Assembly: GCA_029932605.1 (NCBI GenBank)
Contig: JAOZPT010000002.1
Coordinates: forward strand, 15,873 to 79,872
Source: Candidatus Zixiibacteriota bacterium
GTDB taxonomy: Bacteria; Zixibacteria; MSB-5A5; UBA10806; 4484-95
Direction of reading: 5' to 3'
DNA: 64,000 bases
Of this stretch, positions 1-64,000 are shown one piece after another (the first letter of the stretch is position 1; every line of letters begins with the position of its first letter). Below the pieces are notes generated by a model. The model made no database searches, was not told the DNA's origin, and saw only the letters and a program-made list of their open reading frames with translations. The position numbers and the translations under genes are program-made.

Positions 1-2
1 GG

Positions 3-302
3 GCAATTTTTGAAAAAATCGTCACCCTGGGGATTTTCAAAGAAAAATCCCCATTCAATTCGTTTCTATACGGCGGCTTGGTAACCACAGTGATACCATT
101 TTTCTTGTTGTTAATAGGTTATTTCACTAATTCGTTATTTATTTTTGCCTTGAACATGGTATTAGTTGGCCTTTTCTTGTTCATCTTTTTGCCGTTTGGC
201 CTTGGAGCGATAGTTCTGGCACGTTTTGGATTTCCACCAAAAGCAAAAGAAAACGATAAACCAACAGAGTTATCCCAAACAACATCATCTACGACATTAT
301 AA
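3..302 (+). CDS. 3' part of a membrane protein, truncated by window start
   Basis: Frame is open from position 3 to TAA at 300-302; several hydrophobic segments (ending GLGAIVLARFG) and a polar tail. Confidence 0.6.
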   Translation, partial: AIFEKIVTLGIFKEKSPFNSFLYGGLVTTVIPFFLLLIGYFTNSLFIFALNMVLVGLFLFIFLPFGLGAIVLARFGFPPKAKENDKPTELSQTTSSTTL

Positions 303-489
303 TACAGAAAGATGATTTATAACCATATCTGTGGTTGATAACTTTGGTTTAAATCAGAAGTTACAAATACGTCTTTTTGTTTAACAAGTATAGTTAGTAC
401 ATACAGTCATATTATTTGGTAGAAGAAACCCTATGTTAAGTTGTCCGGTATGTAGATGTTTTTCTTTGACTTATAAAGAACTTTTTTGC

Positions 490-519
490 TTGCTCGTTTG
501 TATATTTAATATGTATAAT
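490..519 (+). promoter_or_regulatory. Putative sigma70-type promoter of secA
   Basis: TTGCTC (490-495), 18 nt spacer, TATAAT (514-519). Confidence 0.4.
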
Positions 520-565
520 TTAACCAAGATAATGGTCTCTGGTTCGTTATGGAGAGGTGAAAGTA

Positions 566-3500
566 ATGCCAATTAATGTCATATCCAAAATATTCGGTAA
601 TAAACATGACAGGGATATCAAAAAAATTCAACCCATCGTCTGGGAGATAAATGAAATTTATAAAACCCTTAAGGACAAGCCCGATGAGTGGTTTATCAAG
701 AGGACAGAAGAGTTCAAGGCTGAACTGAAGCCTGCAGGAGAGGAATACCTGGTTCGTTTAGGGGATAACCTTGATATTGATTATAAGCAGAAGAAAGAAA
801 TCTACCAGCAAATTATCGGCGACAAGCTTGATGAGATACTTCCTGAATCTTATGCAATGGTCAAAGAGACCTGCCGTAGGCTATTGGGTAAAACCTGGGA
901 TGTTTGCGGCATTGAGATAAAATGGGAAATGGTTCCTTACGACTGTCAGCTTATCGGCGGTGTGGTTCTTCATCAGGGGAAAATCACCGAGATGGCTACC
1001 GGTGAGGGTAAAACTCTTGCCGCTACTATGCCTTTGTATCTCAACGCCCTGGTTGGTCTAGGTGCACATCTTGTAACTGTTAATGATTATCTTGCCCGAC
1101 GTGATGCTCAATGGATGGGAAAAATATTTGAGTTTTTAGGGCTAACCGTTGGTTGCATACAGAATCAAATGATCCCTCATGAGAGGCGCCAGCAATATAA
1201 TTGTGATATCACCTATGGCACCAACAATGAGTTCGGTTTTGACTATCTGCGAGACAATATGGCTGTACATGCAGAAGAAATGGTTCAACGTGGATTTTTC
1301 TATGCCATCATTGACGAGGTTGATTCGGTTCTTATTGATGAGGCTAGAACACCGCTTATAATCTCTGGACCTGTTGAGTCGAAAATGAACGAGCGTTTCA
1401 TAGAAATGAAACCTCTGGTTAAGAACCTGGTAAATCGTCAGAACCAACTTTGTGCAAAGTTTATCACCGAGGGCGAGAGGTTATTAGAGGAAGGCAAAGA
1501 GTATGAAGCCGCTACAAAGTTTTTAATAGCCCAACGTGGTGCTCCTAAAAATAAACGGCTATTGAAACTTTATAAGGAGAAGGGTATCAAGCAACTGGTG
1601 CAGAATGTCGAACTTGCCTACATGCGTGATAAGAAGATGCATGAGATCAACAACCAACTTTATTTTTCCATAGATGAACGTGAGCATACTATCACTTTGG
1701 AGGACCCTGGCCGGTCAATGTTATCACCTAATGACCAGGAACTTTTTGAGATACCCGATATCGCAGAGGGTTTGGTAGCGATTGATAATGACCCAAATTA
1801 TAATGATGATGATAGAATTCGAGCCAAAGAGGAGTTGTATCGAAAACACGCCGAACGCTCCGAGAAAAACCATGCCATTAACCAGCTTCTGCGAGCATAT
1901 CAGCTTTACGAAGAGGATGTTGAATATGTCATTCAAGACGGCAAGGTCTTGATTGTAGATGAGTTTACCGGTCGTTTGATGCCGGGACGTCGTTACAGTG
2001 ACGGGCTTCACCAAGCAATTGAGGCTAAAGAGGGTGTATCCATAGAGGGGGAGACTCAGACATTAGCGACTATTACCCTGCAGAATTTCTTCAGGATGTA
2101 CGATAAGCTTTCCGGTATGACCGGCACCGCTGAAACCGAAGCGGGTGAGTTCTGGGAGATATATAAGCTCGATGTTGTGGTTATACCGACCAACAGGCCG
2201 GTCAGGCGTATTGATTACGAGGATGTTATTTATCGCAGTCGTAATGATAAATATAAAGCTATCGTTGAAGAGATAGTCCGCCTTCACAAAAAAAACATCC
2301 CGATACTGGTTGGCACCGTTTCGGTTGAAGTCTCCGAGATATTATCCCGTATGCTCAAGAGGCAAGGGATAGGCCATTCAGTGTTAAATGCCAAGTATCA
2401 CCAGCAGGAAGCGGAAATAGTAGCCAAAGCCGGTATCCCTGGTGCGGTGACTTTGGCCACCAATATGGCCGGCCGCGGTACCGATATCAAGCTGGAAGAG
2501 ACGGTTGTGAAATCACCTTTTTGTATGCTGGTTTCACCGGTTTCTGATAGTGAAGAATGTCCTTACTACAGAGAACTTAAGTGTGAGGAAGATGTCCCCT
2601 GCGGTTTGCACATTATTGGTACCGAGCGACATGAATCACGTCGTATCGACCGTCAACTTCGTGGTCGTTCCGGTCGTCAGGGTGACCCGGGTTGCTCGCG
2701 GTTTTTCCTGTCGCTTGAGGATGACCTTATGCGTCTCTTCGGCTCTGACAGGATTGCCTCTATCATGGATAGATTGGGTGTCAAGGAGGGTGAAGTTATC
2801 GAGCATAAAATGGTAACAAAAGCTATCGAACGGGCACAGAAACGTGTCGAGGCTCAAAATTTCTCCATCAGAAAACATCTTTTGGAATATGACGATGTAA
2901 TGAACATCCAGCGTAAAGCGGTTTACAGCAGGAGGGCAAAATGCCTTAAGGGTGAAAACCTCAAAGATGAGGCGTTAGAGCTTGTCCAAGAAGTAATCGA
3001 GGCTAAAGTCTGGGAGTATTGTCCTGAGAAAGAATATCCCGAAAACTGGAATCTGGGCGGCCTGCGTGAGCAGATGAGGAATATATTCTTAATGGACTTC
3101 AAATGGCCCCAGGAGGATATCCTAAAATTAAAACAACCAGACGTAATCAAAAGGCTTACTGATGCTGCCCTGAAAATTTACGAGGAAAAAGAGAATATTC
3201 TCGGCAGTGAAATGATGCGTAAGCTGGAGCGATTTTCATTTCTGTCAGTCATTGACTATGAATGGAAAGAACATCTTTATGAGATGGATCACCTGAGAAC
3301 CGGTATCGGCCTTCGAGCATACGGTCAGCGTGACCCGCTTATCGAGTTTAAAAAAGAGGGTTACCGTATGTTCATGGAGATGCTGGAACGGATCGATGAA
3401 CAGATCGTATCATCCATTTACAAGATGAAACCCGCCACCGAACCGGCTCGAATTCCCCGGGGACAGATGGTTGCCGCCAAACAATCAGCGGTGGGAATGG

Positions 3501-3700
3501 GGGTGGCCACCGCGGCTCAGACTCAGGCCGAACAGGCTGGTGGCGGAGCTGAGGTTGGTTACACCGGGCCCATGCAGGATGCCGAAGAACCAGCAAGGAA
3601 ACAACGACCGATTCGAGTGGGAAAGAAAGTAGGCCGCAACGACCCCTGCCCCTGCGGTAGCGGGAAGAAATACAAGCACTGCCACGGGAAAAGAAGTTGA
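566..3700 (+). CDS. secA: Preprotein translocase ATPase SecA
   Basis: EMATGEGKT Walker A, IIDEVDSVLIDEARTPLIISG, TNMAGRGTDI, QLRGRSGRQGDPG, C-terminal SEC-C motif GRNDPCPCGSGKKYKHCHG; ATG 566 follows GAGGTG. Confidence 0.99.
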   Translation: MPINVISKIFGNKHDRDIKKIQPIVWEINEIYKTLKDKPDEWFIKRTEEFKAELKPAGEEYLVRLGDNLDIDYKQKKEIYQQIIGDKLDEILPESYAMVKETCRRLLGKTWDVCGIEIKWEMVPYDCQLIGGVVLHQGKITEMATGEGKTLAATMPLYLNALVGLGAHLVTVNDYLARRDAQWMGKIFEFLGLTVGCIQNQMIPHERRQQYNCDITYGTNNEFGFDYLRDNMAVHAEEMVQRGFFYAIIDEVDSVLIDEARTPLIISGPVESKMNERFIEMKPLVKNLVNRQNQLCAKFITEGERLLEEGKEYEAATKFLIAQRGAPKNKRLLKLYKEKGIKQLVQNVELAYMRDKKMHEINNQLYFSIDEREHTITLEDPGRSMLSPNDQELFEIPDIAEGLVAIDNDPNYNDDDRIRAKEELYRKHAERSEKNHAINQLLRAYQLYEEDVEYVIQDGKVLIVDEFTGRLMPGRRYSDGLHQAIEAKEGVSIEGETQTLATITLQNFFRMYDKLSGMTGTAETEAGEFWEIYKLDVVVIPTNRPVRRIDYEDVIYRSRNDKYKAIVEEIVRLHKKNIPILVGTVSVEVSEILSRMLKRQGIGHSVLNAKYHQQEAEIVAKAGIPGAVTLATNMAGRGTDIKLEETVVKSPFCMLVSPVSDSEECPYYRELKCEEDVPCGLHIIGTERHESRRIDRQLRGRSGRQGDPGCSRFFLSLEDDLMRLFGSDRIASIMDRLGVKEGEVIEHKMVTKAIERAQKRVEAQNFSIRKHLLEYDDVMNIQRKAVYSRRAKCLKGENLKDEALELVQEVIEAKVWEYCPEKEYPENWNLGGLREQMRNIFLMDFKWPQEDILKLKQPDVIKRLTDAALKIYEEKENILGSEMMRKLERFSFLSVIDYEWKEHLYEMDHLRTGIGLRAYGQRDPLIEFKKEGYRMFMEMLERIDEQIVSSIYKMKPATEPARIPRGQMVAAKQSAVGMGVATAAQTQAEQAGGGAEVGYTGPMQDAEEPARKQRPIRVGKKVGRNDPCPCGSGKKYKHCHGKRS

Positions 3701-3708
3701 TGTGTATA

Positions 3709-3732
3709 CCGTCAGGAAGGGGTGCCTGACGG
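3709..3732. repeat. REP-like palindrome, copy 1 (CCGTCAGG-N8-CCTGACGG)
   Basis: Perfect 8 bp inverted repeat just after the secA stop; same CGTCAGG/CCTGACG core at 6832 and 32411. Confidence 0.65.
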
Positions 3733-3848
3733 CGCGGGAGATTTCCATTGTTTTTTTCAATTTAAAAAGATTTTTATAGCTTGATTCCAATTAAACAAAT
3801 ATTAATGTAAATTTAATTGTGTAAAATTGTATTAGTTGGAATTTAGAA

Positions 3849-3908
3849 GGTTTACGGGTATATCCAGGAAAAACAACCGGTTTTAAAGGAGGATACACCC
3901 GTGAAACC
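3849..3908. repeat. Imperfect ~17 bp inverted repeat
   Basis: GGTTTACGGGTATATCC ... GGATACACCCGTGAAACC, one mismatch and one bulge. Confidence 0.55.
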
Positions 3909-3909
3909 A

Positions 3910-4155
3910 TTAAGGTTTGACAGTAAAAATGTAGGTTGCGTTTTCAGCGGTGTCAAGAGTTTTTGGGAGGAGGATGTTAGGGATTTTGTTTTGAAGAATG
4001 TAAGAAGGCAGCTTGAGGGGATGTTGCGGGTTGGGGATCACAACCTCAGCCGTCTGTAACTCTACATCCTTCGGTTTTGCCGCCCGTCTTGGCTTGCTAT
4101 CCCAGACCAACCTGGCGGAGTCTTTTTTTCGGTATCTTTTATTGTTTATTGCCAC
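3910..4155 (-). pseudogene. Probable N-terminal remnant of a site-specific (Mod-like) DNA methyltransferase
   Basis: KRYRKKDSARLVWDSKPRRA..PKDVELQTAEVVIPNP resembles N-termini of Mod-type adenine MTases as recalled; similarity lost after ~45 aa; no DPPY or FxGxG motif. Confidence 0.45.
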
Positions 4156-4862
4156 AGATCAGCCTAATTCAAAACTAATTCAGAACAACCAATTTTTTAT
4201 ACTCAAATATATCTTTAATAATATGATGAAGTATAGGTTATTGAGTCAACAAAAAAGATTTCCTGCTTAGACCGTAGATGAACTATAGATCACGGTTACT
4301 GTTGTGAAAGAGTGGATTTTCCAACAGCCGCTAAACTTGATCTAACACCATCCCCTTTCTAACCATATATGTAACTTGAACCCACTAATATGGTAAAAGA
4401 CCCAACCTTGCCTCCCAAATTAAGAAAGGTCTCATTAATACATTTTACTGTATCTTCAGAGGAATTCGTCTGATTGTATTCTCATGAAAAAAAACATTTG
4501 GCTTAGATAGTCGAGATTTATTATCTTGATTTCAAAATATGATAAATATTTCCAGATACTTTGCGAAAAGCCGTTTTCAAGATCGCCACAGAATGCCCAA
4601 CAAAGTTGTGTTATGGATAAGATGATGAATATAATAATATGAGGAATATCGTAATGAATTTGTAAGATTTACAAGACAAAAAAACTTAACAGAACGCAAA
4701 GACTTAAGTACAGGAAAATAGCGAAAGATGATTACATTTATCGTAATACTTATAGCATTGATCGTCGTAATCTTGGCACTTAAGGAAATATTACAATACT
4801 TTAAGCCCGACGAGTAGTGTTTTGTAATTAGAAAACTCGATTATTGAAAGGTGGTGATTCAA

Positions 4863-5627
4863 ATGTTTTACTTGGAGGATAGCAAGCTTTATGTTGTAAA
4901 AGATATAGTATCCTGGTACCGAGAAGCCTGCAATGATCCGAAGTCTAAGGTATTACCCCACCCGACCAAGTATAGATGGAAAAGCTGGGATAATGACAGG
5001 TTATGGTGCTCAATTTTCTTCAGTATCGGAGTAAAGGGAGGCTCAAAGGCAGCACGTGATTATATAGAACCAATTGAAAAGGGATATGAGGATTTTGAAT
5101 TAAAAGTATTTGAGTTAACTCCTCTGGATACAGAATCTCGGATGAGGAAGATATGGGAATTTGGTAGAGGTAACAATAGACTCGGAAAAGCCTTGGGAAG
5201 GTTTTTCAGCAGGCCAGAAAATTTCGGTAGAAAAAATGGTTTTGAGCGAAATATAACCGATGCCTTCTCTATTCTTGAAAAGCATGGATTCATGGATTGG
5301 TTCTATGAGATTGACAGCTATTCTGAGGATAGAGAGAAAGCTAAAGCCATGGAAGAATTTCCTGGTGTAGGGCTTAAAGTTTCTCGTGATTTTCTTAATG
5401 ATATCGGGATGACAGATTCACTGATAGCCCTCGATTTACATGTTTTAAAAGAGATGCAAGAAAATTGGGGCTGGTCTGTGCCATCTCAGACCCCTACTGA
5501 TAGACCACTTTATGAAGCTATAGAGGATGGAGTTAGGAACATTGCAAGGAGAGCAGGAGCAACGGTACTGGAAATTGACAAGGCAATATATTTTGGCAGA
5601 ATGACTGATGAATATATACACAGCTAA
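4863..5627 (+). CDS. HhH-superfamily DNA glycosylase/AP lyase, OGG2-like and divergent
   Basis: HhH motif EFPGVGLKVSRDFLNDIG (Lys) followed by ALDLHV (Asp), then YEAIE..VRNIA....LEIDKAIY; SD AAGGTGGTGA before ATG 4863. Confidence 0.75.
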   Translation: MFYLEDSKLYVVKDIVSWYREACNDPKSKVLPHPTKYRWKSWDNDRLWCSIFFSIGVKGGSKAARDYIEPIEKGYEDFELKVFELTPLDTESRMRKIWEFGRGNNRLGKALGRFFSRPENFGRKNGFERNITDAFSILEKHGFMDWFYEIDSYSEDREKAKAMEEFPGVGLKVSRDFLNDIGMTDSLIALDLHVLKEMQENWGWSVPSQTPTDRPLYEAIEDGVRNIARRAGATVLEIDKAIYFGRMTDEYIHS

Positions 5628-5675
5628 CTGCGGTTCTATTCTTAAAAACTTTTACAATCGGAAGGGGTTTTAGTC

Positions 5676-6656
5676 ATGTTTGGTAAAATTCAAGATATAC
5701 TAGGTGTTGAAGATTTGATAGGCTTGCATAAGAAATTGGTAGGGAAAGAGAAAACATTCATTGAGAAATGGGAAGTTCAAAATTTTAAGAATCTTGATTC
5801 TATTCCGGACATTCGAGGTAAATTTGCCATATACCTTCTAGTCAGAAGTGATTATCCCGTATACCTTGGCAAAAGCGTTAATGCATCTATTCGAGTAAAG
5901 AATCATGTCCAGGAAAAAGATTTTGACAGGATGACTATATTTTCCTCAGAAGCTTTTACTAATGACATCAAAGTTCTTAGCTATATCGAGTTTCTCTGCT
6001 ATTATACTCTCTGGTCAAAAGGATACTGTCTGATATACAATAGCACTGATGTTTGGAACACCTTGCCAATAAAGAGCCAGAAGGGGCCCGCCTTTAACCC
6101 AACTGAGGTATCATATGCGCATAATTTCATGAACATGTATTTGAGCTCATTGGAAAAAGCGAATCTTTCTCCTCCTATGATTCCCGGAAAACCTTTAAAA
6201 CTGGAATATCATGGAAAGAAAGAAATTACCGTAAATGCCATATACTGGAGACCAACAATCAAAAAGGAACTTCACAGCCTGGCCATCGATTATTGGGACA
6301 AAAAAAACGAAGAACGTCTGAAAAGAAGTAGATCTAAGAACAAAAATAAATTGAGATGTAAATTTACTGGGAGCGGGTCTTTTCAGCTACTGAGGGGGAC
6401 AAAAGGCATAATAATGCGCAACGATTATGACCAGCAGACAACTTACGACTTACTTAGGAAGATTGAAGTCTTCACTGAAACTAGTGGAGAAACTTTATGG
6501 GTGGCCGATTACCCTTTTCCTAAGTCAAATCTAATGCTTCATATAATTCAAGCTATGAATTCTGCTAACGCCAGATATGAGCTTTCAATTGCCAGCACAG
6601 GAAAGTATTTGCATGAATTGGAAAATGAATGGAGGGACCAATTGGGCTTAGAATAA
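5676..6656 (+). CDS. GIY-YIG nuclease with C-terminal DUF4357-like domain
   Basis: AIYLL...VYLGKS..ASIRVKNH...SYIE (GIY-YIG Tyr/Arg/His/Glu pattern); C-terminus FQLLRGT...DYPF...NSANARYEL...TGKYLHELE resembles DUF4357. Confidence 0.75.
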   Translation: MFGKIQDILGVEDLIGLHKKLVGKEKTFIEKWEVQNFKNLDSIPDIRGKFAIYLLVRSDYPVYLGKSVNASIRVKNHVQEKDFDRMTIFSSEAFTNDIKVLSYIEFLCYYTLWSKGYCLIYNSTDVWNTLPIKSQKGPAFNPTEVSYAHNFMNMYLSSLEKANLSPPMIPGKPLKLEYHGKKEITVNAIYWRPTIKKELHSLAIDYWDKKNEERLKRSRSKNKNKLRCKFTGSGSFQLLRGTKGIIMRNDYDQQTTYDLLRKIEVFTETSGETLWVADYPFPKSNLMLHIIQAMNSANARYELSIASTGKYLHELENEWRDQLGLE

Positions 6657-6831
6657 CTCTGAGTTATTGAACCTTCTTGAGTTTGAGCCTAATCTAATAT
6701 ACTATGTCCATAACATAACGTTTTTCATCCCGTCTTAAGTTTTCATTACATTCTTATTCCAGAAATTCGAGATGATTTGGACTTGGCTTATAAGTGGCCA
6801 TAGTCTTATGATGATGGTGATTAATTACCGT

Positions 6832-6928
6832 GTCGTCAGGTCGCCGCACCTGACGACTTCAACATGAAAATCCCGACAACTCTACTCAAAATGTCGGGTT
6901 TCATTGTAGGTCGGCCTGCCCGACCTAC
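6832..6928. repeat. Cluster of three hairpins, including REP-like copy 2 and a GTAG-type palindrome
   Basis: GTCGTCAGGT-N6-ACCTGACGAC (6832-6857); CCCGACA...TGTCGGG (6872-6898); GTAGGTCGG-N5-CCGACCTAC (6906-6928); lies between convergent genes. Confidence 0.7.
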
Positions 6929-6957
6929 TGGTTGACTTATTAAAACAACAATAGTAG

Positions 6958-7767
6958 CTATTTCCATACCTTCAAAACCTGTCTTATCATATCCTCAAGC
7001 AAATCCAGTTTCAATTGGCAGTTTTTATCGGATTTGGCCTTTTGAGGGTCAGGGTGTGTTTCGATAAATAAGCCATCCACGCCGACAGCGACGGCAGCTT
7101 TTGCCAGAGGTAAAATAAACTCGGGAGAGCCTCCGGAGGAACCGCCCTTGGCTCCCGGTTTCTGCACCGAGTGAGTGCAATCGAAAATAACCGGAAAGCC
7201 GGTTTTTTTCATTATCACCAGCGAACGGAAATCAACTATCAAGTCGTGATATCCAAAAGTGGTTCCGCGTTCGGTGAGAATCACCTTATTGTTGCCCTCC
7301 GATACCGCTTTTTGTGCTATTTCGCTCATATCCTCAGGAGCCATGAACTGTCCCTTTTTTATGTTTAGAGGAAGCCCGGTTTTTGCAGCTGCCAAGACAA
7401 GCTCGGTTTGCCTGCATAGGAAAGCTGGAATCTGAAGGCAATCGGCAACCTCTGCTGCCATATCAGCCTCGTCGGGTTTGTGAATATCGGTCAAGATTGG
7501 CACATTAAATTGGCTTTTGACATCAGCCAGTATCTTAAGAGCCTTATCAACGCCTATCGTGGCAAACGATTTTCCCGATTGGCGGTTGGCTTTTATATAT
7601 GATGATTTGTAGATAAAGGGAATGTCAAGTTTTTGCGAGATTATTTTTAATTTTTCAGCGGTGGCAAAGGCGATTTCTTTTGATTCCACCACGCATGGCC
7701 CGGCGATAATAAATGGCTTGCCTGAACCGATTTCAATTTCACCTATTTTAAATTTTGTTTCGGCCAC
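6958..7767 (-). CDS. kdsA: 3-deoxy-8-phosphooctulonate (KDO8P) synthase
   Basis: IAGPCVVE, KANRQS, QIPAFLCRQT, KKGQF, FDCTHSVQ motifs. Confidence 0.97.
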   Translation of the reverse strand: MAETKFKIGEIEIGSGKPFIIAGPCVVESKEIAFATAEKLKIISQKLDIPFIYKSSYIKANRQSGKSFATIGVDKALKILADVKSQFNVPILTDIHKPDEADMAAEVADCLQIPAFLCRQTELVLAAAKTGLPLNIKKGQFMAPEDMSEIAQKAVSEGNNKVILTERGTTFGYHDLIVDFRSLVIMKKTGFPVIFDCTHSVQKPGAKGGSSGGSPEFILPLAKAAVAVGVDGLFIETHPDPQKAKSDKNCQLKLDLLEDMIRQVLKVWK

Positions 7768-8144
7768 GGTTTCTCCTTTACCGCTATGACCTGCCAGACC
7801 GATTTTCTTCCCCGGGATTTGAATTTTCTCTCCATTTTCAGCTCAAGTATCATATCGGGAAGTTCGACTTCTATCAGGCCATGAAATATACCCTCCCCTA
7901 CAATTATAATATTTTCGGGCCTGACATCTCTATCACAATATTGAGAGTTGTTCAAAAAAGCTGAGGTGACGGCTTTGATATCAGTCCACCACGGCTGATA
8001 GCCTGAGTCGCTTTCAGCCTGGTAATAAAGAATATCTTTATCGGGTGGATAAGGCAATTCTATGGTATATTCTTCGAATTTATTCATTTTTACACATCCA
8101 CCTATGAGCAGGGCGAGGAAAATAGCTGTGTAAATCTTTTTCAT
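7743..8144 (-). CDS. Hypothetical lipoprotein
   Basis: Signal peptide with lipobox LIGGC; overlaps pyrG stop and kdsA start. Confidence 0.75.
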
Positions 8145-9814
8145 TTATTTTTAAGAGTTGATGCTGATATTTTTGTGGAGGGTACCTTTTTTGATTTTTG
8201 ATATTTCAGGGCTGCTTCAACCAAACCTTTAAAAAGCGGATGAGGTGCCATTGGCCGTGATTTCAACTCAGGATGAAATTGACTGGCGATGAAATAAGGG
8301 TGGTTTTGCAATTCTATCATTTCAACCAGCGCTCCATCGGGAGACAGACCGGAGAAAACCATGCCTTTATCGCCAAGGACGTTACGGAATTCATTGTTAA
8401 CCTCATAGCGGTGTCGATGGCGCTCACTTATTTTCGGTTTATTGTATATCTTTTCGGCAAGAGAGCCTTTTGTGATATTACAGGGGTATGCTCCGAGTCG
8501 CATAGTACCACCCTTACGTGTTATTTTCCGCTGTTCATCCATAAGGTGAATCACAGGGTGTGGGGTTTTTTGATCAAACTCGTAAGAATTGGCATTTTTT
8601 AGTCCACAGACATTGCGAGCAAACTCAATCACAGCGCATTGCAGGCCAAGACATAAACCCAAAAAGGGTATTTTGTTCTCCCGTACATATCTGACCGCCT
8701 CGATTTTTCCCTCAATGCCTCGCTCGCCAAAGCCGCCCGGGATAAGGACACCATCAACATTGCTGATGAATTTTTCAACTCCCTCATCTGCAATCTCCTC
8801 TGACGATACCCAGACAAGTTCAACATGGGTATCGTTTGGTACACCAGCATGGATGAAAGCCTCGGTTATCGATTTGTAGGCGTCTCTAAGGTTGATATAT
8901 TTACCAACTATAGCTATGCGAACATTATGGACTGGCTTTTTGACCTTTTCCACCATCTTTTTCCATTCTTCAAGGTCGAGGTCCTTGCATAAAAGGTCGA
9001 GATAGTGTACTATGAGGTTGTCGAGAAGTTCGCAATGAAATAAGATTGGCACCTCATATATGGTTTGACAGTCTATGTCCTGGATAACGGCTTCGGGGGG
9101 CACATTACAGAAAAGCCCTATCTTGCGCTTGATATCCCGAGATAGCTTTCTGGTTGTTCGACAGATAAGGATATTGGGTTGGATACCAATCTCCCTGAGC
9201 GCCTTAACAGAGTGTTGTGTTGGTTTGGTTTTCAATTCATCGGATGTTTTAAGATAGGGAATCAGGGTAAGGTGTATAAAGAGGGTATTTTCGGGGCCAT
9301 ATTCTAAGCCCATCTGGCGTATTGCCTCAAGGAAAGGCATAGCCTCGATATCACCTACCGTACCTCCTATCTCGGTAATAACGATATCAACATTATCGTC
9401 CATCTGAGCAAGTAACGTACATCGCGATTTGATTTCATCGGTAATGTGGGGAATAACCTGCACTGTCGCACCAAGATAATCGCCTCGTCTTTCCCGCTGA
9501 ATTACTGCATCATAAACCTGCCCCGAGGTGACATTGGAAAATTTATTCAAGCTGACATCGATAAAACGCTCATAATGCCCCAGATCAAGGTCTGTTTCCG
9601 AGCCATCATCAAGGACATAAACCTCTCCATGCTGGAACGGATTCATAGTCCCCGGATCGACATTTATATAAGGATCGAATTTCTGAAGTCTGACCTCTAA
9701 GCCCCTAGATTTTAATAATAAACCAATGCTAGCAGCAGCAATTCCTTTGCCTAAAGATGAGGTAACACCACCGCTAATAAATATGTATTTTGTCTGCTTC
9801 TTCTTACGAGGCAT
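8141..9814 (-). CDS. pyrG: CTP synthase
   Basis: [42 protein letters not shown]. Confidence 0.99.
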
Positions 9815-9816
9815 AG

Positions 9817-10566
9817 CTATCTCAAATTGTCTAACATTTTTTCAGCCTTTAATAAATCTTCCTGCGTATCTATCCCCAATGTAAGATGCTTGCAAATGAC
9901 ACAAAAAATGTCATACCCGTTCTCCAGGGCCCTCAATTGTTCTAAACTCTCTACGGTTTCGAGGGGAGTTCTTTTTAAGGAGGCGAATGTTTGTAAAAAC
10001 TTTGGCGTAAAACCATAGATGCCTATATGCCGGTAGATGTTAAAATGAACGGGACTTTCAAGACCTTTTTCATTGACAGACCAAGGAATTCTGCTTCTGG
10101 AAAAATATAAGGCCTTTCCAGCCTTATCCAATACAACCTTGACGATATCGGGGTTATCGACATTGGCCATGTCTGCAAAAGTACTACAGGCCGTACTCAT
10201 AACTGCTTTGGAATTGTCAATAAGACATCCAGCAACTTTGTCGATTACCTCGGGCGAGAGCAGGGGTTCATCTCCCTGGATATTCAGGATTATATCAGCT
10301 TTGAGGTCTTTGGCCACAGCCGCTACTCGCTCACTACCGCAGGTGAAATTCCCCTTGGTGATAGCAATTTTACCGCCATACTTGGTTACTGCTTCGGCTA
10401 TACGCAAATCATCTGTAGCAACAATTACATCATCGATGATGGATGCTTTTTGTGCTTGCCTCATCACCCGGACTATTATAGGAATGTTACCAAGCAACGC
10501 CAACGGCTTACCTGGAAACCGGCGTGAAGCATATCTTGAGGGAATTATTCCAATTACTTTCGGCAC
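9817..10566 (-). CDS. kdsB: 3-deoxy-manno-octulosonate cytidylyltransferase
   Basis: [43 protein letters not shown]. Confidence 0.97.
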
Positions 10567-10747
10567 AAGTTATTTTAATAAAAGCCTGATTTCATGTCAA
10601 CAAAAAAGGAATTTTGGCAATCCCTGAATATTTAACTTTATCGAAAGCATGTGCGGTGGAGCATCTTATCGTTTCGAATATTAATGGTTTTTCAGTTTGA
10701 TTGTTCTATAATTTTCGATAAATTGTCATTTACGAGGTGTATTATAA

Positions 10748-11230
10748 GTGAATGAATTTCTTATTGAACCGCTTAAAAATGAACATCACGATTGGCTTGT
10801 TGAGTTTCTTTGCGAACAATGGGGATCGACAATAACAATCAGCCGGGGACATATCCACAATACGGATAAATTGCCGGGCTTTGTGGCTGTTTTAGACGGT
10901 CGATTTGTGGGGTTGATAACATTCAATATATACAAACAGGAATGCGAGATTGTAACATTAAACAGCGTTGTAGAAAAACGTGGTATAGGTACAGCTTTGA
11001 TTAATGAGGTCAAAAGGATGGCCATTTTAAAAGGATGCGGAAGATTATGGCTTGTAACGTCGAATGATAACCTCAGAGCCGTGCAGTTCTACCAAAAGCT
11101 GGGTTTTCGATTAGTTAAGATTTATCGTAATGCGATTGAAAAGTCGCGCCAGCTCAAGCCTGAAATTCCTTTGATAGGAATAGACGGAATACCGATTCGT
11201 GATGAGATCGAACTGGAGTTCATTTTATAA
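10748..11230 (+). CDS. GNAT family N-acetyltransferase
   Basis: KRGIGTAL acetyl-CoA motif, LVTSNDNLRAVQFYQKLGF; SD GAGGTG. Confidence 0.92.
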   Translation: MNEFLIEPLKNEHHDWLVEFLCEQWGSTITISRGHIHNTDKLPGFVAVLDGRFVGLITFNIYKQECEIVTLNSVVEKRGIGTALINEVKRMAILKGCGRLWLVTSNDNLRAVQFYQKLGFRLVKIYRNAIEKSRQLKPEIPLIGIDGIPIRDEIELEFIL

Positions 11231-11645
11231 AAGAGATAATCATTGTTCTACTTAGCCTTATATATTTATTAAGACCGGTGAATTCCCTACTGCCATAATT
11301 GATTAAGGTTTTTTCTTTACAATATAGATTGAGTACTTCACCGTATCAAAACGCATAAAATATACATATTGGCTTTATAATGACTAAAGTAACAAGGCGT
11401 TGGAGCGGAATGAAATGCTTTTGCAAAATGAACAATAAGGCATTACCAGTAGCGTCCCAACGTTTTTCTAAAAAATCGGGAGAACTATAAGAGCCTCAAT
11501 ATAAAGCCAAGAAACATTCCGAATCAACACGTCGGATTTTTTTCGATATAGAAAAACAGAAATGTCTTGTTTCTCTAACAAACGATTTTAAACCGCCTGC
11601 TGTGACGATAGCAAAACTGTATAAGATTCCAAATTCCTGCTTATG

Positions 11646-12482
11646 TCAATACCCCTTACTACCAATGAACACTGCCAATATACCCAGCGGCATTACCGCT
11701 TTCATGAAACCTGCAACAAAGCGATATGTCCTCTTTTCAGGTGAACGAATTAAACAAATAACAAAATACAGCAAAAACAAATCCGTACCAAATATCACCA
11801 CTACCAAATAAACCAAACCATATATTTTTATCAGGTAAGGAACGATGGTAGCGAATACCAGTAATATGGTGAAGCCAACCGCTAAAAACCTCGAAACGGC
11901 AAAACCGTATTTAACAGCTCCTGTTTTAACATTACAATTCCTATCGACGTCGAAATCTTCCATATCCTTGACGATTTCGCGAACCAGATGAAACAAGAAA
12001 GCAAACGCTGCCGGTATCAATCCCCCGCGGATGTTACCAACCGAAGCTGCCCCGTAGAAAAAGGCTGTAGCGGAAATTATCGATATCAATATATTACCGA
12101 CATAGCCACTACCTTTAAAGAAGGGCGTGTACAGAAATAATCCCAAGGATGCCAATGATGCAATTATAAGGCACTGGATGTTTATGAGTGCGGCGAGCAC
12201 CAGGCCACATATCGCCATTATCAAAGCCAGAACGATCGCTGATTTTACCGAGACCAAGGATGAGGGTAATGGCCGAAACGGCTTTGAACGTTTGTCGACC
12301 TCTATATCGAATATGTCATTACAGGTATTGCCGAATCCGGCTATAAAAGCGGCTGAAATACAGGCTAAAAGCAAACTATCTGAATAAAATTTGTCTATGG
12401 ATATGATACCACCAAGATAAACCGATAATAGGGATATTAAAACATTTATCGGCCTGACGATGTACAGAAACGCCCTAATCAA
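11646..12482 (-). CDS. UbiA-family prenyltransferase, DGGGP-synthase-like
   Basis: NDIFDIEVD...RPLPS and REIVKDMEDFDVD Asp-rich motifs; multiple TM helices. Confidence 0.85.
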   Translation of the reverse strand: MIRAFLYIVRPINVLISLLSVYLGGIISIDKFYSDSLLLACISAAFIAGFGNTCNDIFDIEVDKRSKPFRPLPSSLVSVKSAIVLALIMAICGLVLAALINIQCLIIASLASLGLFLYTPFFKGSGYVGNILISIISATAFFYGAASVGNIRGGLIPAAFAFLFHLVREIVKDMEDFDVDRNCNVKTGAVKYGFAVSRFLAVGFTILLVFATIVPYLIKIYGLVYLVVVIFGTDLFLLYFVICLIRSPEKRTYRFVAGFMKAVMPLGILAVFIGSKGY

Positions 12483-14221
12483 AATCCCGCCTTTAACCCG
12501 AAATGAAGTTTAGTTGATGAAATACCTTCATCATGGGGAACTGCGATCTCGATAACCATCGAACCTGTTTTAACAGATGTAGCCAACCCGAATCCATAAC
12601 CGGTTTTAAACTCCGTTGCTTTTGAATTTTTCTGGGCATTGCCGGATGTATAGTAGTTCCCCGGTGTCTGAAAAAAAGCCATATCGGAAAAAATATATGC
12701 CCTGCTGTTCCTTGAGGTCAATAACCTATATTCTACTGTTGCTATTGCTGAACGTGATACATAAAATATATCCTGTTTGTATCCTCTTAAAGAACCAAAA
12801 CCACCTATGGGGAATTGCCTGTCAGGTGAAATGTTTTCCGAGAAATCACCCTGGCCAGAGATACCCACAAATAATATCGATGACCTAAACAGATGCACAT
12901 ATTTTTCAATCTTCAAATTTATACTCCTGTAATTATCACTCCCGGAGGCAAAATAATCATTTCCTTTAATCTTTTCCGACACAAAAACCCCTTCTATGTA
13001 TAAATAATCACCCAAACCTGGATTTGTAGGAAAATCTCTTGTATCAGCAGAAAAATTCACCGAAAACCTGAGTTTCTCTTTTTGAGGCAATAACGATTTA
13101 CCATAAAATTCTGGACTAATCTTTGATACTCCTAACGAAACACCATAGGTGAATATATCAGATGATATTAACGATAGGCCAATAGTACCGCCACTTTCGA
13201 TAAAAATGCTATCACGGTCGTTCTGATAAAACTCAATATCAAAACGAAGGGGTATTCCCATTGGATATGGTTCAGAAAAGCCCACTTTGAGCCAGCGAGA
13301 TTGTTTGTCTTTTTTTGACCAGTCAAACTTTACCATACGCCCTTTGCCGAGGATATTTTTGATAATAGCTGAAAGGCGGCCATAGAATTCATCATCATCA
13401 GAGGAATAACCAACAGCACCATCAATCATCAACGGCGATGCCTCTTTTATTGGGAAAAACACCACACCCTTTTCCGGTGATTTAAAATACCTAACCTGGA
13501 TATCCCCGGTATCTCTTAAAAATTCAGCCAACGATAATCGCCTTTGAGTTAATTTGAGTTTGGCTGTTGAGAACAAAAACGGGGGCTTTAAACCCGAATA
13601 TGTCTCCAAGAATCTATAACCAAGGTTTTTCCTTCCCGGAAAATCGATTTTTTCAACGGTCATCTCTGGCCCCGGTTGAATATTCAAAGTAAATTCCAAC
13701 AATTTTAACTTACTACGATTCCTTGAGTTGATGGTTTTTACTCCAGAAACTTTTACCTCGCAATATGGGTAACCATTATCAGCGTAAATCTCGATTATTT
13801 CGTTGGCCAAATCATCAATGTTTGAAGTGATGGCTGGCTTTCGCTCGAATCGTTCAAGCACAGAATATATCTCATCTGAAAATAACTTCCGCCCACCTGT
13901 TTCATTAATATTAATTGATAAAAAATATCTATCCTTTTTATCCACGTTAAAGATTATCTCAACCCCATCCCCTTTTTCCCGGACATCAATGTCAACCTGG
14001 CAATCAAACCATCCGTGATTTTGAAAATATGATATTATTTTAAGGGAGTCCGAGGAAAGGCTATCAGGTTTAAATTCTCTTTTGGGCCTATTGAATAGAT
14101 GAATCTTTGAAGATAGTTTATCGCCTTTGAATGAAATCTTCTTAATGATATCACCTGCTTGAATAGTTGAAGCCAGAAAGCTGACACAAACAGCGACTAG
14201 AATTACATTTTTCTTTATCAA
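12479..14221 (-). CDS. Omp85 (BamA/TamA-family) outer membrane protein
   Basis: POTRA-like repeats (YFQNHGWFD, YADNGYPY), GGFGSLRGY loop motif, terminal Phe. Confidence 0.85.
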   Translation of the reverse strand: MIKKNVILVAVCVSFLASTIQAGDIIKKISFKGDKLSSKIHLFNRPKREFKPDSLSSDSLKIISYFQNHGWFDCQVDIDVREKGDGVEIIFNVDKKDRYFLSININETGGRKLFSDEIYSVLERFERKPAITSNIDDLANEIIEIYADNGYPYCEVKVSGVKTINSRNRSKLKLLEFTLNIQPGPEMTVEKIDFPGRKNLGYRFLETYSGLKPPFLFSTAKLKLTQRRLSLAEFLRDTGDIQVRYFKSPEKGVVFFPIKEASPLMIDGAVGYSSDDDEFYGRLSAIIKNILGKGRMVKFDWSKKDKQSRWLKVGFSEPYPMGIPLRFDIEFYQNDRDSIFIESGGTIGLSLISSDIFTYGVSLGVSKISPEFYGKSLLPQKEKLRFSVNFSADTRDFPTNPGLGDYLYIEGVFVSEKIKGNDYFASGSDNYRSINLKIEKYVHLFRSSILFVGISGQGDFSENISPDRQFPIGGFGSLRGYKQDIFYVSRSAIATVEYRLLTSRNSRAYIFSDMAFFQTPGNYYTSGNAQKNSKATEFKTGYGFGLATSVKTGSMVIEIAVPHDEGISSTKLHFGLKAGF

Positions 14222-17200
14222 AACTCCGCTTTTACCTCCAACCTTAGATTGCTATTCGAGTAGCCATCGCCAAGTTTCTTATAAACATATCGAACTTCAA
14301 GCCGGCTGTATGAGTTCAACCGGAAGCGTGCGGAAAACATGCCATTAAAATTATCGCCTGATTTCTTACTGCCAGCTATTACATAAGGCAGAAAAATATC
14401 CTGTTGGTCTACATCAACATAAGAATAATTACCCTCAGCTTCGAGCCGGCCAGTTTTTCTGAAATTAAACATGGCATTCAAACCAGCCGAATAAACCAGC
14501 ACCTGTAACTCACGGATTTTTTCATCTGTTTTAGAAAAATTTAAAAGTGCCGCAATACGCAATCCTGAGGAGGGATGGTATTCCGGCGCAAACCCGATTC
14601 TCAACTTGTTAAAATCGACTTTACCGGAGTAAAGCCACCTTTTCTCCGACGATACCTCCGTCGAAATAAAATAACTCGTTCGCCCACCGGAAAGAAGCTT
14701 CAAATCAACGATATTTGACAACGCCTGGTCATCCAGATTTTCAAACTGGAAATCTGTACCCTGACCTCGGGAAACATTTAAAGTATGCCGAAAATAGTCA
14801 CCTGTTTTATTTATCCTGAATGTCGTCCGCTGGCGAAAGTCGAAATTCTTGAGGATGAACTCATCAAAATCGCTAAGACCAAATAAATGTTTTGCCTTTA
14901 AATTTATTCCACCAGCTAAATTCGTCTTATACGACAAATCCACTTCATAATTAATATTGTTTACAATTACTGACCAGGGAGCTTCAGAATTCTCGCTTAT
15001 ACCTTTACCGTCAAAACGGGCTCTTGCCCCACCAGTAATTTCGTAGTTTAATAGCCCACCAGTCGATGGCTCATATTCACCAATTTGTCTTATTATCTCG
15101 ATGTAGTCCCCACCGGGTTCAGGCACATAATCATCACCATCCTTGCGATAATCACCTTTGCCATCTCCTACATAAATGTATTCACGCACTCTCGTAACAG
15201 GAGTGGAACCGTTGACACTCTCGTAAAAAGTGAATCCGAAATTAGAGGAATTGTATTTTATTTTCATATCCCCCATATTCCTTGAAAAATACTCTCTCTG
15301 AGGGAAAAACCTTTTTTGATAAAACCAAACCAGATTAACCTCCCCGGAAAATCCCGATTTAGTTTTACCGTATACGAGGTTTTGTTCAATCTGATACTGG
15401 TCATAGTGGTTACGCCATCCACCGTTGCCAAGACCGCCATTCTGGAAATATTTCTGTTGACGATAGAGAAACCTTGTTAAAGAATTTAAACAAGCAAGCG
15501 ATTTAAACTCAAGGCTACCCTCATAATCATCAGATATGAAACCATCGCTATCGGAGTAAAGACCACTGTTTATCTCATGCCTGTAAGTTATACCGGGTTG
15601 AAATATTCCCGTAATAAATTTGCTACATGCCTCGTATTTATTCCAGGCTGAAAGTCTACCCGTATCGTTGCTTTCCGATTCAGAAACCTCCATATTCGAT
15701 GATAATGCAAGCATGTCGAAAGTAATCAGGTTGACCTTACCGAAAATACGCCTAGCCTTAAAATCATCACCTTCTAAAAATCCACCACCTGCATTTAGGA
15801 AGTCACCTGAAATCGTTGAGGCTGTTGACTGAATCTCGAAAAGGCGTTCCCCGACGAGCGAACGGTTTTGCTGGATGTTATAGTTGCGGAAGAATTCAGG
15901 GGGGTCTATTATGCCCGGGATGGAAAAATTCTTATCAAGGCCTCGGAATTTAAAATCGAAGATATCCGCTTTCCAGGTTTTTCCAGCAAAACGCAGGTTC
16001 TTAACTCTCCAGCCACCAGATCCTAACAAACCTATTCCTGTAAGCAATTCATCCCTGGCGGAGAGGCTGTTACGGTCATAACGAGATACCGCCAATTCTC
16101 CACCAAAATGAATGTCACCTGGCTTATTGAACATAAGTGATCCATAATTCCGTGATTCAGGAAGAGGATAGTAAATGACTGGAAGGTATGAACCGTTACC
16201 GGTACCAACATATATATATCGCCCCGTTCCGCCATACTGGTAATCGCCATGACCTTGAGCAACACGGCTGAAAGTCACCTCATATTCACCCTCGCCATCA
16301 CCAACATAAACATAGTAACTGTTTCCAAGTGTATCCGTCTCGAGGAGGTAGTCGCCACCGCCTTGCCCGATATACTTTACACCGGAAATGTAAGCCGAAT
16401 CCCCGGTTGCTCCAGCCTGACTTATAGCCATTTTTTGCTCATCGCCCATATCAAAGCTCCTGGGCCTTGATTTATCATCAGACTCATTAATAAACTGTAA
16501 GCCGACATTATATTTTCCTTCATAAAAAGCGGTGCCGTAATAGAAACTTCTACGGTAACCCTCAGGAGCATATTGTATCTCTACCGTTATGCGGCTTCGT
16601 GAGCTTATGACATTCCTTGGAGTAAATTCGATGTAACCTTCGTAATAATCGATTTTATAATCGTTTTCACCACCACGTTTTAATCTTTTCCCATCAAGGT
16701 AAACCTTTTCTGTGCCCGGTAAAAAGACACTGGCAACGGAAATGTCTCCGATTGCTGCAGGTCCGAGGTCGTGCAAAAAATACGGGCCCTGTTTACCGTC
16801 AACACCATAAAAAAACAGTTCTACTTGCTTGCCAGGGGAAAACGCTACTGCTGATGAGCCATTCAAATTGCCTATATTTCCGTAAAAGTTTAACCCCGTC
16901 AACTTTCGGTGAAAATCGAGAAGAGATCTCTTTATCCCATTTATTTCAATATCACCAAAATCACTCCGGAAACCACCAGTCTCCAGACTTAAAAAGACCC
17001 GGTCAAGTTCGTCCAGTGACCTTGTCCCGCCGCCTGGAGACGTTGTGAAATTGCGGTCGGAAATGCTACCATTGACACTAACGTTCCTTGCCAATATACC
17101 AGAGATATTGAGGTCAAGGCTTTGCGACATCGATGGTTCACCGCGGTTACCTATATTTACCACGAACCCCTTACTACCAATTATTTCAAGCTGGTCCGAC

Positions 17201-17565
17201 CATCTCGACGACTTGGATATCATTTCATTTTCAAATGTATCAACCTCCGATACAGCTACAGGTTTTATCAATGAGTAGCCTGATTTTATGCTGATTGGGA
17301 GAATTGAGAAAGTGACTTTCACCGTATCATTACGTGACAATGTATCTGCAAACATTACCAAACCGTTATCATAATCCATACGGTAATCGACATCGTAAAG
17401 AAGGATTTTCCCCCGATGTTCGATTTTTTCCGAGTTGACAATTATATGTTTATAACCGAGTTGGTAAGGACCGGTAGATTCCATTCCGGTCAATTCAAGC
17501 TGGATATCACAGCCGGCTTCGATTATCCCAGCCATTATAATTACCAGGATTATAGCCTGCCGCAT
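14218..17565 (-). CDS. Large putative outer membrane beta-barrel protein with SprA-like motifs
   Basis: Signal peptide; two 'EKI/V...DY.(M/I)DY..G.(V/I).F' repeats; alternating beta-strand C-terminus ending EVKAEF. Confidence 0.7.
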   Translation of the reverse strand: MRQAIILVIIMAGIIEAGCDIQLELTGMESTGPYQLGYKHIIVNSEKIEHRGKILLYDVDYRMDYDNGLVMFADTLSRNDTVKVTFSILPISIKSGYSLIKPVAVSEVDTFENEMISKSSRWSDQLEIIGSKGFVVNIGNRGEPSMSQSLDLNISGILARNVSVNGSISDRNFTTSPGGGTRSLDELDRVFLSLETGGFRSDFGDIEINGIKRSLLDFHRKLTGLNFYGNIGNLNGSSAVAFSPGKQVELFFYGVDGKQGPYFLHDLGPAAIGDISVASVFLPGTEKVYLDGKRLKRGGENDYKIDYYEGYIEFTPRNVISSRSRITVEIQYAPEGYRRSFYYGTAFYEGKYNVGLQFINESDDKSRPRSFDMGDEQKMAISQAGATGDSAYISGVKYIGQGGGDYLLETDTLGNSYYVYVGDGEGEYEVTFSRVAQGHGDYQYGGTGRYIYVGTGNGSYLPVIYYPLPESRNYGSLMFNKPGDIHFGGELAVSRYDRNSLSARDELLTGIGLLGSGGWRVKNLRFAGKTWKADIFDFKFRGLDKNFSIPGIIDPPEFFRNYNIQQNRSLVGERLFEIQSTASTISGDFLNAGGGFLEGDDFKARRIFGKVNLITFDMLALSSNMEVSESESNDTGRLSAWNKYEACSKFITGIFQPGITYRHEINSGLYSDSDGFISDDYEGSLEFKSLACLNSLTRFLYRQQKYFQNGGLGNGGWRNHYDQYQIEQNLVYGKTKSGFSGEVNLVWFYQKRFFPQREYFSRNMGDMKIKYNSSNFGFTFYESVNGSTPVTRVREYIYVGDGKGDYRKDGDDYVPEPGGDYIEIIRQIGEYEPSTGGLLNYEITGGARARFDGKGISENSEAPWSVIVNNINYEVDLSYKTNLAGGINLKAKHLFGLSDFDEFILKNFDFRQRTTFRINKTGDYFRHTLNVSRGQGTDFQFENLDDQALSNIVDLKLLSGGRTSYFISTEVSSEKRWLYSGKVDFNKLRIGFAPEYHPSSGLRIAALLNFSKTDEKIRELQVLVYSAGLNAMFNFRKTGRLEAEGNYSYVDVDQQDIFLPYVIAGSKKSGDNFNGMFSARFRLNSYSRLEVRYVYKKLGDGYSNSNLRLEVKAEF

Positions 17566-17570
17566 AGATA

Positions 17571-18509
17571 TTATTTCCTGAGCACAGGTTTGATGATAAG
17601 TATCTGGTTGGTAGATGAATCAACTACATATATATTATCATCATCATCGATAAACAAACCTGCGGGTTTTTCAAGATAATACGTTTCCTGCCCACCCCAT
17701 CGGAAAGCCTCTTTGCCGATAAAATTGAAACAATGCAACAAACCTGTTCCCGTATCGGTAACCCAGATGCCGGTTCGTTGAGATACTGCCACAGCGGATG
17801 GCCTTTCTAACACCTGTTCACCGATTGTATGCAAAAACATACCGAAGTCATCATAAACCATAATCCTTCCATACTCGGAATCAGCCACATAGATCCTGCC
17901 ATCTTCGCCACACTCTATATCAGATGGATAACCTATTTCCTGTGGGGTACCACGGCAACCAAACTCATAAATATATACAAAAAATGGGTCAAACTTGAAA
18001 CATGCCCCTAATCCTTCATCACCAATATAAATATCACCTCTGTCGGTTACATCAATAGCTGAAGGACGAGTGAAATTATACTGTTGCCCTTTTATAAAAC
18101 CCCTTTCATCGGAGATGAAATTCAGCCTGCGGTCAAAACGTAAAACACGGGCATTGCCGGAGTCAATCAGATAAAGGTTGGAGACATTGTCAACAGCTAT
18201 CGACAAAGGGCCATTTAGCGAGTAATCAGAGATTCCAAACCCCCCAAGCTCGGTCTTAAATGTAAAGGTCGAGTCGAGTTTAACTATCCGGTCATTGCCG
18301 TAATCGGCGATAAATATCTCTTTGACTCTATTCACCGCTATATCTCGAGGAGAGAAAAGAGGTCTGTTTGAGCCTATAGTCGGACCTATAATATCAATGA
18401 CCTGAACATTAAGTATGGATAGAGTATCAAAAGACAATGCAGGTTTTTCTGGTGTACAACTAATAAAATAGATAAAGACAATAAATACGTTTAATAAAAA
18501 CTTTCTCAT
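17571..18509 (-). CDS. NHL-repeat beta-propeller lipoprotein
   Basis: Lipobox FISC; six P..IAVD..G.IYVAD..N.RI-type repeats. Confidence 0.9.
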   Translation of the reverse strand: MRKFLLNVFIVFIYFISCTPEKPALSFDTLSILNVQVIDIIGPTIGSNRPLFSPRDIAVNRVKEIFIADYGNDRIVKLDSTFTFKTELGGFGISDYSLNGPLSIAVDNVSNLYLIDSGNARVLRFDRRLNFISDERGFIKGQQYNFTRPSAIDVTDRGDIYIGDEGLGACFKFDPFFVYIYEFGCRGTPQEIGYPSDIECGEDGRIYVADSEYGRIMVYDDFGMFLHTIGEQVLERPSAVAVSQRTGIWVTDTGTGLLHCFNFIGKEAFRWGGQETYYLEKPAGLFIDDDDNIYVVDSSTNQILIIKPVLRK

Positions 18510-19288
18510 TAATTAAAATGTTTGGTTAAACCTATTATAACGGATGGATTTTCGAAATCCGGGTTAAATGAATAATACATTTTAAAACCAGAAAGTGAGA
18601 ATTCCTGCCGACGGTTATATTTACCGGCGCCCCAGTATGCCTGCACCGCCGAGATTACATGATTGGCAATCAATATACCGATCGTTATATCAGCACGATC
18701 ATAGGCGGTTTTACTCTGGTTACGCAGGTTGCGATATTTTTGACGGTCAGCTTTGTTATCCCAGTTCCAGTAATACTCCGGCGTTTCGGGGAAAAGTATT
18801 GCATTTTCTCGCTCGACCACTGAAGCCATCTGGTTATATCCGAATTCCCCGTATCCCTCATTTCTATCACGATTGTCATAATATGTCATCTTCACCCAGT
18901 AGCGATCATCGTTGTTGTTAGGACAAGCGCCAGCTTTTAGAACAGCCCAGCCTTTGGCGGCCTCTTTTTTAAAAGAACCGTATTTGCGAAATCCAAAATA
19001 TGAAATCCAGGTTCCAGCTTCGATACCCAAAAATAATTTAGTTTTAACACCATCGCCTATATAGTATTGCCCAGCACCGGGCAAAATCAGTGAATACAGA
19101 GCTGCTATTGTTCGGGATTTGTACTTTATATCCTCAGATCTACCCACCTGGGGGATATTAAAATCCTCATCACCGTTAAATTCGGTCAGGGCCATCTGTG
19201 TTTGCATCAACTGCTCAATAGTATCCTGAGCCCAAATGGGTTGGCATATGGCAGTCCAAATCAAAAGTAATAAAATTGTCTTTTTCAT
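18509..19288 (-). CDS. Hypothetical exported/membrane protein (DUF5683-like)
   Basis: Signal peptide; ALYSLILPGAGQYY motif; paralog of the adjacent gene. Confidence 0.7.
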   Translation of the reverse strand: MKKTILLLLIWTAICQPIWAQDTIEQLMQTQMALTEFNGDEDFNIPQVGRSEDIKYKSRTIAALYSLILPGAGQYYIGDGVKTKLFLGIEAGTWISYFGFRKYGSFKKEAAKGWAVLKAGACPNNNDDRYWVKMTYYDNRDRNEGYGEFGYNQMASVVERENAILFPETPEYYWNWDNKADRQKYRNLRNQSKTAYDRADITIGILIANHVISAVQAYWGAGKYNRRQEFSLSGFKMYYSFNPDFENPSVIIGLTKHFN

Positions 19289-19289
19289 G

Positions 19290-20105
19290 TCAAAATCTAT
19301 AAGTGCAGGTTAAAATCGGCACCTGACCATTGCCGAAATCCCTTGCCTTAAGTTTAATCACATATCGTTTCTGGCCTTTATTGTAATTTTTAGCGGTCAG
19401 AGCGGCATCAAAAGCCGAGATTATCCGGTTACCTAAAGAAAGCATTATTGCGGTACTAGCGTTCTGATAATAATCGTTCGACTTCTTCCTTAATGTAAGA
19501 TAATAGTCCCTATGTGGCGATAGTATTCCCCCCTCGTCGGGATATGTATTAATGTCATCCCAGCCATACTGGAACTGGTTGTACTTGCCTATATTCTCGT
19601 AATATTCATGGTTTCTTATCGGGCTGTTGTTGTAGTCATCCCAGGGCAAACGGTGAGAAAAGGAATCCTGTTTAGCAGGGTTAAGACTGTTCCACCAAGA
19701 CATGTAATCATAAGGTGAATAGTGGTCATCGGCATATGCCTTATACTCTTTCTTTTTGTCATCGCCTTTGTTATGGTAAACGAAATAACCCGTCCACAAC
19801 AAAGCCTCAATACCCAGGAACACGGCCGGTTTAATCCTTGATCCAGCATAAAATTCACCGGTTCCGGGAATTAACATAGAATAAAGAAAGGCGCGCTTGG
19901 TAGATTTCGTCTCAAACTCATAAATATCGCCGGTAAGGGGAATTTCCTCAGAGCCGCCAACCGATTTTTCAGCGGCAAAGAAATTATTAGCCACCATTTC
20001 ATTAGCTGAAAAATATCCTTCGATAGAAACAGGCTCTTTTAATTGACCGGTCCAACCTATGGACGAAAGGGATATAATCAATATAGGCAACAGTATCCTG
20101 CGCAT
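19290..20105 (-). CDS. Hypothetical exported/membrane protein (DUF5683-like)
   Basis: Signal peptide; AFLYSMLIPGTGEFY motif; terminal YRF. Confidence 0.7.
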   Translation of the reverse strand: MRRILLPILIISLSSIGWTGQLKEPVSIEGYFSANEMVANNFFAAEKSVGGSEEIPLTGDIYEFETKSTKRAFLYSMLIPGTGEFYAGSRIKPAVFLGIEALLWTGYFVYHNKGDDKKKEYKAYADDHYSPYDYMSWWNSLNPAKQDSFSHRLPWDDYNNSPIRNHEYYENIGKYNQFQYGWDDINTYPDEGGILSPHRDYYLTLRKKSNDYYQNASTAIMLSLGNRIISAFDAALTAKNYNKGQKRYVIKLKARDFGNGQVPILTCTYRF

Positions 20106-20115
20106 AAAACCTCCT

Positions 20116-23100
20116 CTATTTAATCAAAGCTACTTTTACAATTACATTTTTCTTTATGTCCGGAGAGCTGGCTTCCAGCCTGGCAAAATACACACCTGAA
20201 GCAAATTCCGAGCAATCCCAAGAGACTTCGTTTACTCCCCCTCGAGGAGACGAGCCTTTCAGTTCATCTACCAGTTCACCCGACATATCGAATATCTTAA
20301 TATTCACCTCGGCTTGGCGATCGACATAATATCTAAAACAAGTCATATCAGTAGCGGGATTAGGATAATTGTAAACCTCGGCCTCAGGTAAAAAACCCTC
20401 AGCAATCGATATATCCTTATCAAAAGCAGGCGATAGATAACATCTATGGCCGATACCGCCACCAGCCATGGGCCAGGGAAGGTTAATGCTGTCAGTTGAG
20501 GTTTCAAGATCCCAGACAGAGACGAATCCAGCGCTGTCCATTGCTGCCACCTCGATATCGCCATCAGCGTCAATGTCACTTACTATCGGCGCCATCGTAA
20601 TCCTTGTTGAGGTTGGCAGAGGAAACCCACCAAGCATATCGCCATGATAATTGTAACACGCCAACCCGCCATCCGGAAGGCAAACAAGTATATCGGGGTT
20701 GTTGTCGGCATCAACATCCGCTATCACTGTTTCCACTTTTTGCATTGCCCAAGACCAACTTTGGGGTAAACGAACAGGGAAACCATCAAATAATACCTCC
20801 AGATTATTATATACATACACACAGTCATTACCGCCGGTAAAAATTATCTCAGGATAGCCATCGGAATTAATGTCAGCCAATGATGGTGGGCCCGGGCTTT
20901 CTATATTTATCGTTTTAATCGTCCCCCTCTGGCCATTATAAATACATAGATAATCGCCCACCGTAACGACGGCATCATCGAAGCCATCACGGTCGATATC
21001 ACCACAGACGATACCGATAACATGGCCATCCGGTAAGCTTATAGTATGTTGCTGGTCTGCATCGTTCTCACCGTGGTTACGAACATAAAGATTGAAATTA
21101 TCGGAACTGCCATAAACAACAAAGGTCATTTCATCAGATATGGCAATATCTATGGGGATATCATCGAGATCATCAATAAGAGTAACGTCAATAGTATCTA
21201 TATCTGAGATATCGATAAGGTGCAAAGAAGAATCATCGAACCCCACAATAAGCTCATCCTTATTGTCATTGTCGATATCATAAGCTACCGGACCAGCAGT
21301 GAGCGATGCTGACAACGTTTCAGATACCAATAAATCTGCCAAGGAATCAAGCGGTGTTCGATCGTATCCCTCAAATATATATAACTTGTTCAAAATATCA
21401 CAGCAGGCTACTTCCAAGGAATCATCACCATCAAAATCACCAGCTATAAGATTGCCTGTGATATTTGTATCTAATATGGCAAAAACCGGCAAGACATATA
21501 TTAGCGAATCGCCATCGAAACCGGGAATTAAAAGGCCGGAGCTGGTGTCCATAACCGGTGAACCATCGGGATTCACTGCTATTAGAAACTTTCCGACACC
21601 GGTTAATATTTCATTCTGGCCATCCGAATCGATATCCAAAACCAATAAGCCATCACAATTATCACCAAGATCGGGAAATCCCATTACCGGAAAACCATCC
21701 TGGTTCCAGCCGATTGAGATATCACAATACATAAGAGTGTCCGTTTCGGTAATACCGGTTATGGATATATGTGTATCAGCACCGAGATTGGAGCGAGTAT
21801 CAGGATTAGTTGAGGGGGTAAAATCGGTATTATTGCCGATTTTGAAAAAATCGTCATCAGTGCCATAACCGCTAAAATAGTTATAATCTCCCAAATCAAC
21901 TATACCATCTGCCTCCACCACTGAAACGAAACGCCTGTTTGGGTCCCATTGAAGGGTATTTTGCAGGAAGTTATTACCACCTTCTCCAACATAATCCATA
22001 TAAGCTACCGCTTCATCGACATGCCATATCAACACACCATCCCCGGGCAACAACCGGTCGTATTCGCCGGTCAGGACTTTATATAATTCGTTATTATCAT
22101 AATAAGCCCAACCTGGGCCAAGGATAACACCCGTTGTCGAATCGGCTATAATTGCATTAGGTATAGATGGATCATAATGAATATAATCGAAATCAGCATA
22201 TCTCTGACGATTTTCTATAAGGAAATATTCCATTTCGGAAATCGGCACTTTCACAATTTCATCGTCGTGATAGTATTGTTCAGCGGCTGAAATAACGACA
22301 TTCTGTCCATCAGCGATTTCCCTGACAGCAGAAAAGCCCAAATAAGCACGAGACCAGGCATCGGGATAAACGGGTAAGACACCTGTTACAAACGGGCCAT
22401 CGTCCTCGAAAATTATACTTACTGAAAGACCGTTGTTATCCATAAGAGAAAAATCCCCAACCGCAGTTTGAAAATTGTAGGTGTTATAGAGGTCAACAAG
22501 GCCAAGTTGATGCCCGAATTCATGAGCTAAAACAGCGTTTAACACACCAACCCGATTATCCTGGGACACAGTCTCCGGAACGATTAAACCATCGGGTATA
22601 TCCGTCCAGCCGGCACCATTTGAATCGACGCATACCGGTTCAGCCAACCTTATAAAACCTGTCCAGAGGTCAAATGGTGTGTCATTGATAAAGGCGATAT
22701 TGTTCTGCTGGTCGCTACCGGCATGAAATAAAATTACCGATTGATAGTCAGAGAAGTTTATTTCAGGAGCTAATGTATCCGCTAATTTTACAGCATCTTT
22801 AAAAAAGCGTTCAAGTCTAACTACGATACTATCCATTCCCCATGAGGTCTCAGATCCATAATAAGATATAGGATTAGGCAATCTAAAAGATAATGTTTCT
22901 TCCTGAGGATAAATATCCCATTCAAGGTTAAGTGTTTTATCAGAGACAAACCACCAGTAATTATGAAGAGCCTCCAGGTGTGATGAGAAATACGATGTGT
23001 TGTGAGGAGCCGGGTCAAAATCATGCCCTTCTTCCTCCACGAATTGGTCAAGTGAACGAAGGTCAAAGTTGCCGTTACCGGTGGTGGTTGGATCATCAGG

Positions 23101-23397
23101 GTCCTCTGTTTGGAATTCAATCTTTAAAGCAAGTATACGTATTGTATCAGCTTGGATTGCCAGAGTTATTGGTATGCCGTTTTTGCGTATAGCAGGACCA
23201 AACGGCGTTTCTCTCTCCAATCCCAGAAGGTTTCTTTGACAAATCATAGAGCGAAATTGAATTGTCCCGGGTGGAATATCATTTTGTTGATAGGTGATTA
23301 TTTTACCGCCTGCCTGCCGAGGTGTTAAAAGCTTATATTCCCCAGATCCTGCTGGAATGACCAACGAAATCAACAATATTAAAACAAACCAAACCAC
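20116..23397 (-). CDS. M6 (immune inhibitor A-like) metalloprotease with FG-GAP/VCBS repeats and T9SS type A sorting domain
   Basis: HEFGHQLGLVDLY zinc motif, FSLMD, EYFLIENR, GVLIWHVDE; DxDGDG repeats; YNYPNP...ASGVYF...K CTD. Confidence 0.88.
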   Translation of the reverse strand: MVWFVLILLISLVIPAGSGEYKLLTPRQAGGKIITYQQNDIPPGTIQFRSMICQRNLLGLERETPFGPAIRKNGIPITLAIQADTIRILALKIEFQTEDPDDPTTTGNGNFDLRSLDQFVEEEGHDFDPAPHNTSYFSSHLEALHNYWWFVSDKTLNLEWDIYPQEETLSFRLPNPISYYGSETSWGMDSIVVRLERFFKDAVKLADTLAPEINFSDYQSVILFHAGSDQQNNIAFINDTPFDLWTGFIRLAEPVCVDSNGAGWTDIPDGLIVPETVSQDNRVGVLNAVLAHEFGHQLGLVDLYNTYNFQTAVGDFSLMDNNGLSVSIIFEDDGPFVTGVLPVYPDAWSRAYLGFSAVREIADGQNVVISAAEQYYHDDEIVKVPISEMEYFLIENRQRYADFDYIHYDPSIPNAIIADSTTGVILGPGWAYYDNNELYKVLTGEYDRLLPGDGVLIWHVDEAVAYMDYVGEGGNNFLQNTLQWDPNRRFVSVVEADGIVDLGDYNYFSGYGTDDDFFKIGNNTDFTPSTNPDTRSNLGADTHISITGITETDTLMYCDISIGWNQDGFPVMGFPDLGDNCDGLLVLDIDSDGQNEILTGVGKFLIAVNPDGSPVMDTSSGLLIPGFDGDSLIYVLPVFAILDTNITGNLIAGDFDGDDSLEVACCDILNKLYIFEGYDRTPLDSLADLLVSETLSASLTAGPVAYDIDNDNKDELIVGFDDSSLHLIDISDIDTIDVTLIDDLDDIPIDIAISDEMTFVVYGSSDNFNLYVRNHGENDADQQHTISLPDGHVIGIVCGDIDRDGFDDAVVTVGDYLCIYNGQRGTIKTINIESPGPPSLADINSDGYPEIIFTGGNDCVYVYNNLEVLFDGFPVRLPQSWSWAMQKVETVIADVDADNNPDILVCLPDGGLACYNYHGDMLGGFPLPTSTRITMAPIVSDIDADGDIEVAAMDSAGFVSVWDLETSTDSINLPWPMAGGGIGHRCYLSPAFDKDISIAEGFLPEAEVYNYPNPATDMTCFRYYVDRQAEVNIKIFDMSGELVDELKGSSPRGGVNEVSWDCSEFASGVYFARLEASSPDIKKNVIVKVALIK

Positions 23398-23409
23398 TTA
23401 ATTTCCTTT

Positions 23410-25983
23410 TTAAAAACCTACATTCATAGAAAAACGCATTGTGTTACCCATACGGTTGTATCGTTCATCTGAGGCGGGAATATATGAAAAATCGAATCTA
23501 TAGTTTGTCCACTGCAGCGATGCACCAAGGGTTAAATATCTCTGTTCCCCTATCTCATCATAAATGTACCCGGCGCGCAACGAAACATAGTTTGAATACC
23601 AGTATTCAGCGCCAATATGAGGTATAATCTCTTTGATTTCCGTTTCGATGTCATCGTTGAGGTCAACTAATAGCTTATCAGCTTCCCCGATAAATGTAAG
23701 CTTGTTAAAAGGTGTATCAACAAGTTTGTAGGCGAAAGCTATTGCCAATTTAGTAGGCAACGGGTCGGCCTGGTCAGCGTCGATATAAGCGATATCGGGA
23801 CCAATATTAGTTATAGTTGATGCAAATGTCATTTTCCTATTCATACTATATAAGATGCCACCATCCACGGCAAAAGAAAAACCAACTCCCTTGCCTTTCT
23901 CCATGATAGCACCGACATCGGCAAGATGGGAATTTATATATCTTGCGGATAAGCCAGCAGACATATTTTTTGCCAATTTCGTTCCATAAGATAGTGTAAT
24001 GGCCAAATCGTAGGAGTTAAACTGGCCAATAACCGTGCCAACTTCATCAGTCCGATCCTGCCGACCATACGACATAAAGGTTATGCCCAAGCCAAAAGTC
24101 CCCCATTCACTGCTGGGATAGACGATGGAGAAGAAATCATAGTAAAGGTCTTTTGCAAGTTGAACCAAATAATTCGAATGCATGAAAGTAATCTGTCTTA
24201 CAGCATGAGCAAGAATATATACCTTGTCGTCCGTGGCAAACCACATCTCTCCCGATTCGGTTTTTATCGTATGGGTCGGGGTTTTAGCAAGCTCTGGCTT
24301 GGAGAATCTGCTCCAGAGGCCATCGTTATATTCAACCACACCATAGGCGGTGCCTATATAGGCTTTCTTTGAAGAATGTACAGCTATGGAAAGAATCGGA
24401 GCACCAAGAGCATTGGCATAAACCATGACACTCCGCCCCTGGTCTATCATTTCCCCTTCCTCAAGATTGTTGTATTCCCTGATTAGTCTGGCAAGATGTT
24501 GGACTTTTTCTGGGGAAATTCCGGGTAAAAACTCCTTGGCAATTTCCTCTGCAGAAATCATTTTTTCAGGTTTATATTCCTTATAGCCGAAGTGAAAGAA
24601 TGTTTTACCGTTAAAAAAGATAACTCCCTTTTGGGTTCCTATCCAAACATTTTTATCTTTGGCTGCCAGTGAAAGAATTTTACCTTTAAAAGCCAATCTG
24701 AAGGGGAGTTTAATCTTCTGACCAACCGTTAAATCCCCTTGAATACCGTTAAAACTCATTATCTCGCTTTTAATACCCTCTAAATCAATTACAGCCATTG
24801 CCCGATAGAAAATATTTATGATGTTATCGATATCCTCGCCAACCGTGACCTCATGCTCAACATAGTTCCGCCACTCATGGCCATCATAGTAGAAAAGGTC
24901 ATTTTCATAAGCTGCCCAGATGTTGCGATCATTGGTTGCTGCAATATTAGTAATGTAACCCGATGGAGGATTTTGCTTGGAAGAATATTTTTTGATCTTG
25001 ACCCCGTTAAAGTAAACAACCCCTTTAGCGGTGCCAATAACAATGCTTTTCCTTCCTATCCGGCCCAAAGCCGTGATCTTTAAGGAAGGCAAACTATCCT
25101 CTAAACCATACGATTTCCATCTATTCCGCCTGGGATCAAAACGATAGAAACCGTTATCGGTACCGGTATACAACATACCGCCATGAGATTCCAAACAATT
25201 AATTTTTGAACCTAAGATCAAGTCGTAAGGTATCTCGATTTTATTTATTGACCTTTTCCTGATCGCCTGGTCAAAACCAAAAGCAATCTTGTCAAGCTCC
25301 AAATTTGTCATAAGGCTATCGGTTAACCCTTCACGTATTATCTTCTCAAGCGCATTAAAACCATCCCTATCTATCTTAAGATCATTCCAGGCGTTTCTAA
25401 GCTTATCAAAACCAAAAGATATTTCCTCTGAATACTGGTAATCATCGGGGATAAATGGTTGAAGTATTTGTTGAAGAGTGTCTATTTTTTCGATCGGGAT
25501 GTCGTTGTTCAATCTGGTAAGTTTGTCATAATAGTTTTTAATCTGCTCCTCTTCCAACCCTGTATAGCGAAGCAGTATATTTTTTATCGTTTTCCCTTCC
25601 TCTAACGTATGAGTAGTTCCCCTTTTCCATGACTCTCCATTCCATCGTGATATATGTCCATTAATGATAGCCCAGACATCATACTGGCGGTAGTTAACCT
25701 CAGGAATATCGTTTTTAACGAGAGCGATATTCTCAATTTTTTCTCCCTTATCGGTGCGAATCTCAATCCAGCTTGGTGATAAAGGATACCTGCCCAAACC
25801 AGCAGGATTCCAGTGGGTTGCTGTGGCATCATCCGAAATAGCGACAAACGTTTCCCCCATACCGCCGGCTCTGGCTCCGGGAGCAATAAGCAGAAACGGC
25901 ACCGCGGTTTGAGAAACCTGGCCAAAGACACTTATAACTAATATTGCTATCATTATTGGTACCCATGCCAGCACCTTTTTCAT
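23410..25983 (-). CDS. porV: PorV-family outer membrane protein with a ~530 aa internal insertion (propeller blades and LysM-like modules)
   Basis: N-terminal TAVPFLLIAPGARAGGMGE...WNPAGL; C-terminal barrel with NIGPDIAY..QADPLPTKL, GAEYWY, DFSY, NTMRFS; SD GGAGGA. Confidence 0.8.
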   Translation of the reverse strand: MKKVLAWVPIMIAILVISVFGQVSQTAVPFLLIAPGARAGGMGETFVAISDDATATHWNPAGLGRYPLSPSWIEIRTDKGEKIENIALVKNDIPEVNYRQYDVWAIINGHISRWNGESWKRGTTHTLEEGKTIKNILLRYTGLEEEQIKNYYDKLTRLNNDIPIEKIDTLQQILQPFIPDDYQYSEEISFGFDKLRNAWNDLKIDRDGFNALEKIIREGLTDSLMTNLELDKIAFGFDQAIRKRSINKIEIPYDLILGSKINCLESHGGMLYTGTDNGFYRFDPRRNRWKSYGLEDSLPSLKITALGRIGRKSIVIGTAKGVVYFNGVKIKKYSSKQNPPSGYITNIAATNDRNIWAAYENDLFYYDGHEWRNYVEHEVTVGEDIDNIINIFYRAMAVIDLEGIKSEIMSFNGIQGDLTVGQKIKLPFRLAFKGKILSLAAKDKNVWIGTQKGVIFFNGKTFFHFGYKEYKPEKMISAEEIAKEFLPGISPEKVQHLARLIREYNNLEEGEMIDQGRSVMVYANALGAPILSIAVHSSKKAYIGTAYGVVEYNDGLWSRFSKPELAKTPTHTIKTESGEMWFATDDKVYILAHAVRQITFMHSNYLVQLAKDLYYDFFSIVYPSSEWGTFGLGITFMSYGRQDRTDEVGTVIGQFNSYDLAITLSYGTKLAKNMSAGLSARYINSHLADVGAIMEKGKGVGFSFAVDGGILYSMNRKMTFASTITNIGPDIAYIDADQADPLPTKLAIAFAYKLVDTPFNKLTFIGEADKLLVDLNDDIETEIKEIIPHIGAEYWYSNYVSLRAGYIYDEIGEQRYLTLGASLQWTNYRFDFSYIPASDERYNRMGNTMRFSMNVGF

Positions 25984-26127
25984 ATTATCCTCCAAAGCTA
26001 ATTAACCACTTCATTAATTTATCGTCAACAAAATGCTCGTTAAAAGCTTAAAACCTGTATCTTCTTTTTACAACCTTGCTCAAGCCAATATTGTCAATTT
26101 AATATTTTAAATCAACCCTTTTAACCA

Positions 26128-29100
26128 CTAACGCAAAATCACTAATTTCGACTGAAAACTCGACTTCCTGCGAACGCCATCAACACCTGTACCGATTGCC
26201 TCAATTTTATAGATATAAACTCCGCTGGCAAGTTTATCACCATCATCATCCCTAAGATAGTAAGGAACATATTTGTATCCCCCGGTGGTGTATGTCGTTC
26301 CGGTCAAATCGAAACTTTTAACTTTCCTTCCCGATAAGGAAAATATCTTAAGCGATACTTTTTCGGCGGAACCGGTCAGCATATATTGAAAAACGGTCGA
26401 GTCAGCTCTGACAACAGGGTTGGGATAGTTCATCACTCTCTGTATAGAGAAATACTCATCCTGGTATACCCGGATAACTGCTGTAAACAGGGAGGAGTTA
26501 TTGTAATTGTCCCAGGCTTTTAATGAAATTTGATGTTCGCCCTCAGGGATATCCGATATCTCAAAAGTTGCCGAGCCCTGTTGCCAATCCCCCTTATCGA
26601 ATATGAAATTATTTGTGATATCCTCTGAATAAATATCACCATCATCCAATTTCACCACAATTCCATGCCCCATTGAACCGGTCATATTGATACCATGGAG
26701 GTCAAATAAACGGGTTTCAAACACGGCATTAGCAGAGACAGCGGTTAGACCACTGTTCAACATCTTACCGTTATATAAAATCTCTATGGTTGGACCGATA
26801 GAATCGGCCTCGGCAGAAATCCCGCCAGCGATTGATATCGAATCTACAACCCCCGAACCATCTACAAAACCGTTCTCGAAATAAACATAAATTCTGGCTC
26901 TGCTTCCGCCATAGGTGATATCCTTGGGTATAAAAAACGATGTCGAGAACTGGCCATTGCTGACCTCGGCTGGACCGTTGAAAATAGTTGGCCCGGGAAG
27001 AATGTAATCAACATATATCGGCGGATATAAGGGAACACCGGCGTAATTAGTCAAGGCTTTATGCCTGTTAATTAAAGCATCTTTGACAAGCACCCAGACA
27101 GTGCCGTTGAAATCTGACATAAACAAACTATCCTGATAGATCTCGCCGGATATAGAATCAATTGTTAAACCCCTTAAGGAATCCGGCCTGTAGGTAAAAT
27201 GCGCTTCAAGCGAGGGTTTTCCAGCAATCAATGCCGGATCGCTAAAAATTACATATCCCCTATCGTTGTCAATACTGCCTCTGAGAAACTTTGCTATATA
27301 AAGTGCCCCACCAAAAGATGTTGAATCACCGAACAACAGTTGATCAAATATCTCCCTATTTAAAGCGGAGTTTTGTCCAGCATTGACCGGCCTTGTGGCT
27401 CCGATAGAGGCGATAGCCCCGCCGTTGGGGTAACGAATAAAATCCTCGGACATCCCCTGTTCATTGGGGTCATCGAAAAACCCGACCGAACATGAAGCGG
27501 CTAATATCATAGGCAGTTTATCATGATTGTGAAGGAGTGGTATATCTTCAATCCTTCTAAATAAAATCTCATGAGCCCACAATCCTTTGTTGCCATGACC
27601 GATCCAGTTGACTATCAGTCCACCATTATTAATAGCACTAATAAGAGCCTCTCTGGCATCAGGTTTTGTCCTGCCGGCGCGAATTGGATACTCCAGCATA
27701 TAAATTTTTTGCACCTCGATATTTTTGGGCACATGTAATTCAGCTAAAGCTTCGGCTTGATTTGTATGGAACGCCTCTCTCATACCATCACCAAAATTGT
27801 CATCAGCGGCGATGATGATGTTATTGCGCCACTTTCCTATAGTCGGATTGGATTCATAGTTGATAATTTTCTCGACAACAATATCCATCTGGTCAGTACT
27901 GTTCACCGGTATGCGACCAATTATCATATCTATACTGCCGGAATCATCATAGTCCAAATCACCAAACTGACCAAAATAGATATAATTATCATCGGAAGCT
28001 GAGGCTGTTGTACTGTTGGGTTTGGGGGCTTCAAACGGTGGTATGAACATTCCCCCGCTTGAGCCAAGATTGTTTCGGTAATCGAAATGCCCATCACCTA
28101 CCAGCATTACATACCCCGGTGGTGCACCGCTCCAGTTTTCATAGGCGTATTTCAAGAAATCTCTTATGGCCATCGGATCAAACAAACCCCAGCTAAACTG
28201 ATTATATATATCTTCAATATCCACCACCATAGCGGTTATACCAGGAGAAACACTTTCCCTATGAGCAGCCAGCTCCAGCGACTGCTGATAGAATTGCCCA
28301 TGGGTGATGATTATGTAATCAGCCCTGTTCGAGGCCGATTTCAGATCAACAGGTTCATAAAGGTCAAAACTGCTGACCGTCTTATAACGTGATGAATTAG
28401 CAAGATAATACAAACGCCTCAAGTAGTTATAATGTTGAAATCTCAATTCAGAACCAGATAATTCAGCATTGACAATCAGGCAGACACTGTCAGGATATGA
28501 GATATCAAGAAGTATGTAATCCGAAGGAACATTGGTTAACCTGTATTCTATCAAACCCGGAGAATCAGGGCTTGAAAACATAAGTTTATTGTCTAATACA
28601 TACAGTAAACGGTTGTAGTGAACATCGATATAATCAAGGTAAAATTTGGCAGTATCAGTAACCGATATTATATTAAAACCACTCCTAAAATTTGTAGAAT
28701 TATAAAGAAAGATACCATTGTAACTCGATATCAATCCAGCCTCGACATTATTTACCAAAAGATTTTTCATTCCTCCACTTGCTTTAACTACAACCAGCGC
28801 TTCACTGCCAGTCACAACATCGAACAGTTGAACATTCGATGTGAAAGTCGTATCCCAACCCCAGTACCATTCGAAATAATTATAGTAATCAGTGCTTGTA
28901 CCCTTTTGATAAAATTTAACTTCCCTTTCTTCATGTATAAAGTCGTCAAAACTTGTCACAGCATAATCGTACGGTTCCTGAGGCGAACCATCAACTTCAG
29001 CCCATCTTTTAGGAGAAGAGGCAAAAGAACCGTTATATGTTAACCAGTAGACGTTCTTCGAGGTATAATGGTTATGCCGAAAAACAAACCTACTATCATC

Positions 29101-30096
29101 AGGGCTGTATTCGAACCTGTCGGTAGCTTCGGCATAAAACAGTATCTGGTCTCCACCGTCAAATTCGCCATCATCCTCCCCTATTACATGAATTGGTATC
29201 TCGTACAGTTGGGGTCTTGGTTCATCGTTGTCAAACGGTAACTCGGCTCCCCCCCCGTAAAATATTCTTATCTGTCGGGGGTCAACCTCATCGATCTCAA
29301 CTCCAGCAGTTGAGAGTTCATAACGACCGATTTTATAAACTCCAGCATCGGTCACCTCAAGTTTTACCCAAACCAACGATGAATCGAAAACAGATTGACT
29401 TATCTGGGTTTTTGAGGGAATCGGTGGCCAATAGATACGCCAGTTTTTAGCTATATCATAATTGGCTATTATCCGAGGAAGAATGTTTTCGAATACCTGA
29501 CCAACTGGCCGCGGAGGATAATAACCACCTTTTTTCGCGCTGTTAAAATCAACCCTTACCGTTATGGTTTCACCTTTATATAACATTCCATTTTCTATCT
29601 TAGCTGCCGCTATTCCGATTTTTATGACTCTTAAACCGCGTAACATCTCTTCTCCGAAGATAAAGGCGGTATGTAAAGGCCAGTTTTTCTCAGATGTGAT
29701 CCGGTTAGAGGCCCTGGATGAATAATCCTGCGAAGGTAATTCAACATCAAAATTGGGAACATCCGATTTTCCAATGTTATTGTAATGTTGGCTTAAGACT
29801 GTTACTGTTGGCTTAGAATCATAGGGAACACCTATCGGAATAAACTTTAAAGGCAAAAGAGGTTGACCCTGACAACGATTTTGTGCAGTCCGGGATATCT
29901 GTGGATATTTGAAATTTTCAGGATAACCGTTAATACTGGTCAGAACGACATCGGGAACAAAATATGTAAACGTAATTCCATTTTCATCAGAAACCAATAT
30001 CTTTACGTCACTATCAAATATCTTTTCAGCTTGAGCAAAATTAAAGAATACAATTAATAAAAAAGTGGTAATTATCGCATTTAAGGCGAGCCTCAT
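26128..30096 (-). CDS. porU: Type IX secretion system sortase PorU (peptidase C25)
   Basis: C25 propeptide; DYIIIT, IRDFLKYAY, SDDNY, IGRIP, NWIGHG (His), ASCSVG (Cys), KAWDNYNNS, C-terminal NYPNP...LASGVYIY. Confidence 0.9.
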   Translation of the reverse strand: MRLALNAIITTFLLIVFFNFAQAEKIFDSDVKILVSDENGITFTYFVPDVVLTSINGYPENFKYPQISRTAQNRCQGQPLLPLKFIPIGVPYDSKPTVTVLSQHYNNIGKSDVPNFDVELPSQDYSSRASNRITSEKNWPLHTAFIFGEEMLRGLRVIKIGIAAAKIENGMLYKGETITVRVDFNSAKKGGYYPPRPVGQVFENILPRIIANYDIAKNWRIYWPPIPSKTQISQSVFDSSLVWVKLEVTDAGVYKIGRYELSTAGVEIDEVDPRQIRIFYGGGAELPFDNDEPRPQLYEIPIHVIGEDDGEFDGGDQILFYAEATDRFEYSPDDSRFVFRHNHYTSKNVYWLTYNGSFASSPKRWAEVDGSPQEPYDYAVTSFDDFIHEEREVKFYQKGTSTDYYNYFEWYWGWDTTFTSNVQLFDVVTGSEALVVVKASGGMKNLLVNNVEAGLISSYNGIFLYNSTNFRSGFNIISVTDTAKFYLDYIDVHYNRLLYVLDNKLMFSSPDSPGLIEYRLTNVPSDYILLDISYPDSVCLIVNAELSGSELRFQHYNYLRRLYYLANSSRYKTVSSFDLYEPVDLKSASNRADYIIITHGQFYQQSLELAAHRESVSPGITAMVVDIEDIYNQFSWGLFDPMAIRDFLKYAYENWSGAPPGYVMLVGDGHFDYRNNLGSSGGMFIPPFEAPKPNSTTASASDDNYIYFGQFGDLDYDDSGSIDMIIGRIPVNSTDQMDIVVEKIINYESNPTIGKWRNNIIIAADDNFGDGMREAFHTNQAEALAELHVPKNIEVQKIYMLEYPIRAGRTKPDAREALISAINNGGLIVNWIGHGNKGLWAHEILFRRIEDIPLLHNHDKLPMILAASCSVGFFDDPNEQGMSEDFIRYPNGGAIASIGATRPVNAGQNSALNREIFDQLLFGDSTSFGGALYIAKFLRGSIDNDRGYVIFSDPALIAGKPSLEAHFTYRPDSLRGLTIDSISGEIYQDSLFMSDFNGTVWVLVKDALINRHKALTNYAGVPLYPPIYVDYILPGPTIFNGPAEVSNGQFSTSFFIPKDITYGGSRARIYVYFENGFVDGSGVVDSISIAGGISAEADSIGPTIEILYNGKMLNSGLTAVSANAVFETRLFDLHGINMTGSMGHGIVVKLDDGDIYSEDITNNFIFDKGDWQQGSATFEISDIPEGEHQISLKAWDNYNNSSLFTAVIRVYQDEYFSIQRVMNYPNPVVRADSTVFQYMLTGSAEKVSLKIFSLSGRKVKSFDLTGTTYTTGGYKYVPYYLRDDDGDKLASGVYIYKIEAIGTGVDGVRRKSSFQSKLVILR

Positions 30097-30279
30097 CAAC
30101 TCCTCCTGTTCAGCCCGGAAATAACCGTATAAACCCGGACAATTTTATCTGGCCCAAAGGGCACTCCTCCTCAATTATTAATTCGGCACATCTGCCATAA
30201 ACCCTTTAGCCAGTTGCGATAAAAAACCTTCCTTTTAATGAATAATAAATGGTTTAAATTTAAAGTCAAGTTTTTTTGC

Positions 30280-31359
30280 TTATCCTCCAATATGTTCATT
30301 CAAAAACGATGCCGAGCCCTCTGCCCTGAAAGCCCTTATGAAATCACACGCTGTCCGGTAAGACTCATCTATTATAGATTTAACGTTTTCGGATGGAATA
30401 TCATCTATCTCTTTCTTAAAAGGTTTTGTTGCCATTTTAATATTTTTACCTTCAGTCTTCGCCCATTGTTTCATGCGAGACATCAAATCTGCGGGTAAAT
30501 GTTTATGGGCGATATTTTGCCAGTGGGTGCCGACATTCCCCTTGCGAATACCATATTCAGCAAATTTCCCAACTATGTTTAAAGGTGTACCGGTAATGCC
30601 ATGTTGAGCGATACGGATATCATGTTTTTTAATTGCCTGATAGATCTCACCGGTTCGGTTTAAATCGATATTTATTTTCTCTCCCTCAAGGTAATTACCG
30701 TGCTTGGAACCGTTGTTAATAGCCAGAAGATTAGGATGTATCCCGTTGTCAAGCAAAGCCGAGATAAAAGATGTCGCCTCTTCCACCGTGGTGATTTCAG
30801 CTGTTTGTCCAGCCGATTTGATCTCGCCAACCTCAACCTCAAGACCCCATCCTGCCTCAACTATGGGTTTGGCAAGCATGGAAGTTATATGAACATTATC
30901 GTCATGTTCATTGAACGAAGCGTCAATAGCAAATGAAGTATAACCCGCTTTAAGCTCCTCTGCAACCAAAACCTTACCCGCTTCTATCTCGTCGTTGCTC
31001 GTGTTCTTGACGGTAATATGGTCACCATGTATGTAAAATGGCATCTCAAAACCGGTTTGTTCAGCATAATCAATCAATGTTTCAAAGAAGATACGCGGTG
31101 TCATACCTGTGTAACCACCATCGATATTCCCCTCGCTTTTAGCAAGCTCGAAACCAACGATTGCATCCAACTCCTGAGCCGCCTTCATAATGCCGGGAAT
31201 TGCATGTTTAATACGAGTATTGCAGGCCATCATTATCATTTGATGGTCGCGGACCGTATGAAAAATATCCCGTCCATTCAAAAGACAAACTTTACTTTTA
31301 GCCCCCAGTTTAGCCTTGATAGAATCAGGCCTTCTTTCAAGTAATTTAAGATAAGCCAT
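30280..31359 (-). CDS. fba: Class II fructose-bisphosphate aldolase
   Basis: IHGDH, GYTSFAIDAS, EVEVGEI, LAINNGSKHG, AQHG, KGNVGT. Confidence 0.9.
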   Translation of the reverse strand: MAYLKLLERRPDSIKAKLGAKSKVCLLNGRDIFHTVRDHQMIMMACNTRIKHAIPGIMKAAQELDAIVGFELAKSEGNIDGGYTGMTPRIFFETLIDYAEQTGFEMPFYIHGDHITVKNTSNDEIEAGKVLVAEELKAGYTSFAIDASFNEHDDNVHITSMLAKPIVEAGWGLEVEVGEIKSAGQTAEITTVEEATSFISALLDNGIHPNLLAINNGSKHGNYLEGEKINIDLNRTGEIYQAIKKHDIRIAQHGITGTPLNIVGKFAEYGIRKGNVGTHWQNIAHKHLPADLMSRMKQWAKTEGKNIKMATKPFKKEIDDIPSENVKSIIDESYRTACDFIRAFRAEGSASFLNEHIGG

Positions 31360-31404
31360 ATCTAACTCCTTTTAACTTTTCAATAATTGCCATAGTTCCA
31401 ACAT

Positions 31405-32082
31405 CTATTTGAACATCCAGGTGATGATAGCGGCTAAAGGTAATGCCAGAATCAAATTGCCAACTTTTATTTTGGACAAGCCAAGGAGGTTAATAGCTAT
31501 GCCAAGAATCATTACTCCACCGGTAGCTGATATCTCGGTCACTATTGCATCGCTTAAAGCTGTTTGAAAATACTTTGCCATAAATGTCAACGCTCCCTGG
31601 TAAACAAAAACAACCAATGCTGAAAAAATTACACCTGGACCCAATGTCGCCGATAGCGCCATCGAGGAAAAACCATCCATTACCGATTTAATATATATAA
31701 GTTCCCCCCTATTGTAAAGACCATCCTCAAACGAACCAACGATCGTCATAGGACCAACACAAAAAAGTAATAAGGCGGTGATAAAACCCAAAACAAAATC
31801 CTGCCTTGATGAACCAACCCTTTTTTTGAGACTCTCTCCAACTTTTTCTAATTTCTCCTCAATTTCCAACCACTGGCCTATAATACCGCCTATTACCAAT
31901 GATACCACAACAATCAAAGCGTTTTCCGTCTTTATAGCCATCTTAACACCTATTAAAACCGTAACCAACCCCAGAGAGATTAGAATTATGCGCTTGTATT
32001 TCTCTTTAAGTTTAGTGCCAGCTAAAAGCCCTATTGAAGAGCCAACCAGGACGGTGCTTGTATTTACCAAAAACCCAATCAT
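31405..32082 (-). CDS. DUF554 family membrane protein
   Basis: LLFCVGPMTIVGS, KSVMDGFSS, KIKVGNL. Confidence 0.9.
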   Translation of the reverse strand: MIGFLVNTSTVLVGSSIGLLAGTKLKEKYKRIILISLGLVTVLIGVKMAIKTENALIVVVSLVIGGIIGQWLEIEEKLEKVGESLKKRVGSSRQDFVLGFITALLLFCVGPMTIVGSFEDGLYNRGELIYIKSVMDGFSSMALSATLGPGVIFSALVVFVYQGALTFMAKYFQTALSDAIVTEISATGGVMILGIAINLLGLSKIKVGNLILALPLAAIITWMFK

Positions 32083-32203
32083 AGTAAGATAGATTGTTAT
32101 ATAATATTAGGGTAGTTTATTGGCAAGGTAAAAGATTTAACCGGGTTGCCGGGAACCTCTTCCCAAGTAAACAGAACCCTGTCAGGAATGGGTACATACG
32201 GTA

Positions 32204-32386
32204 CTACAGGTTATTTTTTTTATTCTTTTTACCCTTATCATCCACTACCCAGCCCTCGCCAACAGCATCCTTCAAATTTCTCTTCTTTGCACTGTGTCGA
32301 GGCTTCTTGCCAATTTCACGTAATAGTGATAATGATAATCTGAATAGTAGAAGCACTGCGATTATGATTAAGATTATTCGTAGCAA
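32204..32386 (-). CDS. Small single-TM hypothetical protein
   Basis: AAGGAG SD before TTG; N-terminal hydrophobic helix; DAVGEGWVVD tail. Confidence 0.6.
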   Translation of the reverse strand: MLRIILIIIAVLLLFRLSLSLLREIGKKPRHSAKKRNLKDAVGEGWVVDDKGKKNKKNNL

Positions 32387-32410
32387 TTATTTCTCCTTAT
32401 ATAGTACGTA

Positions 32411-32434
32411 CCGTCAGGTCGCCCGACCTGACGG
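32411..32434. repeat. REP-like palindrome, copy 3
   Basis: CCGTCAGGTCG-CC-CGACCTGACGG, perfect 11 bp arms; a second GTCGG...CCGAC hairpin at 32451-32470. Confidence 0.7.
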
Positions 32435-32515
32435 CTTGTTTGTTAAAGTGGTCGGACGAGGTAAACCGACAGCATGTTTATCTAGGGTATCTTGTCCAAT
32501 GCTTCGCTATATACT

Positions 32516-33034
32516 TTAATTACTATATGTCCCATCGACTATTTCAAAATCCCTAATTTTTAGTTCCTCCAAACTAGTTAAATCAAACCATTTTTTTCTT
32601 TCTTCTGAAACGTGTTCCACAAACATTCTAAATTTTCTAATCAGTTCCTCCAACATTTGGGAGAATTCCCATTGTTTCAAGGCTTCTATCCTTTTATAGG
32701 TGATGTGCGCCAGGTACTTGTTTACATCATTGTGCTCTTCTATTAAGTATCTTGTTTTTTTACCTCTTTTTTCTTCCCAGCGTTTAACGTCATTAACGTA
32801 ATCGATCGATAATATATCATCATCTTTATTTTTTGAAGACTTATAGAGGAAATCTATGAGGTTACGCCAATGAATAAGAAATGACTCTATGAAAATATTT
32901 TTCAGATAAATATCGTCTTTTGCTTTAAATATCATTCTAAATGCATAATGGAGATGCCTAATTTCATATTGTAAGGTTTTCACCCCTTCTCTCAACTTCT
33001 CATCGTTACCTTTTAAGATAACTCGCTTTTTCAT
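32516..33034 (-). CDS. Hypothetical helical protein, possible HEPN-like fold
   Basis: ESFLIHWRNLIDFL and DVNKYLAHITYKR; AT-rich; 6 bp after the guaA stop. Confidence 0.6.
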   Translation of the reverse strand: MKKRVILKGNDEKLREGVKTLQYEIRHLHYAFRMIFKAKDDIYLKNIFIESFLIHWRNLIDFLYKSSKNKDDDILSIDYVNDVKRWEEKRGKKTRYLIEEHNDVNKYLAHITYKRIEALKQWEFSQMLEELIRKFRMFVEHVSEERKKWFDLTSLEELKIRDFEIVDGTYSN

Positions 33035-33040
33035 CTCATC

Positions 33041-34591
33041 CTACTCCCACTCAATCGTCGCTGGTGGTTTAGATGATATATCATACACCACCCGGTTGAT
33101 GCCTTTGACCTCGTTGATTATGCGATTGGAAACCAAGGCTAAAAAATCCTCGGGCAGCCGTGCCCAGTCAGCGGTCATGGCATCGGTGGAGGTTACCGCA
33201 CGCAAGGTTACTACATTTTCATAGGTTCGTTCATCGCCCATTACACCCACGCTCTTAACCGGCAGAAGAACACAGAACGCCTGCCAGGTTTTGTTGTAAA
33301 GTTTGTGTCGATATAGTTCCTTAATGAATATATCATCAGCCTGTCGCAGAAGGTCTAATCTCTTTGGCGTAACTGCTCCGATAATTCTAACTGCCAGCCC
33401 CGGTCCGGGGAATGGATGGCGCATGGTAAGACTTTTAGGAAGACCAAGTTTAGCTCCAACCATCCGAACCTCGTCTTTAAAAAGCTCTCGCAGAGGTTCC
33501 ACAAGTTTTAGGTGCATCCGACTGGGAAGGCCACCTACGTTATGGTGGGATTTTATCGTCGCAGACGGCCCCTTGAATGAAACCGATTCAATCAAATCCG
33601 GATAAAGCGTTCCCTGGGCTAAGTATTTAATTTTACCAAGCTTATTTGCCTCTTTGGTAAAGACCTCTATAAAGGTGCGGCCAATTATCTTTCTTTTGCG
33701 TTCCGGGTCAGCCACACCCTGCAATCGTTTTAAAAAAAGCTTGGAGGAATCAACATATCTGAGATCCAATCTCAATTTCTCAAATGAGCTGATAACCTCC
33801 TCAGGCTCATTAAGTCGCAACAGGCCATTATTGATGAAGATACAGACGAGATTTTTGCCAACGGCTTTATGCAGGAGCATAGCCGTCACCGAAGAATCGA
33901 CTCCACCGGAGAGAGCACATATCACCCTGTTATTGCCAAGGTGCTCTTTCAAATCATCTATCCGGGTTTTAATGAACGATGTTGGAGTCCAGTTAGCTTT
34001 AGCACCGCATATATCAAATAAAAAATTAGCGATTATTTGACTGCCGTATTCGGTATGGGCTACCTCCGGATGAAATTGCAAGGCATAAACATTCCTCGCC
34101 TTATTTTCAATGACAGCATTGGCAAGGGTTTCGGTTGAGGCTGTGGTTTTAAAACCCGGCGGAAGTTTTATTACCGAGTCACCATGGCTCATCCAGACCT
34201 TTGATGTTTTCGGAAGGTTTTTTAAAATAGGTGAGGCTGATTTGCTACCAGCTCGAAAGCGAAGTTTAAGAACAGCCGGGCCATACTCCCTGGTTTTTGC
34301 CCTCTTGACCTTGCCACCAAGTATATCGACAAGGTGCTGTAGACCGTAGCATATACCAAGTATCGGCAAACCCGATTTCAGCCAGCCCGGATGGAGATGT
34401 GGAGCGTTTTCATCGTGTACCGACGATGGTCCACCTGAAAGGATTATGCCTTTGATAGACTTGTCCGGCTTCACAGCAGGTGGTGTATCATGTTGAACAA
34501 GTTCTGAAAAGACATTGTACTCGCGAACCCGCCTTGTTATAAGCTGTGAGTATTGTGAACCAAAATCCAGTATTATTATTTTATCAACCAT
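33041..34591 (-). CDS. guaA: GMP synthase (glutamine-hydrolysing)
   Basis: [44 protein letters not shown]. Confidence 0.99.
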
Positions 34592-36204
34592 TATCCCTTT
34601 CCCGAAAAATCTCTCTGAATAATCGTGTTTTTTCTGAAATTTTCATCATCCCTCTCTGGAAAATCAATATTATAGTGAAGCCCACGGGACTCTTTGCGAA
34701 GTAAAGCTGATTTTATCAATATCAATGCAACATCAGCGATATTACGAAGCCTCAAAACCTCTTGACGAATAGGATTTTTCTTATAGAACTGCCTTATGTG
34801 TTTGCGCATCATCATACAACGATCGTAGGCCTTCTTCAGACGGTTTTTCGAGCGTACAATACCGACATAATCCCACATCAGCATACGGATCGTCTGTAAA
34901 TCATGGGAAACAATAACCCACTCATGATGGTCAAATACACCGGATTCATCCCATGGAGGGAGAGCAAAGGTTTTTCTTTTTTTGAGCGAGGAGAAGTTTT
35001 TGATAGTCCATCGAGCGGCGAAATCGGCAAATGCAACGGCCTCTAAAAGAGAATTCGAGGCCAAACGGTTTGCGCCATGCATACCGGTGCATGCTACTTC
35101 GCCAGCCGCAAGAAGATTCTTTATCGAGGTGCACCCGTTTATATCCGTAAGGACACCTCCACAGAAGTAATGGGCTGCGGGCACAACCGGTATCGGCTCT
35201 TTAACCGGATCAATACCCAGACTTCGACATTTTTTGACTATGGTTGGGAATCGCCTTTCAATAAAAGTCTTACTCCGATGAGAAATGTCTAAATAAACAC
35301 ATTCATTGCCAGTTTCTTTTAAAACCTCATCTATGGCTCTAGCAACAACATCACGAGGGGCAAGCTCCGCCATTGGATGATAACCCTCCATGAAACGTTC
35401 GCCATTTGATGACAGAAGTACTCCACCCTCACCGCGAAGCGCTTCCGTTATCAAAAACGGTTTATCGTCAGTTGTATAAAGCCGCGTTGGGTGAAACTGG
35501 ACAAACTCGAGGTTTGCAATTTTCGCTCCGGCACGATATGCCATGGCTACACCATCGCCGGTAGCAATATCAGGATTGGTTGTATGTTGATATACGTATC
35601 CCGCACCACCTGTAGCAAGCATAGTCAAATTGGCGTTTAACGTCTTCACCTTGTTTAGCTTGTTATCGTAAACATAAACACCATAACAGGTCAGTTTGCT
35701 TTTGGGTATTTTCTTTCCAAGACGATATTGAGTAATGATATCAATCGCGGTATGCTCCTCGAACAAGTCGATATTTTCATAACCCGCCAGAGAATTCAAA
35801 AGCGCCATCTCAATATTACGTCCTGTATGATCTGCAGAATGGACTACACGATTATGGGAATGCCCACCTTCCCGGCCAAGGTCGTATTTCCCACGACAAT
35901 GGGAAAACTGGACACCAAGGTTAACAAGTTCCTTTATGTATTCAGGTCCTCTTTTCACAACTCTTTTTACGACCTCTTCGTCACAGAGGCCACAACCTGT
36001 TTTTAAAGTGTCTTCAATATGGTTCTTATAGCTGTCGGTTTTATCAAATACCGAAGCAATACCCCCCTGAGCATAGTTGGTCGAAGTGTCGATACGGTTC
36101 TTTTTGGTGATAATGGCTATTTTCCCCAGACGAACTGTTTTAAGAGCGTACATCAAACCTGCTATACCAGAACCGATAACCAGGATGTCATAATTTTCGC
36201 TCAT
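34591..36204 (-). CDS. nadB: L-aspartate oxidase
   Basis: [43 protein letters not shown]. Confidence 0.97.
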
Positions 36205-37199
36205 AATCCCAATAGCTTCTCAAAAATGGATGCATCGCTTACTTCAATTTCTAACACACTAAAATATACATCAATATTCCCAAAATCAAAACCCCCAATT
36301 TTAACTGCATCCTTGTTTGTGGTTAAAATACAATCTGCACCGTAACACATAGCCTCTTCTTTCAGCATATCAATATCCCTTTGAGTATAACGATGGTGGT
36401 CTTTAAAACAAATGAATTTCCGGGGCTTGATATTTACTTTTTCCAGGCTATGCTTAAATTTTACCGGAACACAAATCCCGCAGAAGGCGATAGGTTTTTT
36501 TGAAACTATATCATCAACGTTGAAAGATTCTTTTGACTTTAGATGCGTAAATCCAATTATCGAAGACGATGACCGGAATATCTTTGCTTGAAAATTCATA
36601 TTTATCATATGTTTCCCTCTTGCACTGAGGTCATCACAGGATGTGTAAATTATAATGTTGGCTCTTTTCAATGCCAGAGGTCCCTCGCGCAACAAGCCCA
36701 TCGGAAGATAACCACCCGGGCCCAATGGTTTAGTCTGGTCAAGGCATACTATATCAACATCACGGTCAAGTTTGCGATGCTGGAAACCATCGTCAATGAT
36801 TATCAGCTCGGCTCCGTCGATAGCAGCTTTTCGGGCAGCTTTTGTTTTGGAACCAGCTACATAAACTCTAACATCCTTATTGTTCTGGAATATCTCTAAC
36901 GGCTCATCGCCGGCATCCAGCCAGTTTGATTTATCATCCAGCTCAATAAGTCCTTTTTCAATACGTTTATAACCTTTAGCTACAACGGCGGTCTTAAATC
37001 CAGCTCTCGCCGCCAAATTGGCGATATGAATTACAATCGGTGTTTTGCCAGTACCGCCGGCTACGATGTTCCCTACAGAAATCACCTTGCAGGGAAGTTT
37101 CACTTTGGGAGCCAGCCGCCAATAGATATCCCACAATAAAACGAATCCCCTGTAAACCAGTGAAAATGGCCACAGAAAAAGCCGCCATCGGCCAGACAT
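36201..37199 (-). CDS. lpxK: Tetraacyldisaccharide 4'-kinase
   Basis: SVGNIVAGGTGKTP, GDEP, DDGFQH, LPMGLLRE, DHHRY, TNKDAVK. Confidence 0.95.
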   Translation of the reverse strand: MSGRWRLFLWPFSLVYRGFVLLWDIYWRLAPKVKLPCKVISVGNIVAGGTGKTPIVIHIANLAARAGFKTAVVAKGYKRIEKGLIELDDKSNWLDAGDEPLEIFQNNKDVRVYVAGSKTKAARKAAIDGAELIIIDDGFQHRKLDRDVDIVCLDQTKPLGPGGYLPMGLLREGPLALKRANIIIYTSCDDLSARGKHMINMNFQAKIFRSSSSIIGFTHLKSKESFNVDDIVSKKPIAFCGICVPVKFKHSLEKVNIKPRKFICFKDHHRYTQRDIDMLKEEAMCYGADCILTTNKDAVKIGGFDFGNIDVYFSVLEIEVSDASIFEKLLGL

Positions 37200-38455
37200 T
37201 AAATTAACTCCACCAGCTTTTGGGCAATCCTTTTTGAAATCCCTGAACCAGATACAACCGTCTGCCTGGCTTTCTCACCCATAACCTCCGCAATCTTCTT
37301 GTCTGCTGAAACCTCCTTTACCAAATGTGCCAGTTCCCTGCCGTTTTTTACATAAACAGCACCACCGGACTGAACAAGAAGGTCCGCAAACACACGGCTG
37401 TTGTCCATATAAGGTCCAAAACAGACCATACATCCCGCTGAGGCTGGTTCAAGAGGGTCATGCCCTCCTAATGGCTCAAACGATCCACCTACGAATGCCA
37501 GGTCAGCAAAACGATATAGTCCCCCCAATTCACCCATGGTATCAAGAACAAGAACAGGATTTTCAATATCACCAGCCCTTTGCAAACCGGTTCTTTTAAT
37601 ATAACTTATATTAAACGATTTTAAACTCTTCTCAACCAGCTTAGAGTCCTTCATATGACGGGGGGCAATAATTGTTTTAATGTTATTGATATCTCTTCTT
37701 ATATCATAAATTGCTTTGATTACCTCCATTATTTCACCAGCCCGCACCGAACCCGCTATGAAAACAAATTTATCTTCTTCATTTATAAAATCCACAAGCT
37801 CTTTCGCGGATGGTTTAATATCTCGAATTAGTGCCTGGTCGAATTTGGTATTACCATGGACACCCACACTTGAAGGTAACGCCCCGAGCTCGATAAATCT
37901 TTTGCAGTCGCTATCGGTCTGTGCCATTAATAAATCTACGCTTTGTAACACCGATGAGAAAAGAAACTTAAAAATTTTATAGAATCGAAATGACTCTCTG
38001 GAAATTCTGCCATTAACGATGACAATTTTTACACCTTTTTTCTTCAACTGCTTTATTAAAACAGGCCATATCTCCGTTTCAACAAGCACTAAAAGCACCG
38101 GCCTGATTTTTCGTTTAACCATGTTAACCGCGAATATCGTATCTAAAGGCAAGTAATATATATCAGCTGATGGAAATAACTTTCCGGCCATTTTCTTTCC
38201 GGTTTTGGTGATGGTGGTAATGACTATCCGAATATCGGGGATTATCTCATTCAGCCTGGGAAGGATTGTTGCGATAACTTTAAGTTCCCCCATCGAGGCT
38301 GCGTGAAACCATATCGTCTTCCTATCATCAGGCACAAAATCCCATATGCCGAGCCTTTCCTTTAATCCATGTCCACCGATTAATGCCCGCAACACCAAGT
38401 ATGGCCAGGATATCAAAAGCGCCAATAAAAAAACAATTCTATATATTAAGTACAA
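37199..38455 (-). CDS. waaA: Kdo transferase
   Basis: WFHAASMGE, ETEIWP, APRH, DTMGEL, FVGGS..GGHDPLEP. Confidence 0.95.
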   Translation of the reverse strand: MYLIYRIVFLLALLISWPYLVLRALIGGHGLKERLGIWDFVPDDRKTIWFHAASMGELKVIATILPRLNEIIPDIRIVITTITKTGKKMAGKLFPSADIYYLPLDTIFAVNMVKRKIRPVLLVLVETEIWPVLIKQLKKKGVKIVIVNGRISRESFRFYKIFKFLFSSVLQSVDLLMAQTDSDCKRFIELGALPSSVGVHGNTKFDQALIRDIKPSAKELVDFINEEDKFVFIAGSVRAGEIMEVIKAIYDIRRDINNIKTIIAPRHMKDSKLVEKSLKSFNISYIKRTGLQRAGDIENPVLVLDTMGELGGLYRFADLAFVGGSFEPLGGHDPLEPASAGCMVCFGPYMDNSRVFADLLVQSGGAVYVKNGRELAHLVKEVSADKKIAEVMGEKARQTVVSGSGISKRIAQKLVELI

Positions 38456-39093
38456 CTTCCCACCTCGTTTAATACATCAGCTAAGATATGACTGTGACGT
38501 TTAATTTGCATTTGGCTTTTGACGTTTTCCAAAAGTATCGGTTGACCGTACTGCACAACAATCTCCGCAAAAGGTTTGGGTATTTGAAAACGGTCCCAGG
38601 ATGAAAGCACCCATTTCTTCGAACTATTGCAGGATACCGGTATAATAGGCAAACCCGATCTGGAGGCTAAAAATATCACTCCGGGCTTGACAATTCCTCG
38701 GGGACCTTTGGGTCCATCAACCGTTATCGCTAAGTCTTTAGCCTTCTCATTTTTTATCATCCCGAAAAGACCGGAAACTCCCATCTTTGTCGATGAGCCT
38801 CGGATAGGGTAATAGCCCATACGCTTAACTATGCGAGCAATGATCTCACCATCGATATGAGTCGATATCAGAATGCCAATATTTCTATTGCGGTGAGTAT
38901 AACAAAGACTGAGAATACGGTTATGCCAGAAACAGAATATTACTTTACCGTATTTTGCCCTGCACTGATTTAGCTCGGTTTTGCCCACATATCTTATTTT
39001 CCATGTTGAGCCGATAAGTTTGATAATAAACGGCCCGAGAAAACGAGCAACAAACAGTAAAAGTTTTTGCTTTAATGTGAAGCTCTTGTCCAT
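38446..39093 (-). CDS. DUF374 lysophospholipid acyltransferase family protein
   Basis: FWHNR, DGE, IRGSS, DGPKGP, SWDRFQIPKPF. Confidence 0.88.
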   Translation of the reverse strand: MDKSFTLKQKLLLFVARFLGPFIIKLIGSTWKIRYVGKTELNQCRAKYGKVIFCFWHNRILSLCYTHRNRNIGILISTHIDGEIIARIVKRMGYYPIRGSSTKMGVSGLFGMIKNEKAKDLAITVDGPKGPRGIVKPGVIFLASRSGLPIIPVSCNSSKKWVLSSWDRFQIPKPFAEIVVQYGQPILLENVKSQMQIKRHSHILADVLNEVGSCT

Positions 39094-39217
39094 TATAATA
39101 GGAAATATTAATCTACAAACCAGTCAAAGTCAATTTTAATGTAGTTACAATTAAGATATAGTGAACCTTTAATAGTTGACCCTTTCCAGAGTTAATTAAA
39201 AACTGGCTTTTTCTGAG

Positions 39218-39247
39218 ATAGGTGCGAGGCTGGAAAACATCGCCTAT
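39218..39247. repeat. Degenerate REP-like palindrome
   Basis: ATAGGTGCGA-GGCTGGAAAACA-TCGCCTAT imperfect inverted repeat. Confidence 0.35.
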
Positions 39248-39380
39248 TAGGGTGGTGTTTTTGAAAACTGTAATTTTGAGATTTTTTAGTGGAACTCCTC
39301 GTATAATTCTAACTGACTTAAAAAATTATTGACATAATTAAATATAGTGGCACAGCATTTTTGTGTTTGAAAAATAGTCA

Positions 39381-39735
39381 GTGAACTTTGTTATGATAAA
39401 AGCAAAATTACCTAAAGCCATTATTGGTAATTATTGGCTAGTTATTGTTGTATTCCTTTTTACCACTCTATTTCAAGAAGTATCAGCTCAGTGGCAAGTT
39501 ACTGGAGCTATAATCAGAGACCCTATTAGTCCTATTGACGACGAGATTATTATCCCTGACCAGTATTGTATTACTAAACATTAGTATCTTGGATGGTGGA
39601 AGATTGGGTACTCCAGTAATATTTTCAGATAATTTTGCGATTTCTCCTGATTTGTGTGGCGGATTTTATTGTGTCTGGGAAGGAGGTTGTATATTTTTAC
39701 AACATGAAGTAAGAAATTTGCCTTTAATGGCCTGA
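39381..39735 (+). pseudogene. Frameshifted, truncated remnant of a secreted protein
   Basis: Signal peptide ending VSA|QW in ORF 39381-39584; apparent continuation in another frame (ISPDLCGGFYCVWE); antisense within the lipid A operon. Confidence 0.4.
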
Positions 39736-39736
39736 T

Positions 39737-40879
39737 TTATGTTTTCGTAATATCACTTTGCATTAGCTCCACCGCCGCTACAGCCGCTTTTTTTGCTGCA
39801 CCCGAATCACCCAGCTTTGATTTTATATGTGATAACTGCTCTTTAACCAGCCGGTAATATTTATCATCCTCAAGATATTTCATGGTGATATCAGCGATAT
39901 TTTCAGCGGTGCAATCATTTTGAATCAGTTCCGGCACAATCCGTTTGCCAGCCACCACATTGACCAGACCGATATCGGGAATTTTTACCAGGTTACGGGC
40001 TATACAATACGTTACAAACGAGGTCTTATAAACAACAACCATGGGCGTGCCGATTATTGCACATTCCAACGTTGCGGTGCCGGAACAGACAATATTCATC
40101 TTAGCATATGCCATAAGCTCATAATTGATACCCTCAAGAACGGTAACATTGATACCATAGCGGTCGATTATCTCTCTATAAACCGATTCATCTAAAGCTG
40201 GAGATCTACTGATAACGCCCTTGATGTTTTTGTCTTTAATTATTTTCAAAGCCGATAGCATCTCCGGTAAAATCTTTTTGACCTCCTGCTCTCTTGAACC
40301 GGGGAATAATCCAATTAAAATATCATTATCCTCAAGGTCAGCTTTGTGGCGGAACTCTTCCTCTGTTAAAGATATCTTTACCGTATCTATAAGGGGATGA
40401 CCAACCCATTTGACCGGAATGGCCGCTTTTTCGTAGATATCTTTCTCAAACTCGAAAATTGTCGCCATCATATCGACACTATTTCTTATCTTGTTAACAC
40501 GCTTTTCGCCCCAGGCCCATATCTGTGGACTGATGTAATAAAAAATTTTAACGCCGCGTTTTTTTAATTTTGGTGCCAGGCGAAGGTTGAATCCGGGGTA
40601 ATCAATAAGCACTGCCATTTTCGGTTGAAGCTCGTCCGCCAGGGAAAGGAGCTCTTTTTTAACATGACGCAGAAACCATAAATTTCTTAACACCTCCCAA
40701 AACCCAAAAAAGGCCAGACTTTTAATATGATAAGTGAGATTGACACCAGCCTTAGCCATCATATCGCCACCAAGTCCAAAAAATCTGCAATCCGGTCGAA
40801 TTTGTAAAAATTCTCGAACGAAACCAGCACCATGCATGTCGCCTGAGGCTTCACCTGCAATTATCAAAATATGGTTCAT
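39737..40879 (-). CDS. lpxB: Lipid-A-disaccharide synthase
   Basis: AGEASGD, IDYPGFN, YISPQIWAW, GHPL, PGSR..E, SGTATLE. Confidence 0.97.
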   Translation of the reverse strand: MNHILIIAGEASGDMHGAGFVREFLQIRPDCRFFGLGGDMMAKAGVNLTYHIKSLAFFGFWEVLRNLWFLRHVKKELLSLADELQPKMAVLIDYPGFNLRLAPKLKKRGVKIFYYISPQIWAWGEKRVNKIRNSVDMMATIFEFEKDIYEKAAIPVKWVGHPLIDTVKISLTEEEFRHKADLEDNDILIGLFPGSREQEVKKILPEMLSALKIIKDKNIKGVISRSPALDESVYREIIDRYGINVTVLEGINYELMAYAKMNIVCSGTATLECAIIGTPMVVVYKTSFVTYCIARNLVKIPDIGLVNVVAGKRIVPELIQNDCTAENIADITMKYLEDDKYYRLVKEQLSHIKSKLGDSGAAKKAAVAAVELMQSDITKT

Positions 40880-41859
40880 AGATTTTTCTGGTATTCGATA
40901 CAGAGTTGCTCGATATGTTTAGCCACTTTCAAAGCGGAAAAGCCAGCCTCTCCCGAGACGGCAGGCGGATGTTTTCCCTTGACCGCATCGATAAATGAAT
41001 TTATCTCCATCTGAAGACTATCAGTGGAGGGGATATCAATATCCTCCCTGACAATGACTCGTCCGTCGGGAAGGTTAAATCGTGAGAATAACCCAGCATT
41101 CTTTGCCAATGGCGAATCAGGTTCAGTCAGAATAAAAGATTCCAGCTCTGATGACGCCATATCCATCGAAATATAGCCTGATTTCTGGAAAACCCTAAGT
41201 TTTCGCATCTCCTTTAAAGATATCCGGCTGGCGGTTATATTAGCCACACAACCGGTGGGAAATGTCAGACGGGCGTTGACTATATCAAGCGTATCTGTGA
41301 TAACTCCTACTCCTGCGGCTTCAACCGATGAGGGTTCACTGCCTATGATATCCAGAAGGAGGTCGATATCGTGAATCATCAAATCGAGTATCACAGCCAC
41401 ATCATGACCTCGACCCTTAAAAGAGGCTAATCTGTGAGTTTCTACAAAGCGGGGTTTATCTATCTTTAGCCTGGCCGCCTGGTAGACCGGATTAAATCTT
41501 TCGCTATGGCCTATCTGTAATACCGCATTGTTCTTCCTGGCTGCCTCAACAATCTTCTCGGCAGAATCCAAATCAGGAGCGATGGGCTTTTCCAGAAGCA
41601 CCGCTATTTTATTTTCAAGAAATGGTAAAGAGCATTCGAGATGGTTTTGAGTTGGAACGGCAATGCAGACCGCCTTGACCTCACCGATAAATTCTGTCAA
41701 CGACCTAAAAACCCGGCAATTGAATTCAGAGGCAACCTCCTGGGCTTTATCCGAAACGATGTCAAAACACCCAATGAAATCTACATCAGGTGAAGATGTA
41801 AGTTTGGCGGCGTGGAATTTTCCCATATGCCCACAGCCTATTAACCCAGCCCTGACTAT
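40876..41859 (-). CDS. Gfo/Idh/MocA oxidoreductase (GnnA-like); probable ATA start
   Basis: IVRAGLIGCGHMG Rossmann motif extends 11 codons upstream of the called ATG (41826); EKP, GHSERFNP, DLMIHDID. Confidence 0.88.
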   Translation of the reverse strand: MVRAGLIGCGHMGKFHAAKLTSSPDVDFIGCFDIVSDKAQEVASEFNCRVFRSLTEFIGEVKAVCIAVPTQNHLECSLPFLENKIAVLLEKPIAPDLDSAEKIVEAARKNNAVLQIGHSERFNPVYQAARLKIDKPRFVETHRLASFKGRGHDVAVILDLMIHDIDLLLDIIGSEPSSVEAAGVGVITDTLDIVNARLTFPTGCVANITASRISLKEMRKLRVFQKSGYISMDMASSELESFILTEPDSPLAKNAGLFSRFNLPDGRVIVREDIDIPSTDSLQMEINSFIDAVKGKHPPAVSGEAGFSALKVAKHIEQLCIEYQKNL

Positions 41860-42629
41860 TTGATTACTCCTCTTTCTGATGAGCGGATAAAATCGACTAC
41901 CCGTTTAACCTCCGAAATCATTTCAATCTCTTCCTCTATCTTCTTTAAGGCCTCAGATGTTTTGAGCTTTTTGGAGAGCAAAAAATGAAATGCCTTTTTC
42001 AATTTTAAGATGACGTCTGCAGAAAACCCTCTTCGTTTAAGGCCGATTGTGTTCAGACCCAGGCATCTCAATGGGTACCCGGCATCCAGACTGAAAGGTA
42101 TTATATCCTGAGTAATCCGGAAACCACCACCCACCATCACATGTTCACCTATCTTACAAAACTGGTGGATCACTGTGCCCCCTCCTATTATGGTATAATC
42201 GCCAATCTCGACATGGCCTCCCATCTCCACGCAGTTGGCGATTATAACATCAGAACCTATTATGCAATCATGAGCGACATGCGAATAGGCCATGAACAGA
42301 CAGTTATTACCAATTTCGGATTTTCCATGGGCAGCGGTGCCACGGTTTAACGTAACATACTCACGGATTATGCAGTTTGCACCAACTACGAGTTCGGTTT
42401 TCTCGCCAGCATATTTAAGATCCTGTGGAGGACCGGCTATGGCTGCGCCATGATATATCTTACAACCCGGACCTATATGTGCCCCTGATTTTATTGAGAC
42501 ATGCGAATCGATCCAGACATTTTCACCGATGAGGACATCATCCTCGATAATCGAGTAAGGCCCAATTGTGACACTGTCAGATATTTTTTTCAGATTTGCT
42601 ATTATTGCGGTCTGGTGTATGTCCGGCAT
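41856..42629 (-). CDS. lpxA: Acyl-ACP--UDP-N-acetylglucosamine O-acyltransferase
   Basis: Hexapeptide repeats, PQDLKY, IREYVTLNRGT, HVAHDC, HQF, GLNTIGLKRRGF. Confidence 0.97.
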   Translation of the reverse strand: MPDIHQTAIIANLKKISDSVTIGPYSIIEDDVLIGENVWIDSHVSIKSGAHIGPGCKIYHGAAIAGPPQDLKYAGEKTELVVGANCIIREYVTLNRGTAAHGKSEIGNNCLFMAYSHVAHDCIIGSDVIIANCVEMGGHVEIGDYTIIGGGTVIHQFCKIGEHVMVGGGFRITQDIIPFSLDAGYPLRCLGLNTIGLKRRGFSADVILKLKKAFHFLLSKKLKTSEALKKIEEEIEMISEVKRVVDFIRSSERGVIK

Positions 42630-42690
42630 TGTAATTGTGCCTCAGCCGTAAAATCTTTCTATGTTCATTTCATAATATGGAATCATTGCC

Positions 42691-43938
42691 TTACTTACCT
42701 CTCGGCCCACCGTAAAGCCCCATATCCGAGCGACTGCCATCGTTATCTGTTATCTCTGGGTCGCCTGCGTTAATACATGGCGAGTCCGGCCTGAGATGGT
42801 AATCGTTCTGGCCGACAAACATCGGTTCAACCGAGATATTACCTGATTTATCTGTAAGGTCCGGCATATCACGATACTCGCCATCATGATTATTGTAAAT
42901 ATTATTGTGCGATATGATAAAGTTTTTAAGATAACCGTAGTTCCAGAGACCAACCCGTGGGCAAACCCATTCCTCCCGCCAGCCATTTTCGGTTACGATA
43001 TTATTGGCAAACCGCCCACTGCAAACATCCGACCATATAGCCAATCCACAGTTGCCGTTTTTCGTTACCACATTATTGGTGACATCCATATAGGCTTTGT
43101 TGGTGACAATTATTCCCCAACCCAGATTATCGGTCACCAGATTATTGGAGACAATCGCCCGGCTAGCACCGAAAGCTCCAATACCTTTCCAGTAGTTGCT
43201 GATCTTGTTTCGATATATTTGCGCGGATGCATCCCAAGTAATGCCGATTCCGGCGCCACGACCACCGTTGATATCGTTGTCGGCTATAACGGCAGTAGCC
43301 CCACGATATAAGGCTATTCCATCCCAGCCGTTGTTGAAGAACCGATTACCCAGGATGAATAGTTCAGCCCCCTCACGGCCGAATACTCCTCCGATACCCA
43401 CTGCTAACTCCTCAGGCCGGTCAGTGTTGTCAGCAATCAAACACTCTAATACAGTAACCCTCGAGTTGCGCACAACTATAGCGGCATCAGTAGCGTTACC
43501 GTCAGGATCGCGTTTACCGCCCGTGATTTTTACTTTAGTAATAACTGAATTAGGAGAATTTAAAAAGAGCACACCGTAACCCGCATTGGTTACAAGTGTT
43601 GTCGAATCCACTCCAGAACCTATAACAGTCAAACTTTTATCCTTTATAAGAAAACCATAGCTGGCTTTTACTTTTGTAATATGGGTTTCGCAGTTACCGC
43701 AGAGCGTTTCTGCAAATGCATGTGTTTTCGATTCGAATAATCCCGGGCCTATCCTGATAGTATCATCATCGACTGCATTATCTATGGCTGTTTGAAAATC
43801 ATCATAAAAATTTATCTTGATACCCGTAGTGTCCTTACTAAGACCGATCCGGTGCTCGAATGTGCTATCGCCAACGTATACAACAGCACCATTTGAAATA
43901 ATGGCGCTTAACAAGACAATTATCAGTCCAAACCTCAT
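42691..43938 (-). CDS. Secreted right-handed parallel beta-helix protein
   Basis: Signal peptide; FQTAIDNA..DTIRIGPG; PbH1-like I.NN.I..N...GI repeats; DYHLRPDSPCINAG...DMGLYGG. Confidence 0.85.
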   Translation of the reverse strand: MRFGLIIVLLSAIISNGAVVYVGDSTFEHRIGLSKDTTGIKINFYDDFQTAIDNAVDDDTIRIGPGLFESKTHAFAETLCGNCETHITKVKASYGFLIKDKSLTVIGSGVDSTTLVTNAGYGVLFLNSPNSVITKVKITGGKRDPDGNATDAAIVVRNSRVTVLECLIADNTDRPEELAVGIGGVFGREGAELFILGNRFFNNGWDGIALYRGATAVIADNDINGGRGAGIGITWDASAQIYRNKISNYWKGIGAFGASRAIVSNNLVTDNLGWGIIVTNKAYMDVTNNVVTKNGNCGLAIWSDVCSGRFANNIVTENGWREEWVCPRVGLWNYGYLKNFIISHNNIYNNHDGEYRDMPDLTDKSGNISVEPMFVGQNDYHLRPDSPCINAGDPEITDNDGSRSDMGLYGGPRGK

Positions 43939-44002
43939 GTAGGATATATATAATTTCGCCTTCTCCAGGTCAATCCGTTTTTAAACTGACATCATTTCAA
44001 AC

Positions 44003-44029
44003 AAAAAGGGGAAAAGCCAATTCCCCTTT
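44003..44029 (-). terminator. Rho-independent terminator of the ABC/DUF4340 operon (possibly bidirectional)
   Basis: AAAAAGGGGAA-AAGCCAA-TTCCCCTTT hairpin with a U-tract on the minus strand, ~40 bp after the stop at 44068. Confidence 0.7.
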
Positions 44030-44067
44030 AATCTCTACTGACAAGTTTTATTATATCTCAATAGTTC

Positions 44068-45069
44068 TCAATCTTTTTCAAACGGCTTTTCAAATAGCGA
44101 GCTGAAATAGTAATTCGTTACCTTATAAACAAATGGCTTACCTTTAACCATTGCATAAACGTTTTTAGATGTCGTATCGATCATGTTGCCGAACTCAAAG
44201 CTTATCGTCTCACCATCGGTGGTGGTTATGCTGGCAATATACTTCGGCTTGGCAAAACCTAATTCAGCCGGGTTATCTGGCTTAAATATATCGTTACCTC
44301 TGATAGTTGTGAGCCGGTTCAAAATGTTCTGTATGTCTTTATCCTCAAGTATCTTTCCCTTTTTCGGTTTGATCTGCTGCCAGACATATTTTATCGGCTC
44401 AAGAGTATCCTCTGTGGCCTGTTCCTTTTTCTCAAACAGGTATTTTTTACGTTTAGCGACAATCTCGATTGATTTAACATCGTCTTTGTTGACATCGGCC
44501 ATCTTTAGCTCGGTCCACCTATTGACGGGCATTTTCTTTGAGGGTTCAGCCTGCCATACCGCAAAGCGAGAAATGAAATTCTCGTTAACCATATAAACGG
44601 TGTCACTATTGTAATTGCGAATAAAGCTCGACCGAGAGGCCTGTTTCACGCCCTTACCAACTAGAAAATGAGCAACCTCTGATGAATCAGGACCTAAAAA
44701 CTCGAGGTGCAACGCCAAACTATCAGTGATTTCATAGTCATCGAAAAGCTCCGGTTTGGTAGAGCGGATTTCACCCTTGATGTTTTTTGCATCTTGAAGG
44801 ATTTTTTCGATATCGCTTTGTTTGCCAGGAACATCATAATACGATGAGATAACCCACTGCCCCTCTTTTTTGGCAAATGCTAAACCGGAATCTGGATATT
44901 CCTGCTTGTAAACCTTTATGTAACTGACGCTGGAGGGATTCAAATCGGGGAATAGTTGAATGAAGCTTTCCGTTGCACTTTTCCTGCCGGTAGATAAATT
45001 TTGAATTATATAGACAATTATAAGAACCCCCAGAACCGACAACAGAACAATAAAGCTCTTGTTTCTCAT
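44068..45069 (-). CDS. DUF4340 domain protein
   Basis: N-terminal TM anchor and two repeated domains; typical position after a GldG-like gene. Confidence 0.8.
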   Translation of the reverse strand: MRNKSFIVLLSVLGVLIIVYIIQNLSTGRKSATESFIQLFPDLNPSSVSYIKVYKQEYPDSGLAFAKKEGQWVISSYYDVPGKQSDIEKILQDAKNIKGEIRSTKPELFDDYEITDSLALHLEFLGPDSSEVAHFLVGKGVKQASRSSFIRNYNSDTVYMVNENFISRFAVWQAEPSKKMPVNRWTELKMADVNKDDVKSIEIVAKRKKYLFEKKEQATEDTLEPIKYVWQQIKPKKGKILEDKDIQNILNRLTTIRGNDIFKPDNPAELGFAKPKYIASITTTDGETISFEFGNMIDTTSKNVYAMVKGKPFVYKVTNYYFSSLFEKPFEKD

Positions 45070-45079
45070 TTAACTCACC

Positions 45080-47530
45080 TCATAAAGTTGATTGTTCGAG
45101 CAAACGATGATAAGCCTCTCGCCTTTGACGTCTCATCATGTATCGCACAATGCCAATCACAATTAAAATCAAAGGCACTAAAATAATCACGAAAAATCTC
45201 CAAAACATCTTGGCCGCAGCCGTAGTTTCATCGATAAACCTTGTTGTTATCATCTTGGTTCGGACATTGATGAGATCATTACCCAAAACAAGGGCATCGA
45301 CCGAATTAAGCATCAAGAGGGCATTACCAACCGCTCCTACGATTTGATCTGAAAACATTTCCCCACATCCAAATAATATCATCTTACCGGGAGATTTTTT
45401 AATCTTTACAGGTTCGTTATTGACCCCGGTAGTGTCCGATTGGCCAGGCCATTTGGGTGGTGGTGTATTCTCATAGGCATCGGGAAATTGACCAGTAACA
45501 AGAAGTGCCAGAAACTGTGGTCCCAACATTTCATGATTTTTAGGATCGATATCTTCAGGAGTAAGTGCCCCGGCGGAGAAAGGAACGGTCCAGGTCCTTG
45601 GTGATGACGTGCAAAGTACTTTACAGTCAAGGCCCAGCTCCGACAGTTTGCTCTCATCATATTTTAAACTACTACCCCAGAGATACAACAAGCTAGAAAT
45701 CCTGTTGGTGATTGATACTTCCGAGTTCAACTCTTTATCGGTAACTTTAATCTGTATAGGCAGTTTTACCGGTGTTTGAACGGTTGTAGTCAAAAATCCA
45801 CCTATGGTCTGCCTGGTGGGAATCGAGAGCACCTCCTGATTTGCATCCATCAGTATATCATCGTTGACTGAAAGGCCATAGTGCTCGAGAAGGTCATTGA
45901 CTCCCGGACGGTTAGGCGAGGGTACAACCCTAATACCAGCACCACGTTGTGGCATATAATTAAAGCTGTAGTTCTGTATCCCCATTATCACATTTTTACC
46001 GGAGACGATCGCTCTGTTTATCTCCCAGCGCTGCCGGTCAGAGAGGTTTCGGGGAGACAATACAATCATCAGGTCAAAATCATCAGGCAATGGATCCGAT
46101 TGAGTCATCTCTGTCCTGATGACCTCATAATCCTCGTTTTGGAGGATTTTAGCAACGCTGGTGAATCTATCCTCCTTTTCAGGTATGTCCTGACCCATTT
46201 GCCTTAAATATCGTTGCATGCGCGGATCCTGCTGGGAGATATCATAAGGTGCAACTAATACTACTCTGGGTTTCTTATCCATAGTCATCCTAAATATCTT
46301 GGATAAGAGCTCATATTCAAGATTGGCGAGGTTTTGAGGGGTAACCTGAGGAATGATTTGATCTGGTTTATCAAGGTATGAGATAGCAATGGCGGAATAA
46401 ATCCTTTTTATACCAAAAGAATCTTTCTCAACCGTCCGAGTATCAAACGGATACACACCCTTTTGCTCGAGAGTCCCAACCATATCGACATCGGCCGTAG
46501 GGTCAATAACCTCGAAGCGGAAGCGGTCTGAAACAACCTCGAACTCACGTAAAAGGTCTGTGACTTCCTGCTCGATATTCTTCATAGCCGGAGGCATCTT
46601 CTCCCTAGGAGAAACATAGTAACGAACAGTTATTGGAGCATCCTTGAGTTTTTTGAGAATATTTTTTGATGCTGGACTGATCGTGTAAATTTTCCCCTCG
46701 GTAAGGTCAAATCGTCCTAAATGTAAATTGCCAGCGACCAGGTTCAACATTATGGCTACGGCTAAACCAATTATCGCATTAACAGCAAACCTCTTCTCGG
46801 CCAGCCGGCGCATTAACTGTTCGACCGTTACAGAATTTAGCCACAAAAACAAAACTGTATATGAAGCGAAATATATTATGTCTCGTATATCAAGCACACC
46901 TCGCTCTATTGATGAGAAATGGGTAGCTGTTCCAACGGATTGCATCAGAAATGAACCTAGACCACCAAACCAACCGTCCAGAACTATGGCGATATAGTCA
47001 GTTCCAAGCATGTAAAACACAAAGCAAGCTACCATGCTTAATATGAAGGCTATAATCTGGTCTTTGAACAAGCCCGATATAAAAATACCGACTGAGAGGT
47101 AAAACGCTCCCAGAAAAGCGGCGCCTAAATATCCCCCGAAAATAGGTCCTATATCAGGATTGCCCAGAAAGAGAATCATTATCGGGATGACAATAGTACC
47201 AGCAAGAGATACCAGATAAAATAAAAAGCTGGCTAAAAATTTGCCAACAACCAGTTGACTCCCGGTAATGGGAAATGATTGTAAAAGGGCTATTGTACCG
47301 CCCTTGGCATCCTCCGACCAGAGACGCATCGTCACCGCTGGAATAAAAATGATAAGGGATATTGGCAAGAGGGCAAAAAATCCGCGCATATCAGCAGTCC
47401 CAGCAAGGAAAAACGAGGTCATGAACAAACCGCTGTTAACCGCTAAAAAAACAATAATAAATATGTAAGCTATGGGAGCGTTAAAATAGGCGACAAACTC
47501 ACGTATGAATATGGTTTTTATGTTTTTCAT
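45080..47530 (-). CDS. Fused GldF-like ABC permease / GldG-like auxiliary protein
   Basis: REFVAYFNAPIAY, PAVTMRLWSED, RFDLTEGKIYTIS, LEYEL; ATG 47530 overlaps upstream TGA. Confidence 0.88.
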   Translation of the reverse strand: MKNIKTIFIREFVAYFNAPIAYIFIIVFLAVNSGLFMTSFFLAGTADMRGFFALLPISLIIFIPAVTMRLWSEDAKGGTIALLQSFPITGSQLVVGKFLASFLFYLVSLAGTIVIPIMILFLGNPDIGPIFGGYLGAAFLGAFYLSVGIFISGLFKDQIIAFILSMVACFVFYMLGTDYIAIVLDGWFGGLGSFLMQSVGTATHFSSIERGVLDIRDIIYFASYTVLFLWLNSVTVEQLMRRLAEKRFAVNAIIGLAVAIMLNLVAGNLHLGRFDLTEGKIYTISPASKNILKKLKDAPITVRYYVSPREKMPPAMKNIEQEVTDLLREFEVVSDRFRFEVIDPTADVDMVGTLEQKGVYPFDTRTVEKDSFGIKRIYSAIAISYLDKPDQIIPQVTPQNLANLEYELLSKIFRMTMDKKPRVVLVAPYDISQQDPRMQRYLRQMGQDIPEKEDRFTSVAKILQNEDYEVIRTEMTQSDPLPDDFDLMIVLSPRNLSDRQRWEINRAIVSGKNVIMGIQNYSFNYMPQRGAGIRVVPSPNRPGVNDLLEHYGLSVNDDILMDANQEVLSIPTRQTIGGFLTTTVQTPVKLPIQIKVTDKELNSEVSITNRISSLLYLWGSSLKYDESKLSELGLDCKVLCTSSPRTWTVPFSAGALTPEDIDPKNHEMLGPQFLALLVTGQFPDAYENTPPPKWPGQSDTTGVNNEPVKIKKSPGKMILFGCGEMFSDQIVGAVGNALLMLNSVDALVLGNDLINVRTKMITTRFIDETTAAAKMFWRFFVIILVPLILIVIGIVRYMMRRQRREAYHRLLEQSTL

Positions 47531-48468
47531 TTTCCTGCACTCTCCTTGGTCAGTTGGATAAAGGCCTGCTCGAGACTTGATTTGCTGGGGGAAAACTCCT
47601 TTACCAACCAACCTTCTGTTTTAACCTTCTCCGAAATGGCTTTCCAGTCCTTCTCAAAATCGGTGCTAGTGATAATGAACCGGCTAAATTCTCCATCACC
47701 ACCTGTATATTCAAGGTGAATATTCCCATTAAAATCCTTAAACGAGGCTTCAACTTTCTGCCTCTCTGCTTTTATTTCAAGAACATAACCTTGGTTCTCA
47801 CCAGCCATCTGCCTGAGTTCATCAGGAGTGCCATCAGCTATGATTATTCCCTCGTTGATAATGACTATTCGGTCGGATATGGCCTCAACCTCCTGTAAAA
47901 TATGTGTGGAAAATATAATGGTCTTGTGAGCTGAAAGCTCCTTAATAAGTTGCCGTATGCCAATAATTTGAAGAGGATCAAGCCCCGAGGTCGGTTCATC
48001 CATGACCAATACTTCAGGGTCATGTATCAAGGCCTGAGCCAATCCTACTCGTTGACGGAATCCTCGTGAAAGCTCACCGATGGGGCGGCGAAAAACCTCC
48101 TTTATTTTGCAAGAGTTAACCACCCAATCGATCCTGGACCTCAAACGATTGTTATCAAGACCTCGGCCTTTACCAACGAACTCCAGATATTCTACCACCT
48201 CCATGTCGTTGTAAAGAGGAGCTGTCTCCGGAAGGTATCCTACCTTTTTACGCACCTCTATCGGGTCTTCAAGGATGTCGATTCCAGCAACAGTAACCGT
48301 GCCATCAGTAGGAACCATCTGGGTGGTTACAATTTTCATACAGGTAGTCTTACCAGCACCATTAGGCCCCATAAGCCCCATCACCTGGTTGGAGGAAGCG
48401 ACAAAGGAGACATCGATCAAGGCCTTGGTTGTTCCGTAATTCATATAAAGATTTTTAACTTCAACCAT
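47527..48468 (-). CDS. ABC transporter ATP-binding protein (GldA-like)
   Basis: GPNGAGKTT, LSRGFRQRVGLAQA, DEPTSGLDP. Confidence 0.95.
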   Translation of the reverse strand: MVEVKNLYMNYGTTKALIDVSFVASSNQVMGLMGPNGAGKTTCMKIVTTQMVPTDGTVTVAGIDILEDPIEVRKKVGYLPETAPLYNDMEVVEYLEFVGKGRGLDNNRLRSRIDWVVNSCKIKEVFRRPIGELSRGFRQRVGLAQALIHDPEVLVMDEPTSGLDPLQIIGIRQLIKELSAHKTIIFSTHILQEVEAISDRIVIINEGIIIADGTPDELRQMAGENQGYVLEIKAERQKVEASFKDFNGNIHLEYTGGDGEFSRFIITSTDFEKDWKAISEKVKTEGWLVKEFSPSKSSLEQAFIQLTKESAGK

Positions 48469-48689
48469 CCATCACTCCTTTTATCATTGTTAAACACACC
48501 CACAAAAACCGATAGCCCAAATTGTTTTTTTTTACTTATAGGGCCAATTATTGTTCATCAAAAATATTATTTTTTCACCATTTAGCAAGAAAAAATATCT
48601 ATGAATTATGTCCTCTCTCTTTAGTTATGCTTTGTTTTTTTCTAAATCCCGTGCTTGACTCAAATAACCATATCCTTTATCATTGTTTT

Positions 48690-50198
48690 ATGCAAATGGC
48701 TGTAAAGTTGACCATTGTTATTATGATAACGTTCTTTTTGTTTGCCTATGCTATCCCTGCAGATTACGACAATCCTAATCTTTTCGACCGGTTAGATCCA
48801 AGGTTGCCCGGCCATAGAGCTATCCTCCTTTCACGCTTGCAGGTGGCTTCGGGAAACATACCGTCGGTAGATTATAAGCAGTTAAGTAGAATAAGCCAAA
48901 GAGGTTTAAACAGAGAATTTTTTAATTTTCTCAAAAAGCCGAGAGCATACCCATTCAATTTTACGAAAGATGACTTCAGGTTCTCAGCCGGTTTTCAAAT
49001 CAAAGAGGACTGGCTGGGCATTGCTGAAGGTGGAGAAAGTATTAGCAACTTACAAACAGTTCTGACAATTAAGGGTAAGGCAATTCTGAAAGATAAAATA
49101 GAATTTCACCAGGATTTAACATTATTCCGCGCCGATAGCACTGAAAATCTCAATGATATCTCAACTACCGGTGAATTCTTAAAAGATCCACTGCTCTCTT
49201 ATCCGCTGGCTGGTCGTGGACCCGTAGCCTCAAGCCAAAACATCTTGGATGTACAAACTGACAGAGCTTTCATCAAAACCGAGCTTTACGGTATCGGCAT
49301 CCAGTTTGGCAGAGATCGATTACAGTTCAAAATAGGGTATCATTCAGGTTTGTTGTTTTCAGGTTTGACACGTCCAGTGGATATGTTTTACAAGCTGGAT
49401 TATAATGTCTGGCGATTTAGTTTTACAGCTTTATCAGGTCAGTTAACCGATGCCGGTAAAAGATACATATCTGCCAAAAGGGCAACTCTCAGATTAGCCC
49501 ATAATCTTCAAATTGGGGCTACCGAGGCTGTTGGCTTTGCTGATGATCCAACCGCTTATATCAACCCTCTTATGTTGTTTTACCTGATCCATCGCCACCG
49601 CCCCAACAACCAGGATAATTTATTGGCTTCGTTCGACATATCATATACACCAATGAAAAATCTCAATCTTTACGGTGAATTTCTTGATGATGATCTTATT
49701 CTATTCGAAGGGGGCGCCTCAAAATACGGTTTTTTATTTGGTTTGTATAAATCCCAACTGTTTTCTGAAAGGGTCGACTTAAGACTTGAGTATTCGCATG
49801 TAAGAAAATGGACCTATACCCATGTCAGCCTGATAAACGCCTGGGAGTATCGTGGTCAGCCATTCGGTTTCTGGCTTGGCCCTGACGCCGATGAGCTATT
49901 CGGACAATTAAATTTCTTTCTATCGCCCTCCTCGGTATTGAAAATAAACTTTGATTATGTGCGTAAGGGCGAGGGCGATATGTATCATCCTTATGAAGAA
50001 GAACAGGGGGACAAATCGCCTCCTTTTCCTTCCGGATTGGTCGAAAAATCGACAGGCTCATGGTTTGATGTAAGACATGAGTTTTCCAGATTTATATTTC
50101 TTTCTCGCCTGGGCTATCGCTTTATAGATAACCGTCTTAATATACCGGATGATGTCGATAGTTACTTTGCTCATATAGTGATCGTTTATGATTTTTAA
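48690..50198 (+). CDS. Capsule assembly Wzi-family outer membrane protein
   Basis: Signal peptide after ATG 48690/48696; QFGRD, YINPL, DNLL, YGEFLDDD, GFWLGPDAD; terminal YDF. Confidence 0.75.
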   Translation: MQMAVKLTIVIMITFFLFAYAIPADYDNPNLFDRLDPRLPGHRAILLSRLQVASGNIPSVDYKQLSRISQRGLNREFFNFLKKPRAYPFNFTKDDFRFSAGFQIKEDWLGIAEGGESISNLQTVLTIKGKAILKDKIEFHQDLTLFRADSTENLNDISTTGEFLKDPLLSYPLAGRGPVASSQNILDVQTDRAFIKTELYGIGIQFGRDRLQFKIGYHSGLLFSGLTRPVDMFYKLDYNVWRFSFTALSGQLTDAGKRYISAKRATLRLAHNLQIGATEAVGFADDPTAYINPLMLFYLIHRHRPNNQDNLLASFDISYTPMKNLNLYGEFLDDDLILFEGGASKYGFLFGLYKSQLFSERVDLRLEYSHVRKWTYTHVSLINAWEYRGQPFGFWLGPDADELFGQLNFFLSPSSVLKINFDYVRKGEGDMYHPYEEEQGDKSPPFPSGLVEKSTGSWFDVRHEFSRFIFLSRLGYRFIDNRLNIPDDVDSYFAHIVIVYDF

Positions 50199-50257
50199 AA
50201 CGACTAAAACCGTTCAAGGCATAATCGACACCGATAATATAAACTATTTATAATATC

Positions 50258-51490
50258 TTGAAAAAATCTCTAAATAAAATAATTATTATTTACACAATCG
50301 CCGTAATTCTCAGAATTATTACTGTTCTTCTTTTTGCAGATAAAAATTATATATTCTTTGAACCTTATGTTATTGGTAAAAACCTTGCTGATGGATTAGG
50401 TTATACATTTGGCTGGTATGGCAAGGTTCCGCTTCAACCGACAGCCCTGTTTCCACCGATTTATACATTATTCATTGCTTCAATTTTAAGTATATTTAAA
50501 AACCCCGATACTATATTCATCGTTCAATCTTTTTTAAATGCAGCTTGTGTTTTCCCTGCATATATTCTTGGCAGTTATATCAAAGACAAAAATACGGGGC
50601 TGATATCTTCTTTACTGGTGGCGGCTTTTCCGCAAATGGTCTTTGTTCCAGCCAAACTTGTCTCTGAAAATTTTTTCATTCCGCTCTTCGGTGTAACTAT
50701 CTACTCATACATATCAATCAGAGAAAAAATTTTTGGTCATAACATGAGGTTAATATTTTATGGCATTTTAGTAGGTTTGCTTACGCTAACAAAGTCCATA
50801 GGGATACTATTATTGATAACCGCAATTCTGGATATTTTCCTTAAAGGTAATAAAATTAAATATTCAATAAAACATTCGCTTTTTATTTTAATTGCTTTTT
50901 TATCCATCATGACACCCTGGATGATAAGGAATACAATTGAACTTGGTTATCCGATAATGACCCGAACAGGTTTGGGCTTTAACCTCTGGAGAGGGAATCA
51001 TCAAGGAGCCTCAGGCACCGGCCGGGTTTCGCCATGGTTGACTATCGAAAAAGCCATGTCTTATGAATATAAAAATTATATCCAACAAAATCTTCCAGAA
51101 AATGAACTTGAGATTGATAATTTCTATAAAAATGAAGCGCTAAGGTTCATCAGGAAAAATCCGATAAAATTTACCTGGCTGAGCCTGAAGAGACTTATAT
51201 ACTTCCTGACTATCGATCCTACTCATTACTTAACCAGAAATGTCATATACATAGCCAGTTATATTTTCTTAATGATCTTCGGTATATCAGGTATTATCAG
51301 CATGGTCAAAAAGAAGCGATGGAACGCGTATTTTACCATGACTATTGTCTCATTTATTGTCGTTTACTCGGTAGTTATGGTACTTCCCCGATATCGCCTG
51401 CCATTAACCTGGCTTCTTTTATGTTTCTCTTCAATACCTCTCTCGAGATATCTATTGAAGGTTAAGGTAATTAAAACCCTGATCACTTAA
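50258..51490 (+). CDS. GT-C (ArnT/PMT-like) membrane glycosyltransferase
   Basis: AL.PP.Y, SENF, PWMIRN, GFNLWRGN, PRYRLP; many TM helices. Confidence 0.8.
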   Translation: MKKSLNKIIIIYTIAVILRIITVLLFADKNYIFFEPYVIGKNLADGLGYTFGWYGKVPLQPTALFPPIYTLFIASILSIFKNPDTIFIVQSFLNAACVFPAYILGSYIKDKNTGLISSLLVAAFPQMVFVPAKLVSENFFIPLFGVTIYSYISIREKIFGHNMRLIFYGILVGLLTLTKSIGILLLITAILDIFLKGNKIKYSIKHSLFILIAFLSIMTPWMIRNTIELGYPIMTRTGLGFNLWRGNHQGASGTGRVSPWLTIEKAMSYEYKNYIQQNLPENELEIDNFYKNEALRFIRKNPIKFTWLSLKRLIYFLTIDPTHYLTRNVIYIASYIFLMIFGISGIISMVKKKRWNAYFTMTIVSFIVVYSVVMVLPRYRLPLTWLLLCFSSIPLSRYLLKVKVIKTLIT

Positions 51491-51669
51491 CATTATTTTA
51501 TTTTCTAGAACAATGTAAAATTATCATCAGACAGATAATTATAAAATGCTATGTTGATAACAAGCATTAGATTTTATAAAGGCTCTTTTATTACTGGCGT
51601 ATCCCCAAATCATACCTAAATTGAGACTTTGAAAAATACAACCATCTTTCTGTAACTTATATAAAAATA

Positions 51670-51699
51670 TTGACAACAATATATTCTGGCTTATATTAT
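51670..51699 (+). promoter_or_regulatory. Putative sigma70 promoter of the cas6-like gene
   Basis: TTGACA at 51670-51675 with TATATT/TATTAT 16-18 nt downstream. Confidence 0.45.
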
Positions 51700-51752
51700 C
51701 CAAAATTATAAAATGGGAATCTTAAAACAAATATCCCGAAAGGCGTATCAGC

Positions 51753-52397
51753 GTGTTAAAGGTTAATTACCTTCTATTAACAATGAAAACCGACCGTGAA
51801 GTCAAACTGGGAGTTTCTCCTTTATCATTACAGGTTACCTCGGAATATCAGAAACTATTGAACCAATCAGGTTACACCCCATCGGGAGGTAATTACCCTT
51901 TGATTCAATATAAGGTTATTCGGGGAGCACCGATCATCGTGGCTGTTAATGAGGGATGCGATGTTCTCTGGAATATTTATGATTGCTTGGATGAAATAAA
52001 CGAAAGAAGCACATGGGAGATTACCGAAAAACGGATTATCGATAAAAAAGTAAACCTTGGGCCGACCGATAAGTGGGTGCGATATCGATTCTTAACACCA
52101 TGGTTGACTATTCCCGCTGAGGAACTTGGCAAAAAGACTCAAAATAACTTACAACAGAAAAACAAAATCCTTACTCCTGTGTTGGAAAATAACTTTCTGG
52201 GTATAGCCCGTAATTTCGATATCCCTGTTGAAGATGAAATAAATATCAATTTAAATGTCAGGGATAATTTCATTATTCAGAAAGACACTGGTGTAGCTGG
52301 CTTTTTCGGTACATTCTATGCAAATTTCGAATTGCCACCATTTTTGGGACTTGGTAGGTCGATTTCCCGTGGTTTTGGTACGATTAAACATAATTAA
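51753..52397 (+). CDS. cas6: Orphan Cas6b-like RAMP protein
   Basis: YPLIQYK, YRFLTPW, and Gly-rich loop LPPFLGLGRSISRGFGTI; no other cas gene or array in window. Confidence 0.85.
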   Translation: MLKVNYLLLTMKTDREVKLGVSPLSLQVTSEYQKLLNQSGYTPSGGNYPLIQYKVIRGAPIIVAVNEGCDVLWNIYDCLDEINERSTWEITEKRIIDKKVNLGPTDKWVRYRFLTPWLTIPAEELGKKTQNNLQQKNKILTPVLENNFLGIARNFDIPVEDEININLNVRDNFIIQKDTGVAGFFGTFYANFELPPFLGLGRSISRGFGTIKHN

Positions 52398-52570
52398 ATA
52401 GAATATTTTATAAAACATGGTTTAATCTAGTTTTTTATGGTTATTATTGTGGCTGACATGGAGATAATATCACCCACGTTAAAAAACACCATCAGGATTG
52501 ACTTATCAGATAAGTGGTATTATGATTTTTTTTTACTCAGCAAATAAAAAATACTCTTTTTTTAATAATC

Positions 52571-52599
52571 TTGACATATTTTTTATTTTGACATATAAA
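52571..52599 (+). promoter_or_regulatory. Putative sigma70 promoter of grpE
   Basis: TTGACA, 17 nt spacer, TATAAA. Confidence 0.55.
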
Positions 52600-52632
52600 T
52601 TGTCTTCGTTAAATATTCATAATTGAGGTAAG

Positions 52633-53226
52633 ATGTCTGGGAAGAAAGACAAGAAGTCAAAAGCAGAAGCTATTGGTAGTGAAAAAGAAAAAAAGGCTTC
52701 TAAAGCAGCCGGCAAGCCTAAAGCTGGAGTTTCGGTTGTAGATATTAAGGAAAGTGAAGAGTATAAGGAGCTTGAGGATAAATACTTAAGGCTTGCGGCC
52801 GAGTTTGAAAATTTCAAAAAAAGAAGCGCCCGCGAATTCTCCCGCCTCATCGAGACTGCCAGTGATGATTTGATGCTTGAGTTACTGGAGGTCATCGATG
52901 ATTTCCAGAGAGCACTACAGCTTGAACATTCTAATATCAAGGCTTTCCAGAAAGGTACTGAGCTGATATATAATAAGCTTGGTGAAATCCTACGTAGAAG
53001 AAACTTAAAGGAGATAAAGGCTGTTGGTGAAGCTTTCGATCCAATGTATCACGAAGCCGTTATGCAAAAAGAGGTTGAGGACAAAGAGGATGGAATAATT
53101 ATCGAGGAATTACAAAAAGGATACCTTGTTAACGATAGAGTCCTGCGACCTTCGAGAGTGGTTGTCGCCAAGAGGAAATTGCCAGAGCCCGATGAGTCAA
53201 ATAATAATGATGTAAGCGAAAATTAG
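52633..53226 (+). CDS. grpE: Nucleotide exchange factor GrpE
   Basis: LRLAAEFENFKKR, FDPMYHEAV, QKGYLVNDRVLRPSRVVV. Confidence 0.97.
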   Translation: MSGKKDKKSKAEAIGSEKEKKASKAAGKPKAGVSVVDIKESEEYKELEDKYLRLAAEFENFKKRSAREFSRLIETASDDLMLELLEVIDDFQRALQLEHSNIKAFQKGTELIYNKLGEILRRRNLKEIKAVGEAFDPMYHEAVMQKEVEDKEDGIIIEELQKGYLVNDRVLRPSRVVVAKRKLPEPDESNNNDVSEN

Positions 53227-53458
53227 CGGGGTTTAATAAAGGGACATCTTTTTCGACTAATTAATTAAAGCCTGGTTAAATAATTTGTACTCGAGAATCA
53301 GCGTTCTTCGATATGTTATTTATTAAAAATACAAGGTTCAAAAAGCTGGTTACAGACGTTTTTTTATAATAGTTGGTTTTAAGAATTATTAATCAAAAAT
53401 AGATACAAATGTAATTTAGTTTAATATGATGACATAAAACATATCAAAAGGAGTTTTG

Positions 53459-54328
53459 ATGACACGGATTATCGGTATCGTCAACTTAAAAGGTGGTGTG
53501 GGTAAGACAACAACATGTGTTAATCTTGGAGCCGCTCTTGCTTTAAAAGGGCAGAAAGTGCTTTTGATTGACTTAGACCCCCAACAGAGCCTGACCAGCT
53601 GGGCAGGGATAGACCAGTGGCCGACAATAAGCAATGTACTCTCCGGTGAAACGGATGCTTCTCAGGCGATTGTTAAATGGGAGAAGACCGGTTGCTGGGT
53701 AATCCCATCCGGGGAAGATCTGCGCTTGAAAGAAAATCAGCTTACAACGCTTGATCAACGCGAGTTTGTCCTGAAAAATAAATTGCAGATATTGGAAGAT
53801 TTCGACTATATGTTTATAGATACTTCCCCATCCTATGGACTTTTGACAATTAATGCTATTTGCGCCTCAACCGAGATTATCATCCCCTTGCAGACTGAGA
53901 TACTGGCTCTTGAAAGCACAATCCCATTTTTCGATACCCTGGGAGATATAAAAGAAAGATTTCACCCACGGTTGAAAATTACCGGTATTTTACCGTGCAT
54001 GTTTGATGCACGCACCCGTTTGTCTAAAAATACTCTTGACCAGATGAGGTCATCAGAATACCTCGGACCGCTTTTATTTAAAACATTCATAAGGAAAAAT
54101 GTCAGGTTGGCTGAAACTCCCGCTCAGGGTTTTGCTGTAACCCGATATTCATCAGCTTATGGTGCCGAGGACTATATAGCCCTGGCTGAGGAGGTTCATA
54201 GCAGAGGCGGAGAACTGGGAATTGAGGTTTTACCCGACGATAAAAACGGAATTGAAATGGATTCAGCAGAAGTAATATCATCAGAATCTCAATCGCCTAA
54301 TCTAATGGGAAAATCAGATGATCTTTAA
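53459..54328 (+). CDS. ParA/Soj family ATPase
   Basis: NLKGGVGKTTT, IDLDPQ, IDTSP, IRKNVRLAETP; no parB adjacent. Confidence 0.92.
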   Translation: MTRIIGIVNLKGGVGKTTTCVNLGAALALKGQKVLLIDLDPQQSLTSWAGIDQWPTISNVLSGETDASQAIVKWEKTGCWVIPSGEDLRLKENQLTTLDQREFVLKNKLQILEDFDYMFIDTSPSYGLLTINAICASTEIIIPLQTEILALESTIPFFDTLGDIKERFHPRLKITGILPCMFDARTRLSKNTLDQMRSSEYLGPLLFKTFIRKNVRLAETPAQGFAVTRYSSAYGAEDYIALAEEVHSRGGELGIEVLPDDKNGIEMDSAEVISSESQSPNLMGKSDDL

Positions 54329-54396
54329 TGCGATAAACTAAAGATATAATTTTTATGAAACCAGACGTTTGAAAACAGGTAGGTGAGATGAGTGTT

Positions 54397-54618
54397 ATGA
54401 AGATTTCTATTGAATACTGCGTTGAGTGAAATTATGAACCGCAAGCGACCAGTTTGGCCACAGCTTTGAAGAAACGTTTTGGCGTAAAGTCCCAATTGAT
54501 TAAATCGGGCGGGGGTGTATTTGAGATTGTAAAAGACGATGTTTTGATTTTCTCCAAAAAGCAAACCGGAAGATTCCCGGAGCATGATGAGATTTTCGAA
54601 AAGATAAAGGAAAAATAA
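54397..54618 (+). CDS. SelT/SelW/SelH (Rdx family) selenoprotein, Sec at TGA 54427-54429
   Basis: Manual translation MKISIEYCVEUNYEPQATSLATALKKRFGVKSQLIKSGGGVFEIVKDDVLIFSKKQTGRFPEHDEIFEKIKEK; CxxU, GGVFEI and SKK..GRFP motifs; alternative in-frame ATG at 54388. Confidence 0.92.
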
Positions 54619-54851
54619 AATAATTTTTTAACAGTAAAAGATATTTTTTTATTCGATTAAAAAAGGCCACCGATATCATACAGTTTTTTAACATCAAACC
54701 TGACAAATTGCTTTTTTAATTTGAACTTGCTTTAAAATTTTCAAATATTTATATTTTTTAACGTGGAGAAAATATCGGGATATTCTATAATTACGATTTA
54801 TGACATTAAAGTAGCTTTTAATGAAAAATCATATAAGGTGTATTTAACATA

Positions 54852-55676
54852 ATGTTTACGCTTTTGAAATATGTTTTCTCGGTAGTTATCTGGGCTGTTG
54901 TTGCGGCAGCTTTCCTGATTGCTAAGAGTCCAGAGCTATTCTTGTTCTGGGTGTTGATAGGCGCTGTTTTGATACTATCCTGGTTGGTCAAATTCATTTG
55001 GAAATGGATCGTGGGCATATTTTTCCCCACTATTATGATAAGGTCATTCGCTTTATTTATCATGCTTGCTATTATTTTATTTGCTCTTGTATACCAGGCT
55101 ATTATCGTCCCGGGTTTGAATCACTGGGGCACAACTAAAAACGAACTGGAAAAACAATACCCTATAGATAAGTTCCTCCCTCAGTCTAAAACAGTGGCTT
55201 ATCGGGCGGTCACAATCGATGCGCCGGTGAATAGAGTTTACCCGCTGATAGAACAACTGGCTACCGAGGGGCTTTTGAATTTTAATGTAAACATTTTCGA
55301 TTTGCTCAAAAATGAACCAGCTATGTTCATATTCAAAAAAACAGAAAGCTTTAATGGCCTTTCCAATATTAATGTGGGTGACAGATTTTTAGTGGGCGAG
55401 ATAGTCCAGGCAGAAAGGAATCGCAGCTTGACTTTAAAGCTGGATCAGCGAAGGTTTCCCTGGAATAAGTTCAATAATATTTATGCCGGCTATTACCTTG
55501 ACAAACAGGGGAAAAATAAAACAAGAGTGGTGATGAAAATCAAAGCCGATTACGAGGGATATTTTGCCTGGTTTTCTGCGAAATATTTAATAGAACTGGG
55601 CGACTACTGGGTCTCTCGTTACCAATTAAATACCGTTAAGATGATGGCTGAGGCCCCGGTTACTGAGAAGGGTTAA
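54852..55676 (+). CDS. Membrane-anchored protein with SRPBCC-like domain
   Basis: Three N-terminal TM segments, then HWGTT..E...RAVTIDAP..VYP.I.QL. Confidence 0.65.
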   Translation: MFTLLKYVFSVVIWAVVAAAFLIAKSPELFLFWVLIGAVLILSWLVKFIWKWIVGIFFPTIMIRSFALFIMLAIILFALVYQAIIVPGLNHWGTTKNELEKQYPIDKFLPQSKTVAYRAVTIDAPVNRVYPLIEQLATEGLLNFNVNIFDLLKNEPAMFIFKKTESFNGLSNINVGDRFLVGEIVQAERNRSLTLKLDQRRFPWNKFNNIYAGYYLDKQGKNKTRVVMKIKADYEGYFAWFSAKYLIELGDYWVSRYQLNTVKMMAEAPVTEKG

Positions 55677-55740
55677 AAATGACTACCCGTTTTTGCTGTG
55701 TATTAACCTCAAATCCAATGAACTTATCGAGCAGTTAAAG

Positions 55741-56970
55741 ATGTCAGAATTGTTATATTTAATCATAGGCATCGTTGTCGGGGTTATTGTCGTCCTGTTG
55801 ATTTCTTACCTGAGGAGAAAAGATACTAAAGCTTTGGCTCAGCAGTTGGTTTTGGATGCTCAGGCGGAAAAGCTAAAGGACTTAGAAAGTTTTTTAGGCA
55901 GGATAAAAGAGTCTTTTGATTCAGTATCCATGGAGGCACTGAACAAAAGCTTAAAACAACATCTGGAAATTGCAAAAAGTGCGCTGTCAGAGCAGTCAGC
56001 CCTGGGGGCTAAAGAGCTGGAGAGCAAAAAGGATTTAATTTCCCAGACTTATAAATCGATGAAAGATGAGCTGGAGAAAGTTAGCAGTTTGATAACGGAA
56101 TTTGAGAAGGACCGCCAGAAGAAATATGGAGAGTTGACAAACCTTCTCAGCAATACGAGCAATGAACTGAATCGTCTTCAGGAAACAACGGGTAAGCTGA
56201 CCACCGCCTTATCCAGCGCCAGCATGAGAGGCCAATGGGGTGAAAGAATGGCAGAGGATGTCTTGAAGTTGGCGGGTTTTATTGAGGGTATTAACTATTA
56301 TAAACAGAAAACTCTCGAGAGCTCAAGATACCGCCCCGATTTTACATTTACATTGCCCAATAATCAAAAAATTAACATGGATGTTAAGTTTCCATTTGAC
56401 AATTATTGGCATTATTTAGAGGCTGATAATTCTGATGATAAGAACAGATTCAAAAACATGTTTTTAAGAGATGTTAGAAATCATATACGAGACGTTACTT
56501 CTCGTGATTATATCAATCCTGATGATAACACCTTGCCATATGTCATAATGTTTATTCCTAACGAACAAGTCTACTCGTTTATCAATGAAAGTGACAGGTC
56601 AATACTTGACGAAGCCATCGAAAATAAGGTGGCTTTATGCTCACCGTTGACGCTTTTTGCTATACTGGCCATAATCAGGCAGGCGGTTGAAAATTTTAAG
56701 TTGGAAAGTACAGCAGGCCAGATGTCATCTTTGATGGGCAATTTCAAAAAACAGTGGGAACTGTTCATCGCAGGTATGAATAAAATGGGTAAACGAATAG
56801 ATGATGCACAGAGAGAATACAACAGGCTGGTTACGACCCGTAAAAACCAGCTTCAAAAACCGCTGGACAAAATAGAAGAGCTGAGAATACAAAAGGGTTT
56901 GCCGATATCTGAGATTGAAGAGGTCGGGTTTGATGAAGAAAACTTTCTTGATGTTAAAAACGATGATTAA
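55741..56970 (+). CDS. rmuC: DNA recombination protein RmuC
   Basis: TM anchor, coiled coil, RGQWGE, RPDF, DVKFP, MFIPNE, SPLTL. Confidence 0.93.
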   Translation: MSELLYLIIGIVVGVIVVLLISYLRRKDTKALAQQLVLDAQAEKLKDLESFLGRIKESFDSVSMEALNKSLKQHLEIAKSALSEQSALGAKELESKKDLISQTYKSMKDELEKVSSLITEFEKDRQKKYGELTNLLSNTSNELNRLQETTGKLTTALSSASMRGQWGERMAEDVLKLAGFIEGINYYKQKTLESSRYRPDFTFTLPNNQKINMDVKFPFDNYWHYLEADNSDDKNRFKNMFLRDVRNHIRDVTSRDYINPDDNTLPYVIMFIPNEQVYSFINESDRSILDEAIENKVALCSPLTLFAILAIIRQAVENFKLESTAGQMSSLMGNFKKQWELFIAGMNKMGKRIDDAQREYNRLVTTRKNQLQKPLDKIEELRIQKGLPISEIEEVGFDEENFLDVKNDD

Positions 56971-57125
56971 TCTTTTTAAATTTAAAAGTATTAAAGTTGA
57001 ATAAAAAATTAAACATTCTTTTTGGTCTTTAGTTATTATTTTGTGCTGTTGCATTTTTAATAAAAATATGTTATATAAATTAATCATATAGATTTATACT
57101 ATGAAAGCAAAGGAGTTAAAATAAA

Positions 57126-59060
57126 ATGTCAAAAGTGATAGGAATAGACCTTGGCACTACTAATTCATGCGTGGCGGTAATGGAGGCTGGTGAGGCGAAA
57201 GTCATCACCAATCCTGATGGCTCTCGCACCACTCCCTCGGTGGTGGCTTTTACAAAAACCGGCGAAAGGCTTATCGGCCAAACTGCCAAAAGGCAGGCGA
57301 TAACCAACCCGGAAAACACGATATTCTCCATCAAACGGTTTATGGGGCGTCGCCATGGTGAGGTTTCCTCGGAGGAGAAAATTGTTCCTTACAAAGTGAC
57401 TCATGCCCCCAATGACGACGTTCGAGTAATAGCTCAGGGTAAAGAATATGCGCCACCGGAAATATCGGCAATGATTCTTCAGTATCTCAAAAAAGCAGCT
57501 GAGGAATATCTTGGTGAAACCGTTACTAAAGCAGTAATTACTGTACCAGCTTATTTCAATGACAGTCAAAGGCAAGCAACCAAGGATGCCGGTGAGATTG
57601 CCGGTCTTGAGGTGCTTCGGATTATTAACGAACCAACAGCTGCTTCTCTGGCTTACGGCCTTGACAAGAAAAAAGACCAGAAAATTGCAGTATTTGACCT
57701 AGGAGGTGGCACTTTTGACATCTCGATACTGGATTTGGGCGAGGGAGTATTTGAAGTAAGGGCTACAAACGGTGATACACATCTGGGTGGTGACGATTTC
57801 GATCAACGGATCATTGATTATCTGGCAGATGAGTTCAAAAAAGACCAGGGTATTGATCTCCGGCAAGATAGAATGGCTTTGCAACGATTGAAAGAGGCCG
57901 CTGAAAAGGCAAAGTGCGAGCTATCGACAACTATGCAAACCAACATTAATCTACCCTTTATAACTGCTGACCAGTCAGGCCCGAAACATCTTGATATGAC
58001 ATTAACACGTGCCAAGCTAGAACAATTATGTGATGACTTAATTCAACGTGTAATCGAACCCTGTCGCCAAGCTTTAGAGGATGCCAAGCTCTCCACCGGC
58101 GATATCAATGAAGTTATATTGGTTGGTGGAATGACGCGTATGCCAAAGGTTCAGGAAACTGTCAAGGAGCTTTTCGGACGAGAACCTCATAAGGGAGTCA
58201 ATCCCGATGAGGTGGTGGCAGTTGGAGCGGCCATTCAAGCCGGTGTTTTAGCCGGTGATGTTAAAGATGTACTTCTTCTGGATGTTACCCCACTATCTCT
58301 TGGTATCGAAACTCTTGGCGGTGTTTTCACCAAGCTTATCGAACGCAACACCACAATTCCCACTAAAAAGTCGCAGATATTTTCCACGGCGGCTGACAAT
58401 CAACCAGCTGTTTCCATCAATGTGCTTCAGGGTGAACGTGAAATGGCAATAGACAACCGCACGTTGGGAAGATTCGATTTGGTTGGCATTCCTCCCGCTC
58501 CTCGAGGCGTACCGCAGATCGAGGTTACTTTCGATATCGATGCTAATGGTATCATGCATGTTTCAGCCAAGGACCTTGGAACGGGCAAAGAACAATCAAT
58601 CAAAATCGAATCCTCTTCTGGATTAACTGAACAAGAGATTGAGCGGATGAAGAAAGATGGGGAACTTCATTCGGAAGAGGATAAGAAGCGCCGTCAACTT
58701 GTCGAAGCTAAGAACAAAGCTGACTCAATGATATACACAACCGAGAAGTCGCTCAAAGAATATGGTGATAAAATATCCGAAGATGACAAGAAGAAAATTG
58801 AACAGGCAATAAACACCTGTAGAGAGGCTATGAAATCCGACGATACCGAGCGGATAAACAAGACTGTCGAAGAGTTGATGACAGTCTCGCACAAACTGGC
58901 AGAGGAGATCTATAAAAAGACATCCACTGAGAGTAAGCAGACCGCCGGTGACCAAACGGCGGAAACAAAGAAAGCTCATACTGCCGATTCCGGTGACAAG
59001 GGCAAGGGTAAAGACGAGGGGGCAGTTGATGCAGACTTTGAAGTTGTCGATGATAAATAA
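57126..59060 (+). CDS. dnaK: Chaperone DnaK
   Basis: [54 protein letters not shown]. Confidence 0.99.
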
Positions 59061-59340
59061 AACCATATAATATCAACTAAAAAATTGTCAAAATGGTAAT
59101 TTATTCTTATTAAAAAACCGATAAAAATATTGATATTTCAATACTGGATGATTATCGTAAAAATCGAAAATATCAATTACAATGTTTATTTATTAGAACA
59201 TTTGGAAAATAGGTTTCACCGCTAACCGTTTAGGGAGCTTATCCATCTAACAAAGCCTGTTTGGTAATTTCTATGAAAACAAAAGAAATCCTTTTATTGC
59301 CTTAAAAACAAGTTGAACGGAAATTAAATATTAACGTATT

Positions 59341-59697
59341 ATGAGTAAAATTACCAACAAAATTAAGCAATGGCTTGAAGATCAAAATCTCAGTTATGCC
59401 ATTCAAGCAGAGACTTTTGTTATTGACGGTGATGGCCCGAAACCCTTCAAATATATCCCCAATTTTATCATCTTGGGCAGACGATTCCAAAACAAAGCGG
59501 TAGTAGTTGAACCAATCACTTCATTTGTTCCTCAGGGTGGTTTAAAAAGGGTTCAAGCGTTTAAACGTCAATTTAATAGTAAGTACCATATTGTAATCAT
59601 TACTAAGAAACGGATACTGGACCTGATTCCCAAAAACGCTTATGACCAGCTTATAGTTTACGAACAGCTGGATAAGTCAAGAATCAAGTTTCGGTAA
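59341..59697 (+). CDS. Hypothetical protein, possible degenerate PD-(D/E)xK fold
   Basis: WLEDQNLSY, YIPNF and VVVEP echo the Y.PDF...IEVK pattern. Confidence 0.55.
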   Translation: MSKITNKIKQWLEDQNLSYAIQAETFVIDGDGPKPFKYIPNFIILGRRFQNKAVVVEPITSFVPQGGLKRVQAFKRQFNSKYHIVIITKKRILDLIPKNAYDQLIVYEQLDKSRIKFR

Positions 59698-59888
59698 GTT
59701 AAATAGATAAGGTCTCTTCCATTTACATTAAACATTCATCTACATTTCTGATGAGAAGTTCAACCAAGTTTTAGGGCATCATCTTATAAAGCTTAATTTT
59801 GTTTGGTTCTTCACCTCGATCTGATAAATAGCAATTTTTCTGTAAAACCATTAACATTACAGAGAAAATAGATTATATTAATACCGCT

Positions 59889-62162
59889 ATGAATAAAGAC
59901 CCTCTTGAGGGATTGAATCCTCCCCAAATGGAAGCTGTTTGTCATATTCGGGGACCTTTATTAGTATTGGCAGGAGCTGGCTCGGGCAAAACAAAAGTAA
60001 TAACTCATCGCATCGCCTATCTTGTTGCCAAACAAGTTGTCGACGCTGATCAAATTCTGGGTGTAACCTTTACCAATAAAGCCGCCAACGAGATGAAGCA
60101 ACGGGTGATAAATTTGTTAGGCCCAGCAGGACACCTGGTAACTCTTTGTACATTTCATTCATTTTGCGCAAGGCTTCTTCGCCAGCATGTCCCGTTGATT
60201 GGATACAACCGAAAATTCTCCATCTATGATGAAGCCGACAGCCTGGCTCTTATAAAACGTATCATCAAGTCCCTGGGAATACCAGAGAACCAACCCTCGC
60301 CGGAGTCTGCGCTAAACCTGATCTCCCAAGCCAAGGACAGGCTTATTTCTGCTGACACCTTTCTTAAGACATCAGACGATTACATTAAACAAAATACCGC
60401 CCGAATTTATGCAGAGTATCAACATCAATTAAAACAAAACAATGCCTTAGATTTTGATGATTTGCTTTTTACTACAGTGATATTGTTTGAAAAATTTCCA
60501 CATTTGCTTTCCCAATATCAAAAAAAATTTCCATACCTTTTGGTAGATGAATATCAGGATACCAACTATGCCCAGTATCAGTTGGTTATGCTTTTAGGAA
60601 GTAAAAATAAAAATATCTGTGTGGTTGGCGATGATGACCAATCAATTTATGGTTGGCGTGGCGCCGATATCAACAATATACTGAATTTCGAGACGGATTT
60701 TCCTGATTGCAAAGTCATAAAATTAGAGCAGAACTATCGCTCAACCAAAACCATCCTTGATGCCGCTCATGGAATTGTTATTAAAAACGAAAACCGCAAA
60801 CCGAAAAAGCTTTTCACCGTTCGGCCTGGTGGTGATAAAATAACTTTAATGCTATGCGGTGATGACCGTGAAGAGGCTGGCGCAATCGTTGATAAGATAA
60901 AATTTGGACTCTCTTCCGGTAAAAAACTCACCGACCATGCTATTTTGTACCGTACTCATGCCCAGTCACGCGCCTTGGAGGATGCTCTTCGTGATGCCGG
61001 GATACCCTATGTTATCGTTGGCGGATTGCGATTTTACGACCGTTTGGAGATTAAAGATATAATCGCTTATCTGAGGCTTTTAGTTAACCCGGACGATACT
61101 GGGTCGCTTTTGCGAATTATCAATAAACCCAAACGAGGAGTTGGCAAAAAAACTATAGAAAAAATTTTAAACCAAGCTGTAAAAACAGGTGTTCCCGCAT
61201 TTGAAGTTTTATCCAAACCCGAAGATGCAGGTATAAAAGGTAAATCAGCCGCAGAACTGACAAAGTTTTATAAAACGCTGAAAAATTTGTCTGTTGAGGT
61301 CAATGAGCTTACACCGGACGAGATTGCCATCAGACTTGTCAAACAGATAGGCTACGTAAAAATGCTCCAACAGGAAAATTCTGCCGAGGCCGATGTCCGC
61401 ATTGATAATATCGGAGAGCTAATCAATGGCATAATCGTTTATATGGAAAAAGTAAAGGAAGAACATGAAGATAGACAACCGACACTACAGGGATTTTTAG
61501 AGGAGGTTTCATTAATAACAGATGTCGATATATGGAACGAGGATGACGAGGCTGTGGTGCTTATGACCCTTCATTCCGCAAAAGGATTAGAGTTTGATAT
61601 TGTCTTTATGACCGGAATGGAACAGGGGTTATTCCCACTTCTGAGAAATTCACTTGGCCATTCATTGGTTAAGGATATGGAGGAAGAACGTAGGCTATGT
61701 TATGTGGGAATCACCAGAGCCAAAAGCAAACTACATCTTTCAATGGCTGGCTACCGAAGGCGTTTCGATGGACCAAATATTACAAGACCTTCGGAATTTC
61801 TGATGGATATACCCGAAAACCTGGTCGATGTTGAACGATATAGTTATTATAACACGAGTTTCGCTGGTAAAAATCTTAGCCTCTCAAACTCTCGTTTATC
61901 GAGAAGAGACAAACATCAATCAACCACTGACCGGTTAAGACAATCTAACACATATCAGAATGAAATTTATCATAATGATGAAGAAGCACTTGATAGATTG
62001 CTCCAGGTGGGAATGATGATATCGCATAGCAAGTTTGGTGTAGGTAAGATTATCGATAAAGAAGGTAATGGAGAGGATATGATATTGACAATCCGTTTCG
62101 GTTCGGATGTCAAGAGGATAATGCCTAAATATGTGGGGCTGGAGGTGCTTGGTTACAACTAG
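59889..62162 (+). CDS. pcrA: UvrD/PcrA ATP-dependent DNA helicase
   Basis: AGAGSGKT, TFTNKAA, DEYQD, GDDDQSIY, NYRS, HSAKGLEF, EERRLCYVGITRA, C-terminal Tudor-like HSKFGVG. Confidence 0.95.
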   Translation: MNKDPLEGLNPPQMEAVCHIRGPLLVLAGAGSGKTKVITHRIAYLVAKQVVDADQILGVTFTNKAANEMKQRVINLLGPAGHLVTLCTFHSFCARLLRQHVPLIGYNRKFSIYDEADSLALIKRIIKSLGIPENQPSPESALNLISQAKDRLISADTFLKTSDDYIKQNTARIYAEYQHQLKQNNALDFDDLLFTTVILFEKFPHLLSQYQKKFPYLLVDEYQDTNYAQYQLVMLLGSKNKNICVVGDDDQSIYGWRGADINNILNFETDFPDCKVIKLEQNYRSTKTILDAAHGIVIKNENRKPKKLFTVRPGGDKITLMLCGDDREEAGAIVDKIKFGLSSGKKLTDHAILYRTHAQSRALEDALRDAGIPYVIVGGLRFYDRLEIKDIIAYLRLLVNPDDTGSLLRIINKPKRGVGKKTIEKILNQAVKTGVPAFEVLSKPEDAGIKGKSAAELTKFYKTLKNLSVEVNELTPDEIAIRLVKQIGYVKMLQQENSAEADVRIDNIGELINGIIVYMEKVKEEHEDRQPTLQGFLEEVSLITDVDIWNEDDEAVVLMTLHSAKGLEFDIVFMTGMEQGLFPLLRNSLGHSLVKDMEEERRLCYVGITRAKSKLHLSMAGYRRRFDGPNITRPSEFLMDIPENLVDVERYSYYNTSFAGKNLSLSNSRLSRRDKHQSTTDRLRQSNTYQNEIYHNDEEALDRLLQVGMMISHSKFGVGKIIDKEGNGEDMILTIRFGSDVKRIMPKYVGLEVLGYN

Positions 62163-62213
62163 GCATTTTAAAGTGACTTACAGTATTCTTGCTGAATATT
62201 TTCTTTATTGCCT

Positions 62214-63479
62214 TTATTTCAACAACATCATCTTGCGAAAGATGGCCTGGTCAGGGGTTTTAAGACTGTAAATATATAAACCCGAGGAAACCTTATCGCC
62301 ATTTTTATCCGTGCCATCCCACCAGAGCGATCGACGATAATTAACTGAACCATCAAATAAAACCTTAACCAGTTTGCCGACAATATCGTAAATTTCGATC
62401 CGGGCATATCCCGGCTTTTCAAGGATAAACTCGATTAACGTTCGGTTGTTAAATGGATTTGGGTAATTTTGATAAAGAGTAGTCGATGAAGGTATAAGGG
62501 GTTGATTGTCAAAGACACCGGATGAAAAATCATAAATATAAATGCCATCTTCAGTGCCGGCAAAGAGTCTACCGTTGGCATCAATTTCAAGACTGTAAAC
62601 ATTGAGGTTATCTAAGCTGTCGTTAAAGGGTGAAAAAGTGGCACCTGCATCTGTAGAGATAAGCACTCCACCGTTGGAAACTGACCCTACAAATAACCTG
62701 CCAGCAATCTGCGGGTCACAGGCAATTGGTACATTATCAACAGTGCTTGTGGGTGTATATTCCCAATCCAGACCGCCGTTGAAGGATATAGCTACATAAG
62801 CATAGCATGAAACATAAAGGGTCTCCGGACCGTTGGGTTCATACTCGATTCTGTTAGGGTTGTAATCCTCAAGGTTAAAAAGCCCCCCTATATCTTCCCA
62901 GCTGTTGGCGAAATCGGTTGTATGAGCTACAAAGGTTTCACCCACTGCGTAAGCCTCTAATTGATTGGTGCCATCACCTTTAATATCGATGATGTTCAGG
63001 TCGGGAAGACCTATATTAGCGCTTGAGTAGGTTTGAAAACTATCCTGTGATTTCAGTATACCATCCTCGAAACAGATATACATGAAACCAGGGTTGACCG
63101 GGTCAAACCCCAGACGGCGAGGATTTAACATATAACTTCTTGGCCACCAACCATTACCGTTATCAATCGAATAATGGATCCCATCCGACCATGAACCACC
63201 AGCTAAAAGTGCCCATAGTGTATCATTATCATGAGGGTCGTAAGATAAAAACGGAACGTTGAGATTAACAAATTGACGATCCCAGGATTGACCGCTGTTG
63301 AAGCTTACAAATAATCCACTATCTGTTCCAGCGCAGATATATTGAGGATTAATAGGGTCGATCTCTATGGACAATACCCGCATATCGGAAAGCCCCAGAA
63401 ACTCCCAGTAGTTAGCACTGGCAGAGACCGCCAGTAAAGCTATTAATAAAACAACTATTAATATAGTTTTTCTGATCAT
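62214..63479 (-). CDS. Secreted BNR/Asp-box beta-propeller protein with T9SS type A/FlgD-Ig C-terminal domain
   Basis: Signal peptide; S.D/NGG..W repeats; QNYPNPFN...WDGTD..G..VSSGLYIY...KMMLLK. Confidence 0.85.
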   Translation of the reverse strand: MIRKTILIVVLLIALLAVSASANYWEFLGLSDMRVLSIEIDPINPQYICAGTDSGLFVSFNSGQSWDRQFVNLNVPFLSYDPHDNDTLWALLAGGSWSDGIHYSIDNGNGWWPRSYMLNPRRLGFDPVNPGFMYICFEDGILKSQDSFQTYSSANIGLPDLNIIDIKGDGTNQLEAYAVGETFVAHTTDFANSWEDIGGLFNLEDYNPNRIEYEPNGPETLYVSCYAYVAISFNGGLDWEYTPTSTVDNVPIACDPQIAGRLFVGSVSNGGVLISTDAGATFSPFNDSLDNLNVYSLEIDANGRLFAGTEDGIYIYDFSSGVFDNQPLIPSSTTLYQNYPNPFNNRTLIEFILEKPGYARIEIYDIVGKLVKVLFDGSVNYRRSLWWDGTDKNGDKVSSGLYIYSLKTPDQAIFRKMMLLK

Positions 63480-63734
63480 CACTTCTGACCTCCTTATTTG
63501 CCTGTTCTATAAAAGCTTAAAAGTTACATCATTTTAAAAATAACGTCTCTTTATCCATTATAGATATCCTTGTTTTAGTATAATAAATTCTTTTTTATTA
63601 TCAATAATTTTTTATAACACAATGAGTTGCATTTAGGTTTTGTAGGTAAACTTTACATTATCACGGGCTTAGAAGGATGCAATTTCTTATATTGCACTTT
63701 TATTAAAAACATTTATGGCGAATATACATTCAGC

Positions 63735-63998
63735 CTAGAACGATTCAAATACAACAATTTCCTCAAGACTCTTTTTATGAGGTGTATCAGGCCAGTGCTC
63801 AGGTATCCCGATTGGTGTAAAACAAATCAATTTATATCGATCAGGTATTCCGAAAAATAGCTTCATATTTTTTTCAGGGAAAAATGTAGTAAAAAACCCT
63901 GTGCCATAACCCAAAGACCTGGCCTCAATCATCAAATAACCGGCTGCCAATGTTCCGTCATACATAACATATTCAGGATATTCTGCCTTGGAATCGAC
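63735..63998 (-). CDS. Nitroreductase family protein, 3' part, truncated by window end
   Basis: DGTLAAGYLMIEARSLGYGT...GIPD...TPIG.P...KKSLEEIV. Confidence 0.85.
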   Translation of the reverse strand, partial: VDSKAEYPEYVMYDGTLAAGYLMIEARSLGYGTGFFTTFFPEKNMKLFFGIPDRYKLICFTPIGIPEHWPDTPHKKSLEEIVVFESF

Positions 63999-64000
63999 TA

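Follow-up and report, generated by a model that had tools for sequence, protein, structure and literature searches.

A small islet between secA and kdsA in a Candidatus Zixiibacteriota genome carries an Ogg2-fold DNA glycosylase candidate and a divergent GIY-YIG nuclease candidate, probably two separate defences

The analysis of a 64-kb stretch of DNA of a Candidatus Zixiibacteriota bacterium (referred to below as the window) revealed, between the housekeeping genes secA and kdsA, two neighbouring genes, both of which belong to known kinds of proteins and each of which is new to its kind. Gene 1 encodes a candidate DNA glycosylase/AP-lyase with the fold of Ogg2 enzymes, and gene 2 a divergent candidate nuclease of the GIY-YIG type. 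Since relatives of the two genes were never found together elsewhere, they are probably two separate defences parked together, and not one new two-part system. The explanation that we favour, with a probability of about 0.55 for the whole of it, is that a small defence islet, acquired horizontally and now decaying, lies between secA and kdsA and consists of the stump of a type III restriction-modification (R-M) system and two independent single-gene defence candidates, whose adjacency would reflect the shuffling of modules in a defence hot spot and not functional dependence. The main practical result is a negative one: the adjacency of gene 1 and gene 2 is not to be read as a two-gene system.

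Gene 1 (positions 4863-5627, plus strand) lies in an open reading frame that starts at 4851 or 4863 and ends at 5627; the ATG at 4863, preceded by AGGTGG, yields a protein of 254 aa. A fold search with the AlphaFold model of this protein (pLDDT 92.2), a check called for by the reading made earlier from the letters of the window (the sequence-only reading), placed Ogg2 structures first. In VIA-align the best matches were Ogg2 structures (Z 15.3-15.6, 201-202 residues aligned), followed by EndoIII-3 (Z 12.6) and OGG1 (Z ~11.8). In addition, Foldseek retrieved the M. jannaschii enzyme (MjaOgg) at E 2.4e-5, and a profile search of the PDB retrieved 3fhf at 6e-9. The whole two-domain HhH fold is common to gene 1 and the Ogg2 proteins of M. 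jannaschii (Ogg, 3fhf/3knt), T. maritima (Tm1821, 3n0u) and S. solfataricus (Ogg, 3fhg); the model comprises a two-domain HhH-GPD fold of about 200 residues without the A-domain of OGG1. Residues 7-250 of the model align with whole Ogg2 chains of 207-209 residues. The N-terminal half, which had been taken for unrelated, thus has the same fold, with a diverged sequence (13-17% identity to Ogg2 overall) and about 45 extra residues.

The two catalytic residues picked out in the sequence-only reading, i.e. the HhH lysine (K172, within GVGLK) and the downstream aspartate (D191, within ALDLH), were invariant in all 22 members of the gene-1 family. W202, W204, E221 and R225, candidate residues of the pocket, are invariant as well. 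They are in register with the catalytic Lys and downstream Asp of Ogg2, located in GIGYK and IDRH of M. jannaschii Ogg (3fhf). As had also been read correctly, the protein ends in DEYIHS and is devoid of the C-terminal Lys conserved in Ogg2; this residue was found in none of the 21 family members with a complete C-terminus. In OGG2 enzymes the C-terminal Lys is described as strictly conserved, with its carboxylate reading the N7-H of 8-oxoG, and truncation as abolishing 8-oxoG excision but not AP-lyase activity (PMC3397491). Gene 1 also remains below the curated cut-offs of both Pfam (PF22175, 22.6 bits against 27) and NCBIfam (NF002305, 31.1 against 183), and a precomputed Pfam Ogg-HhH match (PF22175) is recorded for 10 of the 22 family members. 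One member is named 'thermostable 8-oxoguanine DNA glycosylase' by one source. Judged by its model, gene 1 is a complete Ogg2-fold glycosylase/lyase candidate, but not an ordinary Ogg2. We propose that it is a bifunctional HhH glycosylase/AP-lyase derived from the Ogg2 lineage, which kept the Lys-Asp pair and lost the lysine used by Ogg2 to tell 8-oxoG from G. The enzyme would flip out and excise a non-canonical, probably purine-derived, base of invading DNA and would then nick the strand through its lyase activity, by analogy with the action of Dag1 on the DNA of 7-deazaguanine phages.

According to a recent preprint (10.1101/2025.10.29.685425), Dag1, Dag2 and 17 other glycosylases of the HhH superfamily are single-gene defences; the Dag proteins, which are integron-borne, defend against 7-deazaguanine phages, and Dag1 is bifunctional, with K118, D184 and W188 being essential. 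Gene 1, which is predicted to be bifunctional as well, has in common with the Dag proteins, as these are presented there, the HhH superfamily, a Lys-Asp active site, the single-gene organization, divergence from repair enzymes, an accessory character and an AT-rich mobile or defence context. It therefore seems to resemble the Dag-type antiviral glycosylases, the likeness being one of fold class and logic and not of compared sequences or structures; the Dag proteins originate from Vibrio integrons, whereas the gene-1 family comes from uncultured lineages. If gene 1 is antiviral, an Ogg2-derived lineage would be added to the newly recognised defence glycosylases. The step from repair enzyme to immune effector would in that case be marked by the lost C-terminal lysine, the sensor of 8-oxoG, and this would also provide a clean natural experiment on the re-tuning of base specificity.

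Gene 1 is an accessory gene of patchy distribution. Strong matches were detected in 3 of the 285 genomes of the phylum (weak ones in a further 2), and at the DNA level the gene is absent from the 30 closest relatives. In contrast to Ogg2, a core repair gene, it is island-borne; its own genome (99.96% complete) already contains Fpg and one HhH-GPD (Nth-like) enzyme. The homologs of gene 1 do occur near defence genes: PADLOC matches were present within 6 kb in 5 of the 16 gene-1 loci and, at E<=1e-5, in 14 of the 61 neighbouring ORFs, both being raw counts that include some generic matches (Ser/Thr kinase, HTH). In the other 11 loci no neighbour gave a PADLOC match, many contigs being only 1-4 kb long. 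The PADLOC neighbours were (i) REase_III and PDC-S45 in L002, (ii) a type IIG R-M system, HKD+Snf2, PDC-S02 and an Avs4-like gene in L003, where Pfam added a TIR gene, (iii) PDC-S15 and PDC-S31 in L013, (iv) PDC-S31 in L014, and (v) PDC-M21A/B in L016, while the relatives in L001/L006 reside on a mobile element that encodes a serine recombinase and PriCT. The defence context proposed for the gene pair is supported by these restriction, Avs-like, TIR and PDC genes and the mobile element, as well as by the decayed type III R-M gene in the islet and the kinship of gene 2 to PDC-S14 (see below). None of the PADLOC models matched gene 1 itself, and no relatives were found in viral contigs and plasmids. 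The phage search yielded only 16 weak partial matches, all in phiCbK-like Caulobacter phages (residues ~158-246, 35-36% identity).

Gene 2 (positions 5676-6656, plus strand) encodes a protein of 326 aa, with a GIY-YIG domain at residues ~45-125 and a DUF4357/RAMA-like tail at ~235-300. The signature of the GIY-YIG superfamily consists of the tyrosines of GIY and YIG, an Arg, a His or Tyr, a metal-binding Glu and an Asn. In the gene-2 family, Y53, Y63, G65, R73, H77, E105 and N122 were invariant in all seven members, and this catalytic set is in register with that of the PDC-S14 proteins, which we take to be a phage defence candidate of PADLOC composed of a GIY-YIG nuclease and DUF4357. The PADLOC HMM of PDC-S14 matched gene 2 with a best E of 7.5e-8, covering only residues 45-112 in the GIY-YIG zone, so that a full-length match was not obtained, whereas the bona fide PDC-S14 members L041 and L043 scored 1e-98 to 1e-103 over their full length. 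Two relatives, P0027 and P0029, just exceed the PF01541 cut-off (22.7 and 22.9 against 22.6), and GIY-YIG was recognised in 25 of the 26 scanned hits of an exhaustive search with the gene-2 profile. The model of gene 2 (pLDDT 77.5) gave nothing at E<=1e-3 in Foldseek against the PDB, and usable matches came only from the wider VIA search. The best of these were 2lwf, presumably a plant GIY-YIG domain (Z 8.1, 103 residues aligned), and the GIY-YIG domain of UvrC (1ycz, Z 5.6, 77 residues aligned of a chain of 89), followed more weakly by T4 EndoII (Z 4.5) and I-TevI (Z 4.3). The nuclease domain also showed a weak fold match, limited to the GIY-YIG core (Z 4.0), to PD-T4-3 (PDB 9u75, entered as '5hmC specific restriction endonuclease'), a single-gene GIY-YIG defence nuclease directed against modified DNA. 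The PDC-S14 HMM, the relatives above the PF01541 cut-off and the fold matches agree with the initial assignment of gene 2 to the GIY-YIG nucleases.

The DUF4357-like tail, the other part of that assignment, was supported indirectly. The best three Atlas clusters of gene 2 carry DUF4357 at 0.87-0.88, and hhalign of the gene-2 family against two bona fide PDC-S14/DUF4357 proteins (86% probability, E 4.8e-6) gave 200 collinear columns that run into the DUF4357 segment. A direct Pfam match did not follow: hmmscan of gene 2 produced no hit at E<=1, neither to PF01541 nor to PF14267. On the side of the tail, weak fold matches were obtained to the CcrM C-domain, MPND and SAND (Z 3.9-4.8), and a genome-wide search for DUF4357 (PF14267) gave none. 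The region in the middle of the protein (~110 residues), with the family-specific invariant motifs YCLIYN, VWNTLP and YWRP, has no counterpart in PDC-S14. By these comparisons gene 2 would be a very rare, divergent GIY-YIG protein with a DUF4357-like tail and a distant relative of PDC-S14. It may act as a stand-alone endonuclease, which the DUF4357/RAMA-like C-terminal DNA-binding domain probably aims at its target. Gene 2 would thereby add to the GIY-YIG/DUF4357 candidate class a branch that is very rare, strongly diverged and distinguished by a new middle region.

The gene-2 family comprises 5 clusters among 1.84 billion representatives and occurs in 2 of the 285 genomes of the phylum. Like PDC-S14, gene 2 appears to be a single stand-alone gene, as judged from the one relative outside this lineage that was seen in context (G161, where it is solitary, between groES/EL and eno; P0024, P0025, P0026, P0028 and P0029 are not part of this comparison).

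Some of these observations would also fit genes that have nothing to do with immunity, gene 1 being a mobile repair glycosylase for oxidised or alkylated purines and gene 2 an unrelated selfish or homing-type GIY-YIG protein. The closest solved relatives of gene 1 are all 8-oxoG repair enzymes, its catalytic pair is intact, and the PF22175 matches and the name given to one family member point in the same direction; moreover, GIY-YIG domains are common in homing endonucleases, and I-TevI is among the fold matches of gene 2. We consider this explanation rather unlikely, because the determinant by which Ogg2 recognises 8-oxoG is missing from gene 1, the genome is already equipped with Fpg and Nth-like enzymes, and the very patchy distribution and the defence or mobile neighbourhoods of gene 1 are unlike those of housekeeping glycosylases. 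For this last contrast the Dag preprint gives figures of 45% for Dag against 3.1% for housekeeping glycosylases (10.1101/2025.10.29.685425). As for gene 2, there is no intron or intein context around it, and no relatives were found in the viral contig, plasmid and phage collections.

The case for two separate genes comes from their co-occurrence. The gene-2 profile gave no hits in the 16 gene-1 loci, nor in the four whole genomes behind L001-L004, and the own genome is the only one of the 285 of the phylum in which both families are present. The sister locus L005 is 98.6% identical to the window at the DNA level, but there gene 1 is followed by another nuclease gene. The blastn match with L005 ends at window position 5595, which places a recombination junction in the 3' end of gene 1 (5595-5627, plus strand); past this point L005 reads ...FAHMTGEY* and continues into the different gene. 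In both L005 and L003 the gene downstream of gene 1 belongs to a NucS-like 337-aa family, whose C-terminal domain is shared with some PDC-S14-like GIY-YIG proteins (L040 and L042). A full-length copy of this family (70% identical) was also found in G017, which gave no gene-1 match. The sequence-only reading had joined gene 1 and gene 2 in a single base-excision system; with the families never together elsewhere (0 of 16 gene-1 loci) and gene 2 swapped in L005, this proposal was not borne out.

The exchange of the downstream gene might instead suggest that gene 1 is the constant anchor of an undescribed modular defence, with an exchangeable reader-domain nuclease as the second component: GIY-YIG/DUF4357-like here and of the NucS-like 337-aa family in L005 and L003. 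The glycosylase/lyase would leave AP sites or nicks in the modified DNA of an invader, the nuclease would turn these into double-strand breaks, and recombination in the 3' end of the glycosylase gene would exchange the partners. A nuclease-type gene indeed abuts gene 1 in three cases, at a distance of 48 bp in the window, 0 bp in L005 and 17 bp in L003. L005 and the window part ~30 bp before gene 1 ends, and what follows the breakpoint still resembles gene 1 in a diverged form, which indicates that in the donor DNA, too, a gene-1 allele lay beside the nuclease; the C-terminal domain common to the 337-aa family and the GIY-YIG proteins of L040 and L042 fits the same scheme. However, the three cases are not independent, since a single bacterial family accounts for all of them, and the island of L003 is packed with gaps of 17-53 bp throughout, so the tight spacing there says little. 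Furthermore, all the other loci with readable flanks (the L001/L006 element, L002, L004 and L011-L016) have no nuclease neighbour of these families, and the 337-aa family exists without gene 1 in G017. A modular defence of this type is, in our opinion, unlikely.

The proposal of a fixed two-gene base-excision defence assigned the excision of a modified phage base to the glycosylase and the lethal cut to the GIY-YIG/DUF4357 protein, which would sense the AP site, the nick or that same modification, with each protein working poorly alone. Brig1 is reportedly a defence glycosylase of the UDG family. Brig3 is described as having a helper gene, BapA, in the same operon (10.64898/2026.02.25.707755), so that a glycosylase with a helper enzyme does exist. 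These systems have in common with the logic proposed for gene 1 the excision of a phage-specific modified base, leaving abasic sites; as described, though, the Brig proteins have the UDG fold and act on pyrimidine modifications, and a deglucosylating hydrolase, rather than a nuclease, serves as the helper. A fused precedent is provided by the END nucleases, in which a PLD nuclease is joined to an inactivated EndoIII/Ogg sensor (PMC12191111). They resemble the gene-1 locus in combining an Ogg/EndoIII-type fold with a nuclease, directed in their case against hypermodified phage DNA. According to their description, the HhH domain of END has lost the catalytic residues and is fused to the nuclease, whereas in gene 1 both Lys and Asp are retained, and the protein is separate and has no consistent link to a nuclease. 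In the literature searched, no paper described a defence system that combines an Ogg2-type glycosylase and a GIY-YIG nuclease. The two genes are co-oriented and closely spaced, and both families are rare and yet both present in this islet, but a two-gene system is the least probable of the explanations considered, since co-occurrence fails wherever it is testable, L005 keeps gene 1 with another gene downstream, no longer or fused forms of gene 1 were found among longer proteins (weak evidence), and gene 1, which keeps the lyase Lys, should nick DNA unaided.

The arrangement of the locus itself is as originally read. The islet of 3.3 kb is flanked on the left by secA (557-3700, plus strand; SecA equivalogs of NCBIfam, e.g. 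NF009538 with 1060.8 bits against a cut-off of 814) and on the right by kdsA (6958-7767, minus strand; NF003543 with 383.5 bits against 242). Both genes of the islet are intact and have the same orientation, with a spacer of 48 nt and a ribosome-binding site of its own ahead of each. The promoter and terminator scan, which was at background level (11 found where 10.2 are expected, and 4 where 2.6 are expected, respectively), detected no terminator-like site between gene 1 and gene 2, and the two are probably co-transcribed at this locus. The GC content of gene 1 (0.40) and gene 2 (0.37) is lower than that of secA (0.457) and kdsA (0.451); this low GC is not extreme, as 20% of the 1-kb windows of the 64-kb stretch are at or below 0.385.

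The methyltransferase remnant reported beside the gene pair was confirmed; it corresponds to about the initial 50 codons of the mod gene of a type III R-M system (4003-4152, minus strand). In the minus-strand frame 3913-4158, residues 3-52 share 68-83% identity with the N-terminal ends of N6_N4_Mtase proteins of 664-676 aa in G256, G266 and G267. In the two of these three genomes in which the downstream region was read, a ResIII gene (~940 aa) follows, which identifies a type III R-M system. The remnant was recognised only by the protein search within the phylum; Pfam and NCBIfam scans of the fragments of the non-coding region 3701-4862 revealed nothing. We also weighed and rejected a restriction-glycosylase, i.e. 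a glycosylase accompanied by a protective methylase (PMC10273834), because the methylase trace belongs to a type III system with its own Res in the relatives and because the gene-1 relatives have no conserved methylase neighbour. Under the explanation that we favour, the islet would illustrate how small defence islets are built up and decay, through the death of a type III R-M system and the exchange of modules among strains that are nearly identical.

The palindromes that had been seen to bracket the islet are present as two copies of the hairpin CGTCAGG-N8-CCTGACG, one located 10 nt past the secA stop codon (3710-3731) and the other in the gap where gene 2 and kdsA converge (6834-6855). None is expected by chance in the window, and the 2.53-Mb genome contains only four exact copies, two of them at the islet. 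A third copy also lies directly behind a gene end, and look-alikes of 28-36 nt are scattered across many relatives; the hairpins were for this reason interpreted as REP/terminator-like and set aside as ends of a mobile element. A search of positions 3600-7000 for flanking direct or att-like repeats gave only short direct and inverted pairs of low identity. A further hairpin, GTAGGTCGG-N5-CCGACCTAC, was read from the sequence 30 nt beyond the kdsA stop codon (6906-6928).

The methylase remnant is truncated by a copy of a dispersed repeat (3782-4000, plus strand), which also carries the start of a small ORF (3901-4059, MKPLRFDSKNVG...). Rfam gave no matches at E<=0.1 in the region 3500-7100, this repeat included. 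Four other partial copies of the repeat, two of them at contig ends, were found in the own genome and seven in G001, and in another copy the same leader precedes an ORF of 79 aa.

The islet between secA (557-3700, plus strand) and kdsA (6958-7767, minus strand) was largely as the sequence-only reading had described it. Two intact, co-oriented genes separated by 48 nt were read there: gene 1 (4851/4863-5627, plus strand; the ATG at 4863, preceded by AGGTGG, gives 254 aa) and gene 2 (5676-6656, plus strand; 326 aa). Curated models identified SecA as the left flank; to the right lie KdsA, PyrG and KdsB, all on the minus strand. The 3.26 kb from the secA stop to the kdsA stop have a GC content below that of the flanking genes (gap 0.355, gene 1 0.400 and gene 2 0.373, versus 0.457 for secA and 0.451 for kdsA), which is suggestive, not extreme, at a whole-window mean of 0.409 with 20% of 1-kb windows at or below 0.385. 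When window positions 2500-8100 were used as a query against the 30 nearest genomes, secA and kdsA matches never occurred together (minimum distance 23 kb, in genome G030; most on separate contigs), and the islet genes had no match apart from short repeats. This indicates that the junction is lineage-specific and its content accessory. The secA-kdsA adjacency (557-7767) was found solely in the source genome among the 31 compared, which places the islet at a lineage-specific rearrangement junction.

Co-occurrence of homologues had been set as a test of whether the two genes form one system, and the outcome was negative. Sixteen loci with gene-1 relatives were collected (4 from genomes, 12 from metagenomes), 12 of which are flanked by 1 kb or more of sequence on at least one side. 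Among their ORFs of 60 aa or longer, none matched the gene-2 profile, the gene-1 profile, run as the counterpart, matching in 16/16. The four whole genomes from which L001-L004 come likewise gave no gene-2 match. Within the phylum, gene 2 was detected in 2 of 285 genomes, the source genome and G161; the G161 copy is solitary, between groES-groEL and enolase, and the search of the same 285 genomes found no gene 1 in G161. Indirectly, the JGI contigs of two further gene-2 relatives, P0024 (2,168 bp) and P0026 (12,761 bp), are not among the 12 gene-1 contigs from the same collection.

The most telling single case on one system versus two is L005, a metagenome contig 98.6% identical to window positions 3834-5595, which diverges from the window about 30 bp ahead of the gene-1 stop; its gene 1 ends in ...FAHMTGEY and is directly followed by a different gene. 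This downstream gene (L005 1786-1974) belongs to a 337-aa family. In L003 another member (8971-9981) stands upstream of the gene-1 relative, at a distance of 17 bp, and the family is also present in genome G017 without gene 1. It had no Pfam or PADLOC match, its sole lead being an Atlas link to NucS_C. The family's C-terminal domain of about 120 residues, with motifs like VVPA.EDGF, WYAIRI and KYIAVY and no matching Pfam family, is shared with PDC-S14-like GIY-YIG proteins that have no DUF4357 (L040 1417-2313; L042 1120-2091), which suggests reader-domain swapping among single-gene nucleases.

Besides the 337-aa family, an all-against-all comparison of neighbours revealed none common to unrelated gene-1 loci. 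The simplest reading is that three independent modules are shuffled in defence hot spots. Alternatively, gene 1 could serve as an anchor whose nuclease partners are exchangeable, the swaps taking place through recombination inside the 3' end of gene 1; three arrangements support this, but all of them come from one bacterial family, and we consider it rather unlikely. A two-gene "base-excision system", as originally proposed, is not supported.

Taken singly, gene 1 scored below the cut-offs of Pfam Ogg-HhH (22.6 bits, cut-off 27) and NCBIfam N-glycosylase/DNA lyase (31 bits, cut-off 183), both matches falling on its C-terminal part. Its family comprises 22 clusters at E<=0.001 (370 candidates, 5.8 billion proteins searched) with 45-66% identity, and their alignment yielded a confident AlphaFold model (pLDDT 92.2). 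The best structural matches were three solved Ogg2 enzymes (Z 15.3-15.6), followed by D. radiodurans EndoIII-3 (Z 12.6) and OGG1 (about 11.8); a Foldseek search agreed on Ogg2. Since the Ogg2 chains (207-209 residues, 201-202 of them aligned) match across model residues 7-250, the N-terminal half is not unrelated, contrary to what had been claimed; according to the model it has the Ogg2 fold, although its sequence has diverged and it is longer by about 45 residues.

The active-site claims were upheld. A profile search against PDB sequences aligned K172 with the catalytic Lys of the HhH motif in M. jannaschii Ogg and D191 with the Asp that comes after it. Both are invariant in all 22 family members, and the C-terminal Lys is missing from every one of the 21 members whose C-terminus is complete. 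According to PMC3397491, this Lys is strictly conserved in OGG2, its removal abolishing 8-oxoG excision and leaving AP-lyase activity. On these grounds gene 1 is an Ogg2 derivative for which glycosidic-bond cleavage and DNA nicking are still very likely, and the base that it reads probably differs from that of Ogg2. It shares the glycosylase/lyase make-up of Ogg2, but lacks the substrate-defining C-terminal Lys and remains below the curated cut-offs. The source genome (99.96% complete) also encodes Fpg and a single HhH-GPD (Nth-like) enzyme. A protein 35-36% identical to gene 1 residues of about 158-246 was seen in phiCbK-like giant Caulobacter phages (records H1-H10; e.g. JX163858.1, 99694-99939), one record annotating a "putative N-glycosylase/DNA lyase"; an Ogg2-like HhH enzyme is thus carried by phages.

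A preprint (10.1101/2025.10.29.685425) describes Dag proteins as HhH-superfamily glycosylases that act as single-gene defences against 7-deazaguanine phages, are remote in sequence from repair enzymes and reside in integrons or mobile AT-rich DNA; Dag1 is bifunctional and needs a Lys, an Asp and a stacking Trp. By fold class, chemistry and genomic habit gene 1 is a candidate for this type, and the neighbourhoods of its relatives match the preprint's account. Related concepts are END nucleases (PMC12191111) and Brig3 with BapA (10.64898/2026.02.25.707755). No paper presenting an Ogg2-type glycosylase and a GIY-YIG nuclease as a system was found in the literature searched. Brig1 is reportedly another related concept already in print.

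Of the phylum's 285 genomes, 3 gave strong gene-1 matches, and there were two weak matches besides. On the L001/L006 element, genes for a serine recombinase and a PriCT primase-type protein are present. PADLOC was run on 61 neighbour ORFs, i.e. 60 of the 70 scanned with Pfam and the L005 downstream fragment (excluded were five short ORFs, of which four are antisense, two L004 sensor kinases and three L006 duplicates of L001). At E<=1e-5, 14 of the 61, spread over 5 of the 16 loci, matched defence models; these are raw counts, partly of generic matches (a kinase, an HTH), and many of the contigs are short. The matches were a type III REase and PDC-S45 (L002); type IIG R-M, HKD+Snf2, PDC-S02 and Avs4-like, plus a Pfam TIR (L003); PDC-S15 and PDC-S31 (L013); PDC-S31 (L014); and PDC-M21A/B (L016). 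Together with the mobile L001/L006, they make a defence flavour of the islet genes plausible, as had been suggested.

Several of these loci deserve mention in their own right. L003 961-16616 is a dense co-oriented defence array with gaps of 17-53 bp. It opens with a SNF2-PLD helicase-nuclease and a type ISP/IIG R-M enzyme and continues with a NucS_C/PDDEXK protein and two unknowns, of 181 aa and 337 aa, the second of them nuclease-like. Next comes the gene-1 relative, followed by a TIR protein whose C-terminal tail is hydrophobic and, last, an Avs4/nSTAND-like protein of 1730 aa. In L002 (4640-7253), the gene-1 relative is followed 3' by 179-aa and 483-aa unknowns and a protein resembling dCTP deaminase (141.7 bits with Pfam DCD; no PADLOC match at 1e-5), which may be an uncatalogued nucleotide-depletion module. 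L016, where the relative is reduced to a 91-aa C-terminal remnant (2453-2725) next to an intact PDC-M21A/B pair, is another decaying defence spot.

Gene 2 matched the PADLOC PDC-S14 model at residues 45-112 (E 7.5e-8), with faint UvrC/Cho N-terminal matches in NCBIfam; we take PDC-S14 to be a defence candidate only. A word-indexed search returned four proteins including gene 2 itself, and an exhaustive profile search of 1.84 billion representatives only five full-length clusters; 108 further proteins matched at profile positions of about 30-125 only. Pfam GIY-YIG was present in 25 of the 26 proteins scanned from the profile search. Residues Y53, Y63, G65, R73, H77, E105 and N122, the GIY-YIG catalytic set, are invariant in the 7-member alignment, and the model (pLDDT 77.5) matched the GIY-YIG domains of 2lwf (Z 8.1), UvrC (5.6), T4 EndoII (4.5), I-TevI (4.3) and PD-T4-3 (4.0). 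With the PDC-S14 match, these results support the GIY-YIG assignment. The DUF4357-like tail also proposed found indirect support only: Pfam returned nothing for gene 2 at E<=1, but DUF4357 is present in its three best Atlas clusters (0.87-0.88), and profile-profile comparison with two genuine PDC-S14 members from the same phylum (PADLOC 1e-98 to 1e-103; Pfam DUF4357 59-74 bits; faint RAMA match) gave 86% probability (E 4.8e-6, 200 columns), collinear from the GIY-YIG core through to the DUF4357 segment. Weak fold matches of the C-terminal part were to MPND, the CcrM C-domain and SAND domains (Z 3.9-4.8). This indirect but coherent evidence points to a DUF4357-like C-terminal part. The region of about 110 residues between the domains, with invariant motifs YCLIYN, VWNTLP and YWRP, was found nowhere else in the searches made. 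Given its domains and few full-length clusters, gene 2 appears to belong to the GIY-YIG/DUF4357 class as a remote and rare branch, a predicted GIY-YIG nuclease distantly related to PDC-S14.

The palindromes reported around the islet are present, at 3710-3731 (10 nt past the secA stop) and 6834-6855 (in the convergent gap ahead of kdsA), with 0 expected by chance in the window. Exact copies of this hairpin, CGTCAGG-N8-CCTGACG, number only four across the 2.53-Mb genome, including a third in the window (32412-32433, about 85 nt behind a gene end) and one on contig C62 (13738-13759). All three window copies sit just past the 3' end of some gene, look-alikes of 28-36 nt are scattered through related genomes (multi-copy within the same order), and no flanking direct repeats were found around the islet; we read the copies as putative REP/terminator-type hairpins.

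The suspected methyltransferase remnant proved genuine: in the minus-strand frame 3913-4158, residues 3-52 share 68-83% identity with the N-terminal ends of N6_N4_Mtase genes, ORFs of 664-676 aa, in three other genomes of the class; HMM scans over the islet did not recognise it. In both loci read further a ResIII gene of about 940 aa follows, which indicates a type III R-M system in those relatives. About 50 methylase codons remain, a stump that marks the islet as a former R-M site, cut off by a dispersed repeat of about 150-220 nt (3782-4000). The repeat includes a Shine-Dalgarno site, and a small ORF begins in it (3901-4059; MKPLR[FL]DSKNVG...); another copy of the repeat is followed by a 79-aa ORF. 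It has no Rfam match. With four further partial copies in the source genome (two at contig ends) and seven in genome G001 (78% identity), it may be a mobile leader/promoter cassette or a MITE.
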